A stretch of 64,000 nucleotides of DNA. Source: Verrucomicrobiia bacterium. GTDB taxonomy: Bacteria > Verrucomicrobiota > Verrucomicrobiia > JADLBR01 > JAIBCM01. Each line of letters opens with the position of its first letter. The first letter of the stretch is position 1. The translations under genes and the position numbers were made by a program. Below are positions 1 to 64,000 of the stretch, piece by piece. The notes under the pieces are model-generated. The model had not been told where the DNA came from, searched no databases, and was given only the letters and a program-made list of their open reading frames with translations. The stretch is from positions 34,541 through 98,540 of the forward strand of contig JAIBCM010000005.1 in assembly GCA_019694135.1 (NCBI GenBank). Reading direction: 5' to 3'.

Positions 1-370
1 GTTTACGCCGGCCAAACAAAGGCACCGGCACCAAAGCTTGATAGTGAGAATCTTTAAAAAACCGAAAAAAACCTTCCTCCAACCATTCCATCAAAGCAAC
101 TCTTAACCAAAACCGACTTTCATACTTAAAATGATGAATGACCTCACGAACCGAGCCACGACTTAAATAAAAAGCGCGTGCCCGATCAAAATAACAAACC
201 ATCGACGCACAATTCGAACACGCCCAACCACTTATTTCGGCACAAGCAAACGGCTGACCACAACAATCGCAAAAAGGCGCCTGCAAAACATAGCAGCCCT
301 CTCGCACTTGCGGCCTAGGAAAAAACAGGTCAACAATCGGCTCCCAAAGTATTTCGAGTTTTTTTGCCAT
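1..370 (-). CDS. comF: ComF family protein (double zinc ribbon + phosphoribosyltransferase-like), truncated by the window edge
   Basis: Not in the ORF track; translated by hand from ATG at 370: MAKKLEILWEPIVDLFFPR...FCDCCGQPF...CSNC...VIHHFKY...LVPVPLFGRRK, open to position 1. CxxC pairs, HxFKY and LVPVPL match ComF. Confidence 0.85.
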   Translation of the reverse strand, partial: MAKKLEILWEPIVDLFFPRPQVREGCYVLQAPFCDCCGQPFACAEISGWACSNCASMVCYFDRARAFYLSRGSVREVIHHFKYESRFWLRVALMEWLEEGFFRFFKDSHYQALVPVPLFGRRK

Positions 371-1220
371 ATAACAATAAACCCAGAAACAAAATAACTA
401 ACAAAACCAAACAATCCACACCATCTAATAAATTTTTAGGAAGCCACCCCTTCCAAGGACCCTTTATATAATTTACCAAATCCGGCGCACTTTTGATTGA
501 TAACACCCAACCCGCATGCAACCCAACCCCCCACCAAATCGAACGAAACAACACAACCCCCATCGCCAAAATAATTCCAATCACAAAAAGAATCATCCAA
601 CGCAACCCATTTCGAGAATCGGAAAAAAAATAACCTGGCACACTCAACACATAATCCCAACCCGAATGCCAGCTCACCTGATAACCCTCACCAAATCCCT
701 GCGCCGACAGAAAATGCAAAGAAGCAAAAACCAAAGCGCTAATAACTACTGCTTTTTTAAGCGATAATCGCAAGCGCAACTCCTTTAAAAAAACGCCTCG
801 AAACAAAGGCTCCTCTAAAAAAGCCACCATCACCGCTGAAAAGAAAAACCCCAAAAACCGACTCCATTTCAAATCAAAATCCCATTCTCGAATTCCAAAA
901 GCCATCTGCCATCCCAACAAAACCCCCACACATCCCAGACCCAACAAAAATCCGAAAAACAATTTCCGAGCCCCACTCTGAAAACCAAAATCCTCCCCAC
1001 GCCGATAACCTTTTTTAATCAAAAGAGGAACCAAAATAAAAAGCGTTGAAATTAAAAAAATCCGATTAAAAACTCGTCGAAACGAAACCTCCTCCAACCA
1101 TTGTGGACCTTCCCATATAGCATTAACTCCTTGCACCCCTTGATAAATCCAAGGTGACAAAACAATTGCCAGCACTGGAGCTAACCCCAACCACCACCAC
1201 GAACAAACACGTTGCGACAT
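330..1220 (-). CDS. CPBP family intramembrane glutamic endopeptidase (CAAX protease-like/Abi)
   Basis: Multi-TM 296 aa protein with EEPLFRG, FASLH and GLHAGW motifs. Confidence 0.85.
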   Translation of the reverse strand: MSQRVCSWWWLGLAPVLAIVLSPWIYQGVQGVNAIWEGPQWLEEVSFRRVFNRIFLISTLFILVPLLIKKGYRRGEDFGFQSGARKLFFGFLLGLGCVGVLLGWQMAFGIREWDFDLKWSRFLGFFFSAVMVAFLEEPLFRGVFLKELRLRLSLKKAVVISALVFASLHFLSAQGFGEGYQVSWHSGWDYVLSVPGYFFSDSRNGLRWMILFVIGIILAMGVVLFRSIWWGVGLHAGWVLSIKSAPDLVNYIKGPWKGWLPKNLLDGVDCLVLLVILFLGLLLYGKKTRNTLGADC

Positions 1221-1289
1221 GCACCTACTATGACACGAAATTCATCGCCATTTGGCAAACTGTTTTTTTAAAAGCAAGATCGGAATAGA

Positions 1290-1448
1290 GATCCCCGGGT
1301 CAAACCCGAGGATGACATCGATCGGAATGAATTTCTTAATCCGTCTCCTCCTTTCATGGTATCTGCGAGTTTGCGATAAATGTCAAAGCTCTCATAGTTT
1401 AAGATGTTGATTGCACCCATTGTCATCCTCGGGTTTGACCCGGGGATC
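1290..1448. repeat. Pair of perfect 28-bp inverted repeats (1290-1317 and 1421-1448), each itself a hairpin; REP/RPE-like
   Basis: GATCCCCGGGTCAAACCCGAGGATGACA and its exact reverse complement TGTCATCCTCGGGTTTGACCCGGGGATC, 103 bp apart in an intergenic region. Confidence 0.85.
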
Positions 1449-1546
1449 CAATCTTTTTGAATTCTTATTTTCGTTAACAATATACCCTGTTGCCAGTTTT
1501 TAGTCGCTCGCAAGCTATTTTTCGTATGCTAAAAAACTTTTTCTCA

Positions 1547-1575
1547 TTGCAGGTCGTCTCAACTAATCTTAAAAT
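1547..1575 (+). promoter_or_regulatory. Putative sigma70-type promoter TTGCAG-N17-TAAAAT
   Basis: The -10 box ends 6 nt before the GTG at 1582. Confidence 0.5.
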
Positions 1576-1581
1576 TAGAAA

Positions 1582-3588
1582 GTGCGTTACTTCCATCGAC
1601 TCGCTTGTTTCATTGGCTTATGGCTTAGCCTAGGAATCAGCACGCTTATGGCAGCCGACCCAGGCGATCTTTATCTTCAATTCTATTTCCAATTGCAAGA
1701 AGCTCAGAAATCCGAAAAAAGTGGCGACGCCTCCAACGCCCTGCGTCTTTACCAACTTTCTTACAGCCTACTCAATCGCATTAAAGAAGATTACCCTGAC
1801 TGGCGGCCAGACTTAATCAATTATCGTGGCCGATTTTGTCGCGAACGAATCAATGCTCTGCGTGGAAAATCTAACGCCCTTACCCCTAGTTTGGTGCCCT
1901 CCAACGGTTCCTCAGAAGAAGTCAGAAACTTAAGAGAAACCCTCATGAGCCAGGAAAATCAACTTGCGGAAACACGTAAAACTCTTGAGCAAACACGTAT
2001 TTCTCTAGCCGATTTACAAAAAGAGCTTAATGAAAGCCGAACTAACCAAGCCACTTTACAAAAACAGCTTCAAGACAATCAAGCCGAACGAGAAACCCTA
2101 CAAAGCCAACTCGCCACGGCTCAAAAAGATTTCCAGGAACTTTCCTCACAAACCACCGATTCGCGCGTGGAAAAATTAACCACTCAACTCGAAGAAGCGA
2201 AAAAAGAAAATCAACAGAATCAAGAAGAACAAGCCAAACTTTTGGAAAAAATTTCTCTAACTGAAAAAGAAATCGCCGCGCTTAAAACAGGCTCTCAAGT
2301 TAGCAAGGAAGCGGATCAAAACGATCTCACCGCCCTAAAAGAAACTCTAAACGAAAAAGAAAAACAACTCGCCGAACTTCAAGAACAACTCGAAGCTACG
2401 AAAAAAAATCTAGAAACATCACAACAAGAAATCGCCGCGTTGCGTGCGGGAGAAATGGATCAACGCGTCACCCAACTCTTGGAAGAAAATGCGCAACTCA
2501 ATGAAAAACTAAAAATTGCTGCTGCTCAGCTGACGCCCGACACCAACACCCTTTCCAATCCCGACATTGAAACGTTAAAAAACCAACTCGAAAGCATAAA
2601 ACAACAATTAATCAGCGCCGAAACACAAAATGCTGAATACGAAAAAACAGTTTCTTCCTTGCGCGAACAGCTCAACGCTCAAAAAGAAAAATTCTTATCT
2701 ATGGAGCTCACCCTCCAACAAACTAGCAGCAATAGCACCTTATCCGCTCAAGCCAATTCGCTCCAACAAGAAAATGAAGTCTTACGCAACATTATCGATC
2801 GCCAAATGAAAGAAGAAGCTCGTCGTGAAGCTGCTAAAAAAATCGCTCTCGAAGAATTAAAACAACTCAAAGTGCAATCCCAAGTTCTCACTAAACAAAT
2901 AGAAATTTTGGCCTCTCCCACCCTGATGCTTTCAGAAAATGAACTCGCTCTACTTCAACAACCTGCCCCCACACCTATTGCTAGCCATCAATCGACTGAT
3001 CTCGATGACGAAATTCATCCCACACTGCTTCCTCCTCGCACCATGGAAGCCACTGCTAAAGAAGCCAAAGCCTTTTTCAACACTAAAAACTACGAAAAAG
3101 CGGAAGAAAAATTTCAAGAAATTCTCGATCGCTATCCCGACAACGTTTACGCGCTTTCCAATCTTGGCGTCGTTTATTTTCAACAAGCAAAATATAAAGA
3201 AGCAGAAGCCACTTTAAGCAAAGCCGTGAAATATGAACCCAATGACGGTTTTTCTCACTCCATTCTTGGCATCGTTTATTACATGACTCAACGTTATGAT
3301 GATGCCATCAACACCTTAACACGCGCCGTCACCTTGGATCCGAAAGATCCTCAAACTCGCAACTATCTAGGCATCGCTTGCTCCCAAAAAGGCTGGCTAT
3401 CCGTTGCGGAACAAGAAATTCGCAAGGCGCTAGAGATTAATCCCAATTATGGCGAAGCCCATTTTAACCTTGCCGTCATTTACGCTTCGCAAAAACCGCC
3501 TGCTAAAGAAATCGCTAATCAACATTACCAACAAGCCATGAACTTAGGCGTCAAAGCCGATAAAAATCTGGAAAAAATGTTGCAATAA
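1582..3588 (+). CDS. Exported coiled-coil + tetratricopeptide repeat protein
   Basis: N-terminal signal-like segment, long Q/E/K/L heptad region, and about five C-terminal TPRs (ALSNLGVVY, HSILGIVY, NYLGIA, HFNLAVIY). Confidence 0.8.
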   Translation: MRYFHRLACFIGLWLSLGISTLMAADPGDLYLQFYFQLQEAQKSEKSGDASNALRLYQLSYSLLNRIKEDYPDWRPDLINYRGRFCRERINALRGKSNALTPSLVPSNGSSEEVRNLRETLMSQENQLAETRKTLEQTRISLADLQKELNESRTNQATLQKQLQDNQAERETLQSQLATAQKDFQELSSQTTDSRVEKLTTQLEEAKKENQQNQEEQAKLLEKISLTEKEIAALKTGSQVSKEADQNDLTALKETLNEKEKQLAELQEQLEATKKNLETSQQEIAALRAGEMDQRVTQLLEENAQLNEKLKIAAAQLTPDTNTLSNPDIETLKNQLESIKQQLISAETQNAEYEKTVSSLREQLNAQKEKFLSMELTLQQTSSNSTLSAQANSLQQENEVLRNIIDRQMKEEARREAAKKIALEELKQLKVQSQVLTKQIEILASPTLMLSENELALLQQPAPTPIASHQSTDLDDEIHPTLLPPRTMEATAKEAKAFFNTKNYEKAEEKFQEILDRYPDNVYALSNLGVVYFQQAKYKEAEATLSKAVKYEPNDGFSHSILGIVYYMTQRYDDAINTLTRAVTLDPKDPQTRNYLGIACSQKGWLSVAEQEIRKALEINPNYGEAHFNLAVIYASQKPPAKEIANQHYQQAMNLGVKADKNLEKMLQ

Positions 3589-3608
3589 TTAGGCGCTCCT
3601 TGATTTAA

Positions 3609-4658
3609 ATGAACTCGCCAACCTCAATCCAAGACACCCTTTGGATGCGTCGTGCCATTACCTTAGCCCAAAAAGGCATAGGTCTCACCAGCCCGAACCC
3701 TTGTGTGGGCGCTATTTTAGTTAAAAACAATCGAGAAATTGGGAAAGGCTTCCACCAACAAGCAGGAAAAGATCACGCTGAAATCGTAGCGATTGCCAAT
3801 GCTCGAAAACGAAACAAAAGCGTTCGACATAGCACGCTCTATGTCACCTTGGAACCTTGCTCAACCCACGGCAAAACTCCACCTTGTGTCGATGCCATTA
3901 TTCAAAGTGGCATCGCTCGAGTCGTGATCGGCGCCACCGATCCTAATCCGCTTCATGCCGGTCGCGCCTTTCGAAAACTTCGAGCACATGGCATTTCAGT
4001 TACTTGTGGCATTTTAACTGAAGAATGCGAAGAATTGAATCGCGCCTTCAATCATTGGATCACCACTGGACAACCCTGGGTCATCGCTAAAATTGCAATG
4101 AGTTTAGATGGTAGAATTGCTCCACATCCCAAACACAACTCTCGTCGCATTACTTCCCCAGAAGCCATTCGCCGCTCTCATTTTTATCGTCTCAGAGCCG
4201 ATGCTATTGTGATCGGCGCTGAAACCGTGCGCACCGACAATCCCCGACTCACCGTGCGCTTGGGAAAGCTTTCACACAAAAAAAAACAACCCTGGCGCGT
4301 GATCATTACCCGCACGGGTCGCATTCCAACTCAAGCCCATCTTCTTACTGACCGCTATCGCAATCGCACGCTTATTTTTGCGAATCAGCCTTTGCAACAT
4401 AGCCTCAAACAACTTGGAAAAAACGGAGTCACATGCATTTTGCTCGAAGGCGGAGGACAACTTCTCGCGAGCGCTTTCGAAGCCAATCTGGTTCATGAAA
4501 TCGCTTTTTTTATCGCACCCAAACTAATAGGCGGCAGAACACTAGCTTTCTTCACACATCAATATTTCGGGAAAAAAGGCCTCGCATTAAAAAATTTTTC
4601 CTTCGAAAAAACTGGATCTGATCTATTATTGAAAGGTTATGTTCACCGGACTCGTTGA
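3609..4658 (+). CDS. ribD: Bifunctional diaminohydroxyphosphoribosylaminopyrimidine deaminase/reductase
   Basis: SPNPCVGA, HAE, TLEPC...PPC deaminase motifs; SLDGRI and LLEGGG reductase motifs. Confidence 0.95.
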   Translation: MNSPTSIQDTLWMRRAITLAQKGIGLTSPNPCVGAILVKNNREIGKGFHQQAGKDHAEIVAIANARKRNKSVRHSTLYVTLEPCSTHGKTPPCVDAIIQSGIARVVIGATDPNPLHAGRAFRKLRAHGISVTCGILTEECEELNRAFNHWITTGQPWVIAKIAMSLDGRIAPHPKHNSRRITSPEAIRRSHFYRLRADAIVIGAETVRTDNPRLTVRLGKLSHKKKQPWRVIITRTGRIPTQAHLLTDRYRNRTLIFANQPLQHSLKQLGKNGVTCILLEGGGQLLASAFEANLVHEIAFFIAPKLIGGRTLAFFTHQYFGKKGLALKNFSFEKTGSDLLLKGYVHRTR

Positions 4659-5250
4659 AGAAGTTGGCCAAGTTATCGCCTTTAAAAAAGAAGCTGCGCA
4701 AATTCATTTTGTGATTCAAGCCCCCAAAATTGCTCCTTTACTTCATATCGGTGACAGTATTGCTGTTAACGGTTGTTGTTTGACCGCAATAAAAATTCAA
4801 GATCATCAACAAATCATTTTTGATTTACTAAACGAAACCTTAGTTCGCACCAATTTTTCGCAATTAGAAACAGGTCACCGCGTTAATCTAGAAACTGCAG
4901 TTAAACCTACCACTCATCTCGGAGGACACTTTGTCAGCGGCCATGTGGACACAACGGCTTACATTCTAGCGCTAGAAAAACAGGCCACCGAATGGAGTCT
5001 GGAAATTGCGATTCCTCAAAATTACGAACGCTACACGGCTAACCAAGGTTGCATCGCCATAGACGGCATCAGCCTCACCATCGCCGAAACATTGCCAGGA
5101 AAAATTCGATTAGGCATTGTGCCTCACACCTGGAATCACACGAATTTAGCTTATCGAAAAATAAAAGATCAGGTAAATTTGGAATTTGATCTTTTAGCAA
5201 AATATACGGAAAAAATATTAACCTCACACACTGCATGCTCGAAACCCTAA
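4639..5250 (+). CDS. ribE: Riboflavin synthase (alpha chain)
   Basis: MFTGLVEE start, GDSIAVNGCCLT, GGHFVSGHVD, VNLEFD. Confidence 0.95.
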   Translation: MFTGLVEEVGQVIAFKKEAAQIHFVIQAPKIAPLLHIGDSIAVNGCCLTAIKIQDHQQIIFDLLNETLVRTNFSQLETGHRVNLETAVKPTTHLGGHFVSGHVDTTAYILALEKQATEWSLEIAIPQNYERYTANQGCIAIDGISLTIAETLPGKIRLGIVPHTWNHTNLAYRKIKDQVNLEFDLLAKYTEKILTSHTACSKP

Positions 5251-5939
5251 ACCATCTTCTTCTCCTACAACAACACGACAAAAAAATTCGTGCGTTGCAA
5301 CGTCAAAAACAAAATTTACCTTTGGAACAAACTCGCCTCCAACAACAACTCACCCATCAACAACAAAGCCTGCAATCTCAAAAATTAGAAGCGCAAAAAA
5401 TCGAATCAAATCGAAAAAAACTCGACCTCGATGCGCAAACTCAACAGCAACATATTTTCAAATTACGCAGCCAACTGCAACAAACCCGAAAAAATGAGGA
5501 ATACAGCGCTCTGTTGCACGAAATCGAGCAAGCCGAAAAATCCATTGTTACTTTAGAGGACGAAGAACTCGTTCTGATGGAACAATACGAACAAGCTATG
5601 GCGCATTGGAATGAAGAAGCGAAAAAAAATAGCTCCAAAGAAAAGGTTTTTCAGGAACAAATGAGTCAAATGAAAGTTCAGTTGGAAAGCGTGGAAAAAG
5701 AGCTAAATCAATTGCTCGCCGAAAGAAGCGCTTATCTTAAAAATATTCCTGAAGATATTTTGAATCGTTATGAACGATTACTCCAAAGCAAGGACGACGC
5801 CATTGTGCCTATAGAACATCGAACCGTTTGCGGTGGGTGTCATTTAACTCTCATGAGCCAAACATTGCTCGACTGCAAAACGCAAAACAAAATGGTAAGT
5901 TGCGAAAACTGTGGTCGTTTTCTTTATTGGCCTAACTAA
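5235..5939 (+). CDS. Coiled-coil protein with C-terminal C4 zinc ribbon (DUF164/CT398-like)
   Basis: Long coiled coil followed by CGGC...CENCGRFLY. Confidence 0.85.
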   Translation: MLETLNHLLLLQQHDKKIRALQRQKQNLPLEQTRLQQQLTHQQQSLQSQKLEAQKIESNRKKLDLDAQTQQQHIFKLRSQLQQTRKNEEYSALLHEIEQAEKSIVTLEDEELVLMEQYEQAMAHWNEEAKKNSSKEKVFQEQMSQMKVQLESVEKELNQLLAERSAYLKNIPEDILNRYERLLQSKDDAIVPIEHRTVCGGCHLTLMSQTLLDCKTQNKMVSCENCGRFLYWPN

Positions 5940-5983
5940 AATAACGCAAAACTTTCTGTCGACCCAAAGTTGCTAGAGAATTC

Positions 5984-7084
5984 TTACACCTTTGGCGCTT
6001 CGTAAGTCATGCCGAATGCTTCGGCAACCGGTTTACAGGTCACTTTGCCATCTTGCACATTAATGCCACCCACTAACTGAGGCTGGCGCTGACAGGCTTT
6101 GGCCAATCCATTATCGGCTAAATTTTCGATGTAAGGATAAGTGGCATTGGTCAAAGCTTGAGTCGCCGTGCGCGCATAAGCGCCCGGCATGTTGGCGACG
6201 CAGTAATGCACTACGCCTTCTTCCATATAAACTGGTTCTTCGTGTGTTGTCGGTCGCGAAGTTTCAACGCAACCCCCTTGATCAATCGCAATATCCACCA
6301 GCACAGTGCCCGGTTTCATAAGTTTCAACATATTACGAGTAATCAACTTGGGCGCGCGCGCGCCCGGCACCAAAACTGCACCCACTAACAAATCTACCGT
6401 AGGCAATAATTCCTCCACATGCGCTTCACTCGAATAAAGCGTGTGAGCCGTGTGAAGTGTGATATCTAAAAAACGCATGCGTTCGGCGTCTACTTCCAAA
6501 ATTGTAACATCCGCACCCAATCCGGTTGCCATACGCGCTGCGTTAATCCCCGAGCTGCCACCACCAATCACCACGACTTTGCCCGGTAATACACCCGGGA
6601 CACCACCAAGCAAAACACCTTTTCCACTCTGATGCTTGGCCAAAAAATAACCTCCCACAATAATCGACATGCGTCCGGCAATTTCGCTCATCGGTTCCAA
6701 CAAAGGCAAACGACGATTTACTTCAATCGTTTCATAAGCTACTGCCGTGCATCCCGATTTTATTAACGCTTCGGTCAACGGTCGCGCAGCCGCTAAATGT
6801 AAATACGTAAAAAGCAACTGACCTTTTCTTAGCAAGTTATATTCGGAAATGAGCGGTTCTTTCACCTTAACAATCATCTCTGCCTTTTCAAAAACAGTGG
6901 CATGCTCCTCGATGATTTGGGCGCCAGCTCGCACGTATTCTTCATCCGGATAGCCTGAGCCAGCGCCGGCATTGCGCTCAACCAAAACTTGATGACCGCG
7001 TTTAATGAGTTGATAGGCCGCTGAGGGAAGTAATGCGACTCGATTTTCTTGTGCTTTAATTTCTTTAGGGACACCGATAATCAT
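5984..7084 (-). CDS. ald: Alanine dehydrogenase
   Basis: IGVPKEIK..ENRVAL, VKVKEP, LFTYLHLA, PMSEIAGR, DIAIDQGG, HYCVANMPGA. Confidence 0.95.
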   Translation of the reverse strand: MIIGVPKEIKAQENRVALLPSAAYQLIKRGHQVLVERNAGAGSGYPDEEYVRAGAQIIEEHATVFEKAEMIVKVKEPLISEYNLLRKGQLLFTYLHLAAARPLTEALIKSGCTAVAYETIEVNRRLPLLEPMSEIAGRMSIIVGGYFLAKHQSGKGVLLGGVPGVLPGKVVVIGGGSSGINAARMATGLGADVTILEVDAERMRFLDITLHTAHTLYSSEAHVEELLPTVDLLVGAVLVPGARAPKLITRNMLKLMKPGTVLVDIAIDQGGCVETSRPTTHEEPVYMEEGVVHYCVANMPGAYARTATQALTNATYPYIENLADNGLAKACQRQPQLVGGINVQDGKVTCKPVAEAFGMTYEAPKV

Positions 7085-7148
7085 AAGTGTCAGCAGATTG
7101 ACGAGAATTTTTAGAACGTAAAGGCAAATTAATCAGAAGTCACCAACC

Positions 7149-7898
7149 CTAAGCCAACTTCGCTAAAACTTCATCAGCAATTTCACTATTGGCGTAAACA
7201 GCTTGTACATCGTCATGATCTTCCAATGCTTCGACCAATAGTAAAACTTGTTGGGCAACTTGTTCATCGCTCACCGTCATCGGATTGGTAGAAAGATAAG
7301 TGAATTGACTTTTTTCCACAGGCAAATTGGCTTTTCTCAACTCGGCTTCCACCGCATACAATTTTTCCGGCAATGTTGTCACTTCGAAATTTTCATCGCC
7401 CAGTTGCACATCCTCAGCGCCCGCCTCCAGCGCGGCATTCATGATCTGTTCTTCGGTTGTAGATTTTTGGGGAATTAGGATCAGGCCTTTACGCTGAAAC
7501 ATCCAAGCCACACTTCCTGGAGCGCTCATGTTTCCCGCATTTTTTGTGAAAAGGCTGCGAATTTCGGCAGCGGTTCGATTTTTATTATCCGTAGTCGCTT
7601 CCACAAGCAAAGCAACGCCGCTAGGACCATAACCTTCATAGGTCATTTCCTCATAACTTTCCCCACCTAACTCACCTGAGCCTTTTTTAATCGCGCGATT
7701 AATGGTGTCATTGGTCATCGACTCAGCTTTGGCATTGGCAATTGCTTGTCGCAATCGCGGATTAAAACCCGGATCGGCCCCGCCCAATTTGGTTGCCATC
7801 GAAATTTCTCGCGCTAATCGGCCAAATAGTTTTCCTTTCTTCGCGTCCGATGCGCCTTTCGCTCGCTTGATTTTTGCCCAATGTGAATGTCCTGCCAT
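7149..7898 (-). CDS. yebC: YebC/PmpR family DNA-binding regulator
   Basis: MAGHSHWAKIK start at 7898 (the ORF track extends to 7934); YEGYGP, TDNKNRT, DDVQAVY. Confidence 0.95.
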   Translation of the reverse strand: MAGHSHWAKIKRAKGASDAKKGKLFGRLAREISMATKLGGADPGFNPRLRQAIANAKAESMTNDTINRAIKKGSGELGGESYEEMTYEGYGPSGVALLVEATTDNKNRTAAEIRSLFTKNAGNMSAPGSVAWMFQRKGLILIPQKSTTEEQIMNAALEAGAEDVQLGDENFEVTTLPEKLYAVEAELRKANLPVEKSQFTYLSTNPMTVSDEQVAQQVLLLVEALEDHDDVQAVYANSEIADEVLAKLA

Positions 7899-7904
7899 GA
7901 CACT

Positions 7905-7934
7905 AGTGTAATCGAAAATAGGAACATCCGTCAA
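7905..7934 (-). promoter_or_regulatory. Putative promoter TTGACG-N18-TACACT for yebC
   Basis: On the minus strand the -10 box ends 6 nt before the ATG at 7898. Confidence 0.5.
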
Positions 7935-7997
7935 CTGACAGACTCAATTGGCTTATTTTAAAAATATCTTAGGATCGAGCTAATGAACTCTGCGAAT

Positions 7998-8897
7998 CTA
8001 CATTCCCCAACCTGAATTATTTATAATAGAATTCTCTACTTTTCTAAAACCGCTTTGTGTTTCTTTTCCCAATTGATCAAAAGCTCGATCCAGTTTTACA
8101 GCGCCTGCCTCCACAGCGTTTTCTAAGTTGGCTCGCGAATCAACGGATTGACCAACAACAGTTGCTCCCAAATCAACAGCGCCAAAAACCAAAGTATCAA
8201 CCTTATCGGCTACTTCAGCCCCACCATTAATAATAGGCCTAAAATAAGGGTGCAAAGGATGTTCAGGAAGACGACCTTGCACAGGATCACTACCTGTAAT
8301 CCCAGATGCCACTATAAAGCCACCCCCAACTATCACATCTTTACCCACCTCAGCTTCAAAAGCTACCGCTGCATTCTCAAATTCTGCCATAAGTGAAGCC
8401 AATTCTTCACTGGCATTAGTAAATTGGCCAAGCACTTGAGCAATAGCCTCTTTGCTGACACCCTCTCCTGTTCTTGCGGCAAACTCCATTGCCCTTATGT
8501 AGGCAGCAGCAGTAGCATCATTGATCTTTTGGGCAATAGTAACTAGCTTTTTCGCTGAAGCCGCACAAGAGCTTCCCTCTGAAGCGGCAACAATGGCTTG
8601 AGTAGCTCTAAGTAGATTAGCCGCATTATTATTTGCAAGACCAGCTCTTGTTACAATAGAAGAAAATGTTACTGCAGATCTACTCCCACTATTAATAAGG
8701 CCATTAGTCAGACTCATTTCTTCATAAATGCCTCTAATAGCTACATTCACGTCAGCTATTGCCGCTAAACGCACTCCTCTTGCAGCTTCTGCCACTTCAG
8801 CAACACGCGCCAATTTTGCCGCCTCAGCTGCGGTATCAACTTCAGGAGCTATTCCAAACAAACGACCCAAAAGTCGCATAACTTTACCTTTAGCCAT
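7998..8897 (-). CDS. Orphan Ala-rich helical protein A (299 aa)
   Basis: Long ORF with SD-like AAGGA and upstream TTGACA; no family motif recognised. Confidence 0.75.
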   Translation of the reverse strand: MAKGKVMRLLGRLFGIAPEVDTAAEAAKLARVAEVAEAARGVRLAAIADVNVAIRGIYEEMSLTNGLINSGSRSAVTFSSIVTRAGLANNNAANLLRATQAIVAASEGSSCAASAKKLVTIAQKINDATAAAYIRAMEFAARTGEGVSKEAIAQVLGQFTNASEELASLMAEFENAAVAFEAEVGKDVIVGGGFIVASGITGSDPVQGRLPEHPLHPYFRPIINGGAEVADKVDTLVFGAVDLGATVVGQSVDSRANLENAVEAGAVKLDRAFDQLGKETQSGFRKVENSIINNSGWGM

Positions 8898-9067
8898 ATT
8901 GGATCCTTCTGTTGAAGTTTAAATTTATATTTTCCCTATAACTAGGTTAACTAGTTTTAACTCATTAATAAGAGTGCTGTCAAATTTTATATCGAATCGT
9001 CTATCCTATTCAAACCAACAGTAATTTGAGGCTAATATTTTATCGCCAGTTCCCATATTCGAGCTGT

Positions 9068-10150
9068 TTAGGGAGAAATTTTGGGCACAGGATCGGAAGC
9101 TACCGGCGAATTCGGAGTCGCGACATTCGGTGTTTGTTTCGCAGCATCTTGTTGAGCCTCTAGAACCTTCCATGCCGCTTCCACATTGGCTCGCATCCTG
9201 GCAATTTCGGCTCGTGTCGAAGCTTGAGGAATCGGATCATCACATTTCGGTTGATTGGGCATGTTAGCATACTGAACACCTACCACTCCCAATTCTGTCA
9301 TCGCTCCAGCTCCTGACCAATCCAAAACATCCGGCGATAAACCCATCATTCCTGTATCGGGCCCTTCTTTTAAACTAGCCCACACCTTTTGTCCAAAGGA
9401 AGGTTCTTTTCGTCTCGCTTTTTTCTCAACTTCACAATCTACTTTGAGACGAAATTCCAGGTCATCTATTAAATCCTCAGCAGCTTGAACTTCCTCTGGT
9501 TTCAAAGCCACAAGTGTTGCTCCTGTTCCACCCACGATTGCTACAATGCGAGCTGCTTGTTGCTCAAATAGCGCGTTAGCTATTTCTAACGCGGCTACAG
9601 CATGTTCCGTAGCGCGGATTATGTCATCGCAATCTTTAACCGCTTGCTCTAATAATTTCGGAAGATCATCAATTTTTTTATTTTTAATGGCTTGCATGAC
9701 TCCCTCATACGAATCCACCCCACGCATTGCACCGTTTTGATATTTATGAATCACATCGGCAACAGCTTCAAAAGTGGCAAGCTCTTTCTTTATAATTTCA
9801 TAAACTTCGTCAGGTATCCCAGATATTTTAGAAACCTTATCCAAAAATAACGAAAATTCACCATGTCCAGCTTGCATGGCTTCTAAAAGAGCTCCAAATG
9901 CCTCTCCTCCTTCCAAAATACCAGATTCTGCATTTGTCGAAAATTGCACTAATTTATCAAAATTTTGGCTCTGCAACCTCAAATTTGCAGGATCTCTAGA
10001 AAGTAGTCTGGCAGCATCTAACGTTTCTTGTCCCTTCTTAAATGTTTCAAGTGCAGCTCTGGCATCGCGCGCGAAATCCTTAGCTATAAGCACGCGGCCT
10101 GCCGCGCGTTCTGCAATAACTCGAGCTAACAATCTAGCTGCTGGCGTCAT
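9068..10150 (-). CDS. Orphan Ala-rich helical protein B (360 aa)
   Basis: Long ORF with SD-like AAGGA; hydrophobic segment IVAIVGGTGATLVAL; Pro-rich tail. Confidence 0.75.
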   Translation of the reverse strand: MTPAARLLARVIAERAAGRVLIAKDFARDARAALETFKKGQETLDAARLLSRDPANLRLQSQNFDKLVQFSTNAESGILEGGEAFGALLEAMQAGHGEFSLFLDKVSKISGIPDEVYEIIKKELATFEAVADVIHKYQNGAMRGVDSYEGVMQAIKNKKIDDLPKLLEQAVKDCDDIIRATEHAVAALEIANALFEQQAARIVAIVGGTGATLVALKPEEVQAAEDLIDDLEFRLKVDCEVEKKARRKEPSFGQKVWASLKEGPDTGMMGLSPDVLDWSGAGAMTELGVVGVQYANMPNQPKCDDPIPQASTRAEIARMRANVEAAWKVLEAQQDAAKQTPNVATPNSPVASDPVPKISP

Positions 10151-10314
10151 AAATTCACATTCCTTTTCTACTGCTTACTATTGTCTCAAACTTCCTAACA
10201 ATAAATGAAAGGCAATTAAACACCGATGTTTCCCTGTGTCAAATGCTACTTGGCTTTCGGCTCTTCAGCTATTCAGTTGAACTTGTCATTTATTACTTGT
10301 CACTAATCTCACCA

Positions 10315-19200: not shown

Positions 19201-19998
19201 ATGATAAACGTATTAAACTTAAACAAAAAATTGTTGATCGGCGTGATTCATCTAGGCCCCTTGCCAGGATCACCCGATTGGTCGCATAATCTTCCCATCC
19301 TCATCGCTCACGCCATTCGCGATGCTAAAGCCTACGAAAAAGGCGGCGCGCACGCACTCATTATGGAAAATTTTGGCGATGCCCCTTTCACTAAAAACTC
19401 TGTCGCACCCGAAACAGTTGCCGCCATGTCCACTATCGCTTATGCCATTCGACAGGAAACCTCGCTTCCTCTCGGCATCAATGTCCTTCGCAACGACGCC
19501 CACGCAGCACTCGCCATCGCCACCGCATGCGGAGGAAGTTTCATCCGTGTCAACGTCCACACAGGCGCCATGCTCACCGATCAAGGCATTATCGAAGGCA
19601 ATGCCTACTACACCTTGCGATTGAAAAAAATGTTAAATCCCAAAATCCACATTTGGGCCGATGTCCATGTCAAACACGCTCTACCCTTAGCGCCTTTCCC
19701 AATCGAAGAAACCGCTCATGACACACTCGAACGCGGCAAAGTCGATGCCATAATCCTTTCTGGTCATAGCACCGGAGATCCTGTTAATTTAGATGAACTC
19801 CAACGCGTGCGAAAAAGTTGTCCTAAAGCTTCTATCGCTTTGGGCAGCGGCGTCACATTGCAAAACATCAAAACCTATCTTCCTTACGCGAACGGTTTTA
19901 TTGTTGGCTCTTCATTAAAAAAACAAGGGAAACTATTCAATCCCGTCGACCCCAAACGAGTTAGCCAATTAGTTCAAGCTATCTGGAATGCTAATTAA
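19201..19998 (+). CDS. BtpA/SgcQ family TIM-barrel protein
   Basis: IGVIHLGPLPGSP, MENFGDAPF, GINVLRND, FIRVNV, ADVHVKH, IVGSSLK. Confidence 0.9.
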   Translation: MINVLNLNKKLLIGVIHLGPLPGSPDWSHNLPILIAHAIRDAKAYEKGGAHALIMENFGDAPFTKNSVAPETVAAMSTIAYAIRQETSLPLGINVLRNDAHAALAIATACGGSFIRVNVHTGAMLTDQGIIEGNAYYTLRLKKMLNPKIHIWADVHVKHALPLAPFPIEETAHDTLERGKVDAIILSGHSTGDPVNLDELQRVRKSCPKASIALGSGVTLQNIKTYLPYANGFIVGSSLKKQGKLFNPVDPKRVSQLVQAIWNAN

Positions 19999-20142
19999 AA
20001 ATAAGCCTTGTTAATAGATTTTCCAAAATAACAGCTGTTAACAAAATTTTTAAGAAAAAATTATTGATAAAAATTTGTTTTTTTAAAAAAAGTAATTTAT
20101 ATATAAAACAAATTATATAAAATTAACTAGAAGGAAAAAGTT

Positions 20143-22509
20143 ATGAAAAAAATATTATTTCTATGCTTTTTATTAAATATAAGCCATTTTGGATCAGCTC
20201 AAAATTTTGTTAATGCTGGATTAACCAATGTCGCCGAAAATGGCGATTGGGTGCAAGCTGTCGTTATGGCAGTAGCCACTGATAATAATAACAATTGTTT
20301 TGTAACAGGAGTTTACGGCAGTGGTGATTTTTCGGCTAAAAGCACTTTGGATTTTGAACCCAGTCCTCTGAAAAAAGTGGAACTACAAGGATTGGGCGAT
20401 CAAATGTTTATTGCCAAATACTCCCCTTCAGGAGCACTAATATGGATAAAACAAATTCCCGCCTTTGAAGATTGCCTGCCTCGCTCAATCGCGGTCGATC
20501 CCAAGACTCAGGACATTGTTATTATTGGACAATTCATCTTTAAAATTGATTTCGATCCAGGTCCTGGCGAGTTTTTTCTTAATAACGAAGAAGAAAGCAA
20601 ACAGACTTTCGTTTTAAAATTAAATAACCAGGGAAATTTTGTCTGGGCAAAACAGTTGCGAGGCAACACCAAAGCCACCGAAGAAGGAGGTGTTGATTAC
20701 TCGAGACCTTTTGATCTTGTTATCAATTCTAATGGCAATATTTTTATTACAGGAGAATTTTCTAACAGCGTTGATTTTGATCCTAGTGATAAGGAATTTT
20801 TTTTGGAAACAAAACTCTTTGAAGGCAGTAACGTTTTTGTCTGGGCTTTGAATGCTTCTGGCAATTTTTTGTGGGCTAAAGAATGGGGATGGCAAGGCGG
20901 TGGAAGCACTAATTCCGGCGTGGAACGTGGTACTGCCGTGGCTGTGGATAACATAGGTCATCTTTATGTCGGTGGAACTTTTGGAAAAACCATTTTTTTT
21001 GAAATCAACAATGGAGTGCTTGCCCTTCCAAGCGCCGGTGAATCGGATAGTTTCGTTCTTAAATTAGACGCAAGCAATGGGAAAGAAATATGGGCCAAGC
21101 GCATCGGCGGTCCCGCCAATGATCTTATTAATTCCATCGAAGTGAATCGCGCCCAACAAGTAATCATCGCAGGAAATTTTTCGCAAACATGCGACTTTAA
21201 TCCCGGCCCTGCTTTTTTTCCCCTTACTAGCGCAGGAGATGTCGATGGTTTTGTTGCCACACTTGATCACAATGGTGAGCTGGTTTGGGCCAAAAAGATT
21301 GGTGGTGCCAAATTTGACCAAATCGATGCTATGGCTTTAGATCGCAAACAAATTACCGAACCTTTTAGTCCTGAAGATATCGTTATTACAGGCACCTTCA
21401 CCGAGAACGTCGATTTTGATCTAGGCCCAGGTGAATTTTTTATGAAAGGGTTAAGCGAAAGCACTATTTTCTACGAGAAAATGAATAGTTCGGGCAATCT
21501 TATATGGGCCCAAAAGCTAAATGGAGGCGGCGCAATTATACCACAACTGGGCCGAGGAACACGTGCAGAAGGTGTCGCCATAGACAATCTGGGTGATGTC
21601 ATTTTAGGTGGCGGCTACGATGTTTCCGCTGACTTAGATCCAGGCCCCGGCTTAGCTCTCTTTACCACTCCAGGTGTGGCAAAAGTTCATTACTTTTGTG
21701 CTAAATATAATGGCGACAATGGATTGTTACGGGCCATTACCCCGCAATTCAATGAAGACATAAAAACCGACATCATTTTTCAAAATACTCTCACTGGCAC
21801 TAATGAAGTCTGGTTGATGAATGGTCACCTCAAACTCCAAAGCTCCCAAATCCAAAAGGAAAACTTTTCCCCTTCACCAGAATGGCGCATTGCCGCTGTG
21901 GGAGATTTTAATCGAGACGTTAAATCAGATCTCATCATGGAAAACACCCTCACCGGTCAAAGACAAATTTGGCTAATGAACCGATTTGCCCCTGGCCAAA
22001 TAAAGTCTACCGTTTCCCTTCCAGGTGTTGGCACGCAATGGCGTATTGCTGCCACAGGCGAATTTAATAATGATGGCTGCACCGACATCGTTTGGGAAAA
22101 TAAAGAAACCGGGGATAGAGCCGTCTGGTTGCTCTACAACACCTCTGTCTTTTCAGGCGCATTTATCGCAACTGTTCCCACCGATTGGAAAATTGTTGGC
22201 ACAGGTTTCTTCGATGATAACGAAAGAACTGATTTATTATGGCAAAATAGCAGAACCAAAGAGCGCGTGATCTGGACGATGGACGGAACAATCATCCAAT
22301 CTTTTTTCTCTTTTGGAAAGTCTGGCAATTGGGAATTTGTTGGAAGCGGATTTTTTAATAACGACGATCGTTCTGACATTATTCTCGAAAACAAAGGCAC
22401 ATCGCAACGAGTCATCTGGTTATTAGACGACGCCAATAATTTTATCGCGCAAAAAAATGCGATCGTCCTACCCAATTTTTCAGCCGATTGGGAAGTAAGA
22501 AATCGTTAA
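20143..22509 (+). CDS. Secreted beta-propeller (SBBP-like repeats) + C-terminal FG-GAP-like repeat protein
   Basis: Signal peptide; repeated DFDPGPG and W(A/I)K..GG units; four C-terminal G.F(N/D).D...D(I/L)...N..T...(I/V)W repeats. Confidence 0.8.
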   Translation: MKKILFLCFLLNISHFGSAQNFVNAGLTNVAENGDWVQAVVMAVATDNNNNCFVTGVYGSGDFSAKSTLDFEPSPLKKVELQGLGDQMFIAKYSPSGALIWIKQIPAFEDCLPRSIAVDPKTQDIVIIGQFIFKIDFDPGPGEFFLNNEEESKQTFVLKLNNQGNFVWAKQLRGNTKATEEGGVDYSRPFDLVINSNGNIFITGEFSNSVDFDPSDKEFFLETKLFEGSNVFVWALNASGNFLWAKEWGWQGGGSTNSGVERGTAVAVDNIGHLYVGGTFGKTIFFEINNGVLALPSAGESDSFVLKLDASNGKEIWAKRIGGPANDLINSIEVNRAQQVIIAGNFSQTCDFNPGPAFFPLTSAGDVDGFVATLDHNGELVWAKKIGGAKFDQIDAMALDRKQITEPFSPEDIVITGTFTENVDFDLGPGEFFMKGLSESTIFYEKMNSSGNLIWAQKLNGGGAIIPQLGRGTRAEGVAIDNLGDVILGGGYDVSADLDPGPGLALFTTPGVAKVHYFCAKYNGDNGLLRAITPQFNEDIKTDIIFQNTLTGTNEVWLMNGHLKLQSSQIQKENFSPSPEWRIAAVGDFNRDVKSDLIMENTLTGQRQIWLMNRFAPGQIKSTVSLPGVGTQWRIAATGEFNNDGCTDIVWENKETGDRAVWLLYNTSVFSGAFIATVPTDWKIVGTGFFDDNERTDLLWQNSRTKERVIWTMDGTIIQSFFSFGKSGNWEFVGSGFFNNDDRSDIILENKGTSQRVIWLLDDANNFIAQKNAIVLPNFSADWEVRNR

Positions 22510-22541
22510 TAGATAACTCTTGTCTCAAAAACTCTCCGCAC

Positions 22542-22577
22542 TCTCGCTGTCAAAAAAATTTGGCAGCGAGATTTTGT
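22542..22577 (+). terminator. Intrinsic terminator-like hairpin
   Basis: TCTCGCTGTCAAA/TTTGGCAGCGAGA stem followed by TTTTG. Confidence 0.6.
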
Positions 22578-22666
22578 TATTTTCATACCCTCTTAAAAAC
22601 CAAACATTGCATAATAGGTCTGCCCTCTTATAATAAAGAATCTAAAATTGTTAATTCTTATTTTTA

Positions 22667-23116
22667 ATGAAACTTAATCTAGAAAGCACTCATATGAAGT
22701 TAAGCATCATCAAATTTTTTCTCGTTTTAACCCTAACATCGGGAATCATTACAATTAATGCAAGTAACGCCGAAAGAGTCAAAACAAGTAAAGGTTATCG
22801 CTTAGACACTACCCAATGGAAAACTGTTCCTCTCAAAGATGTTGAGGATTTTAAAACACTACGAAAAGGCGATAAAATCGCTGTTTATTGTCCCATGAAA
22901 AAGCGATACATGGTCACAACCTTACGCAATGCCGATTCAAAAGGACGCGTAAAAATTAGAGAGGCCAGATCAAGTTGGGATATGGAAGAGTGCGGCGTTG
23001 TTTTAAAACGCAAACCAGGAAAAAGAGAAGTTCAACCTATGATTGTGTGTCCTGATGGCACGCTGAATCCGACCACTTGTAAAAAGTTAGTTCCGATTAA
23101 AGAATCAAAGAAATAA
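22667..23116 (+). CDS. Small secreted basic protein with four Cys
   Basis: Signal-like N-terminus from MKLSIIK; lies directly upstream of copA. Confidence 0.65.
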   Translation: MKLNLESTHMKLSIIKFFLVLTLTSGIITINASNAERVKTSKGYRLDTTQWKTVPLKDVEDFKTLRKGDKIAVYCPMKKRYMVTTLRNADSKGRVKIREARSSWDMEECGVVLKRKPGKREVQPMIVCPDGTLNPTTCKKLVPIKESKK

Positions 23117-23190
23117 CAATACGATCTACATCAAACAGTTTTAAAAAAGCTTGGCTAGCAAAGGTTAGTGCCACAACTCATTATTAACTA

Positions 23191-25380
23191 ATGCACTCCC
23201 ATTCTTCAGAACATAGCTGTTGTCATTCCCATGGAGAAAAACCAAAGTTTCAACCAACTTCTGGGCGACAAATCTGGACTTGCCCCATGCATACTGAAAT
23301 TCGGCAAGCACACCCAGGTTCTTGCCCAATATGCGGAATGGCTTTAGAACCGGTTTCCGCTTCGGTCGAAACCGAGGAAAAAAATCATGAACTGCAAACT
23401 ATGCAAAAAAGATTTGGGATGGCTGGGCTACTTACTTTACCTGTTCTTCTATTGACAATGGGAGAAAAATTGCCCTTCATTCGAAATCTTAATCCGACTC
23501 TTTCAATTTGGATTCAATTTCTTCTAAGCACACCCGTTGTTTTATGGGCGGGCTGGCCTTTTTTTGTTCGCGCCTGGCAGTCCCTCCTTCATCGCCGCTT
23601 AAATATGTTTACTCTAATCACGTTAGGCGTCGGAGCGGCTTATCTTTATAGTATAATAGCACTTTTTTTCCCAAATTTATTTCCGCCGTCTTTTAAACAT
23701 CACGGAATATTAAGTGTTTATTTTGAAGCTGCGGCTGTCATTACAGTTTTAGTATTACTAGGCCAAGTGCTAGAATTAAAAGCTCGTGCTGGAACCAGTG
23801 CAGCCATCAGAGCGCTGCTTAATTTAGCGCCCAAAACTGCGCGACGAATTCGAAATGGGCAAGAAGAAGAAGAAGTTCCTTTGGATAAAATCGTCAAAGG
23901 CGATCTGTTGCGAATCAAGCCAGGCGATAAAATTCCGGTTGATGGAGTCGTTGAAGAAGGAAAAAGTGCAGTCGATGAATCCATGATTACGGGCGAGCCT
24001 ATTCCTGTGGCAAAAGAAACGGAAAGTCGTGTAACAGGTGGAACAGTAAATGGCACGGGGAGTTTTGTCATGCGCGCAGAACGCGTAGGTGAAGAAACGC
24101 TATTAGCCCAAATTGTGGAGATGGTAGCTAAAGCACAACGCAGTCGTGCGCCTATTCAACGTTTAGCCGATATTGTTTCAAGTTGGTTTGTGCCTGCGGT
24201 GGTTGTCGTGGCTTTGATCACTTTTTTAGTTTGGTTCAATTGGGGACCTGAACCACGTTTTGTCTATGGGCTAATCAATGCAGTTGCCGTGCTTATTATT
24301 GCTTGCCCCTGCGCTTTGGGTTTGGCCACCCCGATGTCAATTATGGTGGGAGTCGGTCGAGGCGCCCAAATGGGAATTTTGATTAAAAATGCCGAAGCTT
24401 TAGAAACACTTGAAAAAGTCAAAGTGCTAGTTGTAGATAAAACAGGAACCCTGACAGAAGGAAAACCCAGAGTGACAAAAGTCCATTCAATTCCGAGCAT
24501 TAATGAAAATGAATTTTTAAAATGGACAGCTTCTGTAGAATCTCGAAGCGAACACCCTCTGGCTGCAGCAATAGTTCGAGAAGCCAAAGAACGAAATTTA
24601 GAACTTACAACGGTAGAACAATTTGAATCCATTACCGGAGGAGGTGTGACTGGAACAGTTTTAGGAAAAAAAATATTAATTGGTCAGGTTTCGTTTCTGA
24701 AACAGCAAAATATTACACTCCCTTCCGATTTCGAATCAGAAACCGATCAATTACGTCAACAAGGAAACACAGTTATTTTTGTGGCCGCCGACAGCAAAGT
24801 GACAGGATTTATTGCGCTTTCCGATCCTCTGAAGAAAACAACCGCAGAAGCAATCGCAGTATTGCATAAACAAAAATTAAAAATCGTGATGCTCACCGGT
24901 GATAATCCTAAAACAGCCAAGCATATTGCAGATCAGCTTGGCATTGATGAAGTGATGGCGGAGGTGAGCCCTAAAGACAAAAACGAAAAAATATTAACTT
25001 TAAAAGTGAAAGGAAATCGGGTCGCGATGGCCGGCGATGGCGTGAATGATGCCCCAGCACTCGCCGCAGCCGATGTCGGAATTGCCATGGGCAGTGGAAC
25101 TGACGTGGCTATTGAAAGCGCGGGAATTACTTTGGTAAAAGGTGATTTAAGAGGAATTGCCCAATCCATTGCGCTTAGTCGAGCCACCATGCACAATATC
25201 CGACAAAATCTAATCTTTGCTTTTCTTTATAATGCTCTTGGTATTCCACTCGCAGCAGGCGTGCTTTATCCAAATTTTGGATTATTGCTTAACCCTATGT
25301 TTGCCAGCGCTGCCATGGCGCTCAGTAGCGTGTCGGTTATTGCCAACAGTTTGCGTTTAAAGCGATTTGATGCATGTTGA
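23191..25380 (+). CDS. copA: Cu(I)/Ag(I)-translocating P1B-type ATPase
   Basis: His/Cys-rich N-terminus, WTCPMH...CPICGM, TGEP, CPC, DKTGT, HPL, GDGVND, YN, and final-[11 protein letters not shown]. Confidence 0.93.
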
Positions 25381-25407
25381 GAAAAAAGAAACAAAACATC
25401 ATCAATT

Positions 25408-26655
25408 ATGAATAACTCTAGGAAAAATTCTATGAAAATCTCCCTAACTGTTGTCAGTTTGTCTTTGTTCATGTTTTTATTCACGCCTTACTTCGTTTTA
25501 GGCAATCCCGAGGAGCACGAAAAACCCGATTCTTCAGCCACATCTACCAATCGAGTGATAATATATCCTGCGATCTACGAAGCTTGGCAATCCATACAAA
25601 ATGCTGCGGATGAAATTGGAGATTTTATCACTTCCACCAATTTCACTCCCATTAAAGATTTACATAAAAAAATCAGCTCTGGAATAGAATATGTTCGCAC
25701 GAACAGCGCTCAATTTACAGAAGAACAAGGTGAAAATTTGGAAGAAGCGTGGAATGATGTTGAAAAAGCCGCAATTAATTTGCAAAAAGCTGCGGATGAA
25801 AATTTGGTGGAACCCACCAAACGCGAATACGAAGAGCTAAAAAAAGCTTTAAAATCGGTTGAAATAAAATATCCCAAAGGTTTTCTCCATGACACGAATG
25901 GTCATGTGGCACGAGTGGTGGTTTCTGAAGTAACGACAGTACCGTCTGATTTTGCGGTAGCTGCCCAATCTTTGGAGGGAGCTCTGAAAGTCGATGACGA
26001 GGCCGAAATCCTTATTCAGTTTAAACAAAGAGATGGTTCTCCGATTTCGGTTGACGATTTAAAAAGATTTGAAAATCAAAAAATCCCTATCTTAACAGTA
26101 GATCCTAGTTTAACGGATTACCATCATAAGCAGCTTATTCCCACCAAAAATCCCGGTGAATACCAATTTAGTTTTACACCTAAAAAACCAGGCCCTTATC
26201 GTGTGTGGATCGACACCTCGCTTTTGGAGAAGAGGGAGCAAAAGTTTTTGATGATTGATTTACCCGCAGAAAGCCGAGGTGAACTCATTACCGATCGTGA
26301 TTCTAACTATTTAAGCAAAACAGACGGTCTTACATTTGCTCTTACTTTAGGCAAAAATCTTAAAGTTAATGAATCAGTTTTGGGCAAAATAAAAATTACG
26401 AATGATAAAAATGAAGTCGTTAACGACCTAGAAGCCGTTATGGATGAGTATGCTCATATTGTAGCTTTTCATGAGGACTATCAAACCGTTGTGCATACCC
26501 ATCCGATAGGTATTGAGCCCATCAAAGATTTGGAGAAAACGGGTGAATTGAGTTTTTACTTCACCCCCAAAAAATCTGGCCTTATGCGAATCTTCGTACA
26601 AGCACGAATCGATGGCGAAGATCAATTTGCTCGGTTTACCGTTTTAGTGCCATAA
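25408..26655 (+). CDS. Exported protein with two His-bearing beta domains, probably metal-handling
   Basis: N-terminal TM/signal; duplicated units DYHHKQLIP...F.F.PKK.G.YR and HIVAFH...VHTHP...FYFTPKKSG.MR; downstream of copA. Confidence 0.65.
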   Translation: MNNSRKNSMKISLTVVSLSLFMFLFTPYFVLGNPEEHEKPDSSATSTNRVIIYPAIYEAWQSIQNAADEIGDFITSTNFTPIKDLHKKISSGIEYVRTNSAQFTEEQGENLEEAWNDVEKAAINLQKAADENLVEPTKREYEELKKALKSVEIKYPKGFLHDTNGHVARVVVSEVTTVPSDFAVAAQSLEGALKVDDEAEILIQFKQRDGSPISVDDLKRFENQKIPILTVDPSLTDYHHKQLIPTKNPGEYQFSFTPKKPGPYRVWIDTSLLEKREQKFLMIDLPAESRGELITDRDSNYLSKTDGLTFALTLGKNLKVNESVLGKIKITNDKNEVVNDLEAVMDEYAHIVAFHEDYQTVVHTHPIGIEPIKDLEKTGELSFYFTPKKSGLMRIFVQARIDGEDQFARFTVLVP

Positions 26656-26685
26656 TTACTTTTAAATCATTAAGCTTAAAAAATA

Positions 26686-26714
26686 AAGGCGCGTTAGTTG
26701 AACGCGCTTTTTTT
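26686..26714 (+). terminator. Intrinsic terminator
   Basis: GCGCGTT-AGTTG-AACGCGC followed by T7. Confidence 0.75.
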
Positions 26715-26781
26715 GTTAAACACGCGTGACTAATCACATCAATAACGGTAATAAGTCGATGATCAATCAAAAGGAAAATTT

Positions 26782-27597
26782 ATGGAATACACTCAAAATC
26801 AAAATAGCAGTGCTAAATTTATTATAATTACTATTTTTTCAATTATTGTATTGCTAGCGGCTCTTGGCTTTTTATTAGGTTGTTGGGCAATTATTCCTCC
26901 AGGCCATCGCGGGGTTTCGGTTATTTTAGGTAAAGTGAATCCTAGCGCTCTACCTGAGGGATTTACTTTTAAACGACCGTTTGTTGAAACGATTATCAAG
27001 GTGCCCATTCAACAACTTACTGTGAGCGGAACAACAAGCTGTTTTTCTTCCGATTTGCAAACGGTTAACATTGCTTACTCAGTTCTTTATCGCTTGCCTG
27101 AAAGTAAAGTCGTAGAACTCTACCAACAATTCGCGGGCGATCCTTATCACACACTGGTGGAACCTCGGTTGCAAGAAGCCATCAAACAAGTCACGGCACA
27201 ATTTCGCGCAGAAGATGTCGTAAAAAATCGTGAAAAAATAAAGCAAACCGCCTTAATCAAATTACAACAAGAATTGGCCGGATTGGTCGACGTGAGAGAT
27301 GTTCCCATTACTAACATTGATCTTACTGATGAATTAGAACGTGCCATCGAATTAAAACAAGTCACCGAACAACAAGCGCTCGCCAAAGTTTACGAACTTC
27401 AAAAAGCGCAACGTGATGCTGAAATTACCATTGTTAACGCCAAAGCTGAGGCCGAAGCCGTTCGTATCAAAGGCGAAGCATTAGCAAATAGCCCTCGCGT
27501 TGTTGATCTAGAAATTGCCAAACGCTGGAACGGCCAGTCGCCTCAAAGCGTTGTGGTTTCTCAAGGTGGCGCCAATGTATTACTACCCTTGAGATAA
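26782..27597 (+). CDS. SPFH/prohibitin (band 7) family protein
   Basis: N-terminal TM, IIPPGHRGV, SSDLQTV, AIELKQ..EQ coiled coil, RWNGQ.P. Confidence 0.9.
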   Translation: MEYTQNQNSSAKFIIITIFSIIVLLAALGFLLGCWAIIPPGHRGVSVILGKVNPSALPEGFTFKRPFVETIIKVPIQQLTVSGTTSCFSSDLQTVNIAYSVLYRLPESKVVELYQQFAGDPYHTLVEPRLQEAIKQVTAQFRAEDVVKNREKIKQTALIKLQQELAGLVDVRDVPITNIDLTDELERAIELKQVTEQQALAKVYELQKAQRDAEITIVNAKAEAEAVRIKGEALANSPRVVDLEIAKRWNGQSPQSVVVSQGGANVLLPLR

Positions 27598-27616
27598 AAT
27601 AACAATTTTTAAAACC

Positions 27617-28054
27617 ATGAAAACATTTCTATTTTGTTTACTTGGCCTAACCCTTAGTGCTTTGGCCGATCCTCCTCAATCTCCCATTCCTTCGGAAGTC
27701 CTTGTGGCAACGGATCTCGTCCCGGCAAAAGATTTTAAATTATGGAAAGAAAACGATCGAAAAAAATATAATGGCACCTATTCCGGTGATGTAGGCGGCG
27801 ACACAGAAGGAGTTTTAACCGTTAATTTCGAACAAAAAGTAACCGATCTTTCACTAAAAACATCTGATTTTCTTGCCGCAGGCATTTACCGACAAAAAAC
27901 ACCCAACACACCCGAAACTGTCGTGCTCTATAAAAATGCTCCCTCGTACGAAGACAGCGTCATCAATACAGGCCCCTTTTCTATCATTTTTGTAATTTTC
28001 GAAAAGCAAAAAGGCGCGATCATCGGCAACATTTTTTTACCTAGAAAAAAATAG
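27617..28054 (+). CDS. Hypothetical secreted protein
   Basis: Signal peptide MKTFLFCLLGLTLSALA; no family recognised. Confidence 0.6.
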   Translation: MKTFLFCLLGLTLSALADPPQSPIPSEVLVATDLVPAKDFKLWKENDRKKYNGTYSGDVGGDTEGVLTVNFEQKVTDLSLKTSDFLAAGIYRQKTPNTPETVVLYKNAPSYEDSVINTGPFSIIFVIFEKQKGAIIGNIFLPRKK

Positions 28055-28127
28055 TCATTTTTTTCTCATTCCACTAAATTTTGCAAAGAGATTGGATTTT
28101 AAAAATGATTTCAAATATAGTTAAACT

Positions 28128-28664
28128 ATGATGGAAAATGTTAAACCGGTTCCAACTTACGGACGTTGGGTAATTCTTCTCACTTTAATTATTAATGGTG
28201 CAGTAGCCTACCTCTTCTTTACTGAAGGTTATCAAGGAAAGATTGGCTTTGATCTTCGAATTCTTCCTAAAATTAATGCTATCCTTAATAGCTTCACCAC
28301 CGTTTTTTTACTCGCTGCTTTATTTGCTATCCTAAAAAAACAAGTCCGACTTCACTTCTACTTTATCATCAGCGCTTTCATCACCACCGCACTTTTCCTC
28401 ATCACTTATTTAGTCTACCATTTTTTAGCGGAAACCACTCGCTACGGCGGTACGGGTATCATGGCAGCCCTTTACTACTTTATTCTCATTACCCATGTCT
28501 TTCTCGCCATGGTGATTGTCCCTCTTGCTCTCGTTACCTTCTTTCGCGGCATTCACAACCAAGTTCAAAAACATCGCGCCATCGCTCACTGGACCATGCC
28601 CCTTTGGCTCTACGTCAGCATCACCGGCGTCATCGTTTATCTGATGATCTCGCCTTACTATTAA
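28128..28664 (+). CDS. DUF420 family membrane protein
   Basis: LPKINAILNS, FLITYLVYH, LITHVFLA, HRAIAHWTMPLWLYVSITGVIVYLM. Confidence 0.9.
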   Translation: MMENVKPVPTYGRWVILLTLIINGAVAYLFFTEGYQGKIGFDLRILPKINAILNSFTTVFLLAALFAILKKQVRLHFYFIISAFITTALFLITYLVYHFLAETTRYGGTGIMAALYYFILITHVFLAMVIVPLALVTFFRGIHNQVQKHRAIAHWTMPLWLYVSITGVIVYLMISPYY

Positions 28665-28702
28665 TCAAATAGCCAAATTAGCAACGAATCTATTTTCACC
28701 TA

Positions 28703-29077
28703 CTAAAGGTAAGCTGAAATCAAAAACCTATCATCGTCTTCAATTATGCGAATGCGTTTCATGATTCCGTTTTCCCAAAGTAAATAATTCCAGGGTTGTT
28801 TACTTTCTTCATCAGGCATGGCGATTCGAACATTCTCCATTGCAGCTTCTGCTAAACGTTGAAATAAGGTGGTTTCATCAATATCAAATAAATATAAATC
28901 CATCGATTTCATAAAATCTCCCGAAACAGTTCCAGCCAAAGCACCATTGCGCCGAGCTTCAAGAAACGAATACCTGCCTCCCCAAAAAAGCACATCTCGA
29001 ATATTAATATTGAGGCTTGCAAAAAATTGTCTTTCGGACTCTGCAGAGCCATTAAAAAGAATAGAGCAAGAAATCAT
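28703..29077 (-). CDS. Hypothetical protein (start taken at MISCS; the track start at 29128 overlaps the ABC-F gene)
   Basis: ORF directly downstream of the ABC-F gene; no family recognised. Confidence 0.5.
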   Translation of the reverse strand: MISCSILFNGSAESERQFFASLNINIRDVLFWGGRYSFLEARRNGALAGTVSGDFMKSMDLYLFDIDETTLFQRLAEAAMENVRIAMPDEESKQPWNYLLWENGIMKRIRIIEDDDRFLISAYL

Positions 29078-29090
29078 TATATTTTTCCAA

Positions 29091-31043
29091 TCAAGGTTCA
29101 AACTGCGCGTTAAAAGCAACCGCTTCATTCCACTGCTGATGAAGTGTTTCTAATTTTTCGGTTATCGCAACCAGTTCACGATTGAGTTTCATGAACTCGT
29201 TTTTATCGGCGTAAGTTTCAGATTTCTCTAAAAGGGCGGTGATTTCTTTTTGCCGAATTTCGTGCTGGGCGATTTCTTGTTCTAAGCGCGTAAAATCGGC
29301 TTGCGCTTTTTTCTTTTTGGTAGCGCGAGCTTGTCGTTCTTGGGCTTCTTGACGCTTTTGTTCTTTGGTTTTGAAAATAGAGGTTTTGGGTCTGGTTTCT
29401 TCAAGCGCTTCAGAAGGACGTTCATCACTCAATCTTTCGCCTGCGACTAGGGCATGACGCTCTGAAATAGCGTTGGTTTTTTCTAAAAAATAATCGTAAT
29501 TACCCGTGTAAAAAGTGGGCACGCCCGCGCTGATATGAAGGACAGTTTTAGCGATGGAGCGAATAAAATGAACATCGTGGCTGATAAAGAGTAGCGTGCC
29601 TTGAAACTGATGAAGAGCGTCGATTAAAGCATCAATACTCGACATATCTAAATGGGTGGTCGGTTCATCCATCAATAAAAGATTGGGTGGATTCAACAAA
29701 AGTTTCACCAAAGCAAGACGCGATTTTTCTCCACCCGATAACACGCTAGTTTTTTTATAAACATCATCACCGGAAAAGAGAAAAGACCCGAGCACCGTGC
29801 GAGCTTGAACTTCGGGCACAGGATGAGGAATGCTCATCACTTCTTCCAAAACCGTTTTTTTAGGATTCAACATTTCAACGCGATTTTGTGAAAAATAACC
29901 AACATGAGTGTTGTGTCCTAATTTGCGTGTGCCTTGTTGAGGCGTCAGTTGACCACCTAAAATTTTGAGTAAAGTCGATTTGCCTGCTCCATTTGGACCG
30001 ACAAATACAGTGCGTTGACCGCGTTCCGCCTCAAAATGAATGCCTTGATAAACTTTTAAATCATCGTAAGCAAAATGAATATTTTCCAAAGTAATAACAT
30101 GTTGACCACTACGTGTAGGCTGTGGAAATTTGATTTTGACGCGTCTATCGGCTGATTCAGGTGCTTCAATTTTTTCCATCCGCTCAATTTGTTTGAGTTT
30201 GCTTTGAGCTTGAGAGGCTTTGCTGGCTTTAGCGCGAAACCGATCGGCAAATTCTTGTAAACGCTGAATTTCGTCTTGTTGATTTTTATAAGCCGCTAGC
30301 TGTTGGGCTTCGCGCGCGGCGCGTTCGGTTAAGTAATCGTCGTAGTTCCCGCGATATTTATTTAGTTTGCGATTTCGCAGTTCAAGAATGCCATCCACCA
30401 AAGCATTAATAAAAGCGCGATCATGCGAAATCATAAGAATAGCGCCGGGATAAGTTTGAAGATAGTTTTGAAACCAACCGAGCGATTCAAGATCGAGATG
30501 GTTAGTTGGTTCATCGAGCATAAGCAAACTTGGTTCCATCACTAATAAACGAGCCAAATGCGCCCTCATCACCCACCCTCCGCTCATTGTGCGCGCAAGC
30601 CGATTAAAATCACTCTCCCGAAAGGCCAAGCCTTTCAAAATACGTTTAGCTTTAGGATCTAGTTGAAATCCGCCTATTTCGGCGTAAGCACCCTGTGCAT
30701 CATGATACACCTCTGTGTCAGTCTGTCCCGTGCGATCGCCTTCATTTAAAATTCTCCGCAAACGGCCATGCTCTGGTGTAATAGCCGTGGCGAGTTCTAA
30801 AACCGTTTCATCCGTCGCCACTGCAGTTTCTTGCGGAAGGTAACCCAAATTAGCATCACGATCTAAAATAACGGACCCCGAGTCAGGCTCTTGATTTTGT
30901 AGAATAATAGAAAAAAGTGTGGATTTCCCAGCGCCATTTGCGCCCACTAACGCAAAGCGATCCCCATCATTTACTGTCAAAGAAACCTCTTCAAACAGAG
31001 TGCGCGCGCCAAAAGACTTAGAAACTTGAGAAAGCGTGAGCAT
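29091..31043 (-). CDS. ABC-F family ATP-binding protein
   Basis: Two NBDs (GANGAGKS/MSGGW/LDEPTNHLD and GPNGAGKS/LSGGEK/MDEPTTHLD), no TM segments, C-terminal coiled coil. Confidence 0.93.
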   Translation of the reverse strand: MLTLSQVSKSFGARTLFEEVSLTVNDGDRFALVGANGAGKSTLFSIILQNQEPDSGSVILDRDANLGYLPQETAVATDETVLELATAITPEHGRLRRILNEGDRTGQTDTEVYHDAQGAYAEIGGFQLDPKAKRILKGLAFRESDFNRLARTMSGGWVMRAHLARLLVMEPSLLMLDEPTNHLDLESLGWFQNYLQTYPGAILMISHDRAFINALVDGILELRNRKLNKYRGNYDDYLTERAAREAQQLAAYKNQQDEIQRLQEFADRFRAKASKASQAQSKLKQIERMEKIEAPESADRRVKIKFPQPTRSGQHVITLENIHFAYDDLKVYQGIHFEAERGQRTVFVGPNGAGKSTLLKILGGQLTPQQGTRKLGHNTHVGYFSQNRVEMLNPKKTVLEEVMSIPHPVPEVQARTVLGSFLFSGDDVYKKTSVLSGGEKSRLALVKLLLNPPNLLLMDEPTTHLDMSSIDALIDALHQFQGTLLFISHDVHFIRSIAKTVLHISAGVPTFYTGNYDYFLEKTNAISERHALVAGERLSDERPSEALEETRPKTSIFKTKEQKRQEAQERQARATKKKKAQADFTRLEQEIAQHEIRQKEITALLEKSETYADKNEFMKLNRELVAITEKLETLHQQWNEAVAFNAQFEP

Positions 31044-31068
31044 GGATAAACAAATTAAATTGATAAAT

Positions 31069-31144
<76 letters not shown>

Positions 31145-31198
31145 GAATGATTATTTATTTTGCGCGCTTTTAATTGAGAAACAAGCGAATTTTTAATT

Positions 31199-32443
31199 TT
31201 AAGCGTAACGTTTAACAATCAACGAACAATTATGACCGCCAAATCCAAACGAATTGCTCATCGCCACATCGATTTTAGCCTCTCTAGCTTTGTGTGGCAC
31301 ATAATCCAAATCGCATTCAGGATCGGGATCATCCAAATTAATTGTAGGAGGAATGATTCCTGTTTCAATCGCTTTAACGCAAATCGCTAACTCTACTGCT
31401 CCTGCAGCACCCAAAAGATGACCTGTCATCGATTTAGTAGAAGACACCATCACTTTTTTTGCATGGGCGCCAAATACTTTTTTGACTGCCATGGTTTCAC
31501 AAACATCGCCTTGCGGCGTCGATGTGCCATGAGCATTAATATAATCCACTGCTTCGGGATTAATCTGAGCGCGTTTCAAAGCATTTTGCATGGCTAACGC
31601 CGCGCCCGCACCTTCTGGCGAAGGAGCTGTCATATGGTGGGCATCAGCGCTTTGCCCATAACCAATAATTTCACCATAAATTTTTGCTCCACGCCGTTTG
31701 GCATGTTCTAACTCTTCTAAAACCATTACCCCTGCTCCCTCAGCCATGACAAAACCATCGCGCGCTTTATCAAAAGGTCGCGAAGCTCGTTGCGGCTCAT
31801 CATTGCGAGTGCTTAATGCGCGCATCGCACCAAATCCGCCTACCGCCATGGGACAAATGGTGGATTCGCTGCCACCTGCTACAATCACATCCGCATCATC
31901 ATCTCGAATCACACGCCATGCTTCACCGACTGACTGACCCGAAGTTGCGCAGGCCGTGACAACGGCAAAATTAGGACCGCGAAATCCGTATTCCATGGAG
32001 ATCAATCCGGAAGCGATGTTACTAATAAGCATCGGTATCAAAAAAGGCGATAATCGGCCAGGCCCCTTTTGCATAAGCACGGTATGCTGAGCCTCTAAAG
32101 TTCCTAAGCCACCAATACCAGAGCCTACCAAAACACCGATGCGATCCAAATTTAAATTGCCGCTTAGCAAACCTGCTTCTTGCACCGCTTCTTTGGCCGC
32201 GGCCATCGCCACTTGCGTGTAGCGATCGGTGCGCTTGACCTCTTTAGGATTTTTAAAAGCAGTAACAGGATTAAATCCTTTTATCTCACCAGCGATTTGA
32301 CAATCATAAGCAGAAACATCAAAAGCCTGGATTTTATCAATCCCACTTTTACCTTGAGCTAATGCAGACCAAAACTCAGGCACGGTATTGCCCAAAGGCG
32401 TTACCGCACCAAGTCCCGTCACAACAACACGTCTTCCGCTCAT
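31199..32443 (-). CDS. fabF: 3-oxoacyl-ACP synthase II
   Basis: RVVVTGLG, TACATS, DAHH, INAHGTST, SNSFGFGGHN. Confidence 0.96.
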   Translation of the reverse strand: MSGRRVVVTGLGAVTPLGNTVPEFWSALAQGKSGIDKIQAFDVSAYDCQIAGEIKGFNPVTAFKNPKEVKRTDRYTQVAMAAAKEAVQEAGLLSGNLNLDRIGVLVGSGIGGLGTLEAQHTVLMQKGPGRLSPFLIPMLISNIASGLISMEYGFRGPNFAVVTACATSGQSVGEAWRVIRDDDADVIVAGGSESTICPMAVGGFGAMRALSTRNDEPQRASRPFDKARDGFVMAEGAGVMVLEELEHAKRRGAKIYGEIIGYGQSADAHHMTAPSPEGAGAALAMQNALKRAQINPEAVDYINAHGTSTPQGDVCETMAVKKVFGAHAKKVMVSSTKSMTGHLLGAAGAVELAICVKAIETGIIPPTINLDDPDPECDLDYVPHKAREAKIDVAMSNSFGFGGHNCSLIVKRYA

Positions 32444-32493
32444 GATGAGAGCCTAACGGATAAAGGGTTAAAATTTAGAATTACTAAGGGTAA

Positions 32494-32739
32494 TTATTTT
32501 TCAGCTTTATCTCGCAAATAATCAACCACATTACCTACGGTTTGCAATTTTTCAGCGTCTTCATCGGGAACTTCCACGCCAAACTCTTCTTCGAACGCCA
32601 TTACTAATTCAACAGTGTCCAAAGAATCCGCGCCCAAATCCTCAATGAACTTCGCTTCGGGAACGACCTGCTCAGCATTCACGCCAAGCTGTTCTACAAT
32701 AATTTCTTTAACTCTTTCTTCGAGTGTCTTATCTGCCAT
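32494..32739 (-). CDS. acpP: Acyl carrier protein
   Basis: [12 protein letters not shown] phosphopantetheine site; SD AGGAG. Confidence 0.97.
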
Positions 32740-32827
32740 AGTTATCTCCTAGTTTTTACTTAGCGGGTTATTGCGTCTTTTCAATGGATTTGGCAATCGT
32801 TTTTTTCATTTTTTTTAAAAAAAGTTT

Positions 32828-33568
32828 TTACATCACCATGCCACCATCCACCGTTAACACCTGGCCCGTCACATATCGACCTGCTTCGGAAGCCAAATAA
32901 AGCGCCGCTTCTGCGATGTCTTTTGGCTCTCCGAAAAATCCAAGCGGAATGGTTTCCTTAATTTTATTGCGAATCCCTTCGGGTAAGGCATCTGTCATAT
33001 CGCTCACAATAAAGCCAGGCGCAATTACATTACACGTAATGCTGCGTCCCGCAAATTCGCGAGCCACCGATTTCGAAAAACCAATCAAACCCGCTTTGGA
33101 TGCGGCGTAATTTGCCTGCCCAGCATTTCCTCGCAAAGCAATCACGGATGAAATATGAATCAATCGACCGGAACGTTGCTTTGCCATAACCTGACTAATC
33201 GCGCGGGTCCAATAAAAAGCGCCTTTAAGATTAGTATTAAGCACGGTGTCCCAATCCTCCTCACTCATTCGCATCAAAAGCTTATCTCGTGTAACTCCTG
33301 CATTATTAACCAAAATATCCACCTTAGGAAAATCTTTAAGAATCTTTTCAATCACCGCTTCCGACTCCGCCAGATTTGCAATATCCACCCCATAAGCAAT
33401 CGCTTTGCGTCCTAGAGCGCGAATTTCATCCGCCGATTTTTCAGCATTGGCCAACGTGCGACTCACACAAGCGACATCTGCCCCTTCTTGAGCAAAAATT
33501 TTCGCAATCGCCGCGCCAATACCTCGTCCCGCTCCGGTTACAATCGCTGTCTTTCCTGCTAATCTCAT
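32828..33568 (-). CDS. fabG: 3-oxoacyl-ACP reductase
   Basis: Start MRLAGK at 33568 with SD AGGAG; TGAGRGIG, NNAG, YAASK. Confidence 0.95.
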   Translation of the reverse strand: MRLAGKTAIVTGAGRGIGAAIAKIFAQEGADVACVSRTLANAEKSADEIRALGRKAIAYGVDIANLAESEAVIEKILKDFPKVDILVNNAGVTRDKLLMRMSEEDWDTVLNTNLKGAFYWTRAISQVMAKQRSGRLIHISSVIALRGNAGQANYAASKAGLIGFSKSVAREFAGRSITCNVIAPGFIVSDMTDALPEGIRNKIKETIPLGFFGEPKDIAEAALYLASEAGRYVTGQVLTVDGGMVM

Positions 33569-33576
33569 GATTTCTC

Positions 33577-34527
33577 CTAAACTTTTTCCAATTTTTCTAC
33601 ATTTTCTTTTACCCAAACGATTCCTTTTTCAAGCGACACGGCATCCGAAATGCTAGTGATTTGAAGCTCGGGATCAATGCGCTTTAACAATCCTGCTATG
33701 ACCTCACCAGGCCCCAATTCAATAAAATGAGACACCCCTTGTGCTTTCAAATAGCGAATGCTTTCCTCCCAACGCACGCTTCCTGTCACTTGTTCTAAGA
33801 GCAACGAGGCAATCGCTTGAGAATCGGAAACCGATTGTGCGGTGTAGTTCGCTACCACAGGAAACTGTAGCTCTTCCCAAGACACACCCGCCAAAGCTTG
33901 GGCTAATTCTTCACGAGCCGGTTTCATCAAACGAGAGTGGTAAGCGCCCGCTACTTTTAAGGGTAATGCTCGTTTAATCCCCATTTCCTTGGCTAAAGCT
34001 GGAACAACTTCCAAATTCGAACTTAATCCAGATAAAACAATTTGGCCGGGACAATTATAATTCGCAACATCCACATCCGATTTTTTAGCCATCTCCTGAG
34101 CTTGTTCCGAAGTCGCTCCAATTAAAGAAACCATGCCTCCTGCACTTTGTTCACACGCTTTTTGCATCGCCGCACCGCGAATAGAAACTAATTTCAACCC
34201 TTCCGAAAAACTAAAACTGCCCGCAGCCGCATGCGCAGTAAATTCACCCAAAGATAATCCCGCAGCAAAACTTGGAGTTATCTCGACTTTCGACCGAAGC
34301 GCCGCCCAACAAGCCAAGCCATGAACATATAGTGCGGGCTGACAATAACGCGTTTCGGTGAGTTTAGTTTCTGGTCCTTGGAAACAAACTTCAGTCAATT
34401 CATAACCCAAAATTCGATTCGCCTCTTCAAAAATCTCGCGACAAATCGGTTGATCCATCAAGTCCGCGCCCATGCCCACCTTTTGCGCGCCCTGTCCAGA
34501 AAACAGCAAAGCAATTTTTTGACTCAT
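33577..34527 (-). CDS. fabD: Malonyl-CoA:ACP transacylase
   Basis: Start MSQKI at 34527; FSGQGAQ, GLSLGE, GAYHS, ELGPG. Confidence 0.95.
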   Translation of the reverse strand: MSQKIALLFSGQGAQKVGMGADLMDQPICREIFEEANRILGYELTEVCFQGPETKLTETRYCQPALYVHGLACWAALRSKVEITPSFAAGLSLGEFTAHAAAGSFSFSEGLKLVSIRGAAMQKACEQSAGGMVSLIGATSEQAQEMAKKSDVDVANYNCPGQIVLSGLSSNLEVVPALAKEMGIKRALPLKVAGAYHSRLMKPAREELAQALAGVSWEELQFPVVANYTAQSVSDSQAIASLLLEQVTGSVRWEESIRYLKAQGVSHFIELGPGEVIAGLLKRIDPELQITSISDAVSLEKGIVWVKENVEKLEKV

Positions 34528-34622
34528 AATGCAATGATCTGACTCTTGGCAAGACCTTCTCATTTGGCAAGCTTCTTTTCCATTGCCTAAAAATCAACTT
34601 CTTTTAAAGAAAGGAAAAGATT

Positions 34623-35126
34623 ATGTTAACTCGAGAATGGATGATCCAAGCTCCGAATTCGGAGTGCTCTCTTACTCAGCAACCTTTTGCTGAAGGCGAA
34701 ATGGTTTATTCCATTTTGGAACGAGTGGGTCAAGTTTTTCAGCGACGCGATTTTAGCGAAAAAACCTGGATCGAACATGCTCCCGATTTCAAACCGCTTT
34801 GCTTTTGGAAAACAGCTTTTAAACCCCCCGCACCAGTTCAGGAAGAGACGCTTAAAAAGAATGATGCAGAGTCTCTATTGCGCAATCTCGTAAAAAAAGA
34901 TGAGCCAACAACTTTAAACACTCGTTATATTTTAGCCGCCATGCTGGAACGCAAACGCATTCTCAAACAAATCGAAAAAATTCAGGAAAACGACAAAAAA
35001 GTTTTGGTTTACGAGCATGCTACCACTGGAGAAACATTTCTTATTATTGATCCTCAACTGCAGCTCGATCACCTCTTTGAAGTGCAAACGGAAGTGGCAC
35101 AGCTTTTAACCCAAGCCACCAGCTAA
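34623..35126 (+). CDS. Conserved-looking hypothetical protein
   Basis: 167 aa ORF (FWKT, YILAAMLERKRILK); no function assignable. Confidence 0.65.
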   Translation: MLTREWMIQAPNSECSLTQQPFAEGEMVYSILERVGQVFQRRDFSEKTWIEHAPDFKPLCFWKTAFKPPAPVQEETLKKNDAESLLRNLVKKDEPTTLNTRYILAAMLERKRILKQIEKIQENDKKVLVYEHATTGETFLIIDPQLQLDHLFEVQTEVAQLLTQATS

Positions 35127-35608
35127 TTCCTGAAATTTTCAAACGATAACGCCACACCAAAATCTTTGGATCGCACCAAAGCAATCACGGATTGTAATTC
35201 ATCACGCGATTTTCCTGTCACACGAATCTTCTTTTCTTGCTGTTGAGTCGTCACTTTTAATTTGGAGTCGCGAATAGCTTGATTAATTTCTTTAGCTTTT
35301 TCATGTTCAATGCCGCGTTTCACGGTCAATTCCATAGCCGCATGACCCGTAGAAGAGATTTGCACTTCGCCACGATCAATATTTTGCAAGGGAACATTGC
35401 GACGTGCTAATTTATTAATCACAATTTCTTGTAAGCTTCGCATCAACGTCGCGTTATCGGCGCGTAATTTAATTTTTTCTTTCTCTGTAAGAATTTCACA
35501 TAAGGAATTTTTAAAATCAAATCGGGTTGCAATTTCCTTACGCGCTTGATTTAAAGCATTGTCCACTTCTTGAGCATCGACTTCTGAAACAATATCAAAG
35601 GAGGGCAT
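35123..35608 (-). CDS. yajQ: YajQ family nucleotide/c-di-GMP-binding protein
   Basis: MPSFDIVS start at 35608; RFDFK, KIRVTGKSRDELQ, FENFR. Confidence 0.93.
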   Translation of the reverse strand: MPSFDIVSEVDAQEVDNALNQARKEIATRFDFKNSLCEILTEKEKIKLRADNATLMRSLQEIVINKLARRNVPLQNIDRGEVQISSTGHAAMELTVKRGIEHEKAKEINQAIRDSKLKVTTQQQEKKIRVTGKSRDELQSVIALVRSKDFGVALSFENFRN

Positions 35609-35612
35609 ATTT

Positions 35613-36389
35613 TTAAATAGTAACACTCTGCCCCTCCCGAGCAAGTTTCACTTCAGCAGTTAATCGACTTTTTTGGGCTAAATCTTGCAACTGATCTTCT
35701 TGTTCAGCCCAATTATCGCCATGATGAATCAACCACACTTTTTTAAGAGGCTTGGCAGCTAAATATTCGAACAAAGACTCAGGTGAAAAATGGGCCATCT
35801 CACAAATCAATCCATCCACCGGTTGACTCCAAATTTTTTCCAAATCTTCGGGTTTAGCCATATCCGCGGAATAAGCCAGTCGCTTCCCTTCACTCTCAAA
35901 AGTAACGCCATAACAATCAAAACAAACCTCAGGATAATCTCGTAAAAATCTTTCGCGCAATCGATCCAGATGGGTGGTAGCAAAACCTTTTAATCGCAAT
36001 GATCGACAGGCTAAAATTTCTCCTTCTACAATCTCATGCCATTGCAAAGAAAAGCCCAATAATTCAGAAAATAATAAACGATTTTCCAATTCTTTTTTCA
36101 AAATCTTTACCAACCCAGATGACGCATAAATGGCGAGTTCGCGTTTACGTTTTTGCAACCAAAGCGCTTGAATCCAATGACTGAAATTGCCCACATGATC
36201 ACTATGTGCATGACTCAACCATACTCCATCCACAATATCTGCAGATAATCCTTGTTGTTTCAAAAACCGATTCACTTCAGCGCCACAATCCAAAAGCAAC
36301 GTGCCCAACTCGCTCTTAACCAACACCGCAGTATGCTGGCGGGAAGAAGAAGGATGTCCAGAAGCTGTGCCTAAAAAGCTGAGTTTCAT
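35613..36389 (-). CDS. Metallo-beta-lactamase fold hydrolase, RNase Z-like
   Basis: FLGTASG.P, LLDCG, SHAHSDH, YSAD, CE.AH, LIHH. Confidence 0.8.
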   Translation of the reverse strand: MKLSFLGTASGHPSSSRQHTAVLVKSELGTLLLDCGAEVNRFLKQQGLSADIVDGVWLSHAHSDHVGNFSHWIQALWLQKRKRELAIYASSGLVKILKKELENRLLFSELLGFSLQWHEIVEGEILACRSLRLKGFATTHLDRLRERFLRDYPEVCFDCYGVTFESEGKRLAYSADMAKPEDLEKIWSQPVDGLICEMAHFSPESLFEYLAAKPLKKVWLIHHGDNWAEQEDQLQDLAQKSRLTAEVKLAREGQSVTI

Positions 36390-36457
36390 TCTTTTCCAAA
36401 TTACGCTATTTTTTTTTAATCGTCACAACTTTTTTCGTCATTGACAGTTTATTACAG

Positions 36458-37363
36458 TTGTCGAGATTCTTTTCCTGCATGAAAATGGTGGCAGGCTTCT
36501 GCTTTTTTCTGGTCACATTTCTTTGGGGCACTTTTTATTCCGTAACCAAGGAAGCCCTAGAACGAATCGACCCCATCATTTTTGCCTTTCTGGAAACCAG
36601 CATGACTTTGCCTTTTGCCATGGGTGTTTTAATATGGCATCGTAAAAAACTTTTTTATGAACTCTGGAAAAGTGGCATTGTTTTAGGTTTTCTTCTTTAT
36701 CTTAATCTTCTCACTGCAGCGATTGCATTAACTCACACTACTGCAACCAACACCGCTTTTTTCCCTTCGATTAATGGCATTCTTGTTACCCTTATGGCAT
36801 GGTTGATGCGAAAAAGTTATATTTCTCCGATGACTTGGGTTGCAGGAACCCTTTCGCTTTTGGGAACGATTTTATTGATTATAAGCCATTCCAGTTTTCA
36901 TGGACAATGGCGCGGCGATTTGATCGCTCTTCTGGCACCCTTTTTTTATGCCTGCTATATTTTTCGAATCGATTACGACACCCGTGGCTTTACCCAAACA
37001 CTATGGCCTCTCATTGGCATTGAATTAATTACTCTTTGCTTTCTTTGCGGAATTACCGCTTTTTTCTTTAGTGATTGGTCACATTTTCATCCCGATCTTC
37101 CTAAAGATTTTTATGTCATTGGCTATGTGGGTCTTTTAACGACTTTATTCCCCGTAATTGTTTCGACTCTGCTACAAAAATATCTTTCTCCCATTTCAGT
37201 CGCTTTTATCTTTATTTTGGAACCACTCTGGGGCGCGATGATTGCCGCCATTTATTTGGGGGAAAAGTTGAATTTCATAGGTTACTTAGGAGGAGGTTTG
37301 ATTATATTAGCCAGCATGCTTAACACACTATCAAGCAGCGGACGTCAACAAACTGAAACTTAA
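36458..37363 (+). CDS. DMT/EamA family transporter (start may be the ATG at 36479)
   Basis: About 10 TM segments; LWGTF, GDLIAL, ILEPLWG..IAAIYLGE. Confidence 0.88.
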   Translation: MSRFFSCMKMVAGFCFFLVTFLWGTFYSVTKEALERIDPIIFAFLETSMTLPFAMGVLIWHRKKLFYELWKSGIVLGFLLYLNLLTAAIALTHTTATNTAFFPSINGILVTLMAWLMRKSYISPMTWVAGTLSLLGTILLIISHSSFHGQWRGDLIALLAPFFYACYIFRIDYDTRGFTQTLWPLIGIELITLCFLCGITAFFFSDWSHFHPDLPKDFYVIGYVGLLTTLFPVIVSTLLQKYLSPISVAFIFILEPLWGAMIAAIYLGEKLNFIGYLGGGLIILASMLNTLSSSGRQQTET

Positions 37364-37387
37364 AACTAACTCTTATTATTTGTATTA

Positions 37388-38905
37388 TTAAGGAACCAGA
37401 ACCGGTTGAGACGCTGGCGTCCTAATCGATTCTGCTATTTGAGGATTTTCCATAAGTGGATGATGAATGACCTGAAGTTGCGCTGGACTCTTGGATGCAT
37501 CAAATTCTATAGAAGCATCCGGTGTTTTATCTCCAGAAGCAATTTCTAAAATATGAAATGTTAAAGCCGATGCGGCATTTTTATCGTTAGTATCTGAAAC
37601 AAAAAAACCATTGCCAGCATTTTTGGGAAAATCGTTTCCCTTCGTTGTAAAATATTTTTCATGATTTCCTGCCCCCATAATCATGGTAATACCCTTAGGA
37701 TTAGAAAACTGTTTTCGAGCATGGATTGCTAAAGTTTCTGGGTTAGCAAACTCCAGATCGCCTGTCTTATCAATTAATTTTGTGACAACTCTAACTTCAA
37801 TACCTGCAGCAGCCGAATCTTCTTTAAGAACCGCTATTTGAGCTTTAGCCGCCTCTAAGTTTGCTTTTTCATTACCGTCTTTATAAATAACGATATCAAT
37901 TTCAACTACTCCTCGTGAAGAAACTTTGCCCATTGAAACTCTTTCCATACTACCACTAATTGTTGGGTAGGTAATTTGAAGCTCGCTTCCTGGAAAAGCC
38001 TTAATCTGATCACTGACAACGCGATTTGCGGTTGTATCTTTTAACGCGTTGAAAATTAAAGGCTCTGAGCGAAATGTTGCTGGATTTTTCCCATCTTCCA
38101 CACGACGAAATTCGATTTCAACCACATCCATAGGCTCATGAGTCACGGGATCATAGCTCGTTAGGAAATGCTTGCGTATTTTTACGTTATCTGGCCAATT
38201 TTCTTCCGTAAACTGAATATAAAAAGCTCTTTCAGATTGCGTGACTTCCATAGATAAATCTGAAGGAAAAGAAATATAGGTTAATTCTTTAGCACTGCCC
38301 CATTTTTTTATCGGAAAATGTTCATGAATAAACGGATTTTTAAGAGGATGAAGAGGTTGGCCATCTTGATTATAAACTTTGTTTCGATCCCAAAAATCGT
38401 AAATATAATCGCCTTTGGCTTCATAAATTTCTCCATCGGCAGTGATAAGTCCCGTAGTGGAATCAGTTTCTACTTTTTTAGGGTTTAATTTTTTATCTTT
38501 TGGGTTAATATAATAAAATTGTTCGCCTATTTTTATAATATCTTTTTGTGCAACAATTAAATAACCTTGCTTGTCATAGTAATTACCTTTTTCATCCTTC
38601 GTAAAACCTTTTTCCTCAATAACATATTTCATCTGACCCAAAGCTATTCTTCTGCGAATTTCATCTGGCATAATTCGTTGTTCGGGATCATAATTTACAA
38701 AATATGCATCTTTATATTGTCCATCGACATAGGCAACGTAACGTTCTATGCCTGGTTCAAAAGTAGGACTAGTGACTTGTAAATTTGAAATTTGCCTAAA
38801 ATTTTTATCAACAAACTGGTATCGAGAATTTTGAGAAGAAATTTGTCCAAAGGCCCTAGTCGCATGTTGAGCTTTATTTTTTGGATCGTCTTTTTCTTTA
38901 GTCAT
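37388..38905 (-). CDS. Orphan protein (about 505 aa; start MTKEK at 38905, track start 38923)
   Basis: Long ORF, no signal peptide; Tyr/Gly/Asp-rich N-terminal half. Confidence 0.7.
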   Translation of the reverse strand: MTKEKDDPKNKAQHATRAFGQISSQNSRYQFVDKNFRQISNLQVTSPTFEPGIERYVAYVDGQYKDAYFVNYDPEQRIMPDEIRRRIALGQMKYVIEEKGFTKDEKGNYYDKQGYLIVAQKDIIKIGEQFYYINPKDKKLNPKKVETDSTTGLITADGEIYEAKGDYIYDFWDRNKVYNQDGQPLHPLKNPFIHEHFPIKKWGSAKELTYISFPSDLSMEVTQSERAFYIQFTEENWPDNVKIRKHFLTSYDPVTHEPMDVVEIEFRRVEDGKNPATFRSEPLIFNALKDTTANRVVSDQIKAFPGSELQITYPTISGSMERVSMGKVSSRGVVEIDIVIYKDGNEKANLEAAKAQIAVLKEDSAAAGIEVRVVTKLIDKTGDLEFANPETLAIHARKQFSNPKGITMIMGAGNHEKYFTTKGNDFPKNAGNGFFVSDTNDKNAASALTFHILEIASGDKTPDASIEFDASKSPAQLQVIHHPLMENPQIAESIRTPASQPVLVP

Positions 38906-39014
38906 AATTTTAAAATAAAACACAAGTTCTTAAAATTGCAATTTATTATGTTTTATTAATAATTTTTATATTATGGGTAATAAATCTTTATTCAATATAT
39001 TGACGAACCAAAGA

Positions 39015-39956
39015 TTAATGAACAGTTGGCACAACATTAGGCTGAGCGGGTGATTGCTGATTGCTAGGTGATGCCGCTTTATCCCAAATAATGTCCATGC
39101 GTGTTCGTCCCCCCATCTCATTTTTAATATCTACTAATAGATGATTATGACCTAATTTAATATTATCTAAATTTTGATCGGGTTTTGGGAAAACACAACT
39201 TATTTTGGAAGTTTTATCTGTTTCTTGCACGACACATTCAGGTTTAGTTATCTTTGCTGGTGAAGGAGGCGTATTCGATGTAGTTGGCAAAGCAGCCTTT
39301 TCCCAAATCAATGTCATGTCGTTTTTTTGGCCATTGCTTCTGGCTTCAACTTTCATTCCAGGAATATTTAAATCCCAATTACCTAAATTTAGTGCTTCAG
39401 AATTTTTTGGGTCTATATCATTTCCAACCATCGCTGTAACTTTTCCATTTCCATTTTCAGTTTTTATAACCTCCCATTTTCCAAGACGTTCTTCGGTAGT
39501 TGCTGGTTCTAGTGATGTGGTTTCAGTTTTCTCTGGAGTGTCGGGCTCCTCAGCGTTATCAGGCTCTTCAGTATCATGATCTGAAGAAGCGTTTAATGCT
39601 TCTCGAGCCTCTTGCTGCTCTCTCTCGAGAATGGCGCGTTCCTCAGGAGTAAGCTCTATAAGTTTTTTTGTTTCGTCATCCAACTCTATGAGAGATGGAG
39701 ATGGTCCCAAAGGTTGAATATTTTGACCTGGTAAGGTAACCATAGGTTGAGCAGGCATTGGTGAGGGCATTAAGGGCGAAATTTGATCCAACGAATTTTG
39801 AATATCCGACACATCTGAATCAACAGCTTTAGAGTTGGCGAGATCAGGCTCAACGGGATTTTCAATTTCCACATTTTCAGCCAGTTCATCTTCGGCTATT
39901 GATTCATCTGGCTCAATAATATCAATCGATTGCTCGCTCTGTTGCTCTTCTCCCAT
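39015..39956 (-). CDS. Orphan protein with acidic disordered N-half and an internally duplicated beta domain
   Basis: Repeat units end in MTLIWEKAALP and MDIIWDKAASP. Confidence 0.7.
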   Translation of the reverse strand: MGEEQQSEQSIDIIEPDESIAEDELAENVEIENPVEPDLANSKAVDSDVSDIQNSLDQISPLMPSPMPAQPMVTLPGQNIQPLGPSPSLIELDDETKKLIELTPEERAILEREQQEAREALNASSDHDTEEPDNAEEPDTPEKTETTSLEPATTEERLGKWEVIKTENGNGKVTAMVGNDIDPKNSEALNLGNWDLNIPGMKVEARSNGQKNDMTLIWEKAALPTTSNTPPSPAKITKPECVVQETDKTSKISCVFPKPDQNLDNIKLGHNHLLVDIKNEMGGRTRMDIIWDKAASPSNQQSPAQPNVVPTVH

Positions 39957-39976
39957 AAAGTTTTTACATCTAAAAA

Positions 39977-40444
39977 TTAAAAACTGCCCGAAATCTTAAT
40001 TCCTGCTTGTTGTAAATGTCCTTCTTTAAATTGGCCAGACACACTGATTTGCGGATCAACTTGGCCCCAATTAAACTTTCCTCTCACACCCAATTCTTTA
40101 ATCTCAGGTTTACCGTGATTCAAGCCCGGCTTAATGATAGGCTCAATTTCTGCATCTTTTCCTACTTTAAAAGATAATGGATTTTTAAATTTATTTTGTT
40201 GGGAAGTTTGAAATGCGTCCGAAATTCCTTTCATGTTATTCACAGCATTGGCTTGGAGGGGATTATCAGGCTGCGGTTGCATAAAAGCTTGTCGAAATTC
40301 GGCTTCTGTAGTTGGCACACCAGGCTTCGGTCCAGAAGATCCATTAAGAATTTCTGCAATGGACTTTTCAAACGGACTATTATCTTTGGGATGATAAGTT
40401 AAATCTAACCCTTGAGCGCCTGACTGCTGTTTTTCTTCTTCCAT
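39977..40444 (-). CDS. Orphan protein, paralog of 40448-40918
   Basis: Shares FKNPLSF.VG....EPI.KP.L..GKP.IKELGV.GKF.WGQ; ends ISGSF. Confidence 0.72.
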   Translation of the reverse strand: MEEEKQQSGAQGLDLTYHPKDNSPFEKSIAEILNGSSGPKPGVPTTEAEFRQAFMQPQPDNPLQANAVNNMKGISDAFQTSQQNKFKNPLSFKVGKDAEIEPIIKPGLNHGKPEIKELGVRGKFNWGQVDPQISVSGQFKEGHLQQAGIKISGSF

Positions 40445-40447
40445 AAA

Positions 40448-40918
40448 TTAAAATCCTCCTGAAACTGTGACGCTAGCTTTTTGGAATTCACTATTTTTGA
40501 ATTCGCCTTTAGCTTCAATTTGCCCCCAATCAAATTTTCCCTTTACACCTAATTCTTTGATTCCGGGCTTACCTCCAGTAAGTTCAGGTTTAACGATAGG
40601 CTCTACCTTAACACCATCACCCACTTCGAATGACAAAGGATTTTTAAATTCAGATTTAGGAGGAGTCTGATCTTTTCCATCCTTTAACCTTTTATCCCAA
40701 TAGTCATAGCTCTCAAAAGGTAAACGCCCCTTAAAGGCTTCGTCAATTCCTTGACGTCGCAGTTGCTCATTAGAAGGCAAATTAGGATTTAAATCCTGCG
40801 TAAGCTTAAATTTTTGCTCAAAAAAAGTTAAATCTTGATTCGTTTTTTCTTTAAATTGATCGGCAACTCCGAAAGAAAACGCAGATTCTTGTTTTTGATT
40901 TTGCTCATTTTCTTCCAT
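40448..40918 (-). CDS. Orphan protein, paralog of 39977-40444
   Basis: Same conserved C-terminal block; ends VSGGF. Confidence 0.72.
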   Translation of the reverse strand: MEENEQNQKQESAFSFGVADQFKEKTNQDLTFFEQKFKLTQDLNPNLPSNEQLRRQGIDEAFKGRLPFESYDYWDKRLKDGKDQTPPKSEFKNPLSFEVGDGVKVEPIVKPELTGGKPGIKELGVKGKFDWGQIEAKGEFKNSEFQKASVTVSGGF

Positions 40919-40975
40919 GATCGCAAATTTATCCCTAAAAGGTAAAAGATCAAGTTGAAAAGTAAAAAGTTGAGT

Positions 40976-41725
40976 TTAATGGTCAGAAATGCGCATTTCG
41001 CTAAACGAAACCGTCAAATCATCAATAGCCAATCCGTGATCGTTGATGCCCTCATCATCACGATCGAACCAACGAATCCAAAAGCTTTCACCTGGCGGAA
41101 TTTTAAGGTTTTGGATTTGATAGTAAACGCTCACTTGATTAGCAGGATCGTTACCATCGATTGACCCACCTTTAACGGATTGCGGACCCGTAAAACCTAG
41201 GTAATCATAACCATAAGACCATCCCATATTTTCGGTATCGGCTGTAAAGTCTTCACTGCCAACCCGATAATAACATTGAAGAAAAGTTTTTTGCGTGTCG
41301 TTATCGCGCCATTGTTCGCCTGTGTAAGAAATGGTAACAGAAGTAATAGTTTTTGAAGTACGATTGATAAAATAAACACCAAAAAAATGCTCTTCTTGAT
41401 CACCCAAAACATTTCCCGCAATACTACCTAATGCTCGATCTGAAGAATCCCTTTTACCAAAATGGTAGGGAAAAGGTGTAGCCAACGATCCATCGGAAGC
41501 TGCAATAAAGCGCGGTGTTTTGGTTTTGGCACGATTTTCAGCCATTACATAATACCAACCCGGCAAAGTTTTGTTATTGATCCAAGGATTCACATCGCGA
41601 TTACCAAGACTATCAAAATTTTGGGTGTAAGGTTCGGCCAAATTCGTAATTAAAATCTGGGCATTCCCCCGAAAATAAAGTCCCATCCATGCGAGAAAAA
41701 AGAGTGCTTTGAAATAATGGCTCAT
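40976..41725 (-). CDS. Secreted YTQNFD...GEQWRD...IRW.D...IDD domain protein lacking the Lys-rich C-terminal domain
   Basis: Signal peptide; aligns by eye with the N-terminal domain of the four genes at 42289-47174. Confidence 0.8.
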   Translation of the reverse strand: MSHYFKALFFLAWMGLYFRGNAQILITNLAEPYTQNFDSLGNRDVNPWINNKTLPGWYYVMAENRAKTKTPRFIAASDGSLATPFPYHFGKRDSSDRALGSIAGNVLGDQEEHFFGVYFINRTSKTITSVTISYTGEQWRDNDTQKTFLQCYYRVGSEDFTADTENMGWSYGYDYLGFTGPQSVKGGSIDGNDPANQVSVYYQIQNLKIPPGESFWIRWFDRDDEGINDHGLAIDDLTVSFSEMRISDH

Positions 41726-41743
41726 GGCAAGTTCTGTAACTTT

Positions 41744-42076
41744 TTAATCGGTTTTAATCTTGCCGCCCCAGGAAAGGATTTTAGCTTTGGCGCCTGCGGC
41801 TTCGGCTTCGGCAATTTGGTTGTTCCGAACATAGGCTAGGGAAAGGCTGGTCCAAAGAATTTGATCGTTAGGATTAAGTTCCGTAGCATTTTTGCCAGCT
41901 TGAATCGCTTCCTCATAACGCCCTAATTTCATAAGCGCCATACCCAGCGCATGCCAACCATCCACAAATTTCGGATCTTGATCGACGCATTGCTGATAAA
42001 GCTCCACCGCTTTTTCCAACTCGCCAATAGCCAGTTCACTGTTGGCAGCTTCAAAGAGTTCGTCAAGATTGGGCAT
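41744..42076 (-). CDS. Small TPR protein
   Basis: Two to three TPRs (GWHALGMAL.KLGRYEEAI, LWTSLSLAY). Confidence 0.8.
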   Translation of the reverse strand: MPNLDELFEAANSELAIGELEKAVELYQQCVDQDPKFVDGWHALGMALMKLGRYEEAIQAGKNATELNPNDQILWTSLSLAYVRNNQIAEAEAAGAKAKILSWGGKIKTD

Positions 42077-42089
42077 GGAATTAAAAGAA

Positions 42090-42162
42090 CGACCCTAACG
42101 GGATTCGAACCCGTGTTACTGCCGTGAAAGGGCGGTGTCCTAGGCCTCTAGACGATAGGGTC
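42090..42162 (-). tRNA. tRNA-Glu (TTC), CCA not encoded
   Basis: GACCCTA/TAGGGTC acceptor stem, CCGCC-CT-TTC-AC-GGCAG anticodon arm, ACGGG-TTCGAAT-CCCGT T arm. Confidence 0.93.
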
Positions 42163-42235
42163 TCAGTTACAACTTTATTTATATGCCTAATTTTAGCTTA
42201 GAGCGCAAATGGTTTTTATTGTATTGAGAAAATAA

Positions 42236-42269
42236 AAAAATCCGATCGAGCTAAACTGATCGGATTTTT
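42236..42269 (-). terminator. Intrinsic terminator after array gene 42289
   Basis: AAAAATCCGATC...GATCGGATTTTT inverted repeat with a T-run on the minus strand. Confidence 0.7.
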
Positions 42270-42288
42270 AAATAGCTCAAAGGGTCAA

Positions 42289-43413
42289 CTATTTTACTGT
42301 CACTTCATTAAAAACATTGGTGAAAAAGGCAAAGCCAGGCGTGTTGCTTACTGTTCCTTCCACTTTGATAATCAATGTCACAGGAGAAGCTCCAGCAGCA
42401 ATACCAACACCTGCTCGGGTGTCCTTGGTGCTTTGGAAAGTAAAATCAACCCCTTTCTTCGCTAACTTACCTTTAGCGACTTTAAATTTTCCGGCCGTTG
42501 TAAAAACTAAATTGGTCGGTTCATTAGTCCCTCCAAAAGCCTTATAAAAAACTTTAGTCACAGGATTGATATCTGATGACACAAACCCTTTGAGATTAAA
42601 GCCCTTAGCGCCTTGAAATTTAAGCCTTTTATCTTTCTTGGGCTTCTTGAGATCCACTGCAACTCCTGGCAACGGCGCGCTGAAAGTGATAGCGACATCG
42701 TCTATCCCTAGAAGATGATCTTCAACATTAAAACCAGCGTCATCAACATCAAACCAGCGAATGGCAAAACTTTCTCCTGGGGGAATGTTTAACCCTTCAA
42801 TAGAATTTTGTATGATTTTTTGATTAGCTGGATCGTTTCCATCAAGCTGACCAATTCCTGAATTCTTAGGAGAAACAAAATTGAATTTAGGAGCCGGAGT
42901 CCAACCTACATGGACAGGATCTGCTATGAAATTAGTCCCTCCTCCCACGCGATAAAAGAATTGCAAAGATTGGATCAGATTTGTACTATCTCTCCATTGC
43001 TCACCTTTATAAGAAAGATCAACCTTTGTAATAGTATTACTAGAGTCATTGCTAAATATAGCGCCATAGTAGTCTTCTGTTAAAAAAACAAAGATAAGGC
43101 CAGCACTACTCCCTAAAGCTCTATCTGGTGAGTTATTGCTACCAAGGTTAAAAAAACCAGCAAACAATGCAGTGGCCCCATCATTAGTGGATAGTCCTGA
43201 AATAGGAAAATCATTCGTTCCATTAATCCCAACATTGTAAAACCAACCGGGTAAAGTTAAATTATTAGACCAATTCACATTGGTTGTTCCTAGACCATCA
43301 AAATTTTGAGTATAAGTCTGCGGCAAGTCACCACTAATTAAGATTTGCGAGCGTCCCAAATAAATAAAACTCAAAAAAGCTATAATAGAAAGAGTTTGTG
43401 TTATTCTTTTCAT
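42289..43413 (-). CDS. Secreted surface-protein paralog 1 (variable beta domain + Lys-rich CTD)
   Basis: Signal peptide MKRITQ; SD AAGGA; YTQNFD, DRALGS, GEQWRD, IRWFD; CTD ends EVTVK. Confidence 0.85.
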   Translation of the reverse strand: MKRITQTLSIIAFLSFIYLGRSQILISGDLPQTYTQNFDGLGTTNVNWSNNLTLPGWFYNVGINGTNDFPISGLSTNDGATALFAGFFNLGSNNSPDRALGSSAGLIFVFLTEDYYGAIFSNDSSNTITKVDLSYKGEQWRDSTNLIQSLQFFYRVGGGTNFIADPVHVGWTPAPKFNFVSPKNSGIGQLDGNDPANQKIIQNSIEGLNIPPGESFAIRWFDVDDAGFNVEDHLLGIDDVAITFSAPLPGVAVDLKKPKKDKRLKFQGAKGFNLKGFVSSDINPVTKVFYKAFGGTNEPTNLVFTTAGKFKVAKGKLAKKGVDFTFQSTKDTRAGVGIAAGASPVTLIIKVEGTVSNTPGFAFFTNVFNEVTVK

Positions 43414-43492
43414 AATAATTTCCTTTGTTAAGCAGCCTTTAATAACAGAAATTAAAAATCACACAATACAAAAAAGGTTAAAAAAAACAAAA

Positions 43493-43514
43493 GCCGACCA
43501 TTTAAATGGTCGGC
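43493..43514 (-). terminator. Palindromic terminator after array gene 43541
   Basis: GCCGACCATTTAAATGGTCGGC followed by a T-rich run on the minus strand. Confidence 0.7.
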
Positions 43515-43540
43515 CTCAGGAATTGTTAGCTAAAAATTTA

Positions 43541-44659
43541 TTATTTCACCTTAACATCAGTGAATACGTTGGTAAAAATAACTTCATTATTATGTGCGCC
43601 ACCTGTTATTTTGACAAGCAACGTCACAGGACTAGCTCCCGAAGCAATACCAACACCAGCTTTTGTTGTCTTGGTGCTTTGGAAAATATTTTTAACATTC
43701 TTTTTCTTAGCCAACTTACCTTTGGCTGCCTTAAATTTACCCGCATCAATAAAGGTCAAGTTAGTCGGGCTGTTTGTCCCACCAAATGCCGCATACGATG
43801 CTTTGGTAACTGTGTTGCTTTCCGAAAAAATAAAACCTTTAACTTTAAAACCTTTTTGCCCTTTGAACTTCAACTTTTTACCCACTTTAGGCCTCTTAAG
43901 CTCAATCGTTACGCCACTCAAAGCAGGTTTGTTGAAAGTCACCGATACATCATCAATTCCCACACCTTGATTGGTAGTGAATAAATCATCTAAATCCGAC
44001 CAACGAATCCAAAAACTTTCTCCCGGAGGGATATTCAAGCCGCCAATCGAAGAGGTTAGCACAACACGATTAGCCGGATTATTACCATCCAGCGCGCCCG
44101 AGCCAAAGTTCTGTAATGTAGTAAAATCCAATGCATCTTGAGAAGTCCAACCCACATTACTAACATCAGCTATAAAATCGGTTCCCCCCACGCGATATAA
44201 AAATTGAAGCGTATGAGGAAATAGCGTGTTATCCTCCCACTGTTCTCCCGCATAGGAAATACTCACTTGATTTACCGCTTCACTGCTATTGTTAATGAAC
44301 TGAGCGCCGTAAAAATGCTCTAAAACCACAACACCGGCAAATAATCCAGAAATACTACCCATGGCACGATCTGACGAGTTAGCAGAACCAAAATTATAAG
44401 TAAATGCCGTTGGAGTCACTGACCCATCCGTAGCAAACAATTGAAAAGCTTCAATATTACCTCCACCATTAGTAGAAATTTGATAAAACCAACCCGTTAG
44501 GGTACTATTATTGGTCCAATTCACACTGTTAGTACCAAAACTGTCAAAATTTTGGGTATAGCTCTGGGGCAAATCACCGCTAATTGAAATTTGCGAATGT
44601 CCCAAATGAATAAAACTCAAAAAAGCTGCAGTAGAAAGAATTTGTGTTATTTTTTTCAT
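43541..44659 (-). CDS. Secreted surface-protein paralog 2
   Basis: Same architecture; CTD ends DVKVK. Confidence 0.85.
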   Translation of the reverse strand: MKKITQILSTAAFLSFIHLGHSQISISGDLPQSYTQNFDSFGTNSVNWTNNSTLTGWFYQISTNGGGNIEAFQLFATDGSVTPTAFTYNFGSANSSDRAMGSISGLFAGVVVLEHFYGAQFINNSSEAVNQVSISYAGEQWEDNTLFPHTLQFLYRVGGTDFIADVSNVGWTSQDALDFTTLQNFGSGALDGNNPANRVVLTSSIGGLNIPPGESFWIRWSDLDDLFTTNQGVGIDDVSVTFNKPALSGVTIELKRPKVGKKLKFKGQKGFKVKGFIFSESNTVTKASYAAFGGTNSPTNLTFIDAGKFKAAKGKLAKKKNVKNIFQSTKTTKAGVGIASGASPVTLLVKITGGAHNNEVIFTNVFTDVKVK

Positions 44660-44733
44660 AGTAATTTCCTTTTAACACTCTTTATAACAAAACTAAAAAA
44701 TATTCAACAAAAAAGTTCAAAACAAATAAAAAG

Positions 44734-44759
44734 GCCGATCCAAATCTAATTGGATCGGC
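44734..44759 (-). terminator. Terminator after array gene 44785
   Basis: GCCGATCCAA-N6-TTGGATCGGC then CTTTTT on the minus strand. Confidence 0.7.
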
Positions 44760-44784
44760 TTTGCAATAATCTGAAAAATGCTAA

Positions 44785-45921
44785 TTATTTTATCTTAACA
44801 TCACTAAATGTATTAGTGAAAGTCACTTCACTAGCATCATTACTACCACCAAAAACTCTCACTAACAACGTCACTGGCGATTCAGTCACCCCTACACCAG
44901 GTTTTGTTGTTTTTGTGCTCTGAATAATGGCTTTAACTCCTTTTTTCTTAAACAGTTTGCCTTTAGTCAAAATCTTAAATTTACCCGCATTGATAAAGGT
45001 CAAGTTGGTCGGACTATTGGTCCCTCCAAATGCCGCATACGATGCTTTAGTAACTGCATTACTTTCAGAAAAAACAAAGGCTTTCAATTTGAAACCTTTG
45101 CTGCTCTTGAATTTTAATTTCTTGCCCACCTTCGGTTTCTTCAACTCAATGCTTACTCCACCCAATACGGGTGCCGGATTAATACCATTGAAGGTAATAT
45201 TCACATCGTCAATCGCCAAATGATCCCCTACACCAGCATCAAAAAGGTCCGCCCAACGAATCCAAAATGTTTCACCGGGAGCAATATTTAATGAAATATT
45301 AGCATTAAGCGCCGTACGATTACCGGGAGCATTACCATCTACAGTAACATTCATCCCTGCATTATTAGGGCTGGTAAAATCAAGCGCGGGGAAAGCCGTC
45401 CATCCTATATTATTCGTATCACCCAAAAAATCACTTCCTCCAAGACGATAGAAAAAATTAATGACATGAGGCGTAGCATTATTATCTCGCCACTGTTCGC
45501 CATTGTAACTTACATTAACATTAGTAATAGTTCCTAACGAGTTATTAACAAACCTAGCACCATAAAAAAATTCATTTGTAATTTGATCCAAGATGAAAAA
45601 CCCAGGTCGCGATCCCAAAGCCCTATCTGCATCGGCGGTTGTTCCCAAATTAAGAGCCGCAGGCGTAAAAAGAAATGGAAAAGTTCCATCGGATTCCACC
45701 AATTGAGAGACTACTCCAGCATCAAGGCCGTTCGTACTACGAACATACGACCATCCTGCAATAGTAGATTCATTCGCCCAAGGAACTGTATTCGTTCCCA
45801 AGCTATCAAAATCTTGAGTGTAATTTTGCGGCAAACTGCCCGTGATTGAAATTTGTGATTGTCCTAAGTGCGCAAAGCCAACCAAGCTTGCAACACAAAG
45901 AAATTGTGTGATTTTTTTCAT
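44785..45921 (-). CDS. Secreted surface-protein paralog 3
   Basis: Same architecture; SD AAGGAG; CTD ends DVKIK. Confidence 0.85.
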   Translation of the reverse strand: MKKITQFLCVASLVGFAHLGQSQISITGSLPQNYTQDFDSLGTNTVPWANESTIAGWSYVRSTNGLDAGVVSQLVESDGTFPFLFTPAALNLGTTADADRALGSRPGFFILDQITNEFFYGARFVNNSLGTITNVNVSYNGEQWRDNNATPHVINFFYRLGGSDFLGDTNNIGWTAFPALDFTSPNNAGMNVTVDGNAPGNRTALNANISLNIAPGETFWIRWADLFDAGVGDHLAIDDVNITFNGINPAPVLGGVSIELKKPKVGKKLKFKSSKGFKLKAFVFSESNAVTKASYAAFGGTNSPTNLTFINAGKFKILTKGKLFKKKGVKAIIQSTKTTKPGVGVTESPVTLLVRVFGGSNDASEVTFTNTFSDVKIK

Positions 45922-46481
45922 AATTCAATTTCTCCTTTAATTTCTTTTTATTACTCCATCGAGTTAAACAATTAAACAAAAAAATGCAACAACTATAATA
46001 ATAAAAGAGCCGATCCATGGATCGGCTCTTGAAATTTTTAGAAGTAAATCTTTAACTACTTTATCTTAACATCACTAAATGTATTAGTGAAAGTCACTTC
46101 ACTAGCATCATTACTACCACCAAAAACTCTCACTAACAACGTCACTGGCGATTCAGTCACCCCTACACCAGGTTTTGTTGTTTTTGTGCTCTGAATAATG
46201 GCTTTAACTCCTTTTTTCTTAAACAGTTTGCCTTTAGTCAAAATCTTAAATTTACCCGCATTGATAAAGGTCAAGTTGGTCGGACTATTGGTCCCTCCAA
46301 ATGCCGCATACGATGCTTTAGTAACTGCATTACTTTCAGAAAAAACAAAGGCTTTCAATTTGAAACCTTTGCTGCTCTTGAATTTTAATTTCTTGCCCAC
46401 CTTCGGTTTCTTCAACTCAATGCTTACTCCACCCAATACGGGTGCCGGATTAATACCATTGAAGGTAATATTCACATCGTC
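44789..46481. repeat. 422-bp direct repeat (44789-45210 = 46060-46481, offset 1271)
   Basis: Compared line by line with no mismatch seen; encodes the CTD and linker of paralogs 3 and 4. Confidence 0.88.
46005..46030 (-). terminator. 26-bp palindromic terminator after array gene 46056
   Basis: AAGAGCCGATCCATGGATCGGCTCTT. Confidence 0.65.
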
Positions 46482-47174
46482 GATGCCTAAGAAATGATCA
46501 GCATTTACTGTATTAAATAAGTCTGCCCATCGAATCCAAAATTCCTGACCCGGGGCAACGTTAACATTGACTGAACCATTAACAGGTGTTTGATTAGCAG
46601 GCAGATTACCATCTAAAACTCCTGCCGCTGCATTCTGAGGACTAGTAAAATCAAGCGCTGGTGTTGCGGTCCATCCTATATTACTAGGATCGCCTAGGAA
46701 ATCAGACCCTCCCACACGATAAAAAAAACTAATAGTTTGCGGATTGGCGTCTGCATCTCTCCATTGTTCTCCCACATAGGAGATAGAAACATTAGTAATA
46801 GTTCCTGCAGTATTGTTAATAAAGCGTGCGCCATAAAATAATTCATTAGTATTAGCAACAGCTAAAGCTCGCGAACCTAGGGCACGATCAAGATCAGCTG
46901 AGCTACCAAAGTTAAAACCAAGCGAAAAAATTGCGTTCCCATCAGAGGCCAGAAGACTAGGCACTGTTCCTGCATTGGTTGAATTAGCCGAAATGACATA
47001 TAGCCAACCAAGAATAGTGGAATTATCCGTCCAAGTAACATTGTTCGTTCCCAAGCTATCAAAATCTTGAGTGTAATTTTGCGGCAAACTGCCTGTAATT
47101 GAAATTTGTGATTGTCCTAAGTGAGCAAAACCTACCAGGCTTGCAACACAAAGAAATTGTGTAATTTTTTTCAT
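46056..47174 (-). CDS. Secreted surface-protein paralog 4 (start MKKITQ at 47174; the track start at 47246 is an extension)
   Basis: SD AAGGAG before 47174; the first 44 aa are identical to paralog 3. Confidence 0.85.
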   Translation of the reverse strand: MKKITQFLCVASLVGFAHLGQSQISITGSLPQNYTQDFDSLGTNNVTWTDNSTILGWLYVISANSTNAGTVPSLLASDGNAIFSLGFNFGSSADLDRALGSRALAVANTNELFYGARFINNTAGTITNVSISYVGEQWRDADANPQTISFFYRVGGSDFLGDPSNIGWTATPALDFTSPQNAAAGVLDGNLPANQTPVNGSVNVNVAPGQEFWIRWADLFNTVNADHFLGIDDVNITFNGINPAPVLGGVSIELKKPKVGKKLKFKSSKGFKLKAFVFSESNAVTKASYAAFGGTNSPTNLTFINAGKFKILTKGKLFKKKGVKAIIQSTKTTKPGVGVTESPVTLLVRVFGGSNDASEVTFTNTFSDVKIK

Positions 47175-47252
47175 AAAAACTAATTCTCCTTTTTTTCTTA
47201 TTAATTTTGAAGTTGATTTTTTTAGAAAGTAAAAAAAACTTTGCAAGTCAAA

Positions 47253-49055
47253 TCAATTAATTCGCCCAAATTTTTTCTCTAATTCGTTATGATTCAACAA
47301 AATAAGCGTCGGCCGACCGTGAGGACAAGTATAAGGTAAATCGCAAGCCAACAAATCTTCAATCAACCGATCCACTTCCTCATTGCGAATTTTGTCATTG
47401 GCTTTAATCGCTTTTCGACAAACCGCGCGAACGATGACTTCTTCACTGAAATGACGTTTTGCCTTCGTTTCATTGCCTTGGATTTGCAGCTCATCCAAAA
47501 TATCCTGAGTCAAAGAGGCAATTTTTTCGTGAGGAAAAAAAGGAGGCACAGCTTCAATAATAAAACTATTTTTACCAAACTCCTGAATCACTAACCCTGC
47601 TTTTTCCAAAAAATCTCGGATCGATTTCAAAAAAGCAGTTTGCGAAGGTGAAAGTTCTAATGAAATAGGAACTAACAACCGCTGGCTTACCGCCACACCG
47701 GCGATTTTCTGTTTCAGCACTCGTTCGAATAGAACCCGCTCGTGAGCCGCATGTTGATCAATAATCACCAACCCTTGCTCCGATTCAGCAATAATATAAA
47801 GCCTCTGAACAATACCCAAAAGCCGCAATCTCAAAGGCCCATAATTTTCGTAACCCTTACTTTGCGTCTGAGGTTGAACCCGCGACAAAGGTAAAGGCAG
47901 ATCCAAAGGCATCACCTCGGGTTGAGGCAAAGGACTTGGCACAACAATATGATTATTATTAAAAGACTGTTCAACTGCTTGGGAAAAAGCATAACCCTTA
48001 TCAACAACAGGAGCCAATGGGGCAGGCACTCCATTACTCAAAGAAACCGTTAAAGGCGCAGGTTGAGGGGCTTGAAGCGCGTTTCGAATAGCAGCCACTA
48101 AAAATTGGCGAATCTGAAAATCTTCGCGAAACCGAATCTCACGTTTAGCAGGATGCACATTCACATCGACCGTTTCCGCAGGAACTTTCAAAAAAAGAAC
48201 CGCAATAGGGTGTCGCCCTTTCATCAAAGCATTTTGATAGCCCTCGCGAATCGCATAATACAACGTGCGACTCTCCACAGGACGCGCATTCACAAACCAA
48301 TACTCATCCGTTTTCGCACTGCGACTCACACCCGCTCGCCCAATCCAACCCTCTAAACACAAACCATGCTCCTGCGCCTTCACCAGCACTAACTGTTTCA
48401 CCCATTCGCCCCCCAACACATCCTCCAAACGCCGCTCTCCCGAAGAAGTCGCAGGCAATTGATAAAGCGTTTTGTTATCGACTCGATAAGTCCATCCCAC
48501 ACCAGGATGCGCCAAAGCATAAGTTCGAAACAACTGCTCCAAATGTCCCGCCTCCGTTTCCACCGAACGCAAAAACTTTCGGCGACCGGGCACATTAAAA
48601 AAAAGATTTTTTACTTCGATCTGCGTCCCAACAGGCACGCCAACCTCCTTCACCGTCTCAATTTTTCCACCAGCAATAAAAACCTCTGTGCCGCCAGCCG
48701 CGCCCGTTTCTGCTGTGCGCAACCGAAACCTCGAAATCGAAGCAATACTCGGAATCGCCTCACCTCGAAAACCCAAAGTATGAATCGCTTGAATATCTTG
48801 CGTGGTTCGCACCTTGCTCGTAGCGTGCCGCTCCAGACAAAGCAATGCATCATGACGATCCATTCCTTGACCATCATCCGTCACACGAACAAGTTGACGC
48901 CCACCAACTTCCACTTCGATATCAATTTTTTTTGCGCCCGCATCAATACTATTTTCAATCAACTCTTTTAAAACCGACGCAGGCCGCTCAATCACTTCCC
49001 CCGCAGCAATCTGATTCGCCACTAATTCATCGAGAAGCTGAATGCGATTAGGCAT
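47253..49055 (-). CDS. mutL: DNA mismatch repair endonuclease MutL
   Basis: NQIAAGEVIERP, ELIENSIDAG, GFRGEA, DQHAAHER, ACDLPYTCPHGRP. Confidence 0.97.
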   Translation of the reverse strand: MPNRIQLLDELVANQIAAGEVIERPASVLKELIENSIDAGAKKIDIEVEVGGRQLVRVTDDGQGMDRHDALLCLERHATSKVRTTQDIQAIHTLGFRGEAIPSIASISRFRLRTAETGAAGGTEVFIAGGKIETVKEVGVPVGTQIEVKNLFFNVPGRRKFLRSVETEAGHLEQLFRTYALAHPGVGWTYRVDNKTLYQLPATSSGERRLEDVLGGEWVKQLVLVKAQEHGLCLEGWIGRAGVSRSAKTDEYWFVNARPVESRTLYYAIREGYQNALMKGRHPIAVLFLKVPAETVDVNVHPAKREIRFREDFQIRQFLVAAIRNALQAPQPAPLTVSLSNGVPAPLAPVVDKGYAFSQAVEQSFNNNHIVVPSPLPQPEVMPLDLPLPLSRVQPQTQSKGYENYGPLRLRLLGIVQRLYIIAESEQGLVIIDQHAAHERVLFERVLKQKIAGVAVSQRLLVPISLELSPSQTAFLKSIRDFLEKAGLVIQEFGKNSFIIEAVPPFFPHEKIASLTQDILDELQIQGNETKAKRHFSEEVIVRAVCRKAIKANDKIRNEEVDRLIEDLLACDLPYTCPHGRPTLILLNHNELEKKFGRIN

Positions 49056-49067
49056 GAAATTTGTGCT

Positions 49068-49982
49068 TCAACTATTTTTGAGACCGATTAATTCCAACAG
49101 CCTCGTCAAATCATCTGCATTATAATAATCCATCTCAAGCCGGCCTTTGCCCTTTTTGTCGGGATGTTGAACAATACGCACATTCGTTGTCAGATGCTGA
49201 CGAAGTCGCGCTTCCAAATCGCGAAGATAAGCGGGCTGCGAAAAAGCTGAAGAAGCGCTGGAACGCACTCGCGAGCGTTTCGTTTTTGCCACCCCTTGGA
49301 TCAAAATCTCCACCTGTCGCACCGAAAGATTTTCTTTTATGATGCGATCTGCAATCTGTCGCTGCAAAGAAGCTTCTTTCACTCCCAACAAAACTTTAGC
49401 ATGCCCTGGAGATAAAAGATCTTGTGCCACGAAATTTTTGACGCCTGCTTCCAATTCCAAAAGTCGCAACGCATTCGCCACACTCGCGCGCGCTTTCCCC
49501 ACTTTTTGCGCGATTTGGTCTTGAGTGAGATCATATTGAGTTTGCAACTGAGCATAACCTTCTGCTTCCTCAATCGCATTGAGATCTTGTCGTTGCAAAT
49601 TTTCGATAAGCGCAATTTCCAACAATTCTTCATCATTCGGTGAACGCACAATCACGGGAATTTCCTGCAGTTGAGCCAACTGCGCTGCGCGCCAGCGACG
49701 TTCCCCAGCAATAATTTCGTAATGATCGCCCTTCCTACGAACCAATAAAGGTTGTAAAATGCCTTGGGTGCGAATGCTAGCAGCCAGCTCTTCCAGACTT
49801 TCTGTAGAAAAATTTTTGCGCGGTTGAAAAGGACAAGGTTGCAATAAATGATGAGAAATTTTTTGAACCGTGTCTTGCGAAGGCAACGCGCGAACCGGAT
49901 TGGAATTGGCATTCAAGAGCGCGTCCAAGCCACGTCCCAGCGGCCCAGAAGATTTGGAAGATTTAGCAGGTTGAGTTGACAT
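49068..49982 (-). CDS. parB: ParB/Spo0J partition protein
   Basis: LGRGLDALL, FQPRKNF, GILQPLLVR, IIAGERRWRA, ENLQRQDL, HTH. Confidence 0.93.
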   Translation of the reverse strand: MSTQPAKSSKSSGPLGRGLDALLNANSNPVRALPSQDTVQKISHHLLQPCPFQPRKNFSTESLEELAASIRTQGILQPLLVRRKGDHYEIIAGERRWRAAQLAQLQEIPVIVRSPNDEELLEIALIENLQRQDLNAIEEAEGYAQLQTQYDLTQDQIAQKVGKARASVANALRLLELEAGVKNFVAQDLLSPGHAKVLLGVKEASLQRQIADRIIKENLSVRQVEILIQGVAKTKRSRVRSSASSAFSQPAYLRDLEARLRQHLTTNVRIVQHPDKKGKGRLEMDYYNADDLTRLLELIGLKNS

Positions 49983-50017
49983 TGCAGAAGATTAAACTTT
50001 TGTTAAGATCACGTCAA
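49982..50017. promoter_or_regulatory. Overlapping divergent promoters: TTGACG-N17-TAATCT (minus, parB) and TTGCAG-N16-TAAGAT (plus, DUF192)
   Basis: Both read directly from the 37-bp gap; the parB -10 ends 6 nt before its ATG. Confidence 0.55.
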
Positions 50018-50019
50018 TC

Positions 50020-50451
50020 ATGAGCCGCTGGTTATTTGTAAGTATCTTTATTTTTTGGACCATCACAGGTTGTTCATCTCACCAAGAAGAACTGCAAATT
50101 TTAAAGATTGATCAAAAAGAGTTAAAAATCGAGCTCGCCGATTCACCACAAGAATGGGCCAAAGGGCTCATGTATCGAAAAACGCTACCTAAAAATCAAG
50201 GCATGCTTTTTGCATTTCCTCAAGCGCGGCGCGCTTCGTTTTGGATGCAAAACACTTATGTGCCACTCTCCATTGCTTTCATCAATCGCGAAGGCGAAAT
50301 TCTCGAAATTCATGATATGCAGCCTTTGGATGCCACGCCAATTCAAAGTTTAAGCAGCGATATTTGGTTTGCTCTGGAAGTAAATCAAGGCTGGTTTGAA
50401 CGGAATGGAGTCGAAGTTGGCGATAAAATAGAAGTGAAACATAAGAAATAA
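50020..50451 (+). CDS. DUF192 domain lipoprotein
   Basis: Lipobox ITGC; ELAD....AKGLMYR, GMLF.F, FWMQNT..PLSIAFI, ALEVNQG. Confidence 0.88.
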   Translation: MSRWLFVSIFIFWTITGCSSHQEELQILKIDQKELKIELADSPQEWAKGLMYRKTLPKNQGMLFAFPQARRASFWMQNTYVPLSIAFINREGEILEIHDMQPLDATPIQSLSSDIWFALEVNQGWFERNGVEVGDKIEVKHKK

Positions 50452-50483
50452 AAAGCTTTTTATTTCTCTGTGTTCTCTGTGGC
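50444..50483. repeat. 24-bp perfect palindrome plus a TCTCTGTGTTCTCTGTGG short repeat at a convergent junction
   Basis: AGAAATAAAAAGCTTTTTATTTCT at 50444-50467; TCTCTGTG occurs twice. Confidence 0.6.
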
Positions 50484-51350
50484 TTAAAGCTTTTTGACTA
50501 AATAATAAGTCGACCAGGTTTGGTGTGCCTCCAAATAAGTCATCTTTTTTCCCGAATTCAATGCATTCGGCGGCGCACTCCAAGGTTCCACACAAAGATA
50601 AGGAGAATCCAATTTCGCTGTCCAAAGCGCGCAACAGGGCAAAGTATTGCCATCGGCTTCAATGACTGTGGTTGCACCCGAATCGCGATTGACCAGTTCA
50701 AAATGAAACTGAGTAATTCCCTCATAAAAACGCGTCTGCGCCAAAGAAGAATTCAAAAGAATTTCTTTTGCTTCGGGCTTGATCGGATCCGCAGCGGGTC
50801 CACTCACCAAATAAAGTGCTTCCGCCTCCGGAACGCGCAAAAGATAAGCCGATTGCGGTGCGTCTAGCTGAAAATAAGGATGAAAACCCAAATGAATCGG
50901 CATGGGTTCCGAAGATAAATTTTTAATCTGCGCTTCAGTTTTTAATCCTGCCTCGCTCAAAGTATAAGTCAGTTGAAATTCAAAATCCCACGGAAAAAGA
51001 AGTTGAGTTAACGAATTACTAGCAAGAAAAAGTGTTGCCGAATCCGAAGTGTGATGAACCAATTTCCAAGGCAGATAACGAGCAAAACCGTGTTGCGGCA
51101 GGGTGAACGATTTATTTTGATGGTGATAAATATGCAGTTGATCGTTATGGCTCACCTTTCCCGCAATGGGAAAAAGAATCGGACTGCCAAAATAAATTTG
51201 TTTGGGGTAAAGCGACCAAGCATTTTCGGGAAAATGAATAACAGGCCGATTTTCCACCGTGTAAGAAAATAACATTCCGCCACAAGCAGGAGCAATGCGC
51301 GCTTGCTGATTTTGATATTGCAGCGTGAGAAAAGGCTCAGGCGAGTTCAT
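50484..51350 (-). CDS. Aldose 1-epimerase family protein
   Basis: PILFP, HGFAR, GFHPYF, CVEPW. Confidence 0.85.
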   Translation of the reverse strand: MNSPEPFLTLQYQNQQARIAPACGGMLFSYTVENRPVIHFPENAWSLYPKQIYFGSPILFPIAGKVSHNDQLHIYHHQNKSFTLPQHGFARYLPWKLVHHTSDSATLFLASNSLTQLLFPWDFEFQLTYTLSEAGLKTEAQIKNLSSEPMPIHLGFHPYFQLDAPQSAYLLRVPEAEALYLVSGPAADPIKPEAKEILLNSSLAQTRFYEGITQFHFELVNRDSGATTVIEADGNTLPCCALWTAKLDSPYLCVEPWSAPPNALNSGKKMTYLEAHQTWSTYYLVKKL

Positions 51351-52443
51351 TAGGAACTGAGGTTAAATCGAGTTGGAGCAGGAGCAATTCTAATTTTTGA
51401 TAAGGTTCTGTACCGCCTTCAAAAAAATGAAAATAAGCATAAAAAATAGTTTCCAAATTATGCAACCAATGCGAAAGCGGCTGTTTACCCGCCTGATTGG
51501 CTACCCGAGCAATTCGAAAAGGCGTAGGCAATTTTCCCTCTGCATTGCGCGTGAAAATCGTTTCTGCTTCAGGCCTCCACTTCACTGTGTAACCAGAACT
51601 CGGCATTAACCATTTTTTATCCAATAAAATACGACATTGCACAACCAATCGAATGTGATGAGCTAGATTTACCAAAAGTCCCATGGGATTTTCTTCCTGA
51701 AATTGAAGTTGCCTCAATAAAACAATGGCGCGATCAAATCGATTTTCCACCACTGCATCGCACCACGCCCACAGACTCTCTTCGCTCGAGGGCGAAATCA
51801 TTTGTTCCACATCATCCAATGTAATCTGAGATTCTTGTGCGGAGTATAAATAAACCTTTTCCGCTTCCTGTTGCAACAATCGATGATCCAAACCACAAAG
51901 TTGCACCATCGCATCAATCGCTCGAGGGTCAATGCGTTTACTCCAATTCTTAAAAAGCGTCTCCACAAAATGAGCCGCTTGATTTTCCCAATTCCTTTTT
52001 TGCCCTGTCGTTGGAAGATCGAACACTTCAGTTCGACAAAGTTTCTCTAACTGTTTGAAAGCAGTGCGACGCTTGTCAGGTTTTGGAGCCGATAGTAAAA
52101 AAAGGGCTCCCGGCAAAATCCCCTTCTCTCCTTTTTCCAAAAGCTCAATCAGCGTCTCCACCGCTTCCTGCACTGCTTCGGATCGATTAAAAGGCAGATC
52201 ACTCAGAAAAGTTGCGTTCTTTAGCCAAACTAATTTTTTATCGCCCAATAAACTCGAAGTTTGTAACGCTTCCAACGTTTTTCCTAAAATTGTCAGCGTG
52301 GCATCCGCGCTGTCCACCCAACCATCCAAAATTTCTAAAGCCCACTCATTTTGAGGTGAAAGCTGTTCGCAAAGCTTTTTAGCGCGCTGCTTAACCTGAA
52401 GCTCGTCGGAACCGGTAATAAAATAAGCGGATTGGTTTACCAT
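51337..52443 (-). CDS. holA: DNA polymerase III delta subunit
   Basis: YFITGSDE, LQTSSLLGDKKLVWLK, PDKRR, L.QEAEKV.LY, LW.WCDA. Confidence 0.78.
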   Translation of the reverse strand: MVNQSAYFITGSDELQVKQRAKKLCEQLSPQNEWALEILDGWVDSADATLTILGKTLEALQTSSLLGDKKLVWLKNATFLSDLPFNRSEAVQEAVETLIELLEKGEKGILPGALFLLSAPKPDKRRTAFKQLEKLCRTEVFDLPTTGQKRNWENQAAHFVETLFKNWSKRIDPRAIDAMVQLCGLDHRLLQQEAEKVYLYSAQESQITLDDVEQMISPSSEESLWAWCDAVVENRFDRAIVLLRQLQFQEENPMGLLVNLAHHIRLVVQCRILLDKKWLMPSSGYTVKWRPEAETIFTRNAEGKLPTPFRIARVANQAGKQPLSHWLHNLETIFYAYFHFFEGGTEPYQKLELLLLQLDLTSVPNELA

Positions 52444-52466
52444 GTCACAATTAGACTAGATAAATC

Positions 52467-52496
52467 ATTTCAAATTTGAAATTTCAAATTTGAAAT
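52467..52496. repeat. Tandem 14-bp repeat made of overlapping 16-bp palindromes ATTTCAAATTTGAAAT
   Basis: Located in the divergent holA/HIT intergenic region. Confidence 0.65.
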
Positions 52497-52525
52497 TAAA
52501 GTTAAGTGCGCTTAACTCTGAATCT

Positions 52526-53005
52526 ATGGAATGGCTACACGCGCCTTGGCGAATGGAATATCTCACACAAAAAGGAGAAGATCGGCGTTGGATTTTTCAG
52601 GAAATCATCCAATCCAACGAAGACGAAAAAAATCTGGTCCTAGTGAGAGCAAAAAGTTGCTTAGCGCTACTGAATAAATTTCCTTACAGCACTGCCCACA
52701 CAATGATTGTGCCTTATCGTATTATCGGCGATTGGACCGATTTGTCTGAAACCGAAATGCTAGAGCTTATGACATTAAGTCAGCGTCTAATCAAAGTTAT
52801 CCAACAAGAATTCAAACCTGATGGCATAAATCTGGGAGTTAACTTAGGCGCCGCAGCAGGCGCAGGCATCGAAAATCATTTGCATCTTCATATCGTGCCA
52901 CGCTGGTTAGGCGATCACAATTTCATGACTGTAGTCGGCGCCACACGTGTTTACCCAAGTGAACTTCCGGAAATTTGGAGGCGGTTGAAACTTCATCTCA
53001 CTTAA
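52526..53005 (+). CDS. HIT family hydrolase (start MEWLHAPW at 52526)
   Basis: LHAPWRM.Y, LNKFPY, NLG..AGAGI..HLHLHIVPRW. Confidence 0.9.
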   Translation: MEWLHAPWRMEYLTQKGEDRRWIFQEIIQSNEDEKNLVLVRAKSCLALLNKFPYSTAHTMIVPYRIIGDWTDLSETEMLELMTLSQRLIKVIQQEFKPDGINLGVNLGAAAGAGIENHLHLHIVPRWLGDHNFMTVVGATRVYPSELPEIWRRLKLHLT

Positions 53006-53540
53006 AACTCATCGCCTTATTAATCAACCGAAGCAAGTTTCTATCTAAATTAAGATATCTCGTTTCTTCAAAAGAAAACCATTTTAATTCATGGCTTTCA
53101 TCGCTGACTTGCAAATCGTCACGTTGCGAAGCCGCAAAAACAAATCGAACATCATAATGAAAATGAGCCGGCTCCTGGCGCTTAGCATTCACAGGAATTT
53201 CATGAATATCGAGATCGATAAAAGTTTGAGAGAAAACTTTTAAAGAAGTCATCCCTGATTCCTCTAGCGCCTCACGATAAGCCACCTCCAAAATGTTCTC
53301 ATTGCCATCGCAGTGACCACCAAATTGCAGCCATTTATTTAAGATGCGATGATGGTTGAGTAAAATGGATCGGTTTTCAGGATCGATAATTAGCGCACTA
53401 CCAGTAAAATGAGCCGGAAAACAATCGCGATAAAAGCATCGTGGCTCATTTTGAAGTAAATGTAACATTTTGAATCGAAAATCTTCCTCATCTGAAGATA
53501 AAAACGACGCATTCTGCAAACTACTCAATAATGAAAACAT
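52998..53540 (-). CDS. NUDIX hydrolase
   Basis: Nudix box GHCDGNENILEVAYREALEESG; HFTGSA, HYDVRF. Confidence 0.9.
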   Translation of the reverse strand: MFSLLSSLQNASFLSSDEEDFRFKMLHLLQNEPRCFYRDCFPAHFTGSALIIDPENRSILLNHHRILNKWLQFGGHCDGNENILEVAYREALEESGMTSLKVFSQTFIDLDIHEIPVNAKRQEPAHFHYDVRFVFAASQRDDLQVSDESHELKWFSFEETRYLNLDRNLLRLINKAMSFK

Positions 53541-53624
53541 ATATGATATTATCTTCGATAGAATTTTTACTGCAATGATAGAACTAGCGCTTTTTAATAA
53601 AAATAGGTAATCTCACAAAAAATT

Positions 53625-54602
53625 ATGAAATTAAAAGATTTGAAATTAGCTTTTTTGATGGTTTTTTTATCAGGCTGTGCAGCGCCTCGGCAACAATTGA
53701 ATTTGCCTTATGAACGCATGATGCCTGCGGATGAAGTAACACGACTACATATTTTCTTGGATCGAAGTGGGTTCGGACCGGGTAAACTGGATGGACAACG
53801 CGGCGAATTTACCGAAAAAGCATTGGAGCGTTTTGCTCGTTCGCGCGGGTTAAAAGCTAATTCTCCTGACCAAATCGAACGTCAGTTGCCGCTTCGCCAA
53901 ATCAATCCGATTTACACTTTTTACCGAATTACTCCCACTGATGCTGCTCGAGTCGGCTCTTTGTCTGAAAAAGTGGAAGATCAAGCCAAACAGCGCGGAT
54001 TGCCTTACACCTCTTTACTGGAATTCGTGGCGGAACGTTATCATAGCGATCGCGCTTTTATCCGAGCCATTAATCCCGGGAAAAATCTAAATCAACTTCG
54101 CGTGGGTGACACGGTTCGGGTGCCAAATGTAGCGCCTTTTCAAATCGAAACCTTGCGACAAAACGGTTACCTAATTCCAGCTAATCCCGCATTATCCAAT
54201 CGCCATGTGGAAGTTAATCTGCATGCGCGCATGTTAGAAGTTTTTGAAGGAAAGCGACTCATCGCGGCTTTCCCCATTACTCCCGGCTCCAGCTCCATTC
54301 CCGCGCCGCGCGGAAATTGGAAAATTGTCGTAATGGCTTCGATGCCTTATTTTCGACATGACGAAAAAATGTTAAACGAGGGCATTCAAAGCACCAACTT
54401 TCATCAGTTACCACCTGGCCCGAATAGTCCTGTAGGCGTCATGTGGATGGGTTTGAATCGTCGAGGCATCGGACTGCATGGCACCAACAATCCTGAAACC
54501 ATTGGCCGCGCAGCAAGTCATGGATGCATTCGTTTAGCCAACTGGGATTCCGTAAAGTTAAGTCGACTCGTCTCAGTAGGCACACCTGTGATCATTCGTT
54601 GA
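53625..54602 (+). CDS. L,D-transpeptidase (YkuD) lipoprotein
   Basis: Lipobox LSGC; GIGLHGT...IGRAASHGCIRL catalytic His/Cys. Confidence 0.9.
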   Translation: MKLKDLKLAFLMVFLSGCAAPRQQLNLPYERMMPADEVTRLHIFLDRSGFGPGKLDGQRGEFTEKALERFARSRGLKANSPDQIERQLPLRQINPIYTFYRITPTDAARVGSLSEKVEDQAKQRGLPYTSLLEFVAERYHSDRAFIRAINPGKNLNQLRVGDTVRVPNVAPFQIETLRQNGYLIPANPALSNRHVEVNLHARMLEVFEGKRLIAAFPITPGSSSIPAPRGNWKIVVMASMPYFRHDEKMLNEGIQSTNFHQLPPGPNSPVGVMWMGLNRRGIGLHGTNNPETIGRAASHGCIRLANWDSVKLSRLVSVGTPVIIR

Positions 54603-54614
54603 TTTGAATGAAAC

Positions 54615-56039
54615 TTGATTGCGTCTAAGATAAAGAATATGAATCGAACTATTGCTCGCATCGCTTGGATTGTTGGAATTTTACTTTTACTCCTTATCAT
54701 TGCCGTGGGATCGGCAAATTATTATATCAACCAACCCGCTTTCAAAACGCGCGTGGAAAAAATGGTGTCAAAAGTGGTCAAAATGCCGGTAAAATTTGAC
54801 GCATTAAAAATCCGTTGGGACGGCATCCGAGTTAAAAATCTTACCCTGCCCTACGCCGATGGCAAAAGTCAGACTCCCTTTGCTCAAGCTAAAAACCTAG
54901 GACTTTCCTTTTCTTTTTTGCGTTTGCTAACAGGAAAAGTGGTTTTAGACGCCATTATTTTGGACGCCCCTCGCATAACGCTCCAAGAATTTTCAACTGG
55001 AAAAGGCAATAAAATAGAACTCCCGAAAAATCCTAAAAAAGCCGAAGAAAAAAAATCGACAAACGAACAAGAAAATCAAACACCAGCACTTCCAGAAACT
55101 GAAGAACCTTCCTTGCCCACTCAAGCCCCTAAACAAAATCGTTTTGGCATCGATGAAGTAGAAGTCGCCGATGGCATGTTTCAATTTTTGGATAGCAAAC
55201 AAAAAGCCAAAGTGCGCTGTGAAGGCATTCAAGCGAGTGGAGATTTTCTTACTGCTCCCAACGAATTGCAAAGTCAAGGCTCGCTAAAAATTCAAACCAT
55301 TGTAATCGATCCCAACATCGAGTTAACTCATTTTAAATCACCTATTACCTATACCAACGAAGTTTTGCTTTTACCCAATTTTCAAAGCGATCTTTATCAA
55401 GGAAAAATTTCTGGCCGTTTTCGCGCGCGTTTTAATAAAGAACAAAAACCGTTCCGCAGCAAAATCAATGTCACAGACTTTGATTTGAAAAATTTTATAG
55501 AAACACGCAGCGACAAAAAAAGTCCAATCGCCGGCAAAGGCAATCTTAATTTTGAAGGGCAAGGCGCTTTCGAAGACGCCAAAAACATCACAGGAAAAGG
55601 CGATTTTCTTGTAAAATCTTTTGAAGCAGAAGGTCTAAAATTTTTTCGTGAAATAGGAAGTGTAATCGGTGTTCCGGGCTTAGCCGATATTACTTTTGAT
55701 GAAGTGATCGGAAATTTTTATATCAAAAATCAACAAGTCATTATCGAAAGGGTAGAAACTCGACCTAAAAGCAACACAACTTTCATGGAAGGCCAAGGCA
55801 TCATCGATTTTGAAGGAAATTTAAATTTCAGTGGCTCAATCACACTGAATTCCGGTTTAATTGGAGGACTTGGTCAACTATTGAACAAAGTCAAAATTAA
55901 AAGCAAAGAAGGCACGATCACCATTCCCTTTAAAGTTACCGGAACAACAGAAAATCCAAAAGTCCAAATTATTTCCTTCGACGGAGCTGGGGAAGCAATA
56001 AAAGGGCTGCTGGATTTGATCCCGGACATTAAATTTTAA
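54615..56039 (+). CDS. AsmA family protein
   Basis: N-terminal TM, beta-taco-like strands, LYQGKISG, IPFKVTGTTENPKV. Confidence 0.75.
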   Translation: MIASKIKNMNRTIARIAWIVGILLLLLIIAVGSANYYINQPAFKTRVEKMVSKVVKMPVKFDALKIRWDGIRVKNLTLPYADGKSQTPFAQAKNLGLSFSFLRLLTGKVVLDAIILDAPRITLQEFSTGKGNKIELPKNPKKAEEKKSTNEQENQTPALPETEEPSLPTQAPKQNRFGIDEVEVADGMFQFLDSKQKAKVRCEGIQASGDFLTAPNELQSQGSLKIQTIVIDPNIELTHFKSPITYTNEVLLLPNFQSDLYQGKISGRFRARFNKEQKPFRSKINVTDFDLKNFIETRSDKKSPIAGKGNLNFEGQGAFEDAKNITGKGDFLVKSFEAEGLKFFREIGSVIGVPGLADITFDEVIGNFYIKNQQVIIERVETRPKSNTTFMEGQGIIDFEGNLNFSGSITLNSGLIGGLGQLLNKVKIKSKEGTITIPFKVTGTTENPKVQIISFDGAGEAIKGLLDLIPDIKF

Positions 56040-56044
56040 AAATC

Positions 56045-64000: not shown

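Follow-up and report, generated by a model that had tools for sequence, protein, structure and literature searches.

Constant ends around a swapped variable middle are a familiar route by which bacteria come to vary their exported proteins. In the emm-like cluster of Streptococcus pyogenes (mrp-emm-enn), tandem paralogs keep the signal peptide and the C-terminal wall-anchor region conserved on either side of a hypervariable part, and recombination of neighbours and of strains gives rise to chimeras and to changes in copy number. Variable segments are exchanged by gene conversion via conserved flanks in the pilE/pilS genes of Neisseria, vlsE of Borrelia and msp2 of Anaplasma, which are systems of one expression site and silent, incomplete donor cassettes. 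The babA/babB and homA/homB genes of Helicobacter pylori are built of three segments; the middle one shows allelic diversity, and the 3' one undergoes concerted evolution in each strain through gene conversion inside the genome (PMC2795765, citing Pride and Blaser 2002). The array described here follows the same route in an undescribed protein family.

The window (the whole stretch of 64,000 nucleotides that was analysed) carries five tandem paralogs on the minus strand, p0 to p4, immediately downstream of parB-mutL (Table 1). The full-length paralogs consist of a signal peptide, an acidic jelly-roll domain (the N-domain) and a very basic Ig-like C-terminal domain (the C-domain). All four full-length copies have a ribosome-binding site, an ATG and a signal peptide, and an own terminator hairpin was detected 3' of each of p2, p3 and p4. 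The ATG of p4 is preceded by the ribosome-binding site AAAGGAGAA; the mechanical ORF extends to a TTG at 47246. The array is part of an island of ~10 kb between an EamA transporter gene and mutL, and ordinary housekeeping genes flank this island on both sides. Scans of all paralogs and their island neighbours against Pfam and NCBIfam gave no match, save for one TPR protein.

Table 1. Features of the paralog array in the window.
Feature	Position	Strand	Comparison
Paralog 0 (p0), 249 aa: signal peptide and jelly-roll domain, without C-domain	40976..41725	-	
Paralog 1 (p1) CDS, 374 aa, full length; core type recurs in distant relative P0019	42289..43413	-	
Paralog 2 (p2) CDS, 372 aa, full length	43541..44659	-	
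Terminator hairpin after p3; homologous to that of p4 but diverged, different loop	44734..44759	-	
Paralog 3 (p3) CDS, 378 aa: signal peptide, jelly-roll domain, C-domain; contains repeat copy A	44785..45921	-	
Repeat copy A, 3' end of p3	44789..45210	-	exact 422-nt match to 46060-46481
p3 variable core, codons 45-237	45211..45789	-	63% nt identity to p4 core
p3 conserved 5' segment, signal peptide and first strand, codons 1-44	45790..45921	-	same residues as p4
Terminator hairpin after p4	46005..46030	-	alignment of units
Paralog 4 (p4) CDS, 372 aa; ATG at 47174 (MKKITQ); contains repeat copy B	46056..47174	-	
Repeat copy B, same segment of p4	46060..46481	-	exact 422-nt match to 44789-45210
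p4 variable core	46482..47042	-	comparison with p3
p4 conserved 5' segment	47043..47174	-	same residues as p3

An earlier note on this DNA had described a perfect 422-bp repeat over the C-terminal part of p3 and p4, running from the IDD motif to just before the final Lys codon and the stops, and the description is accurate. The two copies lie on the minus strand at the 3' ends of two of the five tandem paralogs and match exactly over 422 nt (0 mismatches, offset 1271), with the adjoining base differing at either end; no further copies were found elsewhere in the 64-kb window. Read in the direction of the genes, the tract opens with the first Asp codon of IDD, the Ile codons before it being ATT and ATC, and closes one base short of the end of the last Lys codon, which is AAA in one gene and AAG in the other; the stops that follow are TAA and TAG. 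With the domain limits taken from an AlphaFold model, it encodes the last jelly-roll beta-strand (from the DD of IDD), the linker and the whole of the basic Ig-like C-domain. p3 and p4 differ at 218 of 1113 aligned sites, and their longest run of identity, 422 nt, compares with a maximum of 64 in 10,000 shuffles. Even if the tract had diverged as little as the conserved 5' segment, ~26 differences should have been present over its 422 nt (P ~8e-12), and a chance origin of the identity is excluded.

Divergence between p3 and p4 was determined for each segment by the Nei-Gojobori method. The 5' segment (the first 44-45 codons) has a dS of 0.38 and a dN of 0.014, the core a dS of ~1.5 (pS 0.65-0.66) and a dN of 0.35, and the last 139 codons a dS of 0.011 and a dN of 0, the final Lys codon being the sole difference. 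Synonymous divergence is thus far from equal over the gene. The first 44 amino acids are identical, as had been claimed, but the synonymous differences among them, put at about seven, number eight (codons 4, 13, 14, 15, 17, 26, 27 and 44). The cores differ in length as well as in sequence, again as the earlier note had it, with three indels and 60% amino acid identity. Alignment of the whole units showed that the upstream regions, terminators and intergenic regions of p3 and p4 are recognisably homologous but far diverged, and that they differ by indels and in the loops of the hairpins. As the sequence that flanks the tract is homologous but diverged, the duplication is old and the perfect block probably a later overwrite. 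The C-domain of p2 has 72% nt identity to those of p3 and p4 and lies outside the recent tract.

The nearest genome is the MAG ABC2.39 (locus L001), against which the housekeeping genes have a dS of 0.18-0.45. The 95% upper bound for the dS of the tract is 0.03, which would make the conversion event much younger than the split from L001. The C-domains of p3 and p4 are 99.8-100% identical to each other, whereas the tract has 84.7% identity to its L001 counterpart, against a genome background of ~90-95%. Paralogs within the genome are therefore closer than counterparts between genomes, the synonymous sites are homogenised, the tract is bounded on both sides by diverged homologous sequence and the trees of the segments are incongruent, all of which is the pattern of concerted evolution. 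In the neighbour-joining trees the C-domains and the 5' ends group by genome or lineage, and the cores group by type, across genomes.

The mosaic of dS values and the diverged homologous flanks support the recent gene conversion between p3 and p4 that had been proposed. We put at about 0.8 the probability that the 422-bp repeat is a recent intragenomic gene-conversion tract between adjacent tandem paralogs of an old duplication, an event which is read from the pattern of divergence. The mechanism would be non-reciprocal homologous recombination between p3 and p4, presumably RecA-dependent. The converted tract would be the whole block in which enough homology is left between the two genes, that is, the end of the jelly-roll, the linker and the entire C-domain; that it covers the whole block still able to pair fits either repeated conversion or one event limited by flanking heterology. 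The design would be constant-variable-constant, with the Sec signal peptide and first strand, the jelly-roll core and the lysine-rich Ig-like C-domain as its three parts. The constant ends would undergo concerted evolution within the genome and may also provide homology arms that let the array gain or lose units and let strains and lineages trade core cassettes.

The perfection of the 422-nt identity may owe something to consensus polishing, and the alternative that survives best, although we consider it improbable, is that of an assembly or polishing artefact, in which the C-domain segments in the cell are in fact similar without being identical, or the tandem order was mis-joined from strain variants, and the consensus made the copies identical. 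The contig was evidently assembled from a metagenome, all of the nearest relatives likewise come from MAGs or metagenomic contigs, and an exact repeat of 422 bp is longer than a short read. Moreover, no independent assembly of the strain was found by exact-protein look-up of p3, and metagenome scans with two probes, the p4-p3 terminator and a 35-mer from the repeat, gave no match. Against this, the units differ in the core, the 5' synonymous sites, the upstream region and the terminator loop, and so are not a duplicated piece of contig, and the same tandem architecture and site occur in independent assemblies of four relatives. As polishing could homogenise only copies which were near-identical already, recent conversion would still be implied; consensus homogenisation would soften the word "perfect" without altering the conclusion of gene conversion.

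Less probable still is that the repeat is what remains of a tandem duplication of recent date, in which p3 and p4 were lately identical units and imported DNA then replaced all but the C-domain segment. Replacement of cores by imported cassettes does occur in this family, and copy number is variable among the relatives, but this history requires at least two separate replacements; one over the upstream region, 5' end and core, and a second that begins at exactly the stop codon and extends over the terminator and an intergenic region which is homologous, much diverged and has indels. It is simpler to suppose one conversion patch, or several rounds of conversion confined to the only sufficiently homologous block, and the graded similarity of the C-domains in the relatives is as expected if conversion recurs and its effects then decay. 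A third possibility, that both segments are kept identical by selection at the nucleotide level, as for an antisense gene or RNA element, is very improbable: both tracts contain plus-strand ORFs of 98-99 aa (44927-45223 and 46198-46497), but such ORFs are expected opposite lysine-rich coding sequence, comparison of the C-domain with p2 and the relatives shows purifying selection in the sense frame (pN 0.05-0.18, pS 0.5-0.65), and, since synonymous sites are free to change, selection cannot account for zero changes in ~93 of them. Similar ORFs lie opposite p1 and p2, and the antisense ORFs in the repeat copies are probably not genes.

The array is located downstream of mutL in every relative fetched. 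The genes that follow mutL are L1_a, a frameshifted p2 ortholog and a p1 ortholog in L001; P0008 and P0007 in L002 / L003; P0006 and P0009 in L004 / L005; P0005 and P0016 in L006 / L007; and P0002 and P0019 in L054 / L055. Where two assemblies of an array from different samples exist, which was so for four relatives, they agree at 99.9-100%. Across the Verrucomicrobiia loci compared there are two, three or four full-length copies at the same site, and this gives indirect support to the gain and loss of units which, according to the earlier note, such a repeat would allow. Within the arrays of L002 and L004 the C-domains have 89.6% and 81.6% identity respectively, compared to 68% in their cores, which looks like older homogenisation that is now decaying.

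Further family members were observed in the related genomes. The p2 ortholog of L001 (11274-12384) is divided into three reading-frame fragments of 158, 71 and 131 aa, yet retains 90-96% nt identity; it is a genuine pseudogene, or else the assembly contains an indel error. The related MAG also has members of the family at sites away from mutL, a single gene among housekeeping genes (L009, 8001-9113) and a tandem pair of which the second copy is truncated inside the C-domain (L010, 7848-10080).

The earlier note had also suggested cassette-like swapping of the core. This is not demonstrable from the window alone, but is shown directly in the relatives. Between the window and L001 the housekeeping genes, p1 and p2 have 90-96% identity, whereas the core of the MutL-proximal gene has only 62-70%. 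Likewise, L054 and L006 have a background of 90-95%, against which both array genes fall to 50-70% in the core, with their 5' ends and C-domains at background. The clearest case is P0019. Its upstream region, its first ~85 nt and the sequence from nt ~715 onward match P0016, its positional counterpart (dS 0.17 and 0.45 for the two flanks; genome background 0.36-0.39), while nt 90-712 have ~90% identity to the p1 type of the window, with a dS of 0.31-0.37. In mutL and parB the P0019 genome and the window are saturated (dS ~2), and the C-domain of P0019 is likewise saturated at synonymous sites against that of p1. The breakpoints lie at the conserved motifs PQxYxQNFD and IDDV; the 3' one is the point at which the p3/p4 tract starts, and the 5' one is a few codons before codon 44, where the conserved 5' segment of p3 and p4 ends. 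P0002 shows the same flank/core/flank pattern when compared with P0005. On sequence grounds, P0019 is a clean flank/core/flank mosaic that demonstrates cassette replacement in the relatives.

Within a core type selection is purifying (dN/dS ~0.15-0.2), so the diversity of the cores consists of distinct conserved types, without hypermutation. The first gene of L001 was considered as the product of a simple crossover between p4 and p3 and this was rejected; its 5' end leans slightly towards p4 and its core towards p3, yet the core has no more than 68% identity to that of p3. Differential loss or replacement of cassettes fits this gene better.

The AlphaFold model, built with 35 family members (mean pLDDT 88), predicts a signal-peptide helix at residues 2-22, a jelly-roll beta-sandwich at 24-247 and a second beta-sandwich at 256-378. 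The mature N-domain is acidic (pI 4.1). Foldseek matched it to the Epf adhesin domain of Streptococcus, the ligand-binding domains of Eph receptors, the cleaved-adhesin domains of gingipains and the sugar-binding Fbs, with E-values of 1e-5 to 1e-3, but with TM scores of 0.2-0.5 and ~10% identity. The modelled jelly-roll thus resembles adhesin and ligand-binding domains at the level of the fold only, and the core is predicted to be a jelly-roll of the ligand-binding type. The C-domain is ~125 aa long and very lysine-rich, with a pI of 10.4 and 24 Lys/Arg in 131 residues, and ends in a beta-strand, ...FTNTFSDVKIK. Modelled alone it gave an Ig-like sandwich (pLDDT 90) with generic structural matches only; taken over both domains, the generic matches have TM scores of 0.3-0.5. 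The proteins are probably exported beyond the inner membrane.

A sequence search of the PDB with the profile of the whole protein gave no significant relative (best E = 0.5), and one with the C-domain profile gave no matches. No description of the protein family was found in the literature. The process is of a known kind, comparable to that of the Helicobacter bab and hom genes, in a protein family which is undescribed and unannotated in the libraries and literature searched. All full-length relatives come from MAGs and metagenome contigs of Verrucomicrobiia, of which several derive from wastewater. On its own the N-domain has a wide distribution in other phyla, where a PEP-CTERM tail or a T9SS C-terminal domain comes after it, or where it is joined to nuclease, Calx-beta and other extracellular modules. 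The C-domain is rare; an exhaustive HMMER profile search detected 26 clusters among 1.84 billion representatives, and the match was located at or near the protein C-terminus in all 26. Most of these clusters share the architecture of the paralogs, and the few other passengers include FG-GAP repeats and LTD-like plus repeat domains. A word-indexed homology search with the C-domain alone gave no matches, which is a limit of the index, as the exhaustive search did find the family.

In its position the C-domain resembles the T9SS C-terminal domain and the PEP-CTERM signal. It is found at the extreme C-terminus of unrelated passengers, including the FG-GAP and LTD-like proteins, it is predicted to be a beta-sandwich with an Ig-like fold, as would be expected of a terminal sorting domain on diverse cargo, and after the N-domain it takes the place that is held elsewhere by PEP-CTERM or T9SS tails. 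It differs from both in its greater length and in being so rich in lysine. Sequence homology to the T9SS C-terminal domain (PF18962 / TIGR04183) was rejected, as there was no Pfam or NCBIfam match and hhalign against the T9SS tails of N-domain homologs gave a probability of 0.1%. It was also rejected as a PEP-CTERM signal, since there was no match to PF07589 and the sequence ends in a beta-strand. As the C-domain also terminates other exported proteins, it is probably a common envelope-anchoring or sorting module. Two other large exported proteins, in related genomes, an FG-GAP-type protein of 602 aa (L002, 2321-4129) and a beta-propeller-like protein of 748 aa (L009, 11652-13898, minus strand), have lysine-rich tails ending in ...K[IV]VGPK, which may be another common C-terminal tag of the clade.

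A bolder proposal, which is tentative and which we would sooner expect to fail than to hold, is that the C-domain is an unrecognised, clade-specific module for envelope sorting or anchoring in these Verrucomicrobiia, whose cargo all fits one partner, and that the array next to mutL is a hot spot at which lineages trade jelly-roll cassettes of the ligand-binding type, with selection that is frequency-dependent, for example through phage, through grazers or through substrate specificity. One partner for all of the C-domain cargo, if true, would explain why the C-domain is uniform within a genome.

Several other features of the island and its border were observed. A small TPR protein gene lies between p1 and p0 (41744-42076, minus strand; L001 counterpart 13850-14182) and has a dN of 0.04 and a saturated dS of 1.44 between the window and L001, compared to a dS of 0.21 for the neighbouring p1. 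The dS of p0 (40976-41725) against L001 is also raised, at 0.82, and this suggests a separate import of divergent DNA over the TPR gene and p0. Two adjacent small paralogous genes of 155 and 156 aa (39977-40444 and 40448-40918, minus strand) have neither a signal peptide nor a Pfam or NCBIfam match; the second has 42-60% nt identity to its L001 counterpart against a background of 90%, and is another hypervariable spot of the island. The clade-specific island beside the array is completed by the genes of a 313-aa acidic proline-rich protein (39015-39956, minus strand), the N-terminal half of which is highly variable against L001 (34-46% nt identity), and of a 511-aa protein (37388-38923, minus strand); no Pfam or NCBIfam match was obtained for either, nor any PDB relative for the 511-aa protein. 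In mutL, the linker (47860-48240) has ~50-75% identity to L001 and the remainder of the gene >90%, in keeping with the fast evolution that is usual in the disordered linker of MutL.

The array is a clean and dated case of modular evolution in an uncultured lineage, in which the constant ends are homogenised within the genome and a domain predicted to be of the binding type moves between lineages as a cassette. It also brings to light two domain families that are outside the current libraries; a widespread jelly-roll domain, found in other phyla alongside PEP-CTERM, T9SS and nuclease modules, and a basic C-terminal domain of rare occurrence, perhaps a new tag for envelope targeting. Metagenome assemblies are at their most fragile at loci of this type, which is also where variation between strains is concentrated.

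When compared with the known systems, the array shares with pilE/pilS, vlsE and msp2 the swapping of variable segments through conserved flanking sequence. A system of one expression site and silent cassettes was nevertheless rejected, as every one of the four full-length copies is a complete gene. The target of a diversity-generating retroelement, in which a template and a variable repeat differ at adenine positions only, was also rejected from the repeats; the only ones are the paralogs themselves, and the differences between the cores cover all bases and include indels. Like the emm-like cluster, the array consists of tandem paralogs with conserved ends around a variable part, but the emm-like proteins are coiled-coil proteins of a Gram-positive pathogen with an LPXTG sortase anchor, whereas the variable part here is predicted to be a globular jelly-roll. 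The closest described behaviour is that of babA/babB and homA/homB of Helicobacter. The bab and hom genes are at dispersed loci, their constant 3' part is a beta-barrel membrane anchor and their proteins have no sequence similarity to those of the array, in which tandem copies share a soluble basic Ig-like domain as their constant part and the host belongs to an uncultured environmental or wastewater lineage of Verrucomicrobiia; in both, however, the paralogs of one genome are closer to each other in the 3' segment than orthologs are between genomes.
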